Assembly: GCA_903813345.2 (NCBI GenBank)
Contig: CAIIXF020000001.1
Location: 20,646,001-20,710,000 of the forward strand
Reading direction: 5' to 3'
DNA from: Owenia fusiformis
Taxonomy: Eukaryota
DNA: 64,000 bases
Part shown: positions 1 through 64,000 of the stretch, in pieces
Numbering within the stretch: the first letter of the stretch is position 1
Layout: the number at the start of each line of letters is the position of its first letter
The notes under the pieces: model-generated
What the model was told of the DNA's origin: nothing
Seen by the model: the letters and a program-made list of their open reading frames with translations, nothing else
Databases searched by the model: none
Program-made: the position numbers and the translations under genes

Positions 1-327
1 AGAATTTTCAAAATTAGCGTACATGTACTCTTAATATATAAAAAGATGTAAATTATTTTCTTTGTCCTCAATGTGTTTAAGTACTTTGAATATTCCAAAA
101 TCCAAAAAGTGTAAAAGTAGTTATCATGCATATGTGCATGATGTTCTCATTTCATCTAATGTCTGTTCAAAACATGTATTTATTGATCTTGATATTGTGT
201 TTTGATATGGATTTTTAGATCGTTGATCTCTTTCTATACTTGCTATCAATATGTTTTTGTTTCTTCCATGTATGCACCATATTATATCTGCTCCAACCTC
301 ATATATTTTTGTTTATTTCATGTACAG

Positions 328-3300
328 ACAAAGGCGGGCAGAGTGGAAGTGGGCAGTTGATCGGGCAGCCATTGCCTCACGGTGGACCTGGCTCCAGGCT
401 CAAGTATCTGACCTAGAATATAGAATACGGCAGCAAAGTGACATTTATAGGCAAATACGAGCAACTAAGGGCTCAGTTGTTCTTGGAGAATATACACCAC
501 CTGATGATTTACTTCAAGGCAAAGCCAAATCAAACAAAAAATTATCTCCTTTAGAAGCTAAAATTGCCAATCTTGAAAGACAGAATGAATTGTCTCCGTG
601 TAATATATCAACGCTGCTCAGCAATGTTGATAAGCAGTCTACGAAGCTGACTCAGTCATTAGGTAATGTCTATTCCCCTGTACAATGTTCTAATAGGGGT
701 CGTAATCAGACTCCACCTGCCAAACCTATCAATGGAGTAATAGACCCTGGATCCTCACAGTCTAATCCAACACCTAGCATAGACACTACAGATAGCAAGA
801 CCCCAGCAGTAAACCCCCCATTAATAACAGTAGGAGATGCATCCCCTTGTATTGATAACACTTGCCAATCAGCACGGTGTCGACCAGTGCGCAGCTATAG
901 AAAACGGAAATTGCTACGAACTGCGGGGTTGCATCAGTTAAATCGTAAAGCAGCGCGGGCATCTACTATAAAGTGTCAGTGCTACCCACCATCTACCCCT
1001 TGTGCAATGTGTGGGGGAAGGTACAACAATAAACAAGCTATGGACTCTGACAACATGCCATTAAATGAGAGAGTGGGCCTCCTTGATCCAGCGTTCCATC
1101 CAGTACTCTCATTCTCACAAGGTAAATTAATATCATTATTGAATTATCAATATTATGAATTACAATTTGCTGATTTAATCTCATGATATTGCCATGGTTT
1201 CCTGGTGGATGTTAATTTTATATAAAAGGCAGTGATCTCCCACTATTAAGCAAGTGGGGACCCACCTGAGATATTGACAATAAGCTTATGCCCACCTGAA
1301 AATCCATTTGCACCTACTTGAAAATTGGCATATTTTGTTTGGTCTGAAGTGTGAATATGAGAATCTTGCAAATCTGTTGAGAATACTGCAAGAATTTTAA
1401 TTTGGGTTATCTAGAATCAGAATAGACACACAAAATTCATTGTTTTGAAATGCTACTGTGTCCTTATTCCTTACCTTCCCCTTTCCAATCATAAATTCAA
1501 AGCCTAGGACAAAACAGCATTTGATGATTCTTTTTTGGCCCCTCTCAACTATTAAATGGTTGATTACTTTGTGTAGTTCATGGTGAATACTAAGTTTCTG
1601 TGGTTTGATAATTTAATACATGTATTTGATGGTTGCTATTCATTAGTTAACAGCATTGCTGAAAGGACAGCCTGTGATTGTGATAAACATATCTAGTTGC
1701 AGACTGATACACTTGATAAAAGTAATTATGCTGCATACATCATACATACTTATTATATCTGAACAGCAGCCACACCCTTTTTACAGAAGTCTAGCTAGGT
1801 AGTTTTGCTCTGTAGAATATTAATGTATGGATGCCTTAAAGGAATATGAAACTAAACATCTCTAAATCTTTATGTCCAAGAAAACATGGCAAGTTATATA
1901 ATTAACCCATACAAATGAAATTAGTACAGCCATCTTTATTGGGGTGTTTCGTAAGAGTGATTACTAAATGCAGTTTTCAGCAGTTTTATTGTCATTAGCT
2001 TCCCCTCGTATCAAACTTTGATACAATAGTTTTTGGCATAATGTGAAACTCAGTTACTGACAAAGATATCATAGATGCTTTGATTAATTTTTGACTGCAA
2101 AGCAGCCCAGGTCATCTTGGTTTCTCAACAGACCAGGTAGACTTTTTATTTTAATACTAGAGGAAAGATTAGGGAGTCCATATTCTGCTGCTGCAAAGCT
2201 AGGTGTTAAATTGAATTTTGCCTAATTTGCATTTTAGAATTTCAATGTGTATTACACCTTGTAGATCAAGATGGCTAAATGAAGGAATGAAAATGGTTGA
2301 AATAACATGCAAGATTTGCTCTAATACATTTAAGTAAATGTTCTTGCACTGCAGTCAGAATTGAAATTAGCTAAACAATCTTTTTCTTGTTACATTCAGG
2401 AATTAATTGAGGTATGATTATGATATCATCTACAGTTCTACACATTTGTTCCAAATATATGGTTAAAATAAAAATGGTATTGACAGCTCAGGTTCTGCGA
2501 CCTGACTGGCGAATAATATGATTTGATACTGACATCAATCTTTTGTTATCATCCATTCAAAATGTGACAAGATTTTATGAAATAATAATTTTTTTACTTG
2601 TTTTAATCCATTTATTGTTCTCCAGGAATAAACCGACATTTATCCTGGATCGTAATTACACGAATGAGCCATTGATTTCCAATTCTGTTGTGTGCACAGA
2701 AATAGGTTATACTGAAACAGGCATTTACAATATGCCAGACATTTTATCAAATAGTTGAGTACATTGGTCTGTAACTAAGTGTTCTGGGTTGAAGAGTTAT
2801 GGCTATTCTGCCACTCACTTACAATTTCATGTTACCCTGATTACATGTATGATAATGGGACATGTTCCCCATGGTTGTTTCTGGCGCTTAAACCCGACTG
2901 TTAAACACTGGCTCATTTCCTCTTAGTTAGAAATAATCGTTAAATTCTAGGAGTTGACTACCTGAAGCCATGGCCTAAAATTCGCATGGAGCCCTTTCAG
3001 TTCATGGGTTATTGTTAGGTTCCATGAATTACATTAGTCTTGGTTAGAAGAGGTTTTAAGGGAGAGCTGCTTTGCTTTTCAATCAATTGTGTTCAATACC
3101 CTAAGCCATATTAGAAGCAATGTGAACTTTTCATGTATGTATGGTTTTCAGAAATATAATCCTACACATGGTGTACTGACGCATAAATCCAGGCCCAAGT
3201 AATTAATAGAAATCTGAAAACTCAAGTCATCTCATATTCCACCTTTTCTGGTGTGCCCGATTGTTAAAAGACCTAATAAAAAGTTATTGTAAACATTTCT

Positions 3301-6300
3301 TATGACCACAAATCTATGGGTGACCTAAATTTGTTTTTTTCAACTTTTTGGTAAAATAACAGCTGCTATGCTGAACTTGTTAACTTCCAGATGTTGTATT
3401 TCAGGATGTTTCATTTGCTTTGAGGTGGCAAACATTAATGAATTGTGACATGTTTCAGATGTTCCTTTACCAGTGCACTTTGAGTCCTTGTTGAAGACTG
3501 GGGAGTGGCAGAACAAACCATCACCTCGTACTGAGAAAAGGTAAAAACATTTTTTCCATTCTGATATTACTTCCTGGTGGAGTACAAGTCATGTGGGTTT
3601 TATATAATGAAAGTATGACGTGTCACATTCATCCAATGATGTATTTCATGATGTGTTCAAATGATTCGTGTCCCCATATTTCCTACCTGCATCTTTCACA
3701 TCAAGTCTAGGCTGTCACAAAAATAAAACCATGCCCTGCCAAAAAAGAAATTGACCGACCATCAATTTGAAAAAGGCAGGGATTAGAACCAGACAATTGT
3801 TTTAGCCTGGCCTTGTAACAAACGATTCAAAATGTTGTAGTCAAAATTACTTCCATCAAAGAGTGATTAGTGCTGTTATCCTAATATATCAGCATTTTTA
3901 TAAACAATTCTTCACTCTCCAAACTTCTCTGCTTCAAGCATTTTGAGTCATTAGAGGATTATTTTTGTTCAGCTGGATAGTGCTTGTTTTATTTGGAAAT
4001 TTCTAGAAGATGGGAAAGATGTAGCCTTGCCCAAATTGGTCTCTTTTACTTGGGCAAGGCTAGGGAACAAATTGAAAGGTTTGTTTTCAGTTACAAAACC
4101 ACATGCACATTTTAGATTCTTGTTTGGATTCATGTTTACAATTTTTTATCATACTTTTACAAAGGTGCTTTATTGTTGTCATCTTGTTAATTTTATCATT
4201 ATCACATCATTTTTAAAGGAATCCAGTACTACATTGTGCTATCATTATTATCATCAACAATCAGTCACTTGTTTTGACCAAACAAAATCTAGTATTATAC
4301 TGTAATTAGGTCCAGGTACTATAGTATTACATCAATTGCACATGATGATCTTAATTTGAGATAAGTAATTGCTTTCAATCATATGCAATCTTATCCAGGC
4401 TGGGAGTCCTATTTTAAAGCTGTTTATATTCCTACATATGTAGTCATTAATCAAGGTAGCAATATAAGGTGTGGTGGAGCACAAGATAACCAAATCCTCC
4501 AATCAGAATATTGTTTAAAGCTGGACATCGCTCCAAAACGCAATATGTTGACATATATTGTTTTTACACTTTTAAGCTCTAATATAAAGTTTATGTAAAT
4601 AAAAATTGTTTTTTTCTGCGTTATATCAAAGAACAATCATTTAGTTAAAAAAAAAAAAGGAGAATACGGGATTCGAACCCGGGCCTCCCGCGTGCTAAGC
4701 GAGAATTGTACCCCTAGACCACCGTCTTCTAATGAATGTTGGAAGTAATTAAACGCTACTTATTTTGAATGCTATGATTCGGAAGTGACGTCACGTTCTT
4801 CATTTAGAAACTTTTCCAAAATCATATCGTCGGCGCCGATCGAAGCAATTCAATGAATAATCTTTGAAATGACACATTTATCGTAAGTATTTCTACACAA
4901 GATTTGCCCCATTTGTTCATCATTCTATAATCTTTCATTAGGCTCAAAATGATAAAGTTCACCCCCGAAACAACCCAAGGATTGCGTTTCGGAGCGCAGT
5001 CCAGCTTTAAGTCAAACAACTGGACAAAATTCTTTATTTTCTGTTATCAGAGGAAAACTTTTTTCTTTCAAGTTTATTAAAAAAAACATGCACTTCCAAA
5101 AACAGTCCTTCCTCTCATCACAATATATTGAAGTATTCCCACTATACATTTTTTATTGTCTAGTTATCCTCAATGGGTGCTAGTGAGATTTTCATTTTCA
5201 CAATTTCCATCATTCTACTGAGTTCAAATAGGATTTGTGGATACAAGCTTATTTCCAAAATCTGAACTGGGTGCATCAATGCCAGGAAGATCACTTTATA
5301 ATAATAAGCCACAATACTCTCAATTATAGTATGATCCGTAAAATGAAGCCTTCTGATTGGTCAGTTCTTGTGCTGTGCCAATCTGTATTGCTACTGAGAT
5401 TGTCCCCAGTGATCATCTCCATCGCGATACAGAAAATATTGGTACGGAGGGGGCAATCTCAGTAGCAATACAGAGGATCACACAATAAAAATGTTATTGA
5501 ATGATTTGAAGTACAATACAGGATATATTCTGTCTCGATATTCTGTATTGGCACTCGACTTTTTCTCATTCCAATACAGAATTTCTCGAGTAGAATATAT
5601 CCTGTATTGCACTTCAAATCATTCAATAACTTATAATATTTTATATGAATGATGAAGTGATAATTATTAATTTTAGTCCTTACGTAAAAAGAATATTGCT
5701 ATATGTGCATTATATCATTTATTTATTTGTTATTGTACATGTTAGTCGAGAGGTGGTAATTATACTAGCATAATATGTACAGATGGAAATTACCATCCTG
5801 TTATATAAAATGAATTACATATAATTCTCTGTTGGATACATATGAGACTCAGTATGTTGTAATAAAATAATCATTGATGCAGTATGTTAATGCAACAGTA
5901 TCTGCTGATGCTACTAGACTCACTGGGAAATAATCAATACATTGCAGCCATGTGCTTGTGAATCATAGCGCCAACTAACAATCTCTTCTCTTGCTATGCT
6001 ATGACTTTTATAACACACAACTAGAACCTTTTGGCATGACACGTTCTTGCAAGTTCAATTCTTATAAATAAAAAATGTATCCACTGAATAAAACAGCTAG
6101 GGTATCGGTGTAATGCTTGTTAAAACATCGAACAGTTATCTTTTCAAGTTGAATGTCACAGTGACCTTGGCAATGTCATGCCTTGTTACATGGTGAGAAA
6201 AGAGTTCACATTGTAAATAGAGTTAGCTTTTATCTCATTAAATAAGCAATGTAGTACACAGTAAATATTCTACTTTAACAGCTCGAAATTGCTAGTTACA

Positions 6301-9300
6301 TTGATATCTCAGTATCATCGTTTTATCTGCCCTTGCTAGATACATAATGCTAGCTGAGTTGAATGTCTTAACAGTTACACTATACTGTACTCCATAAAAT
6401 TACATTAACTAAACTCTATTAAAGTACCAAGTAGAAAATCTGACCTCCTTTAATATAAAATCCACATCTTCATAGATTGATAAATATTTTATCTAGTATT
6501 TTTTCATTATAAATTGCATTCCTTTTATTATGCCACTTCCCCATGTCAAACTTTAGTAAAAGGTTAATATTTTCCTGGTAAATGTCAATGGCCAATAATG
6601 CACTGTAAATTAGGTTTTATTTTTATTTTTATATTCAGTGACTGTTTCAGTGGGATCAGAGTAAATCCCTTGCTCAATGATAATAACTCTATTTATAAGT
6701 AAATACCAGAATAACAACATATAGTCTTGGATATTCAAGGTTACATAGAAATTGCCTGCACTAAAGATAGAGATGCCCTGATGATATAATTACTTTCCCT
6801 ACATACTGCATATAGGTTCAAGTAATCTGGAATATTCTATTAGTTGTTCTGTTTCTCTAATCTGAATGAACACAGCAATGTTGCATTCAGCAGAATTCTT
6901 ATCCTCTGGGCTTGTGTGTTAGATGTAGCATTAAGACATGTAAGAAATACTCTGTGGACTTATGGTAATCTTGTATTATCCCTATCCCCTCAGAGGATTG
7001 TCCAGTTGTCCCCCATGTCACTTTTTGCAGCAAAATTATAATCGAAAAACATAAAATGCAAACTAATATTGAAGCTGGCTTATGATGATTCCATGTGTGA
7101 TTCTAGGAAGTATTCTGGTGCGGATGATCACAAGAAGTATATGCGCAAGTACAACAACAAAAGTCCAACCACTGCTGCCATTCTCAATGCCTCTACAAGT
7201 GAGAACTAGTTTACATTCTGTCATATAGTAAACAATTTTGTGAGAACTAGTTTACATTCTGTCATATAGTGAACAATTTTGTGAGAACTAGTTTATATTC
7301 TGTCATATAGTGAACAATTTTGTGAGAACTAGTTTACATTCTGTCATATAGTGAACAATTTTGTACAATGAATCCATTTTTCATTTATTTTAGAACTTAC
7401 CCGAATCCTGAACTCTTATTCAATTTCCGATAGTATTCTTGAAACTAAACAATATTTTGCTGTCATCTTAACTATATGATATTTAATAAATAATTATTTT
7501 GATGTTAGCAGTCCTATTATAATGTTTATATAGGATGCACAAGCTAGATGATGATAAACCTACTGTTTCAACTGAAAAATGAGGACAAATCACTCGCCGA
7601 ACTGATAGCTTGGAGCCACAATCCATTTTGTACTATGGTTGGTGCACCCTTTGGACCCTGGGGTCATATGAATACATTGATCCATATAAATATATGGCTA
7701 CTTGTAAAAACAACATACTCTTGTTTTAGAATTGCGGATCAAATATAGTGAAAGAGCACTGTCAAAGAGTGGTGGTTCCCTTCCTGGAACTCCAAGACTG
7801 TCTGCTTCAGATAGTAGAATATGTCGATCTGAGTCGAAGAATAGGCGCAAGGCTGCCAGGCTGGCTATGGGTAAGTCTGGAAAAGTGCTTATGATTGCTT
7901 GTAGAGTTATTGGGAAATATAGAAGTTAGCATTTCCTAATTTAGGAATTAAAATTTCCTTCAGAAAAGATTATAATGATAATGGTTGTGATATATAAGCT
8001 AGATGATGATCCACTTACTGTTTCAACTGAAAAATGAGGACAACTCACTCGCCGAACTGATAGCTTACAAATGCATAAAGAAAATTTCTGGTAGCCTCAT
8101 TTATAAAGTTTCTTATTTAAGGTTTCATATATGTTGCGTTTCAGCTGCTCTTACTAAAAAAGAGCGTCGAATGTCTTTGAATGATCGCTTGAGACGCACA
8201 GTGGGAACCCCATCTCCTGGGCCAAGAGAAACCCCACCACCTGGCATGGCTCAGAGCTGCCCCAGTGGGACTCTCAAGGAAATGAAGGAAGCGTTAATTA
8301 AAAAGAGGCGAATGGAAAATGCTTTTGACATCAATAATATTGTAATTCCATATGGCATGGCAGCATCATCAAGAGTTGAAAAGCTACAGTATAAGGAAAT
8401 CATAACACCAAAGTAAGTTGAAATTCAACTTCCAGTTTTTTGATCTTTTCTTTTCATAAGTGGAAGTACATAGCCTAGAGCAAAGTTAATCTTAGAGGAG
8501 AGTTCATCATAGGTGCTGAGAGAAATATCATCCCGACTCTTGTGAAAACATGAGATCAAATGTCTTGTATTGTATTTATCAAACATGTGTCTTAGTAAGA
8601 AAATATTAAAGCACATATGTTCCTATTACCCATGAAAACAGGAAATGGAAAGTGTGTGAATAATTATATAATGAAATCATTATTTATAGATGGCGTGAAG
8701 TAGATCCTTTCCATGATGCTCTCGTGACAAAGACCACTGAGAATGGACCAATAAAACCTGAAGAGGTTGCACAAGTGAATGGTACAATAACTTCTGAGGA
8801 ACAGAGTGTAAAAGAAGCAGAGACTGGAGTTGAGACAGTTGCTGCAGCTGTCCAACCAGGCCCTGTTGTCACAACACCAACTCCCCCATCTTCACCCCAG
8901 GAAGCAACAGAAGAGGTATGTATGCTTTTACAACGCTAATAGATTTTGGAGGGTTTTGAGTTGTTTTTTTTCAGTTGGAACTCATTTGGTTTGTATGATG
9001 AAATATTTTTATCCAGATAGCTCTTATCGACAGTTTATCGATATTGAACAATATTTTCCACCATTTTGGACGAGGTTTACTCTAGTTACCTTCATCATGT
9101 TGTGGACCATTGAACTTAAATATGTAAAACCATGCAAGTTCCCAAATATGATAACATTGTCCTGTTTATCTTGCAGATTGAGGACACGAGTGATGAGTTC
9201 TACAGTATGAAACATCTGCCTTGTGAGGTCCAGGAGAAAAAACGTTTTATCTCGTATCTGGTTACACCCACAAGTCGAGGCCGTTCAGCCAATAGCAGGT

Positions 9301-9953
9301 CTGAACACAGAACTGATAGTCGTACGAGAACAGACAGTGGGGCAACAACCCCTGATCCATTATCTCCAGAGGCTAGTCTTAATGACAGTAGTATATTTGC
9401 CTCAATGAACAGTACCTCAAGTTTGCAATCAGTCAGTTCCCCTTTGGCATCTCCAGTGACTCCAAACTCATCCTCCTCTAAGTTAGCTTCTCTAGAAGAG
9501 CACAGCATTTTGGGGCGAAAACGTAGTGGATCTCTGTCACAGAAACGTGAGCGCACTATATCCTGTATGAGTGATGATAATATGGTACGCTCTACATCAG
9601 CGACGCCAGATGTTGATGTACAAGTGACCCCATGGGAGACAGCTAAATTCCCATTGAGCGAGAATGACCTAGTGACCTATCTAGAAACTCCACCACCTCC
9701 CCGTGCTCAGCCAGTTATCACAACCTCTGTACTGCCAATCAGACACCATACACATTACCACCATCAGACCTATGACACCACCCCTGTCAGTAGTAGGGCT
9801 TGCTCCCCTAATTTCATAACATCCCCTGAGTCTGATGAATTCTTTGATGATGACCCAAATGATCCAGAATATGATCCTGAGTGGACTGTAGTGAGTGGGG
9901 TACGTCAACCTGCAAAATCTACAGGCCTTGTGCTTAAACTAGCAAAGCGTTGA
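328..9953 (+). CDS. KANSL1: KAT8 regulatory NSL complex subunit 1 (NSL1), 5'-incomplete. Exons 328-1121, 3459-3540, 7107-7198, 7730-7870, 8145-8412, 8690-8915, 9177-9953
   Basis: Motifs [62 protein letters not shown] and PEHE-type [17 protein letters not shown]. All introns are GT-AG and phases are consistent when joined. Confidence 0.93.
4519..5006. mobile_element. Non-autonomous TIR element with TTAA target duplication (Kolobok-like)
   Basis: TTAA at 4515-4518 and 5007-5010. Imperfect ~26-bp TIR agctggacatcgctccaaaacgcaat / attgcgtttcggagcgcagtccagct, with AG...CT termini. Confidence 0.75.
4659..4729 (-). pseudogene. tRNA-like sequence (Pro-type D arm, AGC/Ala anticodon, broken acceptor stem) followed by a T12 run
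   Basis: Minus strand gaagacggTGGTCTAGGGGtacaattctcgcttAGCacgcgggaggcccgGGTTCGAATCCcgtattctcc then T12. A box, B box and anticodon arm are present; the acceptor stem pairs poorly. Confidence 0.75.
5323..5637. repeat. Double-hairpin element, probably a non-autonomous repeat
   Basis: Inverted arms 5382-5407/5450-5474 and 5493-5550/5571-5630. Confidence 0.6.
7199..7364 (+). repeat. 41-bp tandem repeat x4 starting at a KANSL1 splice donor
   Basis: Unit gtgagaactagtttacattctgtcatatagt(a/g)aacaatttt at 7199, 7240, 7281, 7322. Confidence 0.97.
7540..7612 (+). ncRNA. Intronic box C/D snoRNA, copy 1
   Basis: Terminal stem caagcta/tagcttg; box C ATGATGA 7548-7554; D' CTGA 7572-7575; C' ATGAGGA 7579-7585; D CTGA 7602-7605; sense to the host gene. 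Confidence 0.88.
7995..8067 (+). ncRNA. Intronic box C/D snoRNA, copy 2
   Basis: Terminal stem taagcta/tagctta; C 8003-8009; D' 8027-8030; C' 8034-8040; D 8057-8060; ends 77 nt upstream of the acceptor at 8144. Confidence 0.9.
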
Positions 9954-12495
9954 GGCCTGAATATTCAGAGAGATACAGAGAATAGCTACATAGGTATATG
10001 TTGAAATAGATATCTGCTATGAGAGATGTGGAATGATGTTGTGCATATCCACTAAGAATGATATCAGATATGTAGCAAGATATACTCGAAAATTCAAAAG
10101 GCTAGTAGCAAGCCAATGTTTGCTGTTAAGCTTCTACAAAGTTCCATATGTACAAATATGTCACTAGTACTGGAATGGTGGCTGGACACCAAATATGGAA
10201 TACAACCAAATATGGACGTTTAGGATGAAAAGTTGAATGGATTATCATTGAGGAGAGCTAAATGAGTGCATTACTCATCGGTTTTTTTCAAATAGATAAA
10301 TGGTTTAAATAGGGCTAGAAATTAGCAAGGGGCAAGTTTGCTATCAGGCAATGTAAAATCTTGCTCCTGTCTTTAAATTGTAGGTCAAGCCCTGTTATTC
10401 CATGAAGTGTCACATTTATTCAGGCAATGGATACTATGAAATTTCTCCCAATGCATGTATCTTAATGTCTTGTGAATCAGTTGCTTATAGTTTGTCTATG
10501 ATCTTCATATATCACAATGCCCATATATGTCATAAATGGTGATACTACCACAGATCATTGAAGTCATTTTTTCTCAAGCACGCTCAAACATTGATCTGGA
10601 AAAATTCAAATACCAACATTTTTAGATAGCACACTGAATAAGATACAAGTCCAGGCTGAGTTAAAGTTAACATTAAAATTATATAATTTTTGGAGTTGAT
10701 TGCAGATCAAAAATGTAGTTCCCTTTTGTTTCGTATTAAAGCCAAACAACACTGGGTACAATGTTCCTCTTTTGACGGAAACTGTACATTGGTGTGAAAA
10801 CATTGTTGTATGAAGATTTATTTTGTTACATGTTTTATTTTAATGATCAGTGGTTGTATTCGTTTACATGAAAAATACATAAAAAGTAAAAAATGAGAAA
10901 ATATACAAAACATTGTATATAATGTATAGTGAGTAGATGTTAAAGCACATGGTAAAATATAAGCAACATTTTTGTTGGTGTTATATATTTTCAATTTGTC
11001 ATTAGGTATCCAGAACTATTTTGTGTAAAATTGTGTAATATAGAAAACTGTACAAAGCGTCATCTGTATATATAATGTATCCATTATTCCATCACGATGA
11101 TACTCTGTATCAAATCCAAATCTAGCTGTAGACTCTGGCTTTTTATTGAGGGAAAGTACAGTTAAGGCGTATTAATACTTCATTGTAAAGAACCAGGTTA
11201 TCAAATAGCTAAATCTCATCTCACATACATGCATTTCATACTAAGTTAGTAATCTAGAGAAAATAACACAATCTTGACAAGCTGCATCTCCAAAATGTTT
11301 TTCTCATATATAATAGAAGTGTTATAAACTCAAGTTTGGCCAGTCTGACCTCATTTTGAATTATTGATTGTCAAGTGTCTCATTTTCTCTATGTTTCTAA
11401 CTATAAATTCTTCAACACAGATCAAGACTTGTATATAATGTAAATAGTTTCTGCTATGATCTTTAGGGGTTTGTATAGAAGGCTTAGTGCCTTGAGAACT
11501 AGCTACTAGGAAGCACATTTCAGTATAAATAAGATGCATATAAATTAGAGTTGGGTCGGGTAAGGGTCTGATCAGGTTTGACCTCTTGGGTTGAGATGGG
11601 TCACGTGTCATATACTAAAAAGAGATCTTGTTGGTCTCATAGATTGTCCTCAATATAGCAAGTTCTTTTACCTTTAACTTAGCAATGAAAGGGGAAAATA
11701 TATCAGTTGTAAAATAAGAAATGTACATTGGGAAAAATATTAACAAACTGTATTTGTAGATTGCGTAGATCAACTACTCAAATTGGTCTTGGACTGAAAT
11801 TGAATTTCAAAATTGCCAAATGAACCTGATGAATATTTGAATTTTTCCTACAAATATGACATATCAATGAGCTATTATTATCTGAGAGTCCAAATGTTTT
11901 CTAAATTTCAGATTGCAATGTGAGAGGGGCCGGCATCTTTTATAAATGTACTGAATTATTGGTTAGAGTTGCGTTTCTTTGGGGCTAATCCGACCTGTTC
12001 ATGGCTCGGGTCATGGTGATACGTTGGGAAATAACCATAGTGAACTGACCTGGCCCAAACCCTACCCATCTCTAATAAAAATGCTGTGAAAAATTTCAAG
12101 TATGAATAATATACTACAGTGACATGTACCACTTCATATGATATAAAATATATCACTTCAATATAAATGCTTAAAATATATCAGTAGGTGTCAATTTAAC
12201 TCTGAAATTTCTGTTAGCAAATATTTATGGGAATAATTGATATACACTGTACTTGGTTTAGTTTATCTCATATACTCCCACATATAAAATCAAAGATAAA
12301 AGGTTATATGAGCAGGCTATAAACAAGAATGTATTCATATTGTGTTAAATGGTTTAAATGGTGACCTTTTCCTGTTGAGTTTTAAAGCATGATGAAAATA
12401 CGAAACTTGATCGTTCATGTCTATCTGTAGTGAATGTGTTCATGGGTTGAATCTTCTTACAACACTACTGTACTTGGCACATAGTGCAATTGACA

Positions 12496-12501
12496 AATAA
12501 A
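12496..12501 (+). terminator. Candidate KANSL1 polyadenylation signal (3' UTR of about 2.5 kb)
   Basis: AATAAA downstream of the stop at 9953, followed by a T-rich tract near 12533-12545. An earlier AATAAA at 12074 is an alternative. Confidence 0.4.
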
Positions 12502-12851
12502 TGTTTGAGGTACAAATATCAAAACTAAATACATTTCTTCTGTTTCCATGTTAATGGTTGCCCTAGTATTTCCCACTTCAATTCATTTCCCTAGCATATG
12601 GTATATTTTATTCATTGACCATACTCCAGTCCTACATAGTATTAATACAATATTGGACTCTACTTCAATCTCACACCGGAACACCCCGACAACCGAAGTC
12701 AAATGTCAAAAAAGGGGTGGACTTAACTGTTGCTTCAACTCTAATCATTTGGGACCTTATCATCACTAATTCTGTGCATTTATTAAGCTCTTGTGACCAA
12801 GTATTATATGAAATCCTTATTTCGATCAAATGTGGTTGTAAATCACAATAG

Positions 12852-13551
12852 TTATCCCATTGAACGAAGTTCGGAGGGATATAGGGAACGCCTCCGTCCG
12901 TCCATCCGGGCAATAACTCAAATACTGTTGGCTCGATTTCGTTCATATTTTGTACAAATATACCCAATGGGGGTAGAAGTTCTGCTCAAAAATCAATTTT
13001 CAAAATGGCCGCTTGTTTAAAAATGGCGGCCATTTTAGTGCCGATTTTACTGTAATTTAGGTTCTGCATATAAAACTGTAATAGCTATATGTTTTAAATG
13101 TAAAACAGTTATATAGGACATTGATTAAGCTAGAAATGTAAATATAGAAAAATACATGGCAGCCATCTTGAAAAATGGCTGCCTTTGCACGTCATTTTAC
13201 GATTTTTGCTGTAACTTCAAAAGTAGTGGAGCGATTTTGTTCATATTCGGTATGTGAATACTTTAAGCATTGCACAATGTCTAATAATATTTTGGGTAGC
13301 AGGCGGCCATTTAAAAAAATGGCCATCATTTACATGTACGTATGTGCGATTTATAAAATTTTAGATGTGGCTACTTTAAAGCATATTCCTTCTTCTGCTG
13401 ACAACTTGGCTAGTGAGCAACCATTTTGAAAATGGTGGCCTTTCTTATGTGTGTTATTTTATGAAATTTGCTATATATTTCGTTTGTAAAAATGCCAGCC
13501 ATTTCTGTTCGATGGGAATCGCTACGCTTTGGCGTTGCCATTGTTCTGGTT
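12852..13551 (+). mobile_element. Non-autonomous Helentron-type (DINE-1/HINE-like) element, family A, short copy
   Basis: 5' subTIR atcccattgaac with nearby inverted copy gttcggagggat; short TCCG microsatellite; 3' subTIR gttcgatggga and hairpin acgctttggcgt. Homologous to 61799-63080. Confidence 0.8.
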
Positions 13552-14134
13552 CATATTGTCAATGACAACGGAATCTGAATTTCGAATAATTAAGAGACCA
13601 ATACATCCGGTATGACGTGACAACAGGCCAAAGTGGATGCATTGCATTAGGACATTAGATAAATAGATGGCAGCTGTTGGTAGTACCAGAATACCAGATA
13701 TGTAATCAACTGGCAGTAGCTTAATTTCCATTTGGATTAATACATAACATCATTAGATTACAACTATGATCTAGTTGACATGTAGATTCTGATTTTACAC
13801 TAAAATTGTGAAAAAATTATACACAGAATTCAAATATGCCATCAAAGAGAAAAATGTTTATCTTATCTCCTAAGACTTCCTAATCACCCCCTGAATGGGA
13901 CTCGTTGGGAAAGGCCAGATCAAATTCAGAGTGATTAGTACTTATTTTAAATATAGCCCTCTCCATGTAAGTATTTTTATTTTATTTTTGTTTTTCCATG
14001 TAAGTATTTAACAAAATATGTTTATTTGCTTTTTTAAAAACAGCATTTTCATTTATTCAAAAAATGTTTCCTAAAATAATATAAATTTAGATCTGGTTTT
14101 GAGGCATTTTGTTGGGTTGTCTTGGCTTTATGTC

Positions 14135-17100
14135 TCAAGATATTGCTAATTTCTCAATGATTTTTAAGTAACTGTCTGTGATTTCTTTGTAAGTGTTTTC
14201 TAGGTAAGCAAGTCTCTGTTCCTTGGGTATTTGTAAAGTTGCACTTAGTTCATCATCTGATAGCGTCTTAGAGATTTTATTGAAGTCTTTTCCATTTTTC
14301 TGCAAATAAAAGTAGTTAAATGTTCAGCTGAGGCAGTGAAAATACATCCTTGTAAAAATTGAGAAAACTTTTACAGCAAGTAACATGTCTGCACAAGTAA
14401 GAGCTGTTTTTTCAACAAACAACATTTTTTTCATGTTAATACGAGAAGCATCAGCTATCAATGATACCGAGAATACAACAGATATTTATAAAAACAAAGA
14501 AAAAGGTGTTTTTATTTTACCTGAAATGGAATATTGAGCCTTTTCTTTATATCTATTCTATAGGCTTTAGCCTGTTCTGGGTTGTTCATGTCTGTGGCCT
14601 TAAGTCGGAGTATTTCATACACCTGCCTTGCCTGTCTCTGTAACCATAGCAACACAACATTGTTTAAACAAAAAGTATTATTGTGGTACCAACTCACTTA
14701 GCACATTCCAAACTGAACTAGATGGCCTGTGGCAGCTCAGCTCATGTGCATTTTAATGACACCACTAAGATGTGTTCACATATTTGATGTTTTATATATT
14801 CTAAGGCATTAAGTGTTTAATGATTAGCAATATGCATCTTTGTTATAACTTTATAATCATTTGCAATAACTTGCCATTTTGTCTTGTTAATGAATTGTTT
14901 ATATTCTCAAATGAATCATATGAATTGTCTAAATGAACAAACATGCCTTATTTATTTTGAGTTTATGTCTAGCGGCCCACTCCATGTCATCTGAGAAGCC
15001 CTCTAGTAACCTTTCAGGCTGGAACTCTTTCAGCTTCATACAATTCCCAGCATCAACAAAGTCACGCATCTTCTGGAAATTTTCTGATGGGTCTTCAACT
15101 GCAAATGCATATTTGAAGTAAAACATCGGAGGAAGGGGACCTATTTTACATTTCCTATTGAAATCATGAAACATTGGCAAGAATTGGAAACCAGTGATGA
15201 AAAGCTTGCAATCGCAGTATTAAAGACTATACAGATTTAACTTGTCTAACTTTTTTCCATTTCACCAACCATAAAGGCCGGCAATATTTCACTTCTTTTC
15301 CTCAATTTTTTGGTCACATTCTAAAAATTCTTGCAGAAATAACTGTCAAACCTCTTTTCATTTGACCAAACATATTTCACTTCTTTGCCTAAAATTATTT
15401 TGGTCACATTCTAAAAGTTCCTGGACCACTTCAGCAATTTTTGGAGCTAATTTGAAATTTCCTGACATTTCCAGATCAGGGAAAATATTTTCTCCAGATT
15501 TTTCATAATTACATGATCCTGAATTCAGATATAAGCCCTTCCTTCAAAAATTACAGGTATCATCTGATGTCATACACACCTGTGATATCCCTGATGTCAT
15601 TTCTGTTATAGCAACCATTATAGAATGTTTGTAGCATTTGTGAGCCATGGCCTTGCCTCTGGAAAGGTGGCAGCACCAACATCTGACTACAAAATTTTAG
15701 CATCAATTAGCACATATTCAAGGGTTGTTCAATAAGTACTGTCACTTTTGAGAAAAATGTTTAAAATCTAGAGATTTATATGTTTCCTACAATGCAAAAC
15801 AGAATATCTCAAAAACCTATGATTTCTTCAAAATATGGAGTTTAAGACATGGGAATGTCTAAATTCTTTGAAACAAATAAGTGGTTTTCAACAGTATGAA
15901 CTCATTTAAATCAATGTAAATCTAATTAATGATCAAGATCATGAATTCAGCATCCTACGAATTGTACAAGATTACATGGTACATACCTAACTCTGGGACG
16001 TATGCTGTCAGGGTAGGCATAGTAGTTATACACAGTCATATATCCAGCTACAGCATACATAGGGTTACCATTGCTCTTGTACTTTTCAAAGCTAGAACAT
16101 AAAAACATACTTATGTCTCATATCACATGATTACCATCTTCATAAAAGTGCTTTATGTGCATATTTTCATATCATCTTCTCTCAGACACAGGGGTTTCAT
16201 TAGAATTTCTCTCTTTTATGTTATCCATAATTTATCTTTATTATTATGTAAACAATGATACAATATATGATGTAAAAACAAAATTATTGCAAATAAATAT
16301 GTTACAAAAAAGAATTTCTCAGGCTAACAGGCTAAATAAATGGAAACATGGAAAAGCTGAAATAACCTAAAACAATAGACGATTTTGTGAAATCAACTGC
16401 TGAAAATCGCATGTTGCTAACTGCTAATGAAATCTCTGCATACAGTAAAGTCTAGCAAGTTAACACTCTTAAACACTGCTAGGACGTGCAAAAATGTGCA
16501 TCTCTTCACATTAATAATTTAACAGGTCAAATGGATTTCAAAAAGTTAGGTCGTTTACCCTTTCGAGACATTAACGTATAGGTGTTTTATTTCATGTTCC
16601 ATTATTGTTTTCAATAAAATGTAAAATTACTCCAATAAATTTGTAGCAGTTGGTAATATCATATCATGCAATAAATGTGCGGTTATTATAGTTTGTGCTT
16701 ATTGGAATAAAGAGAAAATATTAATGGATTTTCTTTATGATACAACCGTATATTGGCAATATGTCAGTCATTTGGTTTTATGGAAAAGTCAATCACCAAG
16801 TTTGTTTTTTATGTTATTAGCAGCTACATTAAGCAAAATTGAAACACAGTTGATGGACACTAAATGGAAATGCTCTACTGGTTATCAATTATACTTAATC
16901 ATATATCATACTAAATTGATGACAGGGCTGCAATATTTATTTTTATTAATTAAAATCCAAAGAATACCTCATCTTTTTGAACAGCATGATAGGAATAAGA
17001 GCAGTATTGTCTCCTTGAAATTTTGAAATTCAACGGCTTTCTTGCAACCAACCAACCAACCAAATCTGGCAACTCGTATTCGAGGTTATATTTTCGAAGG

Positions 17101-20100
17101 TTATATTTTTTACGAAAAATGTCAGCCACTTTGAACTGAGCAGCCATACTCAAAATAACGTCTTGACAAGAGGTCCTACACTTATAAGGCATAAGCCTAT
17201 AAAAGGAGTGGTATCGATATGGTGAACTTTTTGAACATGCGTTTCTCTTAAACCAGTCATCAGAACATTTTGAAAATTTTACACATCGTCAATTTAATGG
17301 TCATCTTTTGGGTGGTAACATTATAATTTGAAATATATTCATATAGTTTTCTCTATAGTGTTTTAGAAAACACGTGAGACACTTCTTTTGTTCTTGGTAT
17401 CATATGTTCGGAATGAAATGAAACATCTATCCAAACCTCATTGGACCAAAATGACATAAACACAACATTTCTCTGGAGATTATTAAAGCTACCATTTACA
17501 AATATCTATAAAGTGATATGTGTTTATCATATCTTCTACCTGTGGAAAACAATGCTTCAATCTGCAGATTTATATTGCTTGTGCATTGTGCATGATATTT
17601 TATATGGCAACTATAATATAAGTAAATGCACATGGAAAAGGATGATTCTGTCAAAAGTCTCAAATGTTCAACTCAAGAGAACATATACAAAAAGCCTAAT
17701 GTACAGTGGTCTGAATCAGTTTTTGAAAATTGAATTTTAATACACTGAAGCCTAATATATGGTGGTGTATGGCACAGCAATTTCAACAACCAAATCCAGT
17801 ATTTGAGTTATCGCCCAGTACAGACACACAACTGGATGGACAGACCTACAAACAGATGGCTTCTCTAATTCCCTCTCGAACTTAGTTTGGTGGAATAATG
17901 AAAGACGTTTACTTACCATAGAAAGAACTGCCACCTATCATCATCAACATCAATGAAAGATGCAGCATCGACATAATACAACAAGAATGTCTGTAGCCTC
18001 TCGTGGTACTCCCTGAATCCTGGGGTATCTATCCCAGTCTGGTAGATCTCAAACTGTCGAACATTACCATCTGGAGTGAATTTTGAAAAGATTAACAATA
18101 GTTAGAATGGAACTACTGGGTTAATTAGGATGAAACTCCAAACTTAACACCCACACTGAAGAATGTCCCAAATCCAAATCCTTAACTATAGACAATGGGT
18201 CTATTATGAAACTAGACTCAAACTTCATACATTGAGTAAACATAGGATGAGTAATTTGACAAATCGAAGTTGACCTTTAATAGGCATGCAGACTAAAACA
18301 GAAGGCATGAACAACCTGCAAAATGTCACCACCTTCCATTTGTTAGAGATGCCAACTACCGAACCACTGAACAGTAAACACCGCCCACAAAAAAGTTGGA
18401 TTTTGATGGTGACATACCAATGCAACAATGCACAAGCAGGTCCAAAAGTTGTTACACCAGGCCTACCTTAAAGTGACTGACTACTTACCTTTAGTTACAG
18501 TGTATGAGTGTTTTAATTCTCCAAAAGGTTTGAAGCTGGCATCTTTATGCAGTAGGGCTATAAACTCATCCAAATTGGAGTGAAACCCAGGAGGCATGTG
18601 ATCTGCTACCTGCTTGATGACATCATCTGCCTGAAGATTATACAAGAAGGAGCCTAATTATAAACATTGCCTTTAAATGTTCTTTGATGTTATATAATTA
18701 ATTTTTTGCAATAGAGGAGGAATTATAAACATGGCCTTTGAATGTTCTTTAATTTAATTTTTTGCAATAGAGGACTTTTTTAAAAACTACTGTACATTAT
18801 GACATGCCCTACTATTAAAGTTATCCATTGTTTTTCTCTACTGATAGACATCTTTCCAGCAATAATTCAGCTACATTTAGATAAGTCAGGTGGCAAGGGA
18901 TAAAATGAAGGCTTGGTGCTACTTACCAGAACACCGTCAAACTTCTGTGGGGAGACTTTATCTGAGAAGTGCATGTTAACATATGTGTTGAGCCTCGCTG
19001 CACTGTAGTATACCTCAACCTTCAAGTCTTTGTAGCCAAATATAGCCTCACTGGAACAAAGTTGTTTCTTCAATTATTATCTCCATATTATCTTTTATCA
19101 ACAAATATATGTTGCACTTGCGGATCCAGAAGCTAACAAGGGAGGGGGGGGATCCTCGGCGCACATGGGGTACCATTTTTGACATTTGGTATGGCAATGG
19201 ACCCTTTTAGGATCTGGTATGAGAATGCCCCCCAAATTATGACTTTTGGGGTATGACAATGGTCTTATTTTTCTACTTTCTGGTATGAGAATGGTCATGG
19301 AAAATATGTTACCTCACACTTGTGGTATGGTATTGGTCTAGTAGTTTCACATATCCTTAATTTGAGGTTGTTTTGGATCGTTTTCTTCATAGATTTGCAT
19401 TCTTCTCAAGACCTTCTTCAGTTTGGTATAGACATTTGGTATGGCTATTGGGCTTTATTTTGGTTGGTATGGGAACACATTGAAATTTGACAGATTGGTA
19501 TGGGAACATATGAGGGTTCAGCCTAGGACCCCCACCAAAATTTGTATACAATGAACCCCCAGGCCACTAATTGAGGACCTACAAAATTTTTGGGCCCAAA
19601 TGCCCCCCCCCCCCCTACATCTGCCAGTGTGTTGTATCATATAACAAAGTATTTTCCAAGACTGCTTTTTCAGGACCTTCTGAATGTTGAATTTTTTTAG
19701 GTAACTTATATTTCACTAAACTGTGAACTTTTTTGCTGTTTCTTTACATTTAATTGGTGTGTCACCTCACCTGTCGCCAAATATTTGGTGTGTCATCTCA
19801 GGATGGAAGGTTGTGTTGTCATTGGTAACGTCAGAAGCTGTTCTCACTGCAGATAATAATACAATATGCTAGAATTAGTGTGAAATCATTCAATGTTTTA
19901 TACAATACAATGTTTTGTTTTGGGTGAAAACTGCAAATTCTTCCTTTACTTTTTTTAAATTTAGTCTGTCATTGTAAAAATATTCATTTAATATATAATT
20001 AACTTTTGTTTTGTTTGTTGCAGAATTGATAATGATTAAAAATTCATCGTTGTTTTTAAGAGTATTTTTGGTTCTCCTGATTTGGTTAATAAGATGAAGT

Positions 20101-23100
20101 GAAACAAATGATAATTTTATTGCAAAATGGGGAAATTTGATACGCAATAGTCGAAACCCCTCACTTTCCCCTAAACAGTTTGGTTTGGATTGGATTGACA
20201 TTTCTGCAGTCAACAGGGCCAATAGTGCATTGCCTCACGAAAGTAACCTTGCTACACGTTAAAATGAGAATTATAAAAATGGGGATTGGTCTATGTAAAA
20301 TGACACATAGAAATATGAAAATGATCATAGGTATTGCAAATATACATCTAACCAGCCCTGTATATATTACGTAATATTGAATCCTACATGTACCTAACTT
20401 GAAGTGGATGGCTTCATTTCCATCACACTTGTAAGGAGAAAGTTTCTCTTCCATGAAAGATGGATCTGGAATGAAAAAAACATGAATGACAATTTTTCAT
20501 ATGGTGCTATCACTATTCAGTGTTTAAAAATTTGGTTTTTTTTAATCTTGATTCTTAACAATGATTCACATTCTAACCTACAGGGTGATCCAGAAGTAAC
20601 GTCAAAGATGTTGTAATTTCAAAAGTATTCATCAGATCTTCATGAAATTTGGTATACATGTACCCACAACATTTCTGAGTTACCATCTCAAAGATTGGAA
20701 TTCAATCATTTCATTGGTTGAAATTATGGTTGCTATAGTAACCCGATATCGCGTAACCCGGGGCAAATTACTTAACGTGTAATGCGTAATCTCAAAATAT
20801 CAACAAGATCTGAAATTGTTATATCCTCAACATTTTATTTCACAACAATATAAATCATACTATTGCACAGTTACTAATAATAGTTCATTCTACATAATTG
20901 CCACCATTTGCAACACATTTCTCATGTCTGGATACCCATTCCTTGAACACAGAATTAAATCCATTAGAACTCATTCCTTGTAGGGCTAGTACTACGGCAT
21001 TTTTCAATTCCTCACAGGATTGAAAATTATTTCCACTAAGGTTTCTTTTTAGTTCCCCATACAAATAAAAGTCACTGGGGGCAAGATCAGGTGAATAAGG
21101 GGCATGTTCAAGTTGTTGAAATCCAAGTGTTTGGACTGTGTTGCTGGTCAGGATTGCAGTGTGCGTAGGGGCATTGTCCCAATGCAAGATAAACTGCTGC
21201 AGATGTCCGGGACGCTTTTTCCTCAGGGAACGTTGAAGATCACGCTTCAGAACCTGAAAAACAAATGTTTAATGGTTGTTAAACCAGTTGTTTCATTGAT
21301 TGGATTTGGATTTGAATCATGGCCATGGAGTTATAATTATATTGACAGTGAACAACATTTAAATACTTTAATTTAAAAATAAAATTCACAGTATGATGTA
21401 TTATTAGAACAAATGATATCTTACCTTTGCAATGTAAACGGCATTAATTCTCTGGCCAATGGGAACAAAATGGGTTAACACCATTCCTCTAATGTCAAAG
21501 AATGTCACAACCATTTGTTTCTTTTGTGGAATTCCTGGTACTATTTTAGGCTTGGTTGGTGTTGGGGAGTTGTCATGTTTCCACTATGAACTTTGTTGCG
21601 TGGTCTCTGGGATGTAGAATGATAGCAATGATTCGTCACTCGTAATGATCTTGTTAAGAAAGTCATCTCCATCTCTCCGATATTTTGCAAGAAAGTCCCT
21701 TGAAGCCTTAACACGCCGGTCTTTCTGCTCCTGTGTCAAGTCATGCGGCACCCATTTAGCAGACACCTTCTTTAACAGACAGTTCTTTGTCAGTATCCGT
21801 TGCACAGTCCCATAGCTCAGATCGTGTTTTTCAGCCAATTCTCTGATAGAAATTTGCCTATTGTCCATAACATCAGCTTCAATTGCTTTGATGGTTTGAT
21901 CATCGAATGACGACACTGGCCTGCCTCCTCGCTGCTTGTCTACCACTTCATCATATCCACTGGAATACTTGTTAAACCACCTGTAAATGTTTCTCTCAGC
22001 AATGGCAGCTTTACCATATGCCTTCTTTATCTGTCTTATAGTCTCTTTTACACCTTTCCCCAACTTTACACAGAACTTAATGTTTGTTCTTTGCTCTATT
22101 TTACTCTGACTTGGCGCCATCTTGAATTGGGTGGGTTAGTGTCCTTGGTCATGTTAGTATTTGTCATGGATGATGGAAGCAATTCAAAGAAATTGAAAGC
22201 TTTTTATGAATGCCTATTGTGACATCACAACTATTACATATTTGTTACCATGGCAACAAATATAAAAATCATAGAAAACAAACAATGAACATTTTCAAAT
22301 GTTACTGACTTTTTAAATTAGAGAAATTCACAAAAACGTTATGGTTTCTCTTCAATTTGCCCCGGGTTACGCGATATCGGGTTACTATAGCAACCATAAT
22401 TTCAACCAATGAAATGATTGAATTCCAATCTTTGAGATGGTAACTCAGAAATGTTGTGGGTACATGTATACCAAATTTCATGAAGATCTGATGAATACTT
22501 TTGAAATTACAATGTCTTTGACGTTACTTCTGGATCACCCTGTACATGCCCTTTTCACTGAGGAAATTTGTCCTTTCCTTTCAAATCTGAATATTAGCTA
22601 ACCCACGGTGTCCAACCCAAACGCTCTTACATGCATGACGGAGCGTTTCATTACTGAAACTAAACAAAGAAATGCTCCGGAGTAGGAAAATGGTGGGCAG
22701 GAATGATGAGTTGTCTGATGATTTCCCCAATAATGGGAATAAGAGGTATGTGTTACTTATTTCGAGTATACCATTCGATGGGTCGGATATCTAAGTTGTA
22801 CTTGGCTAGGTGTTGATGTTTGAAGCAATTAGGAGAGTATATTTTGGTCGAATTCCAAAGCTTTAACACAACATACATTATCGTAATTGTGATCTGATGA
22901 CCGAAAATCTTAAAAATGATTTCTCATATACAAGAAACGCTGCGATCTGTTTAACACAGTGAACTGGAATCGATGCGGTACTAGTCTAGATATGTTTAGG
23001 AATTAGCTTGACTTTCCTTTTCAGGAAGAGAAAGAAAAGATCTATGATACCCCTTGGCATCAAAAGAAGAAAGATTAAAGATCAATGGCAACGTGTTAGC

Positions 23101-23294
23101 ATGGGCATTCAATATCTATTGAAAGCCCATGGTATAAAGTAAATAACAATTCAATTCTAAGTTTCATGTCTCAAAACTCTCCCAAGCGGTAGAGAAATAA
23201 TTCCCGTTCACTTTAAGTAGCACAATAAATGAACCCAAAGCTTCATACCTGCAAATATGGATAAATTCCTACCAAATTGAACGAATGTTTTCAT
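14135..23294 (-). CDS. HAT1: Histone acetyltransferase type B catalytic subunit. Exons 23294-23249 (tentative), 20465-20394, 19846-19771, 19050-18927, 18630-18489, 18070-17917, 16091-15987, 15686-15580, 15098-14947, 14637-14521, 14299-14135
   Basis: Joined translation gives [76 protein letters not shown] (acetyl-CoA motif), DITVEDPS and ARQVYEILRL. Phases are consistent. The first exon is uncertain; an alternative start is ATG 20454. Confidence 0.95.
19115..19629. mobile_element. TIR element with 5-bp TSD (hAT5-like) containing internal GGTATG repeats
   Basis: TSD tgttg at 19110-19114 and 19630-19634. Imperfect TIR cacttgcggatccag / ctacatctgccagtg with adjacent G and C runs. Confidence 0.6.
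20885..22120 (-). pseudogene. Mariner transposase of about 354 codons in two exons (22120-21425, 21253-20885), with one in-frame TAG at 21586-21584
   Basis: HTH region, WVPHDL, TSDES, HWDNAPTH and YSPDLAPSDFYL; 34 residues between D2 and D3. Phase-0 intron 21424-21254 (AAG|GTAAGA ... TTTTTCAG|GTT). Confidence 0.93.
22244..22257. promoter_or_regulatory. RFX X-box upstream of the transposase ATG; further copies in both TIRs (20729-20742, 22381-22394)
   Basis: GTTACCATGGCAAC and GTTGCTATAGTAAC/GTTACTATAGCAAC match the palindromic X-box consensus GTTRCYNNRGYAAC. Confidence 0.55.
22690..23142 (+). CDS. Candidate two-exon basic microprotein (57 aa; 63 aa from ATG 22672). Exons 22690-22745 and 23025-23142
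   Basis: AAAATGG start context; donor AG|GTATGT; acceptor gactttccttttcag|G; phase-2 join stays open; TAA at 23140-23142; AATAAA at 23224-23229. No homology recognised. Confidence 0.4.
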
Positions 23295-23819
23295 GGATCG
23301 CCATGTTTGTGATCCAAAGTGGATCGACTCCCAGAATGCAACATCAGTTTACATGTGACAAGTTTCAAAATGGCGGAACGGGATTTTGAAAGCTGGCACG
23401 TGTCTTGTTGCATTCTGGGCGAAAAATCCTCCTTGCAGTGTAATCAGGCTACAAAATTACCTCAACATTTGAAGAGTCGGCATTAACATGTGAATATCGC
23501 TATATATCGGGGGGTAGATGTAAATTTTTTCGAAACAAATGCGTGATATATACACATATTTTGTACAAAATACGTGACATAAACGGCAATCGCGTGCAAA
23601 GACCGAACGGAATGCGTTCGCTTTTTTTCGCCGTTTGGTATTTTACCATATCGGCATTTCACAAAAAAACGATTTTTAAAAATATCAACAAAATGCGTGA
23701 TATTTGATCATACACGCTAAATTGATGTGTGATTTCTGTTTTTCCAGCAAATAGAGCACTCAATTCACTGAGGTAAGATTTTATGACATATGTGACAGAA
23801 TGTCTTATATATAGAGTTA

Positions 23820-24198
23820 GAGTCCATTTCACTGCTTCATTTCGTCAGTAGAACGGCAAAAATAAGAAATTGGGAGACCATTGTGCAATAATATATGGAA
23901 AAGTATATTCATAATGTACACGAATGACATTTGTATATTTCAGATTTTTTAGTTTTTTGTGCAATAAGCACAATTTGAAGAATTTCAGCCATGTTAATAT
24001 TATTGAAAATAACATGGCAGAGAAACATCCAAATATAAGAGGCCACACACTTTATAAGCCAAACTAGAAGCAATCCAAGATATACAAATGTCATCCATGT
24101 ACATAATGAATATACTTTTCCATATATTATTGCACAATAATCTCCCAATTTCTTATTTTTGCCATTCTACTGACGAAATGAAGCAGTGAAATGGACTC
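23820..24198. mobile_element. Foldback MITE with ~120-bp TIRs and TA flanks
   Basis: gagtccatttcactgcttcatttcgtcagtag... and its reverse complement ending ...gaaatggactc; TA at 23818-23819 and 24199-24200. A related fragment lies at about 56905-57025. Confidence 0.85.
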
Positions 24199-24850
24199 TA
24201 GTCATTATTTATGTTCACCACGTACTGTATCACATATTTCGAACCAAATGCGTGGCATATAAATGGAATTTCGAATTCACATGAAAAGTCTGGGCGTTCA
24301 GTTTGTACAGTATCAGCGATTAATAAAAATCTGATTTTTTAAACATCAACATAATGCGTGATAACGTGACATTTTATCGTACACGCAAAATTGATGCGTG
24401 ATTTCAATTTTTCCAGCAAATGTGTGACGATCACACCTAATGCATGAGGATTGACAGGGCAGACTGGTTTGATTATCATGTTCTAAGTTTGGCTAAAGAT
24501 TATAAAAATTCAATTGAATTGAAAACTGGACTGGAGACTGAGAGTCAGACTCAAGACTCAGAGTGGTGGAAATAAATTCAGATAATTTTTTAAAAATGAA
24601 TAGACCGTAAAAGGTGTGAAAGAATTGGTTCTGTGGTATCTCATAAAGTGCACCCTATTAGCTTTTGTGCTACATCAACACCATCAAAAGGAACTGATCA
24701 ATACAATCATCTTTAACGATAAAATAAAACAATATTATTTCGTTTTTGACTTACCCATTTTCGCGCTTTATTTGCCTCGTTTTGATTTCACTTCCGTCTT
24801 CTTGAATCGGCTACTTTCGGAAGTTTCCGGATTTAGTCGTGTTCATGTCT

Positions 24851-24864
24851 GTTGCTAAGGAAAT
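24851..24864. promoter_or_regulatory. Degenerate RFX X-box in the tektin promoter, near ETS-like and CCAAT motifs
   Basis: GTTGCTAAGGAAAT about 150-200 bp upstream of a probable non-coding first exon (donor at 25062). RFX control of ciliary genes is established. Confidence 0.4.
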
Positions 24865-25249
24865 CTTGTTTAGTGTCATTTTATAAACCCTCTTTTCATT
24901 GGCTCATAATAATGAAAGATATCGAATCAACCAATAGAAAAGAACATAACACAGACTTTGTCAATGTTTACCTGACAACACTTAGTTACCATTCAATCAC
25001 AAATATAATCAGAGCAACACCACTTTACTGATCAGATACCGAAAGAATAGCAGAAGTAAAGGTACGTTCTGTAATTTTGTAAAGAAACAACATAATACAT
25101 TTTTTGTTTAGGATAAACACTGTATAAACACAGTTAGAAGCAATCAATTTCACCAACAATTTGCTGTTCAGGATTTTTATTTCAGTTCATTTTCTACATT
25201 TTCTGTTTTTAGAGTCACACCCATACAACAAATAATAAAAATCGCAATA

Positions 25250-27095
25250 ATGGCAACATACGTAAAGCCTGCAACACGGTACCAGCCGTCCGACTGGTTT
25301 ACCTCAAACTACACAATATCGACAAATGCCGAGAGACAGATGGACGCATCACATCAAGTACGCCAAGATGCCAGATTTCTTCGTAATGAAACAGACAACA
25401 AAACAAAATGGGATCAACATGATAACAATACCAGATTGGCAGACAGAGTTGACCAAATTCGCAAATGGAAAGACATTCTAGAAAAGACCTTGGCTGATCT
25501 CGATAAAGAAATATCTGATTTGTCAGAAGCCAAAGATAACACAGAGAATGCCCTCGAAGCAAGAAATCTACCTCTAGATGTTGCAATTGAAAACCTGACC
25601 ATCCGTGAAGGCCGACAACAGATAGATGTAGTTGAAGATGGAGTAGAACATCAACTAAAGAAGGTAAGAGTGGTTCACATATGTTTATTGAATAATACAT
25701 GTACTCTGTAAATTGGGCTTTATTAACATAATGGAGAATATTAAGATTGATAACATGTAATATAGAGTGATCTTTCCTGGAGATAGTCCTTGTGTTAAAC
25801 ATGTAGTGTTTAAATAAATTAACAATAATGCATTTTCTTAAAAATATCTTGATTATTTGTTCCAGGAAGTTGAGGTGATTGGAGGCATTCAAAAACAGCT
25901 ACAAACCAAAATTAATGAGCAGTTTGAGCAGCTATGTCTCCTTCAAGAGGCTCGTCAGCAAATTCTTGCTGATCTTCAGGACAAAAACATTGCTCTAGGT
26001 ATTGATGTAGATCAGTATAATCTTACAGAGGAATCCCCTGGCATTAGCTACAAACCCAACCCAACTAGAGTTCCCAAGGGAAGCACCACCCCACAGCAAT
26101 GGGAAGACTTCAGTCGTTACAACAAGGAGCGTGCCGATGCTGAGATGAAGGCCTCTCAGAGACTTCGTGAAGCAACCCACCACACTCTTCATCAGACAGA
26201 CAATGACCAAGAAGCACAAAAACAAGCAACTGAATATGACCTCCGTAAACGTATTCACGAATTTGAGCGTGCCAAGGATGAGCTTGAATGGCAGAAAAAG
26301 AACACAGAGGAGGAAATCGCTGAAATGGAGGAAGATATTCGTCGTCTAGAAGATTCTATTAAAGCTAAGATTAATCCAATGAAACTTGCCCAAACTCGTC
26401 TTGAGAACAGAACATACAGACCCAATGTTGAGCTGTGCAGAGATGAACCCCAATACGGTCTTACTGATGAGGTTAAGCAGCTAGAAGCAACCAAAAGAGC
26501 ATTAGAGGAAAAACTTAAACAATCACAGTAAGTTCACATTACTTGAAATTCACATATCTAATTTACAATATCATTTTCAACAATAGTTGAAGTGGAATTC
26601 AGATAAAGCTACATGAAATAATATTTTATCTAGACAGCCGTTAAAGTTAATCATTAATAATGCAGCGCACATCATGTGGTGCTATTGTGTCTTTGTGATC
26701 AATTATTTATTGATTCTCTACATCCGTTTCTAGACTCAAAAGTAAACATACAACAACCATTTACTGAAATTCAAACCAGGGAGAACCACACTAGCTAAAT
26801 ACAATATCATAATTTTCATTAACTTTGATCTAATGAGCGGTTCCTGTGATAGTACCAATGTTATCTGAATAAACCCTTAATGTTATTTTAATCTATTTTC
26901 AGGCATGCACTTGATGGTTTAGAACAAAATCTACATAGAATTAATGAAGATTTAGGCCTTAAAATTAACTCTCTTATGTTGGACAAAAGATGTATGGACA
27001 CTCGTCAAAAATTGGAAACCCGACCCCAGACTGGAATGGAGCGTAATCTTACTTTAACTGGACTTCAAAGGTCAAGATCAAAGATCTTAGCCTAA
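25250..27095 (+). CDS. TEKT2: Tektin-2 (tektin B), 422 aa. Exons 25250-25663, 25866-26527, 26903-27095
   Basis: Tektin nonapeptide RPNVELCRD; TEKT2-like N-terminus (STNAE.Q.DASHQVRQ.AR.LRNET) and C-terminal NSLMLDKRCMDTR; phases consistent. Confidence 0.95.
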
Positions 27096-29198
27096 TTAGA
27101 ATAAGGAGTTTAGAAACCTGGGGAGAACCAACATAATATTAGCATCTTGTGCCATTGTGCAGTTTTTCAGTATTCATTTTTTACAATTTTTTCAATCAAG
27201 TGAAAAATGCAGAATCAATGTATGTTCAAGAGACATTTAAACTATTTATAACATACAAACTGCTGAATGAGCGAACTTATCTAGTCGCTATCAAGAAGTG
27301 ACTCATTTTATTCATATTTTTTTGCCAATTTCTTTTTTTATGATTATTTCTAATGGAAAAATTGAAAATGTTATTGTTGTAAATAGATATAAAATGCAAT
27401 CTGTACAGTCATTATTCATACATGTATGCAAGAGAAAACTTGCAAAATATATACTTTATCATGATCACAAAAATTACATTTGCATTTTTGTTTTTTGTCT
27501 TGGTTATAAGGTTTTAAATGAAAGATGAGAAATGTTTTCAAGTTACATGTACTTTTACTTTATGAACATACAACTGAAATGATAAATCAACCCAACTAAA
27601 TGATTTTAGATAATGAGTCATGAGTTCCAGCTTTACATATGCCCTATATATCACTTAGGATCGACAATTCAACTATATTGCAATTGACAATAGACTGGAT
27701 GCGAGTAGAAATAATCTTGATTCATGTTATTAAATATTCAAAATTCAGTCAAAGTGATGTCATATTTGGAATCTACATGTAAAAGTACATCTCAAAATAT
27801 GATTCGGGGATTCTCCCCATAGACCCCATGGTATAAAATCACAAAAAGTGAAATATCTTTTCTTGATAATACTTTTACTGGACGATTTTAGTTGTGATAA
27901 GAGTGATATGAAAATTGAACCACTAAAACTGATGAATATTGAAGTTAAAGGGAATTTTCTTCTATATCACCATGCTATCTGACCCGAATGAGCCACCTGG
28001 TGGTGAAACTGGTAACTACCTACTCACATCTGAGTTATTGATTTTTACTACTTGTATCATAATTCACAACCTTAAAGTGTCAAAGACAGAGTGCAATTCA
28101 AACAATTTCCTTTTGCATTTTGAAACACAGATAGATTGTGGATCAATTTCACAAAGCTTTTCAAATCAAAAAATAAACATACTGAATGTGTATGTTCATC
28201 TCCTAGTTAAAACTGTCAACCCATCAAGCACTTGAATTTCCACTCATTAAGTATGAAGACAAACACGAGAGGAAAAAATCAACACCAGCTTTGATCTAGA
28301 TATTTCAACAGTATTCAAAAGAGATTTTGTACAGTGGCAAAAGAGAGTGAATATCTGTCACATAAAATTAATTGTTGGGAAAGTTCTTTGAGATAGCTCA
28401 TGAAATATTGAAGTTAGATAAATCACATTAAAGTTGCAGGAATTATCATGAGTTATCTTGAATCTGTTTTGCCCATTTAATTCTTAAAATCCTCATCTTA
28501 AATCCCCCAAGAATCCTGATGGGCTTAATATTTTTAATAGACAGATAGAGATTATAGCTCAAAACTCTAATCCTGAATATTGATAACATTTAACACTGGT
28601 TTAAAAATTGCAGTGTTCACTTTTTTATGTATACATGAGTTCTCATAATAGTTGTGAATCTTATACATCTCAACACTTGAATTGAGTCATTGCCAGCCAA
28701 CATTATCTAACAACAGATCAATTGGTTTCTATTCATTGTACGATACAGCACATATACTTTATTCTTCATTTAAATAGATCTTCACAATATAAAAATAATA
28801 CAATAACTGACATGGGAACCAGTTACATTCATGTTTTCTGAACCAGGAACACTGAAGTTGTCATTTTGTATACAACTTATTTCAACGGATTCATAATTCC
28901 GGTAAACATCATGATTTTGTAGCAGTCACTATTTAGATCAGGGTAAAAGCGTTAACTTTATGATGTCAATCTCAGGAAGACTATCGTCTTTCCATATTTC
29001 TTGTTTTACAAGTTAATATTTTTGCTCACATGATTTCTCTATTGACAGTTCCAATATTCATATATTGGCTTCACTTCAATGGCAAATATCTCCCTCTAGT
29101 GCAGTATCCAATGTCAATTTAGGCTTTCAATATACATGTACATTATTCTCCATTGTCAGGACAAATGAGCCACCTGCTAGGAATGTGAGCTATTGCAA

Positions 29199-32100
29199 TC
29201 AGTACTGGGGAGGCTGGCGAATAATTCCACGTCCTCCTCGCATGCCACCACCTCGTCCTCCTCTGTTAGGGCCTCCCCTGGTGGGAGTGCCTCGGAAGTT
29301 ACCTCTACGTGCCTGAGGGGGGCCACCCGGGGTAGCCCCTCCACGCCCTCTGTGCATCATGCCTCCCCTGGGTGGGCCACCTCTCTGGGGAGGAGTGGCT
29401 CGAGTGGGGATACCTCGTCTGGGTTGCTGAGGCTGCATTGTCAGAAGGGAGGGGATAGCCTGTGTGGTTGGGGCAGGTGGACTATCCCAGACTATTGGCT
29501 CAATCTTCTTCCTGGAGCCTGAAAGAGAAAAAAGTTCACATGCATCAATGCAATTTATCTTGTTGAACAATCAGGGGTAAATTATCAATATATAATTTAT
29601 ATAATGTGAATAGTTATAATAGTTCAATGTTTGCCTACAATTATATAATTGTTTCCACAACAAATACAAAGTCCTCACCTTGTGAATCAGTGTTGTCATC
29701 ATCACCATCAGGTGGGGATTGATCATTATCTCCAGTTGCTGATGCCTCACCTACAATAAATGCATTAGTTATATAAGTATATTCCACTTAACAGTTACAG
29801 TATATGTCATTGAGTAGGTTTTGTTTTTGTATATCCTGTTGTCCAGTAGGTTGTGTTCTTTAATACCTCTTCATAAATTATTTTCCATTCACACAAAGGT
29901 GGATTATCAATAGTAGATGATCTGATGGTGGAAAATGGTTTGTATGGTTGGGTTAGATCACTCAAAGGAATACCACAAGAGCAAACACTGCATCAAATAT
30001 CACATTTCAATGATGCTCACTGTACAATGTAAGGAACAATCCTCTGATAAGCAAAAAGCATTTACCTGTTTCTCTAGTTCCATCTTGACTTTGATCTTCC
30101 TGTAATAAATCATCCTCTCTGAGCTGATCATCTCTTGCTTGTTGTTCAGTGTCAGGTACAACATCTCCACTTTGTTCAACCTGTTCTGTAGAGGCTGATC
30201 CACTGGGCTGCTCCACCTGCTGGTTGCCCCCCTCTGCAGATGGTTCAGGGGTGATAGGGGCTGAGACATTGAGTGGGGTACTAGGGACACTGCGACCAGT
30301 GCCATCTTCCAACTGAGTCAAGTCTATTCGTGTATCATCCATACCTGGAAGACAAAGTTGTTGAACTTAGAACACGAGAAATTACTATAATTACTATAGG
30401 GTAGTCTCTTGGCTTGGAATTTGTTCTAAAAATGCAGCATACTATTCTTTCATTTTTTCTTACTATTTTTTTAGTAATGGATATTTTGATAACTATCACC
30501 TTTACTTTTCACATCCTGTTTTACATGTGCTAACATTAATGATTGGAGCAGATTGATCTAGGTACTATGAATCCTGCACACCAGTCATAAAATTGTATAA
30601 AAGAAATTGACTATAACATGGCATATAAAATGTATGACATGTCATATAAAATGTATGACATGTCATATAAAATGTATGACATGTCATATAAAATGTATGA
30701 CATGTCATATAAAATGTATGACATATGTCATAAACTGTGCAATGTATGACATAAAAAGTTGTCACTATAAAATATAGATATATTTACCTCCTTGAGATAC
30801 CAGCTGAGCCATGTCTGTTTGGGCAGCCAGGTTCAATGACTCACGGCCAAATGTGAAGCTACTACTCCCCAGGGGCATCAGTGGAGAACTCACTGCTTCT
30901 GCGAACCCATCATTTCTCTTTGGCACAAACAATGTTGGAGTACTTGGTACAATTCCATCATCCCCTTCTTCAAATGGTGCCTGAGCAAATGTGTTGCCTT
31001 GAGTCCGTCCCACAGATGGAAGACGCTCTGTGCGTACGGGGACACGCATAAGTGCCGCTGGAAGCTGTCTGGGGGGTACAGGTTGAGGTTGTTGTGAAGG
31101 AGCCTGCGCACTCTCAGTGGTACTTGGGGGTGCTGCAAAAAGTAAAAATGTGATCAATTCTGGTAATATTCGATTCTAGACATTTTAGGATTCTACTTTG
31201 GAGTCAATTTTTGTTATGATTAAACTAACGATTCTTATAACCTACTATCACTGATTTTAGCCTGATAATCAGGTTATATTATTTTATAATGATATCTTTA
31301 AAATACAAAGATACCTGAAGGTGTGGGGGCTGATTGCTGTTCACCACCAGTTGGCTGAGATTCCATGGCACCATCATCATCGTCATCACTGAGTATTTCT
31401 ATACAGTCATCACTACTTTCATCAGCATCACCAGCTCCAGCTTCTTCCTGCATGTTGTCATCATCCTCCTCCTCACCAGACTGATCATATTCCTCTTCCA
31501 TGCCTTCACTCTCTTCCTCCTGTACAACAATAGCAATATTTTACATTATTGGTATTTATCCACAACGTTCCCAAAATTTTCCAATATGGTGGAAATGCTT
31601 GATCTTTTTTGAAAATGCTATTTTAAAAGGAACCTTCCCCTATACATGCAGGATGTAGGGCATGTAAATTTTGTTTAAAATCATATTTTACCTCAAAATC
31701 TTCAATGTTTTCTTCCTCATTGTCTCCATCCTCCTGTTCCTCTTCGAACTCCCCCTCTCCTTCAAGTTCTTCCTCTTCTTCTTCATACTCCCCTTCAACT
31801 TCTACTTCGAAGTCTTCCTCCTCTTCCTCGGAGTCACTTGCTACTTCTATAATGTCATCATCCGATTCATCCTTCTCCTCATCTCTTGCTGCAACTACAT
31901 CAAAGAGTATTTCTTTTAATACTATAGTTTAATTTCCATTATGAATGGTTTTCGAACGTTATGATTCATTGTTCTTTGCTTAGTACATTGTACAAGCATG
32001 ATAACCTCCATATTTTGTCAATCCCTCACCTGGCTCTTGCCCCTGTTCCGCCAATGTTTCCTCTTCCTCCTTTTCTGCAGCTTCCTCTGTCGTTGGCTCA

Positions 32101-35100
32101 GCCTCAACAGCTGGTGCAGCATCATCTTCTTTTCCTTCCTCTATATCTGCATCAATATCCTGACTGTAGTTGTCAGGAGATGGTTCAGTTACAGTAATGG
32201 TTGGAAACTCACTATCATCAATCTGTAAGGAAATATAAGATATTTGATATCCTAAGTGAGATAGTACAAAGTCAGATGAACAAACAATTGTGAGTAGACA
32301 TATTTGTTATCCATGTCTGTAAATAATATTAATCGCAAAACATTTTCATTTCACAGAATCGTGATAGTTTGACTATACTTTGGGTATGTACAAACCTGTT
32401 GTGTTTCTGCTTCACTCTCTTTGATCTCCTCAGCAGCCTCAGGACTGCCCACTATCACCTGCAGTTGTAGTGTTTCCTCCTCACCAGCCTAGATAACATA
32501 GGGGTTTCACTGACATTTTTGACAAAGACAAAATGTATGAAAAATGGCATCATTATGCTGTTGACATATAGGGGTTTTATTTGGTTAAAGTTTTATGACA
32601 AACAAAATGGACGAAGAGGCAACATTCTTCTGTTATTTGAAAGTATAATGTAAACATGAAAATAATTGCAAATTTTGTAATAACAACGGGGGTTTACAGG
32701 GCATAAATATCCCCTGAGGGACGGGATACTGAGTGACATACACTGTATGGTGCAAAAATTGACTTTTATCACCCAGTGTTGAGGAGATTCAAAAATTTAC
32801 TCGATGAACCCATACTTCATACCAGATAAGAACGAAATTGGTGTTTCTGTAATAACTTTACATATGATATATTTTTTACTGACCTGTGAAGATCGTGGCC
32901 TCTTGATCTGAGGAGATGATTCTTCTTTAGTGGCAGGTTCTTGGCTAGAGAAAACAAACAAACAATATATGATTAAATTGGGTCCTGGTTGTTCAAGGTC
33001 AAAGTTGATTAACTTATTTATTCATTCAACCTCTGCTTTTGATAAATTAAATTTTTCTGAACTGAAGTTCTGACTACTGTGTTTAGAATCCTTTATTACT
33101 CAACACAAACTGACTAGGATCATGGGTACTGCACTAACAGGGAAATATGAATGTAGATTTGAATAGAATCAATAACTTATGAGCTGCTTCTTTTATTTTA
33201 ATCTTTACCATTTTATTCACCAACACCACAATATTGGAGTTATGATAAATCAATTTCATAAAATTTGGGACATCAGAAATTAAAGGAATTCAGATACCTG
33301 GTGAGATAAGTCAGGTCACAGACAAAACTCACACAAGGCATTAACATGCAAAATGTCATGGCCTGCCATTTGTTATGGATGCCAAATAAACACCAACCGC
33401 TGGACACAAAACACCAACTGCCAAACAGTGCCCACCAAGATGTCCCCAAGAAGAATCTAATCAAGGCAAAGCTCACATGTTCCCTGAGCTTATGCACCTT
33501 GCTATACTACAAAACCATATTGCAACTGACAAATGTTACAAGGATTTGATAATAGAAAAGAAGTACAAGATTTCATACAACTTTTTATCTGTTTAACACT
33601 AGTTGTGACCAACTTACCTCTCACTGTCATCTCTTTGTCGTTTAGCAGGTTCCTGTCTACGAGGCTGGATTGGGATGGTTGGTATGTTGTCTGCCTGATC
33701 AGGTACCTCTACTGTAATTGTAGTAGCCTCCTCATGGAAGCTTGCAACACCTTGGACTAGAATCATGTTTTAGACAATTAGTCTTTTTTGAAATTTTTTC
33801 TTCAAAATATAATATTGAAGACAATATGCTTACAGTCTAGATTTGAGAATGGCCTTGTGTGACATCTGTGCCATGTTATTTTCAAGTATTTATAACAATT
33901 TTCATAAGTTTCAACAATAAAAATCGAAATTTCTTTATAGTGTGGCTCACCTTGCACAATGTTGTCTTGTTCTACTACATCTACGTGTGGTTGGACAGCT
34001 TGAACCTGCTGGGTAGGGCGCTGTGCTGTCTCATGAACAGCCTCCTGCGTATTAACTGTAGTTGGCATTACTGTTGCAGTGGGGGTCTGCGCAACTGCAG
34101 CAACAGCCATGGGTCGTATACTGGCCGTTGCCCTGCTAGAGGCTGTTTGCAAACTGCTTGGATTGGGGTGCCTGGTCTGGCTGGAGGGGGCAATGGTGGG
34201 CCGTATATTAGCAGTAGGTGGAGGTTCTGATGCCACAGTGCTGAACAATAACATGGTAGAATGTTCAGAATTACATCAACAATTAAACTGGGCCATAGGA
34301 AGACCAGGCTGAACTGATAAAGCTGCCTGTTATATTTTTCCAATCGCTTTAATTATTGATTAGTCAACTTAATCTCGAATAATGCTTGCTTGCTGTTTCA
34401 CAAGACTATAGGGGGGACATCTAAGCACACCTAACTGATTTTTCATTTGAGCACACTTATCTGATGTTAAAGCAGGTTTCATCTTTAGCCAACTTGACTT
34501 ACCCAATTCGCTCCACTTGTCCACTTGAACTAGAGCTAGGAGGCTGACGTTTCACATTCTCTAGTTGCCTCTGGAGAGACTCTATCTGTCTCTGTAGGGT
34601 TTCTAATTGTCTCCTTAAGTCAGTCTCTACTGACTTTGCTGCTGTTACTTCTGCTGATTTGGCAGCAAGCTGAGCCTCAAACTCTGAGATCTTCGAGTCT
34701 GGCACACCTGCTGTGAGGAAGAATATAGAAAATGTTATACCAAGACTAATATTTCTTGGTAATAACCTGGCATTAACATGTAAAATGTCACCACCAACCA
34801 TTTGTCACAGACACTGACTGCCAAATGCTGTTACAGATGGCAAACAACATCCATAAAAAATTGGATACTGTAACAATATCTTCTGGTAAAAGACCAAGAA
34901 CTTATTCTATTCAACATCACATACACACTGATGTTACATAACATTTTCCATTGTTCATGTTATTCACTCATCATGAGAACATATATCTGATCAGCAGGGA
35001 GTTAAGTGAAGTCATTATATATATTAAAATTGAAGAATTTAATTAATTGTTACCTGACGTTGCTCCAGATTTTGATTTTAACTCTTTATTCTCTATTTCC

Positions 35101-38100
35101 AGTTTACGTTTCTCAGCAGAAAGACGGTCAGTTGCATCCTTCATAGTTGTCAATTTTACTTTGACAGTCTGCATGACACGACTGGAACTTTCTTGTTTCT
35201 TTTCTAATTCTGTCTTCTGTGCAAGAAGTTTACTTTCTGCCTCTTCACGGGCCTTTATGTCTTTGTTCAACTGATCTATGGTCTACAAGTAAATACTATA
35301 ATTAATGATAGGATATATAACCAAATCAAGTGTTTTAACATGAGAATTTGAATATGTTGAACACCTTTAATTACTTTGTCAGTCTTGTGACAATGTTGAC
35401 CAACAACAGGTTATAATACTGACAAGTTGGTTAAGTCCATTGTACAAACTGTATTCTGCACTTTTTACATGAATTGTGTTAGTGATGCAGTTAGTGAATA
35501 GCAGATCTTTCCTTATAAAGATAGCGCTGATTGGTTGATATCTATCAAGTATTCTAAAAAGCCAATATACACTACCTGTGTGAGATTCTGGTTCTCAGTC
35601 TTTAACCTTGTCTGCAGTTCCTCCATCTCACCCTTAAGCTTCTGAGTTCTCTCTTCCACCATTGCCTCGAACTCTTTAGCTTTGTTTTCTGCATCTTTCT
35701 CACTCTCGCTCATCTCAGTCAGCTTCTTAGTCAGCTCCTCATTCTTTGCTTCTGCATCCTTTAGTTTCTGCTCCAGTTCCTTCGTCTGTTCTTGCAGAGC
35801 CTCTGAGTTTGCATCAGTTGTGGAGGGAGGTTGGGTTTGCTGGGCAGCCTTCAGTTTGTCCATCTCTTTCTGGATATCCTCCGCCTGCATGCGGTACTTT
35901 CTGCCTATTTTCTTTAACTGCAACATTATAACAGGAAATATATATATTTTGTGGTGATTTAAATGTGGCATCTATCACATTCGGAGTATTTGTCATGCAA
36001 GAATAAAGAGGGCACTATGTTGGATCATGCAACTGGACACTATTAAGCCAGATAACTAATAACTAAAAAAGAATAAGACATACAGTGTTAGCACATAGGT
36101 ATAGATGCAGCTAATATGTGTTCATTAAAATCAAGATGTTCTCCAGCAAGGTCTATAAACATGGAAATGTAGTCTCCAAAGAATTGAGGCAATGAAGCAC
36201 TGCACTCATTCAGGAATCTGAAAATACTTTTGCCCTTGTGGTTATCCCTTTTAGAAAAATGAATACAATTTGTAACTGGGCATTAACATTACAAAATAGC
36301 ACTTGGTGGTTGTAATTACAAAAGTGTAACAATTGTTACAGATGCTGAACTGCATGGGGGTGATATAAGATATTGTAATTTGATATATTTTGATCAATTT
36401 GAATAGAAAAAGGAAACAGGAAATCCTGTTCCCTTCTGAGAGAAAATTGTTCAAATACCTGATTTATTGTCTTTGTTTTTTCTTCATTTTCTTTCTCCTT
36501 CTCAGCCTTAACTGTTTCCCTCTCACTCTTCATTGTGTTCAGCTCCTTCACGAGTTTCTCAATTTGCTGTTTATATGAGTTTGATTCATTTCTTAATGTC
36601 GTCAGTTCATTCTTGGTCGTAGTTAACTCACCAGACTGTTCATTCTTAGCTGTGTTAAGTTCTGTATTATGTTGGGCCTTAATAGTGTTTATTGCACTTG
36701 TATGTTGATTCCTTAGGGAGGTCAGCACATTGTTGTGCTGAGTTCTTAGTGCTGCTACTTGATTGTTGTGCTGGTTCTTGAGTGCGATTGTTTCACTGCC
36801 ATGTTGAGTTTTAATTCTAGTTAACTCCTGTCTGGATGATTGCAATTCTGACCTGGAAGAGTAAAAAGGATGGATTCAAATTTACATCACTCATATTTCC
36901 ATTCTTAAGGTTTATTAGCTAGCTTTTATTGGAAAATTCATATCAAACAATATAATGTTGGAGACCAAATCTTTGTTAGAAATCACAAATCACAAATGTT
37001 CAAATTATAGAGGGAGCCTATTCAGCTATATAACATGCGCACCACACACTGTAATTTTTGAATTTTCGGGGGTTTCATTAGTAGCAAGCATCTTCTAATG
37101 TTGTTTTAATATCTCATTTGTTTTGAAGAATTTTGCAACTGTTTTATATGTTAAAATTATAATTTAAAATAATTTTTTCATATTTTTTCATTCATCATTC
37201 TGATGAAACCCCTGGTATTATAAAATATATAGAATGTATTTACTGTAATTTATTCATGTTTGCAGTGACACGAGACAAGGCTGCTTTATTCTTATGCATC
37301 TCCTCTGTGGACATTGCCAACTTCTTTCGCATGTCTTCTTTCTCAGCCCTGCAACATACACCAGCATTACATAATAACTAGTAATTGTAAAGTACTGAAC
37401 TGGAGTTAATGGAAAAGTAGCCAGTTTCATTGGCCTGTGTAGCAAATTTTAATTTATTATCGTCATGGCAACATTATGACTTCATGTTTCATTTCTACCA
37501 AATTCTAATTGCATGTAGGGCCTACATATGTGTGTGAAGTTATAGTTAGTAACAATGAGAATAATATAAATGTGAACTACATCACTCATGCAACAATGAC
37601 ATATACAATTGTTCTTGCCCCCGCCCTTAGTTTAGCCTATATTAGGAGAACACATATTTCATGATTGTCATAGTAACACAACCTCTTGTATAGATAATAT
37701 ACATTATTATGTCATTGTCATGTTTCTCATTCAGTGATTGGTTGATCATGTATCACATGACATAAAATATCCATCGATATAAAATGTAACAATATCACAA
37801 ACTTATTTAATTAAACTGATCTACATACACTAGTTTCTTGTGTTCCTCCGGGTCACTCTTCATACTTTGTTCTACCAGTGTATTGGTCCTGGCCTTCCAG
37901 CGCTCAACCTCGCCACGCAGGTTCTCATTTTCAATCTAAACGGTAACATATCACAATACAGAATATCTGCTTATATAAGCTACTTGTCTGTATAGTGTTT
38001 TAGAAAAGAAGTCATCATTACCCAAGTGATTGTGTGCTATCAGCAACAGATTTGGAAGTTTATGAAGATTATTGATTTTGAAGTTACATTCAACATAACA

Positions 38101-41100
38101 TTAAAGTTTTGACTTGAAACGATAAATCCATATGTTCTTAGAATATGAATCTTTTCATTAATAATGGCTCCTAAAGTAAGCTCAAAATACTCAGAATTAA
38201 ATAACCTTTCTAATGATACCTAATACAACCTCCTATGATCGTTTGTTTCTGAGTTCATAGGGGGGTGCAGATCCGCCGCCCTAACCGCTGGTGTAATTAT
38301 CTATAGCCTACCCGTTAAAGGGTTAAAAGTATCTGAGATTTATTACCTGTATAGCTTCATTCTGGCCTGTAAGGTGTCGGTTGGTCTCTTCTAGAGGGCT
38401 TAGTTTGGACTCCAGGGTTTGTATCTAAATGTCAATACATTACATAATTCAGTAAAACAACATATTGTTGATGTCACACTGCAAATAAACTAATGATAAA
38501 GATAGGGGCATTCTGTAGTAAAGTCATCAAGTCGTCTGAAGTGATTTCCCAATATTTTGTGCCAATTCTTAATAGAATAAAAACTTCACTGAGTAACCAT
38601 ACTTTATTGTAACACTACTCTACATGTAATATGCATTGACAATGTAAAGAAATTCATTGGGAAAATAACAGGTCAAAGTATAATTACCTTAGATTCTATT
38701 TCCTTAACATGTGTACTAAGTTGGTCTCTCTCTTCTCTCAGCAACTGATTACTGTCTGTTAAAATATTCAAATTTTCCACCTTTCGCATTAGCTCAGCAT
38801 GTTGCGCTGAAGACTGCATATTCACCACCGACCTAACGAGTAACGACACAAAGTAAGCATACAAAGTAAAGATACATTTTTATATGTACTGTACATGGTT
38901 GTATGTACATTTAATCTGAATACCAATCAAAATTCTTGTAACAAAGCCAAACTTGTCTGAAAATTCTCGTAACTAAGAGCCAAACGATTTTTTAACTCAA
39001 CAAATTGAAAGATACTAGGTAAACAAGTAGAAATATTAAGTCATTTATGGTATGTATTAATGATAGATACTTTACCTCTTTCTTTCTTCATTGAGTGAGT
39101 TTGTAGCTTGCTGTAGATTAGCATTGAGTTGTTCCACCTGTTGCGTCAGCCTTGTTCTCTCTGCCTCAACAGCCTCCACTGTGGTCTGTGCTATCTCCTT
39201 CTCACGACGCAAGAATCTAAAGTGTAATATTGTATATAATAATAATAAAAATCTCATTTTCCTGTTTCATCTTCATTAGATGGCATCAGAATCGGGAGGT
39301 GAATTATCGCAATATGTGAATTATTAATCTGCACATATCTGAGCCAATCAGATTTTAGATATTCTTATTGTCAAAATATTTATTTTGTCTTGTTAATATG
39401 AGTAGTCTAATGGGAAACAACGTTTTGGTCCACTTTTGAAAACAGCTTAAATTTTAATGAACGAGGCTAAACTACCAAAATATGGTCACATTAAATTTTA
39501 TGCAAGCCAAAAACTGTTTGATATATTCCTTTAAATCTCAAATCAATACAAGCAATCTGTGATTTGCCTTAAATGTGCAGAGAAGTGAGACATGAGTGAA
39601 GAGTTTTACAGACCTGATAACTTGAAGAAGCTGCTCTGATGATTTTGTATTTTCCTCACTGATGGAGAGGTCCAAAGAACCATAGGATGTGTCATGCTTG
39701 TCTGTGGTCTCTCTCACTGCACTCAGCTGTTTACTCAACTACATCAGAAGACATTAGAATTATCATCATACTCATCTAACCAAATGAACATTGCCAATAT
39801 AGATAGATATGATGCCTGGTACGTTAATGATAGCAAACATCAACAAGGCATTAATATGCAAAATGTCACCACCTGCCATTTGTTACAGACACTTAACGCC
39901 AGACACCAACCATCATTGCAAAAAAGTTTGAGACCATAAAAATATGTCACCACTTTTGGTGGTGACATAAAAATGAGGCTAGCATGAAAAAATGTTACTA
40001 ATTGGTAAACAAATTATTACAGATGGCTACAAAAGTGAAACAATTTGTCAAAGATGCTGTCTGACAACACTGAACATATCACAAAAATGATGGCTATAAC
40101 AATATGGAAGTAATGAAATGAGATGTCTGACTTACAGCTTCCAATTGCTCATGTAAGAGTAAGCTCTGTTGCTCCAATGTCTCACACCTCTGTTTGCTTG
40201 CTTCACACTCAGATTTCAAGATCTTCTCTTGCTCTTCCCAGGATTGCTGGAATAGCACACATTATGTTATTATATAGCCTTGTATCAAGACCCTGTCTCC
40301 CACTTACTCTCAGGGCTGTGACAAAGAGGGACTGAGAAGGGGTAGGGGTAAGGGGAGGGTCTACAAGATACATCTTTCAGTTGTCTACTGATTTTGTTCA
40401 TAAACTTCAAAAAGCAAAATATTACGAAATTCTATCTTTGCATATTAGCCTATTTAAAGACCAGATTAAACTATAAATCCACCAAAGCAAATATACTTGT
40501 GAAAATCATTAGATCGTACATAGTGTTCCAGTGTAACTGGTGGTGTTATTCCCTTGAATACACTGTATATGTAATTGTTTCACCACAACAGTTCATTGCA
40601 CATCCATGCATATGATTGGCCAGCTTGTCAAGTCATGTGACAGTCAAGAACGAGGCAATCCCAGATGGAGCAGGGTTTACTAATTAAATTACAAAAACGC
40701 TTCCAGTGAGAAACTCCCTCACTCGTTGTTGGATGAGACTGATAAATTTTTTCCAAGTTGAAGTTTTTCCAGCTCAACCAACGAGTTACAGAGTCCTCTA
40801 TTTTCCATCATGTTTCTTACCTTAGACTCAGCCAGAGCTTGTTCTGCCTTGGTTCTCTTGTCTTCCGACTCAGCTAATGATCTGTTGAACCCTTCGAGCT
40901 GAAATTTTAAATACAATTTATTTATTCCCCCAATTATTAGGGAGTGCAATGTTTAATTTCTCAAGCTTTATTAAATGAATAATGGTTGGAATGACTAAAT
41001 TCAAAAGTGTATACATACCGGTAGTTCATATTATTTATATCGCAAGTTACATTATTGATCGCCATATGGTGTTCTTTGACCAGGATTACATTTAAGTCTG

Positions 41101-44100
41101 TGAACAGATTTAGCCTTTAGGTTAAAAAACAGTGGCATTTAGCATTTGTTATTTTTCCTAAATAAATATGTTGTATTAAAGATATAGCACCTTTTGTTTT
41201 ACTTCAGCAGTGGCCTTAATATTCTCTGCATGCAGCATCATTTCTCTCTCATATTTGGACTGGGCCTCAGTGGCCAATTGGAGTTGAGCATTACATTCAT
41301 CCCTTGCTAGCTGTTCATTCCTAATTGCTTCCTCCCTCCTACTTGCAGTCTCCTCCAGTTCATTTTGTAGGGAGGTACACTGCTTCCTTAGATCAGCATT
41401 CTGCAGTTAGACCAAATGCGTACAGTATTTAACAACTACAGTGAAGGTGAAACAAATCTTGAAATCCCAAGAATCATGGTCCTTAAAAAAATTTATTGAA
41501 TAAAAAATAAAAACGATTCAAAAAGAATAAATCAGATTATCCCATGGTTGCATGGATATAGATCGAATATCACACGAAGATATATTTGATATGTGGATCA
41601 AGATATCATAGTTTAGCAAAAAATTCACAAACCATCGAATATCACTTTTAAACTTTCGAATATCACGTCTTAAAAAATGATATTCGATGGTTTGAAAAGT
41701 GATATTCGATGGTTTCGAATTTTTTCAAAAAAAATCTTTTGACATTTTTTAATTACTTTCAAAAATATTTTTTAAAAATTTCAAAAAAAATTTCAACATT
41801 TTTTCAATCATTTTTTCAAATTTTTTCTCAGATTATATTTTTCAACTTTTTTGCTGATGATGGTTTTTCAAAAATATCAATTATATCCACTCATGGATAC
41901 AAATATCTTCACTCATTCGCTGTGCTCACTCATGAAGATATCAATATCCACTCATGTATATAAATGATATTTCTTCAAAACCATAGGATATTCCTATAAT
42001 AGGTCAAGTTTTCTTGAGATATGTTGAATGATATCTTACCAATGCATGGCTGTCCTCATTGAGCTTGATATTCTGGTTGAGTAGATTCTGTCTCTCCTTC
42101 TCCACTACATCTAGTTGTTTCTCTAGTCTAGTCACACCTTAAGTTATATATATTCCATGATATTTTTGGCAATTTGAAATAAGTTCAATACAAAGAGCAA
42201 AAATATTACCATATGTAAGCTAATCTAAATGTTCCTAAAATATATCTACAAGCTCTCCAAGAGTTAGCCCTATCTTATTAATGATGATATTAAAATGATG
42301 AGAACATAAAAAAATTACGTTCTTACCTTCTTGTGCCTCTTGGAGTTTGTTCTCCAAGGAAGAACTGAACTGCTTGCTGGTTTGGTTCTGTTCCTTCAGA
42401 TTATCCTCAATGTCCTGTGCAATGGACTTATACTGGGCGACAAGACCCTCACTCTTGGACACCTCTCCCTTCAGGTCTGAAATATACATGCACACACTTC
42501 ATACTAATGAAAGAATAAACAGTCATGTACCAGGTATCACTGAAATCATTGTAAATGTGACAAAAATGTGTCATTTATGGGTCCGGATATAAACAAATAT
42601 ATGAATATATACATTCTTTAAGGATACTACTTTAAATGCATTTCAACGCTCGACTTCAAATGTTTAATATTTTGTGATTTTACAAGCATGTTTGTTGAAG
42701 ATTAACAAAACAATATCCAATAATCATTTTTAAATGATTTCATAAATATGTGATTATTAATTCTGTAGCCATGCACCAACACATCTCATAAAATATGAGT
42801 ATGTAATCACATTTTCTGAATAAACTACTAATCAATTATGAAATCTTACTTGATATCTCTTCATTAGCTTGTCTCAGCTGTACTTTAAGGTCACTGATCT
42901 CTTCTAAGTGTAGAGCAGCCTGTGAGCCTGCTGCTGGGGGAGTAGGGAGCTCTAGGTCAGGGGCAATCTTTCGGGTAGCGGTCACATTCTTCAAGTGAGT
43001 TTCAGCAGATGCAAGTTTCGCATCACTTTCAGACAACTGAAACCATTAATATAAATTATGGTACCTTAAATATTACCTCTTTAAAATATGGTCGTATAAA
43101 TGATCCCTTTTCAAAATCTGTGTTTTGTGCCATCTTTAAAATATGGTCGCATAAATGATCCCTTTTCAAAATCTGTGTTTTGTGCCATATCCCATATAAT
43201 GGAGTATAGATAGCAATTACATCAATGTTATAATGTATAAATCTTTACCTTTTGTTTTAGGGCATGTACATCGGCAAAGGCATCAATGAGCTCCTCCCTA
43301 GTCTTACAGTGCTTATCTCTCTCCTGCTGTAGCTTCTCTGACATATCACGCAGTTCTCTCTAGGAAATCCGAGAATAAAATATATAACAGAGGCACAACA
43401 GAGTAGCCCAATACACCCTGAGTATTACAGATTTGATGCTGCTCGGAAAAATCTCAATCATGGTGTTTTGTTGGGGTTTAAATGTGATATGAAAGGTAAA
43501 ATGGCTGAAATTGTTGTGTCAAACAAACTAGAGAATGTTCTTGTTTTGAGAAAAAATGAGGAAGTGTGCTAGTGAATGTTCTTGTTTTAAGAAACAATGG
43601 GAAAGTGTGCTAGAGTTGCAATCCTGTTGTTACCTGTAGACCTCTTGTCATGTCCCTGCCGTGGTCCTCTGTGGTCTCCAATTTCCTCCTGAGGACATTC
43701 ACTTCCTTCTCATAGGTCTCCAGCTGCTGGTTCAACTTTGTCTTCATCTCAAACTCTGCCCTCTCTTGGTTATTCTACAACAACAGTGGTACTATAGTGT
43801 ACATTGTTTACAACAGTGGTACTATAGCGTACATTGTTTACAACACTGGTACTATAATGTACATTGTTTACAACAGTGGTACTATAGTATACAATGTTTA
43901 CAACAGTGGTACTATTGTGTATATTATTTACAACTGTGGTACTATAGTGTAAATTGTTTACATCAGTGGTACTATAATATACATTGTTTACAACAGTGGT
44001 ACTATAGTGTACATTGTTTCAAACAGTGGTACTATAGTGTACATTGTTTACAACAGTGGAACTATAGTATACATTGGTTACAACAGTGGTTCTATTGTGT

Positions 44101-47100
44101 ACATTGTTTACAGCAGTGGTACTATAATATACATTGTTTACAACAGTGGTACTATAGTGTACATTGTTTGCAACAGTGGTACTATAGTGTACATTGTTAA
44201 CAACAGTGGAACTATAGTATACATTGCTTACAACAGTGGTTCTATTGTGTACATTGTTTACAGCAGTGGTACTATAATATACATTGTTTACAACAGTGGT
44301 ACTATAGTGTACATTGTTTACAAAAGTGGTACTATAGTGTTCATTGTTTACAACAGTGGTACTACAGGGTGTTCCAAAAGTAACAGGACTGGTGCTGGCA
44401 TTTTGTTAAATATGCACCAATCGTCTTCAAAATTTTACACAATGTACTTTCATGTATCGTTACTAAAACTGCAAAGTTTTGACAAAAATTATGTAACTCG
44501 GGTAGAGTTATGGTTGCTATGGTACCATGGCATCACAATACCCGGGGCAACATTCCACGCAGAAAGTTACATTAAGACAGAAAGAGACATTAAGCCTTTT
44601 GTATATCCCATATCAAAGTTAAAATGCAACAACTGATGGGAATTACATTTGTTTTACATATTTTGATATTCCTATGTATCCTATGTACTTTGAAAAATAG
44701 GCTCCTCTTTGGTCAGTAGAAGGGTAGCACTCTGTATCCATGACTCAAACACATGAGTGAACATGAGGACATGTCATGCATGGTCGATTGAACAACTTGG
44801 AGAAGGTCATTCTCATCTTTAAAGATCTTACAGCACTGATTAGCATTCCATTCTCCATGTAAGTAAAAATTGGATGTTGCATGATCAGAAGAGTATGGTG
44901 CATGGTTTTAGAACTCAGGACCTAGCTCCTCTATAGCTGCATGGTCTTAAATGTTGACCTAAGGGCAGGCGCCCTATCGAGGTGGATGACTGGCTTCAAA
45001 TTGGGTATTTTCAAAAACTCAACCATGAATTGTTCAGACTGTAATTCATAGTGATATTCCAGGAAATTGAATAAATATTATTATAATGAAATTACACTTG
45101 AATCTGAGTTTTATAGCTACACCTTTACAAAAAAACAACTAATAAAACAAACAAGAAATATTGTATTATAATAGGTGAATTAGATACTCCCTTCAGTAAT
45201 ACAAAAATGTTAGATATCACATTTTCAGAAAAAAGTTGCCCCGGGTATTGTGATGTCATGTTACTATAGTAACCACTTCTGAAACTATACAATTTTAGTT
45301 GCAATACTTCAAAGTACAATTTGTGAAAATTTGAAGACATTCGGTGCAAAATTGACAAAATGCCAGGACCAGTCCTGTTACTTTTGGAACACCCTGTATA
45401 GTATAGTGTACATTGCTTACAACAGTGGTACTATAGTGTACATTGTTTACATCGCTGGGGGTTAGCTGGGGGTAAGTATCAGTTTGCATCAGTTTTTGTC
45501 TATTTAACAATTAAATTATTAACCATTGAGCCTTTTTGTAATGCCTACAGAGCTAGAAAACATATTTTGTTACAAGTCTTCATTCAATAACTTTGTGCAA
45601 TGTAAGATAACATAAGGTAGCAAGATTGAAGTACACAAGAATAAAGAACCATTTAAGATGTTTAATAGCAAAATTCTCAGGAGAGATAACCTACCTGTAG
45701 TGTCTGTAAATTGGCCAATACAACATTCTGAGATCTCTGCTCCCTGTAAAGCGATTCCTTCTCCAGAATGAGTCGTTCCTCGGCTGTCTTGAGCAATTGC
45801 TTTTCTGCACGTAGGTTATCACACTGCACCTGGGCCCTGGCTAGATTCTCCTGGCTGGACATAACCTCCTAATAAAAAATATCATTGTATCATTGCAATG
45901 TATCTTTTGATGTTGAACATCTGTAATCAACTAGATCTCGACAAAGATAAGTAATATTTTAATATGTATCTGTAACCACAAAAAAACATTGACCTGTTGT
46001 TGAATGTTCTGAATGGCTTCTGATGAAATTATGTTTTCACCCCATTCCATTGACTTACTTGTCTTAGTGTATTAATCGTCTGTTCATGTTTGCCAATCGC
46101 TGTATGGAATTTCTGGTTCTTCTCTCTAAGACCATCAATCTCTCGTTTAAAACCTTCATTGTTGGTTTGGACAATCTTGTACCTCTCAGTGGCAAAGTCA
46201 AGCTGAAAATATTAGGATTTATGAGAGTGTAATCAACTTGGGTGTAGTTATTAAATCAGCTTAAAATAGCAAGTTTACCAGCAGGGGTTAATATTTGTTT
46301 ACTGTCAAGATAATGCATAATAAAAACATATACTATATATGGTTGAAATAATTACACATTAATAGATATAAATCAACAAACTTACTTGGGATGCTAATTT
46401 TGCATTTTGGACACGGAATTCATTCACCTCTTTGGTGACCTTCTCAAGCTGTTCATTAATCATCTTATAATTCTCTCCCTTATCCTTTTTGTATGTGTCA
46501 AATTCTCGTTTGAGTTGATTTAATGCTGTGGTAGTCTCTTCTAGCTTTCGTTTGTCTGCACTTGAGGGGGTGGGAACTTGTGAGGGTGTGGTCACTGGTG
46601 TTTGTGGGGTTTGTATTGGTCCAGGAGTAGATGATTGCATTGGGATAGGTGGAAGCTGAAATGTACATCAAATAGGCATTTATCTATTTATACTGCCTCT
46701 CTCTAGCATAGTTATACATGCAATAATTAACTATAGTTAATTATAGAACTCTATACTGTACTTCCTATCACCCACTTGATTTCAATGGGTGATAAGATAG
46801 ACAATAAAAATTAAAATACAAAACAACTCACTGGAGATCCCCCTGACTGACTGAGGAGCACTCTGTACATGTCTCTCTGCATCACTATTGACTTCACCAT
46901 CTCCTCTTGTCTTCCTCTGGCTGACTTCATCTCCTCAATCTGAGACATGGCTGCCTCCAAGTCATGCTGCAATGCTTTAGTCCTGGAATCCAATTTCAAC
47001 TAATGAGCAAAATTATATGTTATTTTACAACATAAAAGATGTTAGATATGCAAATATGTTGGTAAGTTGATGGCCAGATGTCATGTGACTATATGCAGTA

Positions 47101-50100
47101 AAAGAGTTACACGATAACTGACAGGAAGTCAGTCTGACAGTGTAATGATGGAGACTGCTCCAGCTACCCCTGCTCCAATTAATAGGTCAAAGTACGATAT
47201 TGGTAAGTTACTAACTTACTACAGTTGTTACTTACTACATTTCCTACCACTTTTCGCAGGCAAAAGAAACCATTTCTGTCAGGAATTTATTATTAAGTTG
47301 GGTTGGATATATATCATTCAATAAGAGTTATCTAGAAAACAAGTCAAACTAATAATTGTTCATAACTTATTGGGTTAACTTCAAACCATGCACAACTCCA
47401 AAAAAATTATATAATACAATCCCAAGTTTTGTAATTTCTAGAGTGAGAAAAGATTTTTATGGCAAGCACATTTATCCCACCCCCCCCCCCCCCCTCCCCA
47501 CCTTATAGAGCTGAACAGTTAAAGGTATAACATACTGGTCAGAGGAGGCTTGTATTTCCTCTTTCTCTTTCTTTTCACTCAGCTCCCGCACTACTCCTAT
47601 AAGTCTCTGATTCTGTTCCTGAAGCTCCTCTATACTCCTACAATAGGCACATTTGCGATTTTAAGTTTATTTACATTTGTACATTTAGCTGTTATAGTGG
47701 GATTATGGTGCAACTTAATATTATATATGTATATATTATAACTATATATTTACTTACTATCCCACCCTAAGTGCTTTATATTATTGTATAACAGCATTGT
47801 ATAACTGCAATATAAAAACCAACATTCATCATGTACAAGTCTTAAGAACGATATACAACTCTTGGATAGCATATACAACCCCTGGGCTGCGTATACAGCT
47901 CTCCGACTTGATCATACAACAGCTCAATTTAGGGTGGGAAAATAAGATCATATAATGGTTGATGCTGTATACTGTTATACTTGTGAGTATAAACACGATA
48001 CAATACAGAATCAACCATCATATAACCTGATACTCTATACTGACTGTCAAAATGATATACAACTGTTCCCCTGTTCTCACCTGAATGTGACAAGCTTCTC
48101 ACTAATGAGATTTGATGAACTGCTGACTTCATTGTGAGATACATTCATATCCTCATCTGTCTTACTAACCACTGTACCTCTGGCCTCTTCAAGTTCCTTC
48201 AGTAACATACGCACCTAAACAACAAATGTTGACACGATTAAGATTAAACCACGTTAGGTGTTAAAAATAGAATGTTACTTCAATCAAAAATCTTCAATCT
48301 AAATTTCAACCTTGAAATCAGAGAACACCAACATATTTAATTTTGAATGCATTTATCTACAAAATTCATCCACAAAAAAGTTGGAGACTATAACAATATG
48401 TCACCACTTATGGTGACGACATAAAAAGTTAACATGGGCACAATAAGATTAATAACTAGGGATGTCACGGGACGAAAATATTTTGGGACGGGATGAGAAT
48501 TATCCATTTCGGGATGGGACAGGACATAACCAATAAAATAGTTAATCACAGTCAAAAACTTACATTTTCTTTCTACTTCCGGTTTTGCTCATGCAGGATC
48601 TTCTGAGCGTCACAAGAGAGCTGCGCATGTTGCGCAAAACTTGTTATCGGAGATTAATTTTAAGTTGCTACTTTTCTCACCAATAAAGTTCTTTGTTATT
48701 GTTTAAATTAAAGCATATTTCAAAGGGAGACACTGTTATCAATAAAACTACATATTCTGTCCTGAATTTTCGTTTAATATAATCACACATAGTATTGCCT
48801 CGAGATGGAATTTAAGCATGGACATAATCCGGCAGAGAAATTATAAATACGAAAGAAAATTCAAGTCTAGATCATATTTATCATGCATTTTGGAAGTTTT
48901 AGGGTCACACACAGGAGAAATAGTATATCCTGAACATGGACCGAAATCTTTGGTACATGGGGGTTGTCCCTCGGGACTTTGGTCTCGGGACGGGACAATA
49001 TCGGGAAACCATGAGATCTCTAACATTAACAGAATTTAATTGTTTATCCTCTATTTTCATGGACCTACCTGTTGACCTAGATCCCTAGTCTCTTGTTGTA
49101 ACCGTTCATTCTCTCTACCAAGATGGTTACTACGTCTGAATTCATCATCTGCCTTCACACGCAGCTTCTCACATTCCTAGTGGACAATAAACAGTGCAAT
49201 AAAAGAATATGGTAAATAGACTTAATGCAATACATATACAGAACATAAGATTAAGGGATATGGAGCAAGAAATTGATTCTCTCATATGTTATTAGACCGT
49301 TGAATTTTTCTGATCATTGTTATTATCAAAAGATTGTTAAATCAGAAATCAGAAAGAATTCTATAGAAATTCCTTTCTTGAAATCTACTATCTATAATAT
49401 TTAGGAATCATTCATACTCAATTAATAGACATGCCAATTCAAACATTTGTTTTATTGTGAAATCATGTTACAATTCAACATAATTTCAATAAAACATCAC
49501 AAGTGCAGCTTGTGCCAACCCTGCTTGTTCACTAATTTGTAATCTTTTGTATTACATGATGTCTTACCAGCATTCCAGTCTCCATCTGTCTGGTCAAGTT
49601 CTCGATTGTAGTGAGTGATGTCTCGTAATTCTCGCGCTGTTTCACCAACATAGGTGCTTTCTGTTCTATCTCCTGCAGTATGGAATATAGGGTATGATAG
49701 GCTGTCCACCAATTTGTAGTATATGATACTTTATGATGTAGTATATGTTACTGTACAATGTAGTATGTGATACAGTACAATTTACTATTACATGTAAAAC
49801 AGACTAAGGCCATAAGAAGTAGATTCTATGTTTTGCGTCCTGGCAAAATCCAAATCATGCAAGGGTACAAGGAAAGCAAACACAAACTCAAGAAAAAAAA
49901 CACAAGCTTGTTTGCTGAGAAATGTATACATTTTATGGGGATAAAAAGGGATGACATACCAATTTGCAGGGATTACAAACATATATCTATACATTTTATA
50001 CAATTTAATTAAACTAGCTACTATTCAAGGGTTGAAACTAAGAAAATACACAATGTATGCCAAAGTAATCAATAACACTGTCAATTTTGATGCACATCAA

Positions 50101-53100
50101 AGTATCCGGCATTTCATCTGATTGAACAAAATGCGATGGTACTTTCAGACCCTTGAGACTGCTATTTGGATGTGTTTGTTTTTTCTGATTTACTCAAAAT
50201 CGTGCAAGCAAGGGGACACAAAACAAAGAATCTCCTTCTGATGGCCTAAACTGCTTTTGAGGCATTCAAATTTGAGTATTTAGATTAAGATGTTATATAT
50301 AATATGATTATTGATTCCTTTATTTCCTTACCTCTAATATCATATCCATGTAATTGTTAAGTCGTTTGTTTTCTTGTTTTTCTTTATCCAAAGACCTAGA
50401 CAGCTCCACATGCTCATAGTAGACTTGGCTCAGCGTTTTTCCTGATTTGAGCAGTTTGCTTGTTGCAGCAGCTGTTGGGGCCAAAGCTTCGATATCATCT
50501 TCTGTCAGAGCCAACATTCCTGAATACAAAATATTTGTATGACTAAAGTTACTCGGGAGAAGATAAAACTAAGATCTAAGATGATCTAAATTTTTGTATA
50601 AATGTAGTATAGTATTTGATTTTTACTTACCTTTTTTCCGAGACTCCAGTAACTCATTTGCTACTTCCAGTTCATTCTTTAGCTTTGTGATATCCACATC
50701 TACAAAATAAGTTTATATCAGGTCATTCAATGCGATCATGCAAAAATGCTTTCACTTTTTGATTTTCAATACTTTTGGTTGAAAGTTTCACAAGTACAAA
50801 TGAATGCAAAATATTTATGTAATGAGACACAAAAAATAAATTACTGTATAATGATTTGCCAAAAGTTTTGGTTGCTATTAGGGGTGAGACGACAACCCGA
50901 TGAGTCGAGGACTCGCGGGTTTGGGGCTTCGAGTCGAGTCGAATCGAGTCGAAGTTGATGAATCGAATCATTTTCGAGTTGATAAAAAATTCGAAAAAAT
51001 AAAAAAATTCAGAAAAATACTGTCAATATGCATGTTTTTACTCGATATTGCGTTGAATATATAAGTTTCAATGACTTGGATATGCTTGTATTAAATTATT
51101 ATATTGTATGTACACATAAATGAAAGAATATATGTAATAAAATCAGAATAAACTTACGACGAATTGTGTTTGTTTATATTTCCGGCTTTCCACCATTGAC
51201 GCATTAAAAATACGAACGGTCAAAAGCGATGTTGTTCGCACTTTATCTGACTCGAAACGGATTCGAAACTCGAATCGTCATTTTCTGACTCGAATCGGAT
51301 TCGACTCGAATCGGATTTTTTCGACTCGTCTCACCCCTAGTTGCTATTGTAACTCGTATTGGTCAATCATGCACACATTTCATACAGTTTGATTTCGTAA
51401 ATAGTTATTGTTGTTAAACACCCATGTTGTTCTAGATCACAATGACATTTCTATATTGAAATATATGTACCTCTTTTATCAATTTGGTCTTGATATTTCT
51501 TAGCTGTGTCCAACCTTTCTTGTTCTATATCAGTGTGGGCTGAAAATAAAACAAAACTCTCAATTTACTTAAAATATACTACAGAAATATTCACAATGTT
51601 TTCTATCTATCAAGATCTTCTGTTTTTGATATTTAATTGGCTTATGCGATGTTCCTTATGCAAATTTTGAGGGATGGTTAAGTTTCACAAATGGTATAGT
51701 AACTCATAACAGTTCTTGGATGTTCAGTTGTAGATGAACAACATTGGACTGTATACCATGCAAAGTAAGGATATAATTAACTCTTTAATGTTTTTGCAAT
51801 AGAAATTGTAGTTGTAATAGTTGTAGTATTTACAAGTGATCTCTCTTACTATTGGAGGCTTTACAAATTTACAGATTTACAAATTAAGTGGTCTATCTTA
51901 CTGTTGGAGGCTTCCTTGAGCAATCTCTGTAATTCCTTCATGGCTGATATCAGCTCCTCACTCTTTTTCTCTGACTCTTCGGCAGATTCCTGGAAAAGGC
52001 GAGTATTTTATATAGAATACAAGGCAATAACATGCAAAATGTCACAACCTGCCATTTGTAAGAGATGCCAACCTCTCTTACAGAGGCCACACACTGTTAT
52101 AAATGCTGAACAACAAAACCAGCCACAGAACTAAATGTCAGAACTTCTGGAGGTGACATAAAAATCTATAGAAGACATCATTTGTAGGGAAAAATGGTAC
52201 AATAACATTTTTAAGCACACATTAATGCTGCGGGTTACTTCCAAGTTTTTGAAACTAATTCATTTTACCAACCTTATAAAGAGTGACAAGTTTAGTTTGA
52301 GCTTGTAGCTCATTTCTGTATTGTTCTTCAATCTTGCTCTGGTTATCTCTGGACTTCTTCAGTCTTTCCATGTAGTCTTGTATCTTCTCTGCTTGAGTGT
52401 CTTGGCTGACTCGTCCTGCCTCAAGGTTGTCAGTCAATTGCTTGATCTACACAATACAGTCTATTACTTTAAGTAAGGTAAGGTATACAATCTGGAGAAA
52501 ACGTTTTACATCTAGGCTTGCACATGCACAATCATGTCATTCTTATTTGCACAAAAGTCTATGAACTTTTATCACTTCAATTTAAAGTGTCAAATTCCTC
52601 TTTTTGACATCAACAAATAGTTGTAAAACTAACCTCATCATCCTTATCCTGTATTAAACTCTGCAACTCTAGAATCTTGGCTGACTGGAATATTAACAAT
52701 GCAATTATTAGATTATTACTTTACAGTTGCAAGACTTTTTTAAAATAAATCTATTAGCTATAGTTCTGTTTTATATATCATATGTTGTATTAATAATCTA
52801 GTAATTTCATTTTTGTCTCAATTTAGAATAAAATGAAAATAATAAAATAATGAGGTGAGACTTGGTAAGGTCCAGTACAATCATTTCTCTGTAATAGATC
52901 TGTGAGTTAAAATAGTATTATTAGATCAAGCAAGTAGAATTGTATGTAACATATTCATCATTGTCATCATCTTGACAAAAAAATGTTTCAATTGTAAGCA
53001 AGAACATTTTGTGCTCATATCACTCCTTGAAATCTCTTCTTTTCCATAAATATGATTCTGCCATTCATTTCCTATACCTACCCTTTCTTTCCTGAAGTTT

Positions 53101-56100
53101 TGCAGCTCTGATGTTTTCTCCTGCAGCTGTTGATCCACCCAAGTGTTTTGCTGTTGGAGTTGTTCTTTCTCCTGCTCCAGGCGCTTCTCTCTGAACTACA
53201 ACATGAACAACCACTTATATAATCTAATACATAATGTTAATGCCCCTTTGATTCGGGGTGGTCAATAAGCAGTCAATCATTTTGCACCTGACTGCACAAT
53301 ACATTGCCCCTTAAGTGTTTCAATCAAGAATGACATCATTTCTTGACATCATAATAATGAATCAGAGGGATGACATCATAACATGATGTCATAAAATGGA
53401 ATAGTTGCAGAAGTTGATGAATATGAGTGGTCAAATAATAGTTGGACAAAGCAAGCATTACTGTTTTATTTTTGGACTAGCTTAAAGGCACATTGTAACA
53501 TACAGCCGACAAAATGGTTCAAATTTTATTTTCAGGCTTTAGAGTCGATTTCATGGTTTAAACCTTCTCTGATGATTTTATTTTCAAACTACATGTATAC
53601 ATGCAGGTCTATTCAAAATAGAAGTCAAAACATGACCAATAGAAATCATAGTAAGCATTTGAAGATTATTAAGAAGCATTTAAAGTTGACAGCAAAATTG
53701 ACAGCAAAATTTGAAATAATTAAAATATATATGTATATATTTTTTAATGAATTTTTTTCGATTTCTGCTGAAATATGGTATGTTTCCTTGTGTTGATTGT
53801 TAAATTACAAAATAGGTAGGGTAAAGAATATGTAAAAGTTGCTTGATCTTGTCCCAGAAGCAATATTTTGTTATTTTTATTGCCTAGAATTCCTTTAACA
53901 ATTATACTGAACTTGCCATATGGTTGACTGTCAAAATGTTATTCCTCCTCCACTTTAAACCCTAGCCTGCGATTTCAGTTTACAATTTCAGAATACAATT
54001 CTGATAGCTAATCACACAATAGGTCAATAAATTCAATTCAATTCACTAGGGGTCACACGGTTTGAGATTTCACGGTTCGGTTCGGTTATTGTATTTCACA
54101 GTTCGGTTCGGTTCTGATTGCGGTTCTCACGGGCCTCGTGAAATGAGCAAAAATATATGAAATTGATCCGAAAATCAGAAAACATACTAAGTGTGTCACA
54201 GTGTTTTATTGTATTCAGTATTGTAAGTATCAAGTTTCACACAATGTTTGTTTGTTTGTTCAGTCTTTTTTCCCTCCCTCCCTCCCAAAATATCTGTGTG
54301 TTCACTGTGTTGATCTTCTTGTTTGATGTTCAAGTTTTTTCCACACATAAAATAACTTGTCAACTGTTGGCAAAATTAGCACAGTACTTCACTGAACTGA
54401 ATGAATGTTTTCTTTAGGAATATAACTTAAGTTCAACACTTTGTCAGGACTCAACATGGATCAAAGGCGAACGTAATACACAGAACGTGACTCGTTCGCA
54501 AATTCAATGCATTCGGCGTTCGGCTTTTTACAGTATACTGTTCTATCAACCAATAGGATTGCGCGAAATGTTTAGCGTAGGTCACTTCCGGGTCAATATG
54601 CCGGTGAAATTTATCAACATTTTCCTTTTGTTTTTGTTATCTGCCGTCTATATCAGAAGATCGTCGTAAATATCAGGTATGGTTCGCATTATTGCATGAT
54701 GATTAACGATTCCAGACGATGTTTAGTTAATTGGTATTACACGAAAGCTTGAAATGGAGTTTAATTCCGAGTTTACATTTTTATTTTTCTGAAGTGAAAC
54801 TGAAAATGTCACGGTTCTTCAAGAACCGCGGTTTTCAAGATTGTGTGCGAGCTAACCGTCGTGGAGGTATGAACCGCGGTAACCGCAAGCCACGGTTAAC
54901 CGTGTGACCCCTACAATTCACTTTATTTCAAATTACTTTTAGACATGTAAGACTTCACAATGACATGAAAAAAGACTTATAAGTAGCTACTCTACCCAAG
55001 TAGTTACTGCACTCCACAAAGAAAGTACAAGTTTATCACATTTGAACAATCATGCGGTTCACGGGGACTGGCTAGGTTCTCTTTTGGACTACAGTAGCTT
55101 ATATATAGATTGGTAATGATTTACCTTAGATGTAACTTCTTGAGTTTGGAACTCCTCCAGTTGTGCAAGAGCTTCACATTTTGCTTGGTTGGATGCTGCC
55201 ACCTTTTCACACATCGATGACCACTCCTCTGAAAATAGTCACCAATCACATTAATAATAGTGCAGCTTTTATGTTTAGAAAATATGTTTATATCAATACA
55301 ATTTGAAACACTCTGGACAATTTTTGTTATCATTATAGTTGAGTAAAAATATCTCAAGACAAAGACCTTTCAAACCCTTTTAAAATCAGTCACAGGCTAG
55401 TCGTTTGTCTCAAAAATGCTCCTATCATTTCCTCAAAGTTGACTTACCGTTGAGGCGTGTGATTTCCCTTTCTTTCCTGGTGAGCAGTTCACAGACATCT
55501 TGTTTCTCCAGTTTTAGCTGTGCATTACTGCGCTCAAGTTCTTGCTGTAAAAATTAACATAAAAGACGTGGACAGTCATTTAGACATTCACACGAGTTAA
55601 TATCGAAACCTTGAATTGTTTTCTGTTAACCAACATATATCCAAGAGGTTTTTAGTAAGTGATAAAACTGGCCCACTGTTATGTTAGCCTTAAATGTTGA
55701 CCTTCTGTCTTGGTTTAGGAAGTAACAATCCACTAGTGATATATTTTACAAAGAGTTACCTAAAGATGTTCAACTGAAGAAATGTTATCACTTACCCGTA
55801 TTTTCTCAAAATCTTGCTCACGTTTGTTAACCTCTCTGAGGTTGGTAGTCGTCTCATTGTATTTTGTTTCTAAAACACAACACAAAATCAAAATTGTTTG
55901 ATGAAGGGCTGGAGGGGGGGGGGGGGCATTATTACATCTTGGAAATAATAATTAATCATTATATTGAAAAAAATTACTACACTGTATTTTGAATTAAACT
56001 GTACAATCTATTTTCTAAGACGAGATATAATGATTTTAAAAATGGGAAGGTTTTTGAAATAAATAAGTAAACCAAATTGTCTTTCAATAAAGACCAATGT

Positions 56101-58590
56101 CAAGGAACATAGTGCAGAAAATCCAAAATCTGTCTAACCAAAGATTATTGTTAATTTTAAATTTCTGTTTGTTTTGTATAAAGGGCACAAGACAACACAG
56201 ATTAATAAATAAGCCTACCTAATTCTTTTAACTGTTGCTTGAGTTCAGTGTTTTCTTTGGCCGATTCCTCCCTCTTGGTAGTGCTCGATATAAGCTGCTT
56301 CTCCAAGTTGAAACATCGTTGCTCTAGAAATCAGTGAAGGATACAATGTAGGGAATAAGCATGTTAAACATTATATTGTCTAACTTCCTAGAAACTGATT
56401 GACAAGACAAACATTTGATGAAAAGTAAAATGAATAAATCTTTAATAAAAGACATTCATATTCTGATAAATGGCTTAATAATGCCTTTTACTTTGAATGC
56501 AATATATAATACAAATGTGCAAATGTCTCTTTTAGCACAGATAAAGTAGAAGGATAGGGTTTACAACATATGTAAGTTATAACAGAAAAGGTAAAATGAA
56601 ACACAAGATCAACAGTTAAACCAGTTAAAACATTAAGACAATATAAGTTCACCCTTAAAACAAGTGCAAGCTTCTAGACGAGTCAAACGTAGAATATGAA
56701 ATACCATGTAGCTTGTGTAAAGAAATATATATTGGAGAGACAGGCAGAATATTAGATGTAAGATTGACAGAACATAAGAAAGTTGTCTCTGATTGTGAGT
56801 TGACAAGATACACAAGAAATGTTAAGAAAGTACAGTCTGTTACACTGCTTAAAACTGTTAATTCTCAAAAAAATAACATGGGGGACAGACTTCAAATTAC
56901 AAGAGGGTACAGGCTTATTGCACAAAACACTTAATAATCTGAAATATACAAATGTCATTCGTGTGCAATATGAATATGTTTTTCTATATATTATGGCACA
57001 ATGGTCTATAGATTTCTTATTTTTCAGGTTCAACTGCTTGCCTTTGAAGCAGTGTAACAAACTGGGAAATCAGCAGTCATTGATCATGTGCATCGCTCAG
57101 ATGAACTTTTTAACAGATTGGGACAATGTAAAGGTTATATACAATGAAGGTCACAGAAATAAACATTGGATAGTCAATTTCCATCAAGAAAGTGTATGAA
57201 TAGAGACTCAGGCAATCACCAATTATCAAGTGTGGAAACGAAGGGCTTATTAATTCTCGAGGTCAATTTACAACTTCAAGCAGTTTTGAGAAAGTCAAGC
57301 AAGCATCTTACTCCCCTAGTTCAACAAGTTAAACCTAGTCTGGGCCTTATTTCTTATCTGACATTTCTTGTGGCCCGCCCTAGGTTTAACATCCCTGCCT
57401 ATTCGGCCCTTGATGCAAAAAATTTTAATGATGGCCTATGGCAGCGCATAGAATTTCATGCACGTTTTATTAATAACTGATAGCGAGAATTTGCAACCAA
57501 TGAAAGCATAGCACGGAAGTTAAACCCAACCACTGAAACAAGAACACTCAGATTATAAATGAAAGCCGTGGTATTGGGTTTAACTTGTTGAACTACTTAC
57601 TCCCCATGAAACTGAAACAAACTAGACCATGGGCTTTCTCTGTACATAGTACAAAGTAGTGTTGTCGCGATGTGCCATAATCGTACATCGATGCATCGGC
57701 AATTTTCAGTAGTAAACATCGATGCACATCGCGATGTACATCGAGAAAAAGTTCGAGAAAAGTGCACTGAAATACCGAACGCTAATGCACTAAAATATCG
57801 AACAGAACAAATTAATAAGAGTACGCTGGTACATCCGGGAACATAGTAACTGTGAAATGAAAGTAATTTTTTTTAGATTAATGGTTCATTTCGACTAGCT
57901 AAAAAAGTTTTAAAGCGAAAGAATATCAGCAAACATTTGAAAATGAAATAAGACATGAAAAAAGGTAAGCAATTTGCGTCAAAATAAGATAAGAAAGGGC
58001 GATTTTTAGCAAATTAAATTTTTTTAAAAACATCGATGTTTTGTTTCAGACATCGATGCATCGCCAGAACCAGCTTTGGCGATGTATATCGCGATGTATC
58101 GATTAATCGCGACAACACTAGTACAAAGTGAAACCAATGTATCTAGTGACCAAAGGCAGCATTAAAGTGCCATCGTGTTAAGTACACTAACACGTAAATT
58201 AGATAAAGAAGAAGAAGAACTAATTGAAAGCCCATGACTAGACTAATGGAGAATAACATTCGTTCAATGAACTTTTAAATCAAATATTTCACATGCCTTA
58301 TATCACATATTTAAAAGTAACATGCGTCTAATTGCATAGAAAATGATAAATTACGGAAAATATAAGCCGGTGTTTTAAAATTTTTAAAAAAATCAGCTTT
58401 TTTATTTTTGTTTTCTAAACAAACCTTTATCAATGAGAAGTTCTTCGTTCTTCTGTTTCAACTCATCAACGCTGCTTTGGAGGCTATTGATCTTTGATTC
58501 TAGCTTACATTTAACCTCATCAGACAGTGCATCGACCTCCGGGGGCTCTAAAACGGAGGCTAGCACATTTTCTGAGATTTTGGCGGCCAT
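29199..58590 (-). CDS. TPR: Nucleoprotein TPR / Megator (nuclear basket), about 49 coding exons; first exon 58590-58425, last 29518-29199
   Basis: Long coiled coil with APTAAATSKLLKSGKTLSQVY, EIEQKAPML, SIEELQEQNQRL, QRDMYRVLL, KYEREMMLHA, RFLRREKEIA, LKKIGRKY and TANIRPT. Acidic tail with VPSTPTL, DGFAEAVSSP, GRSVPSTP and an RGG-rich end. Exons were walked with consistent GT-AG phases. Confidence 0.96.
30616..30724. repeat. 21-bp tandem repeat x5
   Basis: Unit acatgtcatataaaatgtatg. Confidence 0.95.
39843..39973 (-). mobile_element. Miniature Helentron-type element, family B; related copies at about 18301-18415, 33334-33445, 34770-34830, 48370-48426 and 52019-52164
   Basis: Minus strand: tttttATGTCACCAccaaaagTGGTGACAT (subTIR plus inverted repeat) ... 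TGGTGACATttt, hairpin gcatattaatgc, terminal CTTGT. Confidence 0.7.
41537..41990. repeat. AT-rich repeat element with internal inverted repeats
   Basis: Ends tatcccatggtt / aaccataggata; internal aaaccatcgaatatcac versus gatattcgatggttt (twice). Confidence 0.45.
43077..43188. repeat. 55-bp tandem duplication
   Basis: ttaaaatatggtcg(t/c)ataaatgatcccttttcaaaatctgtgttttgtgccat occurs twice. Confidence 0.9.
43777..45451. repeat. 30-bp minisatellite (about 19.5 units at 43777-44364 plus about 1.7 units at 45399-45451), split by a mariner remnant
   Basis: Unit acattgtttacaacagtggtactatagtgt. Confidence 0.97.
44365..45396 (-). mobile_element. Internally deleted, degenerate mariner with long diverged TIRs
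   Basis: TA TSD 44363-44364 / 45397-45398. TIRs start cagggtgttccaaaagtaacaggactggt and end at cccggggcaac. Minus-strand remnants IHLDRAPA, HAPYSSDHATSNFYL and VFESWIQ. Confidence 0.9.
48457..49022. mobile_element. Older hAT-type MITE with GGGAC subterminal repeats
   Basis: Termini tagggatgtcacg / catgagatctcta. The 8-bp flanks match only 5/8 (ttaataac / acattaac). Confidence 0.55.
50879..51339. mobile_element. hAT-type MITE
   Basis: 14-bp TIR taggggtgagacga / tcgtctcaccccta; perfect 8-bp TSD gttgctat; TCGA(G/A) subterminal repeats. Confidence 0.93.
53486..53894. mobile_element. Possible old Kolobok-like element
   Basis: TTAA|AGG ... CCT|TTAA ends, but little further TIR match. Confidence 0.3.
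54047..54913. mobile_element. hAT-type MITE
   Basis: 16-bp TIR taggggtcacacggtt / aaccgtgtgaccccta; perfect 8-bp TSD caattcac; CGGTT/AACCG subterminal repeats. Confidence 0.93.
56692..57240 (+). mobile_element. Penelope-like retroelement 3' fragment (GIY-YIG endonuclease), interrupted
   Basis: YEIPCSLCKEIYIGETGRILDVRLTEHKK; after an insertion, DWDNVKVI and MNRDSGNHQLSSV, typical of the PLE C-terminus. Confidence 0.8.
57317..57595. mobile_element. Mutator-like MITE
   Basis: 19-bp TIR tagttcaacaagttaaacc / ggtttaacttgttgaacta; 10-bp TSD cttactcccc at 57307-57316 and 57596-57605. Confidence 0.85.
57657..58120. mobile_element. hAT-type MITE
   Basis: 15-bp TIR tagtgttgtcgcgat / atcgcgacaacacta; perfect 8-bp TSD gtacaaag; CATCG/CGATG subterminal repeats. 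Confidence 0.93.
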
Positions 58591-59047
58591 TGTGTTTTGA
58601 ATGAAAAAGAGGCCAATCGCACTGGATGAAAAGAAAATTCCCGGGAAAATACAGCAAGTCAACAGCACAAATGAAAGCTCAGCCAAAATGATTGATAAAA
58701 GTTATTTTGGACCTTGAACATTAGGAGGCTTTGGTGAAATACATCTCCAAATTATGTAATAAGTCTAATAAGCCAATATGGAAAAATTGCTAGCCATTGT
58801 TAGATTCACATATTCTCAAATCAATTTATATTTCCATCCTGGAGGGAGAGGGGTAAGAGAAGACTACGATTGTCTGTTGACGTTGACTACATCAAATCAA
58901 AACTGTATGATAAAGATGTTTACAATACTGGAACCAGATGCAGATCTGAAAATTCACAAGGGGGACTCAGTCACTCAAACAATATTCCTAAAAATCAGTT
59001 CCAGGATGATGCATGGAAGGATGTTGGGAACTGATTTGTTTAGCCCA

Positions 59048-59233
59048 CAGGCCCGTAGACAGGATTTGCCAAGGGGGGGTTCAATTTTCAAAGATTTCCA
59101 GGGGGGGTTTACATTTGACAATTTTGCCCCAAATATGGCTAAAATCACTTGAAAAGTGCTCAAAATGGTGAAAAACTGCATGAAAGGGGCATGCCCGAAC
59201 CCTGCAAACCCCCCTCCCCTGGCTACGGGCCTG
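59048..59233. mobile_element. Short TIR element with 5-bp TSD (hAT5-like)
   Basis: TIR caggcccgtagacagg / cctggctacgggcctg (15/16); gccca at 59043-59047 and 59234-59238. Confidence 0.8.
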
Positions 59234-60024
59234 GCCCATATGAACCAGTTGACATGTATAATGTTTTATGAATTATTGCCCACTGATTGTTCTCTTTTGA
59301 CTAAAATGTTATTGAATTGATGGGCGTTGCCAGTTTCAAATAGTTTGCAGGAAACTTTCTGCAGAGCACTACTACTTAATTACCCTCTGACATGTGATTC
59401 TTCAGTTTTGATGTTAACAGGAACACATAACTTGAAACACTCTTAGAGATACAGCTTAGAGCCGAGGAATATCTAACTTTTGTGAACAGTGATATTCTGA
59501 TTGATTTTTTTGCCTAGGTAAAGAATTATCTCAGAGGGAAAGAATAAAGCTAATCAAGACTCTTGCAAAGGGTAATACAGTAATACACATGACATAAGAA
59601 CTTTGTGTCAGTGTTTATGTCAATTGCAAATAATAACTTATACAAATAAAATGTTCAGTTAACTTGCAAATGAACTGATTTTTTGTTCTGCCATGGGTTT
59701 TCTTTGAAATTCCATGACTGAATGAACTTACACAAAATAATTGGTTCACCAGACATTCAATAGGTAGCGCATAAATCTTTGGAAACTTTGGACCAATCAA
59801 AAAAGTTTTTACATTTTGAGTTCGGTGTTACTTCATTCATTCGCCGAGAAGCAGACAAGTCGGGGAAAGTTGTGTTTCTCACTTATCAATGTTTTAGACA
59901 TAAATCTGCGATATTCAAGACAAAATCGAACTTTAGATGGTCAAAAATAACGCAGAGGGAGTTTACAAGCAACACTGAAGACACGGCATAGCTGAGGATT
60001 TCTAATTTCTGTCAGCAATTGACA

Positions 60025-60445
60025 ATGCTGAGATTTGCATGTTTGGTGTTTTTATTTCACCTGTCAAGTACAAGTGCTTACAGGTGCGAGGAACCTCTTC
60101 CTTTAGAAAAAAGAGAAGAAATAGCCAATGTGGTGTTTACTGGGACAGTACGGGATATCATGCCCGACAAGATCCACCCAAACATGTACAAAGGCGAAGT
60201 TGAGATAAAGCGTGTCATGAAAGGTTTCAATGTAATCCGACAAGTTCCAGCGCAAATTCATCATAACCACCGCATGGTTATGGTTGATGGATTTGGAGAC
60301 CCAACTATTTGTAAAAATATGCCACGTAAATATGACACAAAAATATTCTTAGTTCAAAAGGGCCAAAATGGAGAATTGAAACTGAATTCGAGTTTGGTCC
60401 CAATTACGTTGACAAACATTGAGAGGACCGAGGCAGCAGTTATGA
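60025..60445 (+). CDS. AGRN: Agrin-like protein, first coding exon: signal peptide plus NtA (laminin-binding) domain; continues beyond the donor at 60446
   Basis: Hydrophobic leader, then LEKREEIANVVFTGTV, VDGFGDPTIC, DTKIFLV and LKLNSSLVPITL, matching the agrin NtA domain; donor A|GTGAGT. It could be a non-agrin NtA protein. Confidence 0.8.
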
Positions 60446-61798
60446 GTGAGTACATTTTGGCTTTTATAGATAATATAGTGCATTATAGGCTTCATAACTG
60501 TTGCAGGTGCATAGGGAAGACCTGAACTGTCCTAGGCCACAATCACAGTAGTTCAAGCAAGTAGCCCCTGATATGACATGTTTTATGATAAACAGGTATA
60601 ATCATTCAGCTGATGTTCACTTCACATGTGCTATGTATCTATGATTTTGTAACTGATAGTGATTTAATTAGTTTTTCGCAGGTGACAGATGACTCATGGT
60701 AAAGTACATATACGTCCAGACATGTTCACATCTGGGTTAAAATACCAGAGTTAAAAAGTTCACCCGTTCTTTCGAGAATACAAAAGACTCAGCTGCATAA
60801 AAAATAAATTTTTATAAACCATAGATTGAGATAAATGGGAATCAGACTAAATTCCAGTTGAGGAAATGTGAACTTTTCTTTAACTTGATGAACATTTTTA
60901 ATGTTGAATTTTATCAATTCTTTAACTCAGAATATGTTCAATGACTTCTCTTAACTACCACTATACGGATGTTCATGGATGGACAGCTCAGATTTAAAGT
61001 AATTAGGCCAATCAAACCACCATTTACTGGACTAGACTGGTGCTCTATGAGCTATAGGAATTGAAATACCCGCAAATTACAGAGTAGCCTCAATGGCCTT
61101 CCTATTGATAATAGAAATTTAATATTATTAAATGTCAGTGTTTGAAAAGGCCATCACACTTTTACCCCACACTTTGAAGTCCCTAATGGCCAACATTAAA
61201 CCAAATGTTTCTCAGTGTACTGTATGTTAATACACCTCTGATGTACCACCTGTACGTATGGTATCTGTAGTACATGTAGATTTGTGTTAATTATGGTAAT
61301 TATAAGTTCATTGATGACACTATGACCTGCTGATCACAATTCACTGATACCATGATACTAACAACACCACACTCAAACAAGTACTTTGAAATAACGCATT
61401 GTGTTAAAGTTATTTTACCTGGTTGCTAGACAGACAACTTACCTTTGGTTATCAGATATAGTCTAAACAAAAAAGGACCAATCACGTCACTACAAGATAA
61501 TCTTTCCTAACTGGGCATTGCATTTTGTCTTGTACCAACTAACCAAATCAATTAAAAGATATTTTTGTTTGTTTGGTTTCAACATTTTGCATTTGTCTTA
61601 TAGACAAATCTAGACGGTGATGACCTTCTTCATTACAGAAAATACAGGTGGTTTCTTTAAGATTCTTTGTAGACTGAAACGGGTTTCACTTTGATTTCTT
61701 CAAGTTAATAAAATATATAATAGTTTATAAGAGAGACTTTAGGAAAACAGATTTCAGACTTCTGTCTGAATTTTCATTTTTTATTGAATATGAAATAA

Positions 61799-63080
61799 TT
61801 ATCCCATCGAACGAAGTTCGGAGGGATATAGGGAACGCCTCCGTCCGTCCGTCCGTCCGTCCGTCCGTCCGTCCGTCCGTACGTACGTCCGTCCGTCCGT
61901 CCGTACGTACGTCCGTCCGTCCGTCCGGGCAATAACTCAAATACCGTTGGCCCGATTTTATTCATATTTTGTATACATATACCCTATGGGGGTAGAAGTT
62001 CTGCTCGAAAGCCGATTTTCAAAATGGCCGCTCATTTAAAAATGGCGGCCATTTTAGTGCCGATTTTACAGTAATTTAAGTGCAATATGTAAAACTGTAA
62101 TAGCAATATGTTTTAAATGTAAAAAAAGTATATAGGACATTAATAAAGCTAGAAATGTAGATATTAAAAAAGCACATGGCAGCCATCTTGAAAAATGGCG
62201 GCCTTTTCTCGTTATTTTACGATTTTAGCTGTAACTCGAAAAGTAGTGGAGCGATTTTGTTCATATTTGGTATGTGAATACTATAAGCATGGCACACTGT
62301 TTAATGACACTTTTGGTAGAAGGTGGCCATTTTGAAAAATGGCGGACATTTTGAAAAATGGCTGCCATTTTAACTTATTTTACTAAAACTCGAAAAATAG
62401 TGGAGCGATTTTGTTCATATTTGGTATGTGAATACGTATAAGCATGGCACACTGTCTAATGACACTTTTGGTAGAGGGCGGTCATTTTTCAAAATGGCCA
62501 CCATTTTAACGTATTTTACTATAACTTGAAAAGTAGTGGAGCGATTTTGTTCATATTCGGTATGTGAATACTGTAAGCATGGCACACTGTCTAATGACAC
62601 TTTTGGTAGAAGGCGGCCATTTTGAAAAATGGCGGACATTTTGAAAAATGGCTGCCATTTTAACTTATTTTACTATAACTCGAAAAGTAGTGGAGCGATT
62701 TTGTTCATATTTGATAGTGAATACGCATAAGCATGGCACACTGTCTAATGACACTTTTGGTAGAAGGCGGCCATTTTAACGTATTTTACTATAACTCGAA
62801 AAGTAGTGGAGCGATTTTGTTCATATATGGTATGTGAATACTATAAGCATGGCACACTGTCTAATGAGACTTTTAGTAGAAGGCGGCCATTTTTCAAAAT
62901 GGCCACCATTTAAACGTATTTTACTATAACTCGAAAAGTAGTAGAGCGATTTTGAATATATTTGGTATGTGAATATTATAAGCATGGCACACTGTCTAAT
63001 GACACTTTTGGTAGAAGGTGCCCCTTTTGAAAAATGTTCGATGGGATTCGCTACGCTTTGGCGTTGCCGTTGTTCTGGTT
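61799..63080 (+). mobile_element. Non-autonomous Helentron-type element, family A, long copy with expanded microsatellite and internal tandem array
   Basis: Same ends as 12852-13551. (TCCG)n with TACG variants at 61840-61927; about 6 units of 116-154 bp anchored on aagtagtggagcgattttgttcatat. Confidence 0.85.
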
Positions 63081-64000
63081 TAAGTTTTTAGGCATTTGAA
63101 TAAAGGAGTCCTTCATAAAATTCCCAGGTTAAAAAATGAGACATATAGTCAAGCTTAGACTCAATATAGACACGTTATTTCTGAAATTGTTTGATCATTT
63201 TTTGTCACTGATTAAACTGTGAAACGGATTTTATGGAGTGTTTGTATGGCAGACTATGTAGTTGTCACATATAGGTGATGTGCTTTTAAAAGGTTTTGAC
63301 ATTTTAGTAAGTCAAGTCTGAGTGCGTTGGTTGAGAGGTATTTCTTTATTTAGTACACTACTTAGAGTTTCTATCAAATGTACAGTAACATACCGTTGAA
63401 TACCCTGATTCAGTATTGCAATGATAATAATGATTCTGTATGATATTCTAATCATAAATAAGTTCATAATGAGATTTTGAAATAATTTTAGAGACTAGTA
63501 GTTGTGGACTAGAAAAAGAAGTCCATCGGCATCTTTATTTTAGATTTTGAGGAATGTATATGTACACTCTCAAGAATTTAAAATTTTGATAGGAATGGGC
63601 AAATATAGCAGGGTCAATACAAATTTCTGTACAATGTTCTTACTGATTTCTTACTGATTACTGATTTACCAATAAATAGTGTTATTTTAGACTCATATGT
63701 CTTGTTTCACAACTTTCTTGGTTAATTTCAAATTAGTCAGACTTTTTAGATCCAAATGTTAATGTATGAACTTAAAGTGACTTACATATGTTAATAAAGC
63801 TTTGTTAACTGTTGATACAAAATTATTAAGATTGGCATTCTATATGCAATCTATTTAATGTTGAGCAGGGATTTTCTTGAAATGGTAAGTTAACTGGTAG
63901 GAATTATGTTTTCATTTAACTCATAATATGCATGTAAGTTTGAAGAACAGAGAATTGTTTGAAATTGAATTTATCTTTGAGAAGTACAATAAACAATTTT

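Follow-up and report, generated by a model that had tools for sequence, protein, structure and literature searches.

Box C/D snoRNAs of the animal SNORD class are stable RNAs of 60–100 nt that associate with fibrillarin, NOP56, NOP58 and SNU13; they carry C, D′, C′ and D boxes, have guide segments directly upstream of D and D′, and are encoded in the sense orientation, one per intron, in spliced introns of protein-coding genes. The usual hosts of snoRNAs are translation-related or non-coding genes, and vertebrate intronic C/D snoRNAs have an optimum at roughly 70–80 nt from the 3′ splice site. SNORD18 (U18, snR18) pairs with the LSU helix region UUGAAACACGGACC, where its target is an A that we take to be A649 in yeast and A1313 in human. 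For Drosophila 28S rRNA, Table 1 of PMC11014333 gives methylations at Gm789, Am796, Am799 and Cm813 and assigns snoRNA:CD43 to Am796 and Am799; human 28S-Am1310 is a methylation site documented in passages of PMC8677024, PMC10939407, PMC13736010 and PMC8393311, and 1310 is unmentioned in PMC8522698. Annelids and molluscs are barely covered by snoRNA and rRNA-modification catalogues, and among the matches listed in our literature search there was no study of Owenia snoRNAs and no annelid or mollusc snoRNA catalogue.

Within 64 kb of Owenia fusiformis DNA (hereafter the window), we find two elements that are very probably paralogous, intron-encoded box C/D snoRNA genes in a KANSL1-like pre-mRNA, predicted to guide methylation of LSU rRNA. 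Both are 73 nt long and lie on the + strand, as do all features described below. Copy 1 (7540–7612) was delimited by reading the sequence, a repeat search, folds and a scan for boxes and stems; copy 2 (7995–8067) has the same parts at +455. In each, a C box of the form RUGAUGA (ATGATGA, AUGAUGA in RNA; 7548–7554 and 8003–8009) lies near the 5′ end and a D box, CUGA (CTGA in DNA; 7602–7605 and 8057–8060), near the 3′ end, enclosed by a 7-bp terminal stem (7540–7546 with 7606–7612, and 7995–8001 with 8061–8067) that is retained in both minimum-energy folds. Internally, a CUGA D′ box (CTGA, 7572–7575; 8027–8030) is followed after 4 nt by the C′ box UGAGGA (TGAGGA, 7580–7585; 8035–8040), which is the consensus save for one base. 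The two copies have the same guides: UCACUCGCCG upstream of D (7590–7601, pairing part 7590–7599; 8045–8056 in copy 2) and UGUUUCAA upstream of D′ (7561–7571, pairing part 7564–7571). In boxes, stem, length, guide placement, orientation and the occupation of one spliced intron each of a protein-coding gene, the elements resemble the SNORD class; unlike that class, they match no Rfam 15 family at threshold and their host is a chromatin regulator.

Comparison of the copies bears out what a first-pass annotation of this DNA had claimed: two near-identical islands in otherwise unrelated introns, each with all four boxes and a 7-bp stem whose outermost pair differs in a compensatory way, and with substitutions that avoid boxes and guides. 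Specifically, the repeat search aligned 7534–7611 with 7989–8066 (78 nt, 91% identical, spaced 455 nt), and the surrounding introns contain no alignable sequence outside this repeat; the likeness stops sharply at the snoRNA borders. The 73-nt units differ at six positions (7540, 7556, 7557, 7560, 7589 and 7612 in copy 1 numbering), all of them outside the boxes, the inner six stem pairs and the pairing bases of the two guides (10 in the D guide, 8 in the D′ guide). Two of them form the outer stem pair 7540/7612, where copy 1 has C-G and copy 2 has T-A (U-A in RNA); the remaining four are all in spacers. The 16-mer made up of D guide and D box occurs exactly twice in the 64 kb, against an expectation of 0.14, and none of 100 shuffled sequences contained it at least twice. 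A window-wide scan for a C box, a D box and a stem of at least 5 bp returned four candidates, among which only copies 1 and 2 have at least 10 bases of rRNA complementarity. Fold energy is marginally unusual at most (copy 1, z = −1.98; copy 2, z = −0.66).

The host gene was mapped by tblastn of P0007, an Owenia fusiformis protein of 1214 amino acids to which the last host exon is 100% identical. Its C-terminal part (residues 411–1214) extends over 308–9953, with exons at about 308–1120, 3458–3541, 7099–7198, 7730–7869, 8144–c.8416, c.8667–8918 and 9174–9950. Copy 1 lies in the intron 7199–7729, defined by this exon map and by reads at 7730 whose loose ends carry the sequence of the preceding exon, which stops at 7198; copy 2 lies in the next intron, 7870–8143, which has GT..AG ends and whose 7869-to-8144 joint is spanned by 15, 13 and 11 spliced reads in three stranded RNA-seq runs. 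The exon between them (7730–7869) encodes residues of about 745–792 of P0007 and has an RNA depth of 8.5–17 in the three runs. Both copies are thus in the sense orientation in consecutive spliced introns, their 3′ ends 117 nt (copy 1) and 76 nt (copy 2) upstream of the respective 3′ splice site, and the distance in copy 2 fits the vertebrate optimum. Pfam PF15275 is precomputed for P0007, and its PEHE domain (residues 946–1057) scores 32.5 bits, slightly below the 34-bit Pfam cut-off. The three best named Atlas clusters of P0007 score 0.94–0.95; two of them bear the name KAT8 regulatory NSL complex subunit 1, with PEHE present in 43–80% of their members. A PDB sequence search with P0007 gave no matches. 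Judged by its length, its C-terminal PEHE and its KANSL1-named nearest relatives, the host is KANSL1-like, an assignment that, as against MSL1, is made from these resemblances. The placement of the islands in consecutive KANSL1 introns is upheld by the joints at 7198/7730 and 7869/8144 and by the KANSL1-named clusters of a PEHE protein. No title or abstract among the matches listed in the literature search linked KANSL1 to a snoRNA.

The three raw RNA runs used carry the same species label; among the listed runs that contain the sequence, none is recorded as RNA. A hint of expression comes from a single read in run X23 that spans about 7540–7612, the depth over the remaining intron being 0; in X22 and X24, copy 1-spanning reads number 0 and the depth across the copy 1 intron is 0. 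The libraries look to be of the mRNA type.

Both guides had been proposed to match conserved LSU rRNA, and we compared them with a stand-in, the complete rDNA unit of a eukaryote other than Owenia (L027). Positions 3–12 of the D guide pair without interruption, by 10 Watson-Crick pairs, with LSU 86–95 (CGGCGAGUGA), the best match across the SSU, 5.8S and LSU of this unit, whereas the two bases adjoining box D (AA) are unpaired with rRNA. The duplex is equalled by 376 of 20,000 shuffled and 249 of 20,000 random guides (about 1–2%), and it supplies at least 10 nt of stand-in LSU complementarity covering the fifth base upstream of box D. Paired to that base is G88, the second G of ACGGCG; the predicted target in Owenia is the second G of ACGGCGAGUGA, at about position 90 near the 28S 5′ end. 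To our knowledge, this site is unmethylated in yeast and human. It has no counterpart in the Drosophila 28S sites of PMC11014333 Table 1, of which the lowest is Gm789, nor is there a 28S site near 85–95 in the planarian RiboMeth-seq passages of PMC11649923. Literature searches with the guide and target strings gave no report of rRNA methylation among the matches listed (0 matches for the strings in RNA letters), and those for Gm88 to Gm93 gave nothing on rRNA among the matches listed. All but one of the matches to the strings contain the DNA form, and the ones assessed by title and abstract appear to be PCR uses of rDNA; one match is a longer DNA string in an unrelated preprint. The proposed complementarity is thus borne out as 10 bp on the stand-in LSU, but methylation of its target is absent in the organisms checked.

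The D′ guide makes 8 Watson-Crick pairs, through positions 1–8, with UUGAAACA in GUCUUGAAACACGG, which places A751 of the stand-in LSU, the middle A of GAAAC, opposite the fifth nucleotide; in Owenia 28S, methylation is predicted at the middle A of UUGAAACACGG. This part of the earlier proposal also stands on the stand-in rRNA, but the duplex is short: its pairs are AU-rich, and 4169 of 20,000 shuffled guides equal 8 pairs, so it is not significant by length. G744, A751, A754 and C768 of the stand-in have the bases and spacing (7, 3, 14) of Drosophila Gm789, Am796, Am799 and Cm813, and by this alignment the D′ target A matches Drosophila 28S-Am796; it also corresponds to human 28S-Am1310. The predicted target would be the same conserved A, at the junction of GUCUUGAA and ACACGG, as that of CD43 and the human Am1310 guide, a likeness by target and not by guide sequence; relative to CD43, the Owenia D′ duplex has only 8 bp and ends before CGGACC. 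U18 pairs with the same helix region, its target (fly Am799) lying three bases downstream of the D′ target, and gave no match to either copy in an Rfam search up to E 10. Two other D′ targets were judged less likely than UUGAAACA: UUGGGGUAGUA, which needs four G-U pairs, and GAACAGUA (LSU 1661), in a segment that differs in animals.

An Rfam search, suggested as a check in the first-pass annotation, gave no match to Rfam 15 at gathering thresholds anywhere in the 64-kb window. In E-value mode, C/D families made up 37 of the 40 sub-threshold rows, a generic C/D resemblance. The best of these were Plasmodium snoR10 (RF01587; 25.6 bits against a cut-off of 65) and snR60/Z15 (RF00309; 23 against 41), in which the common C/D layout aligns end to end and the guide regions differ; with scores below cut-off and mismatched guides, neither is demonstrably kin to the Owenia pair. 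With every Rfam 15 family below its gathering score, both for these copies and for the homologous loci described next, the family is defined only here.

Relatives of the pair occur elsewhere in eukaryotes. We scanned metagenome contigs with the pattern TGATGA-N25-50-TCACTCGCCGAACTGA (C box, D guide and D box), which leaves the terminal stem free and makes the D guide identical in all relatives by construction, so that its conservation is built in. The 13 matches fall in 10 loci, and 11 of them have the box C/D layout with a terminal stem: a scripted check found stems of 5–10 bp in 10 of the 13, and at one further locus (L008) inspection by eye showed a stem of 7 bp with a larger offset. Random pairs of flanks gave a stem of at least 5 bp in 2015 of 20,000 trials and one of 7 bp in 378. 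The stem sequences vary among the loci, that is, they covary. Two matches (L003 and L005) are GC-rich and stemless and were set aside as chance. The D′ guide is not common to the relatives. Eight homologous loci (30,793 bases) gave no matches to Rfam 15, and an LSU-motif scan of viral contigs gave none. Since tblastn of the window's ORFs against the 10 loci found no matches, the relatives lie in differing hosts, and KANSL1 hosting is known from this window only. One locus (L009) has as its host a BET bromodomain gene closest to those of bivalves (Mya arenaria, 78%).

These results bear on three other explanations of the pair. It is unlikely, in our judgement, that the elements are real box C/D RNAs whose D guide does something other than methylate LSU G~90, such as a chaperone or processing pairing with pre-rRNA, or pairing of all 12 bases (UUCGGCGAGUGA) with another RNA (a spacer, snRNA or mRNA). 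Such a role would agree with the empty position in the fly table and in the literature matches and with the unpaired bases next to box D; however, ten perfect pairs at guide positions 3–12 with the universally conserved LSU core form the canonical geometry, seldom equalled by random guides, the stand-in rRNAs offer no better target, and unmapped sites are possible in rarely studied phyla. Less probable still is a multicopy family with its functional genes elsewhere in the genome, of which one or both copies in the window would be inactive, dispersed members (retrocopies or pseudogenes). Word depth in run X2 is 92–120 over 7562–7617 against 11.4 in the flanks, and a 258-nt contig matching 7540–7589 carries a different upstream flank; this suggests about 5–10 copies sharing the 3′ half, plus one locus with the other flank, and dispersal would also account for the sharp ends of the similarity between the copies. 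In both copies, however, the boxes, guides and stem are all intact, the outer stem pair has changed in a compensatory way, and the other four substitutions lie in spacers. Each copy is also in sense in a spliced intron, with a workable spacing to the 3′ splice site, and one read fits the borders of copy 1.

That the pair is a chance or repeat-derived fragment that happens to look like a snoRNA is an idea to which we give almost no credence: the weakly unusual fold energy, especially in copy 2, and the lack of a curated family match would suit it, but it has to contend with four boxes in the right order and spacing, a 7-bp covarying stem, 10 nt of rRNA complementarity and independent relatives whose stems covary. 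The paralogous box C/D snoRNA reading of the first-pass annotation is thus favored by boxes, stem, compensatory pair, sense introns and rRNA complementarity together.

For two such methylation-guide genes we propose the following course. Both snoRNAs would be transcribed within the KANSL1-like pre-mRNA; the boxes, together with the 7-bp terminal stem, would form a C/D kink-turn bound by the core box C/D proteins. Exonucleases would trim the spliced intron down to a 73-nt RNA, which would accumulate. Pairing of the D guide with CGGCGAGUGA would make the second G of ACGGCG the base at which fibrillarin acts, and pairing of the D′ guide with UUGAAACA would lead to methylation of the middle A of GAAAC.

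The pair belongs to an ordinary gene class with a well-known mechanism, and its D target site is possibly new. The prediction for Owenia is that the conserved equivalent of Am1310/Am796 is methylated, together with one possibly new site near the 28S 5′ end. A snoRNA appears to have been duplicated into neighboring introns of a chromatin-regulator gene, and its relatives in unrelated hosts illustrate movement from host to host. Somewhat tentatively, we suggest an uncatalogued D-guide family common to at least an annelid and a bivalve-like animal, guiding a lineage-restricted 2′-O-methylation at the second G of ACGGCGAGUGA in the LSU 5′ domain, in which the snoRNA moved between hosts and a second (Am1310-type) guide was gained in Owenia. 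If this is true, the D-guide family would represent a lineage-restricted modification in a core segment of rRNA.

Two 73-nt units lie on the + strand of the window, at 7540-7612 (copy 1) and 7995-8067 (copy 2). A repeat search returned them as one family of two copies (78 nt, 91% identity, 455 nt spacing) and detected no further similarity between the stretches around them. On the + strand each unit opens with a 7-nt stem arm (CAAGCUA or UAAGCUA) and a G, followed by a C box (AUGAUGA), a 17-nt spacer with UACUGUUUCAA at its 3′ end, a D′ box (CUGA) and AAAA, a C′ box (UGAGGA), a 16-nt spacer with UCACUCGCCGAA at its 3′ end, a D box (CUGA), and a 3′ stem arm (UAGCUUG or UAGCUUA) that is complementary to the 5′ arm. 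Six positions differ between the copies (7540, 7556, 7557, 7560, 7589 and 7612): the outer stem pair 7540/7612 switches between C-G and U-A, and the other four differences all fall in the spacers, none in the boxes or the rRNA-pairing bases. The first-pass annotation had read the pair as box C/D snoRNAs; the four boxes, the 7-nt stem arms and the compensatory outer pair are all present. Box C/D RNAs have little secondary structure, so the mildly unusual fold energies seen here (z -1.98 for copy 1, -0.66 for copy 2) are normal; the terminal stem is kept in the minimum-energy folds of both copies. We consider it highly probable that these units are real box C/D snoRNA genes.

Comparison of the window with all 4227 families of Rfam 15 (cmscan) gave nothing at the gathering thresholds. 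When E-value mode was applied to 7500-8110, 37 of 40 rows were box C/D families aligned end to end with both units; the best of these sub-threshold scores in this region was 25.6 bits against a 65-bit cut-off, and the guide regions in the alignments disagree with those of the units. By sequence, the units resemble generic C/D RNAs and fall outside every curated Rfam 15 family.

Three stranded RNA-seq runs of the same species label were aligned to 7450-8260. The exon at 7730-7869 is covered at a depth of 8.5-17 and is joined at 7869 to 8144 by a GT..AG splice (15, 13 and 11 reads in the three runs), and reads at 7730 run on into sequence matching the exon that ends at 7198. Throughout 7450-8260 the first mate maps to the - strand, which by the usual stranded chemistry puts the host RNA on the + strand. 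Together, splicing and strand data put the units in two consecutive introns (7199-7729 and 7870-8143), both in the sense direction. Their 3′ ends lie 117 nt (copy 1) and 76 nt (copy 2) from the 3′ splice site; vertebrate intronic box C/D snoRNAs are processed best at about 70-80 nt upstream of this site, an optimum that copy 2 fits exactly and copy 1 roughly. The exact 5′ splice site of the first intron is also the start of a tandem repeat with a 41-nt period (7199-7362, about four units, 98-100% identical), and since each unit opens with GTGAGA, a donor-like motif is repeated.

The last exon of the host is 100% identical to P0007, an annotated Owenia fusiformis protein of 1214 aa, and tblastn places residues 411-1214 of this protein at 308-9950 in seven exons. 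Its single Pfam match is PEHE (residues 946-1057; 32.5 bits, slightly below the 34-bit cut-off), PF15275 is precomputed for it, and of its three best named ESM Atlas clusters (all three scoring 0.94-0.95) two carry the name KAT8 regulatory NSL complex subunit 1; a sequence search of solved structures gave no match to it. We accept the host as KANSL1-like on this similarity, and the proposed location in consecutive introns of this gene is borne out by the spliced reads and the P0007 match. RNA reads, and also contigs of a further sequencing run (X2), differ from the window at exon positions 7739, 7758, 7773, 7836, 7842 and 8203, with T>A at 7739 in every read that covers it in the three RNA runs. 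Strain or allele variation, rather than editing, seems the better explanation of these mismatches, and the identity of only 94-98% between P0007 and most window exons (tblastn) is in line with such differences.

Relatives were sought in metagenome contigs with a pattern of TGATGA, 25-50 bases and the 16-mer of D guide (the rRNA-pairing segment upstream of the D box) plus D box. Thirteen matches in 10 loci were found, where by our own arithmetic about 3 are expected by chance; two of them (L003, L005), on GC-rich contigs and with stems of only 1-2 bp, were set aside as apparent chance matches. The other 11 (one each in L001, L002, L004 and L006 to L009, and four in L010) have an internal C′-like UGAUGA or UGAGGA and a D′-like CUGA or CUUA. 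Terminal stems are present in all 11 although the pattern did not include them: 10 of 5-10 bp by script, and one of 7 bp at a larger offset, by eye, in L008. Among flank pairs drawn at random from this DNA, 2015 of 20000 reached 5 bp and 378 of 20000 reached 7 bp. Stem sequence varies from locus to locus, the covariation expected for genuine C/D RNAs. In the loci of these 11 matches, as in the window, no Rfam family reached its gathering threshold. Because the pattern itself fixes the D guide, its identity across the relatives says nothing independent about conservation; the D′ guide found in the window copies is absent from every relative. None of the 10 loci has coding sequence in common with the window, so the host genes differ. 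L009 has its unit 3′ of exons of a BET bromodomain gene, on the strand that encodes this gene; the gene's best matches are bivalve (Mya arenaria at 78%, followed by Dreissena and Mercenaria). L002 is the closest relative found and has the C′-to-guide stretch AUGAGGACAAC in common with the window copies. On a 3.5-kb contig, L010:1813-3317 holds four related copies spaced by 322, 804 and 322 nt, an arrangement suggesting that a two-copy unit was duplicated into a tandem cluster. L001:693-749 and L004:2301-2357, on contigs of sister metagenome samples, have an identical core and adjoin exons for an Arg/Asp/Ser-rich protein; slight differences in the upstream flank mark them as alleles or recent paralogs.

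For rRNA, genome contigs were scanned for a conserved 24-base LSU motif, which yielded archaeal rRNAs and eukaryotic rDNA contaminants. By Rfam, L027 contains a complete eukaryotic rDNA unit (SSU 895-2978, 5.8S 3365-3523, LSU 3737-7526), used here as a stand-in that may differ from Owenia's own rRNA. The record that contains this unit (L027:895-7526) is classed as a bacterial MAG; many short contigs of bacterial assemblies hold eukaryotic LSU 5′ ends, and the motif also occurs in records archaeal by title (Thermoproteota, Heimdallarchaeota, Thorarchaeota and others).

The proposed LSU complementarity of the D′ guide was recovered as eight Watson-Crick pairs between guide positions 1-8 and UUGAAACA (L027 LSU 747-754), with A751 facing position 5. 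By length alone this duplex is insignificant (equalled in 4169 of 20000 shuffles). L027 G744, A751, A754 and C768 have the bases and spacing (7, 3, 14) of Drosophila Gm789, Am796, Am799 and Cm813, listed in Table 1 of a RiboMeth-seq map, where Am796 is flagged as a site conserved in human, Xenopus and Dictyostelium (PMC11014333). Despite its short duplex, the D′ guide is thus predicted to land on a meaningful site. From the spacing and human site numbers, we take the human counterpart of Am796 to be 28S-Am1310, an equation backed by passages in four reports that describe 28S-Am1310 as a real, partly variable site (PMC8677024, PMC10939407, PMC13736010, PMC8393311). We put the chance of actual methylation at the D′ target at about even.

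The D guide has its best site in the L027 SSU, 5.8S and LSU at LSU 86-95, CGGCGAGUGA, where positions 3-12 form 10 contiguous Watson-Crick pairs, in support of the complementarity near the 28S 5′ end that the first-pass annotation had proposed. G88, the second G of ACGGCG, faces position 5. An equally long run with its start within three bases of the box arose for 376 of 20000 shuffled and 249 of 20000 random guides; the two A's adjoining box D are unpaired with L027 rRNA. We know of no methylation site near this target in yeast or human. Table 1 of the Drosophila map has no 28S site below 789 (PMC11014333), and passages of a planarian RiboMeth-seq study give none near 85-95 (PMC11649923), so the target would be new, at least for model organisms. 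Actual methylation there is even odds or slightly better; a non-methylating or non-rRNA role of the D guide, which overlaps the snoRNA gene reading, is unlikely.

Inactivity of one or both copies, as members of a dispersed family, is less likely still. X2 coverage is even (introns 11.4, exons 16.1), so X2 is probably DNA. Its word depth reaches 92-120 over 7562-7617, and a 258-nt X2 contig matches 7540-7589 with two differences and a different upstream flank. The simplest reading is several further genomic copies, about 5-10 in number; should X2 be RNA, expression would explain the excess instead, and either reading is compatible with a snoRNA gene family. In RNA-seq run X23, depth is about 0.8, 1 and 0.8 in three bins over 7534-7617 and zero in the remaining intron, a single read over about 7540-7612, the predicted RNA borders, and only a hint; X22 and X24 have no read over the copy 1 unit. 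These three runs are labelled plain cDNA RNA-seq, from which little snoRNA signal is expected. That the pair is a chance look-alike is very improbable. The 16-mer of D guide and D box occurs exactly twice in the 64 kb against 0.14 expected (at least two in 0 of 100 shuffles), and a simple search of the entire window on both strands, requiring RUGAUGA followed by CUGA and a terminal stem of at least 5 bp, gave four candidates, with rRNA complementarity of at least 10 bases only in copies 1 and 2. Elsewhere, 58451-58465 nearly matches the D′ guide and D′ box (two mismatches) and has no box C/D context; this is consistent with chance (at least three matches in 1 of 100 shuffles).

For the snoRNA genes that we favor, the standard account is the most likely: the RNAs would be freed from the KANSL1-like introns after splicing, would assemble on the C/D and C′/D′ motifs, and would guide fibrillarin to LSU rRNA. 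Copies 1 and 2 show no departure from textbook snoRNA biology; they belong to an uncatalogued family in a host atypical for snoRNAs, with one target site that may be new.
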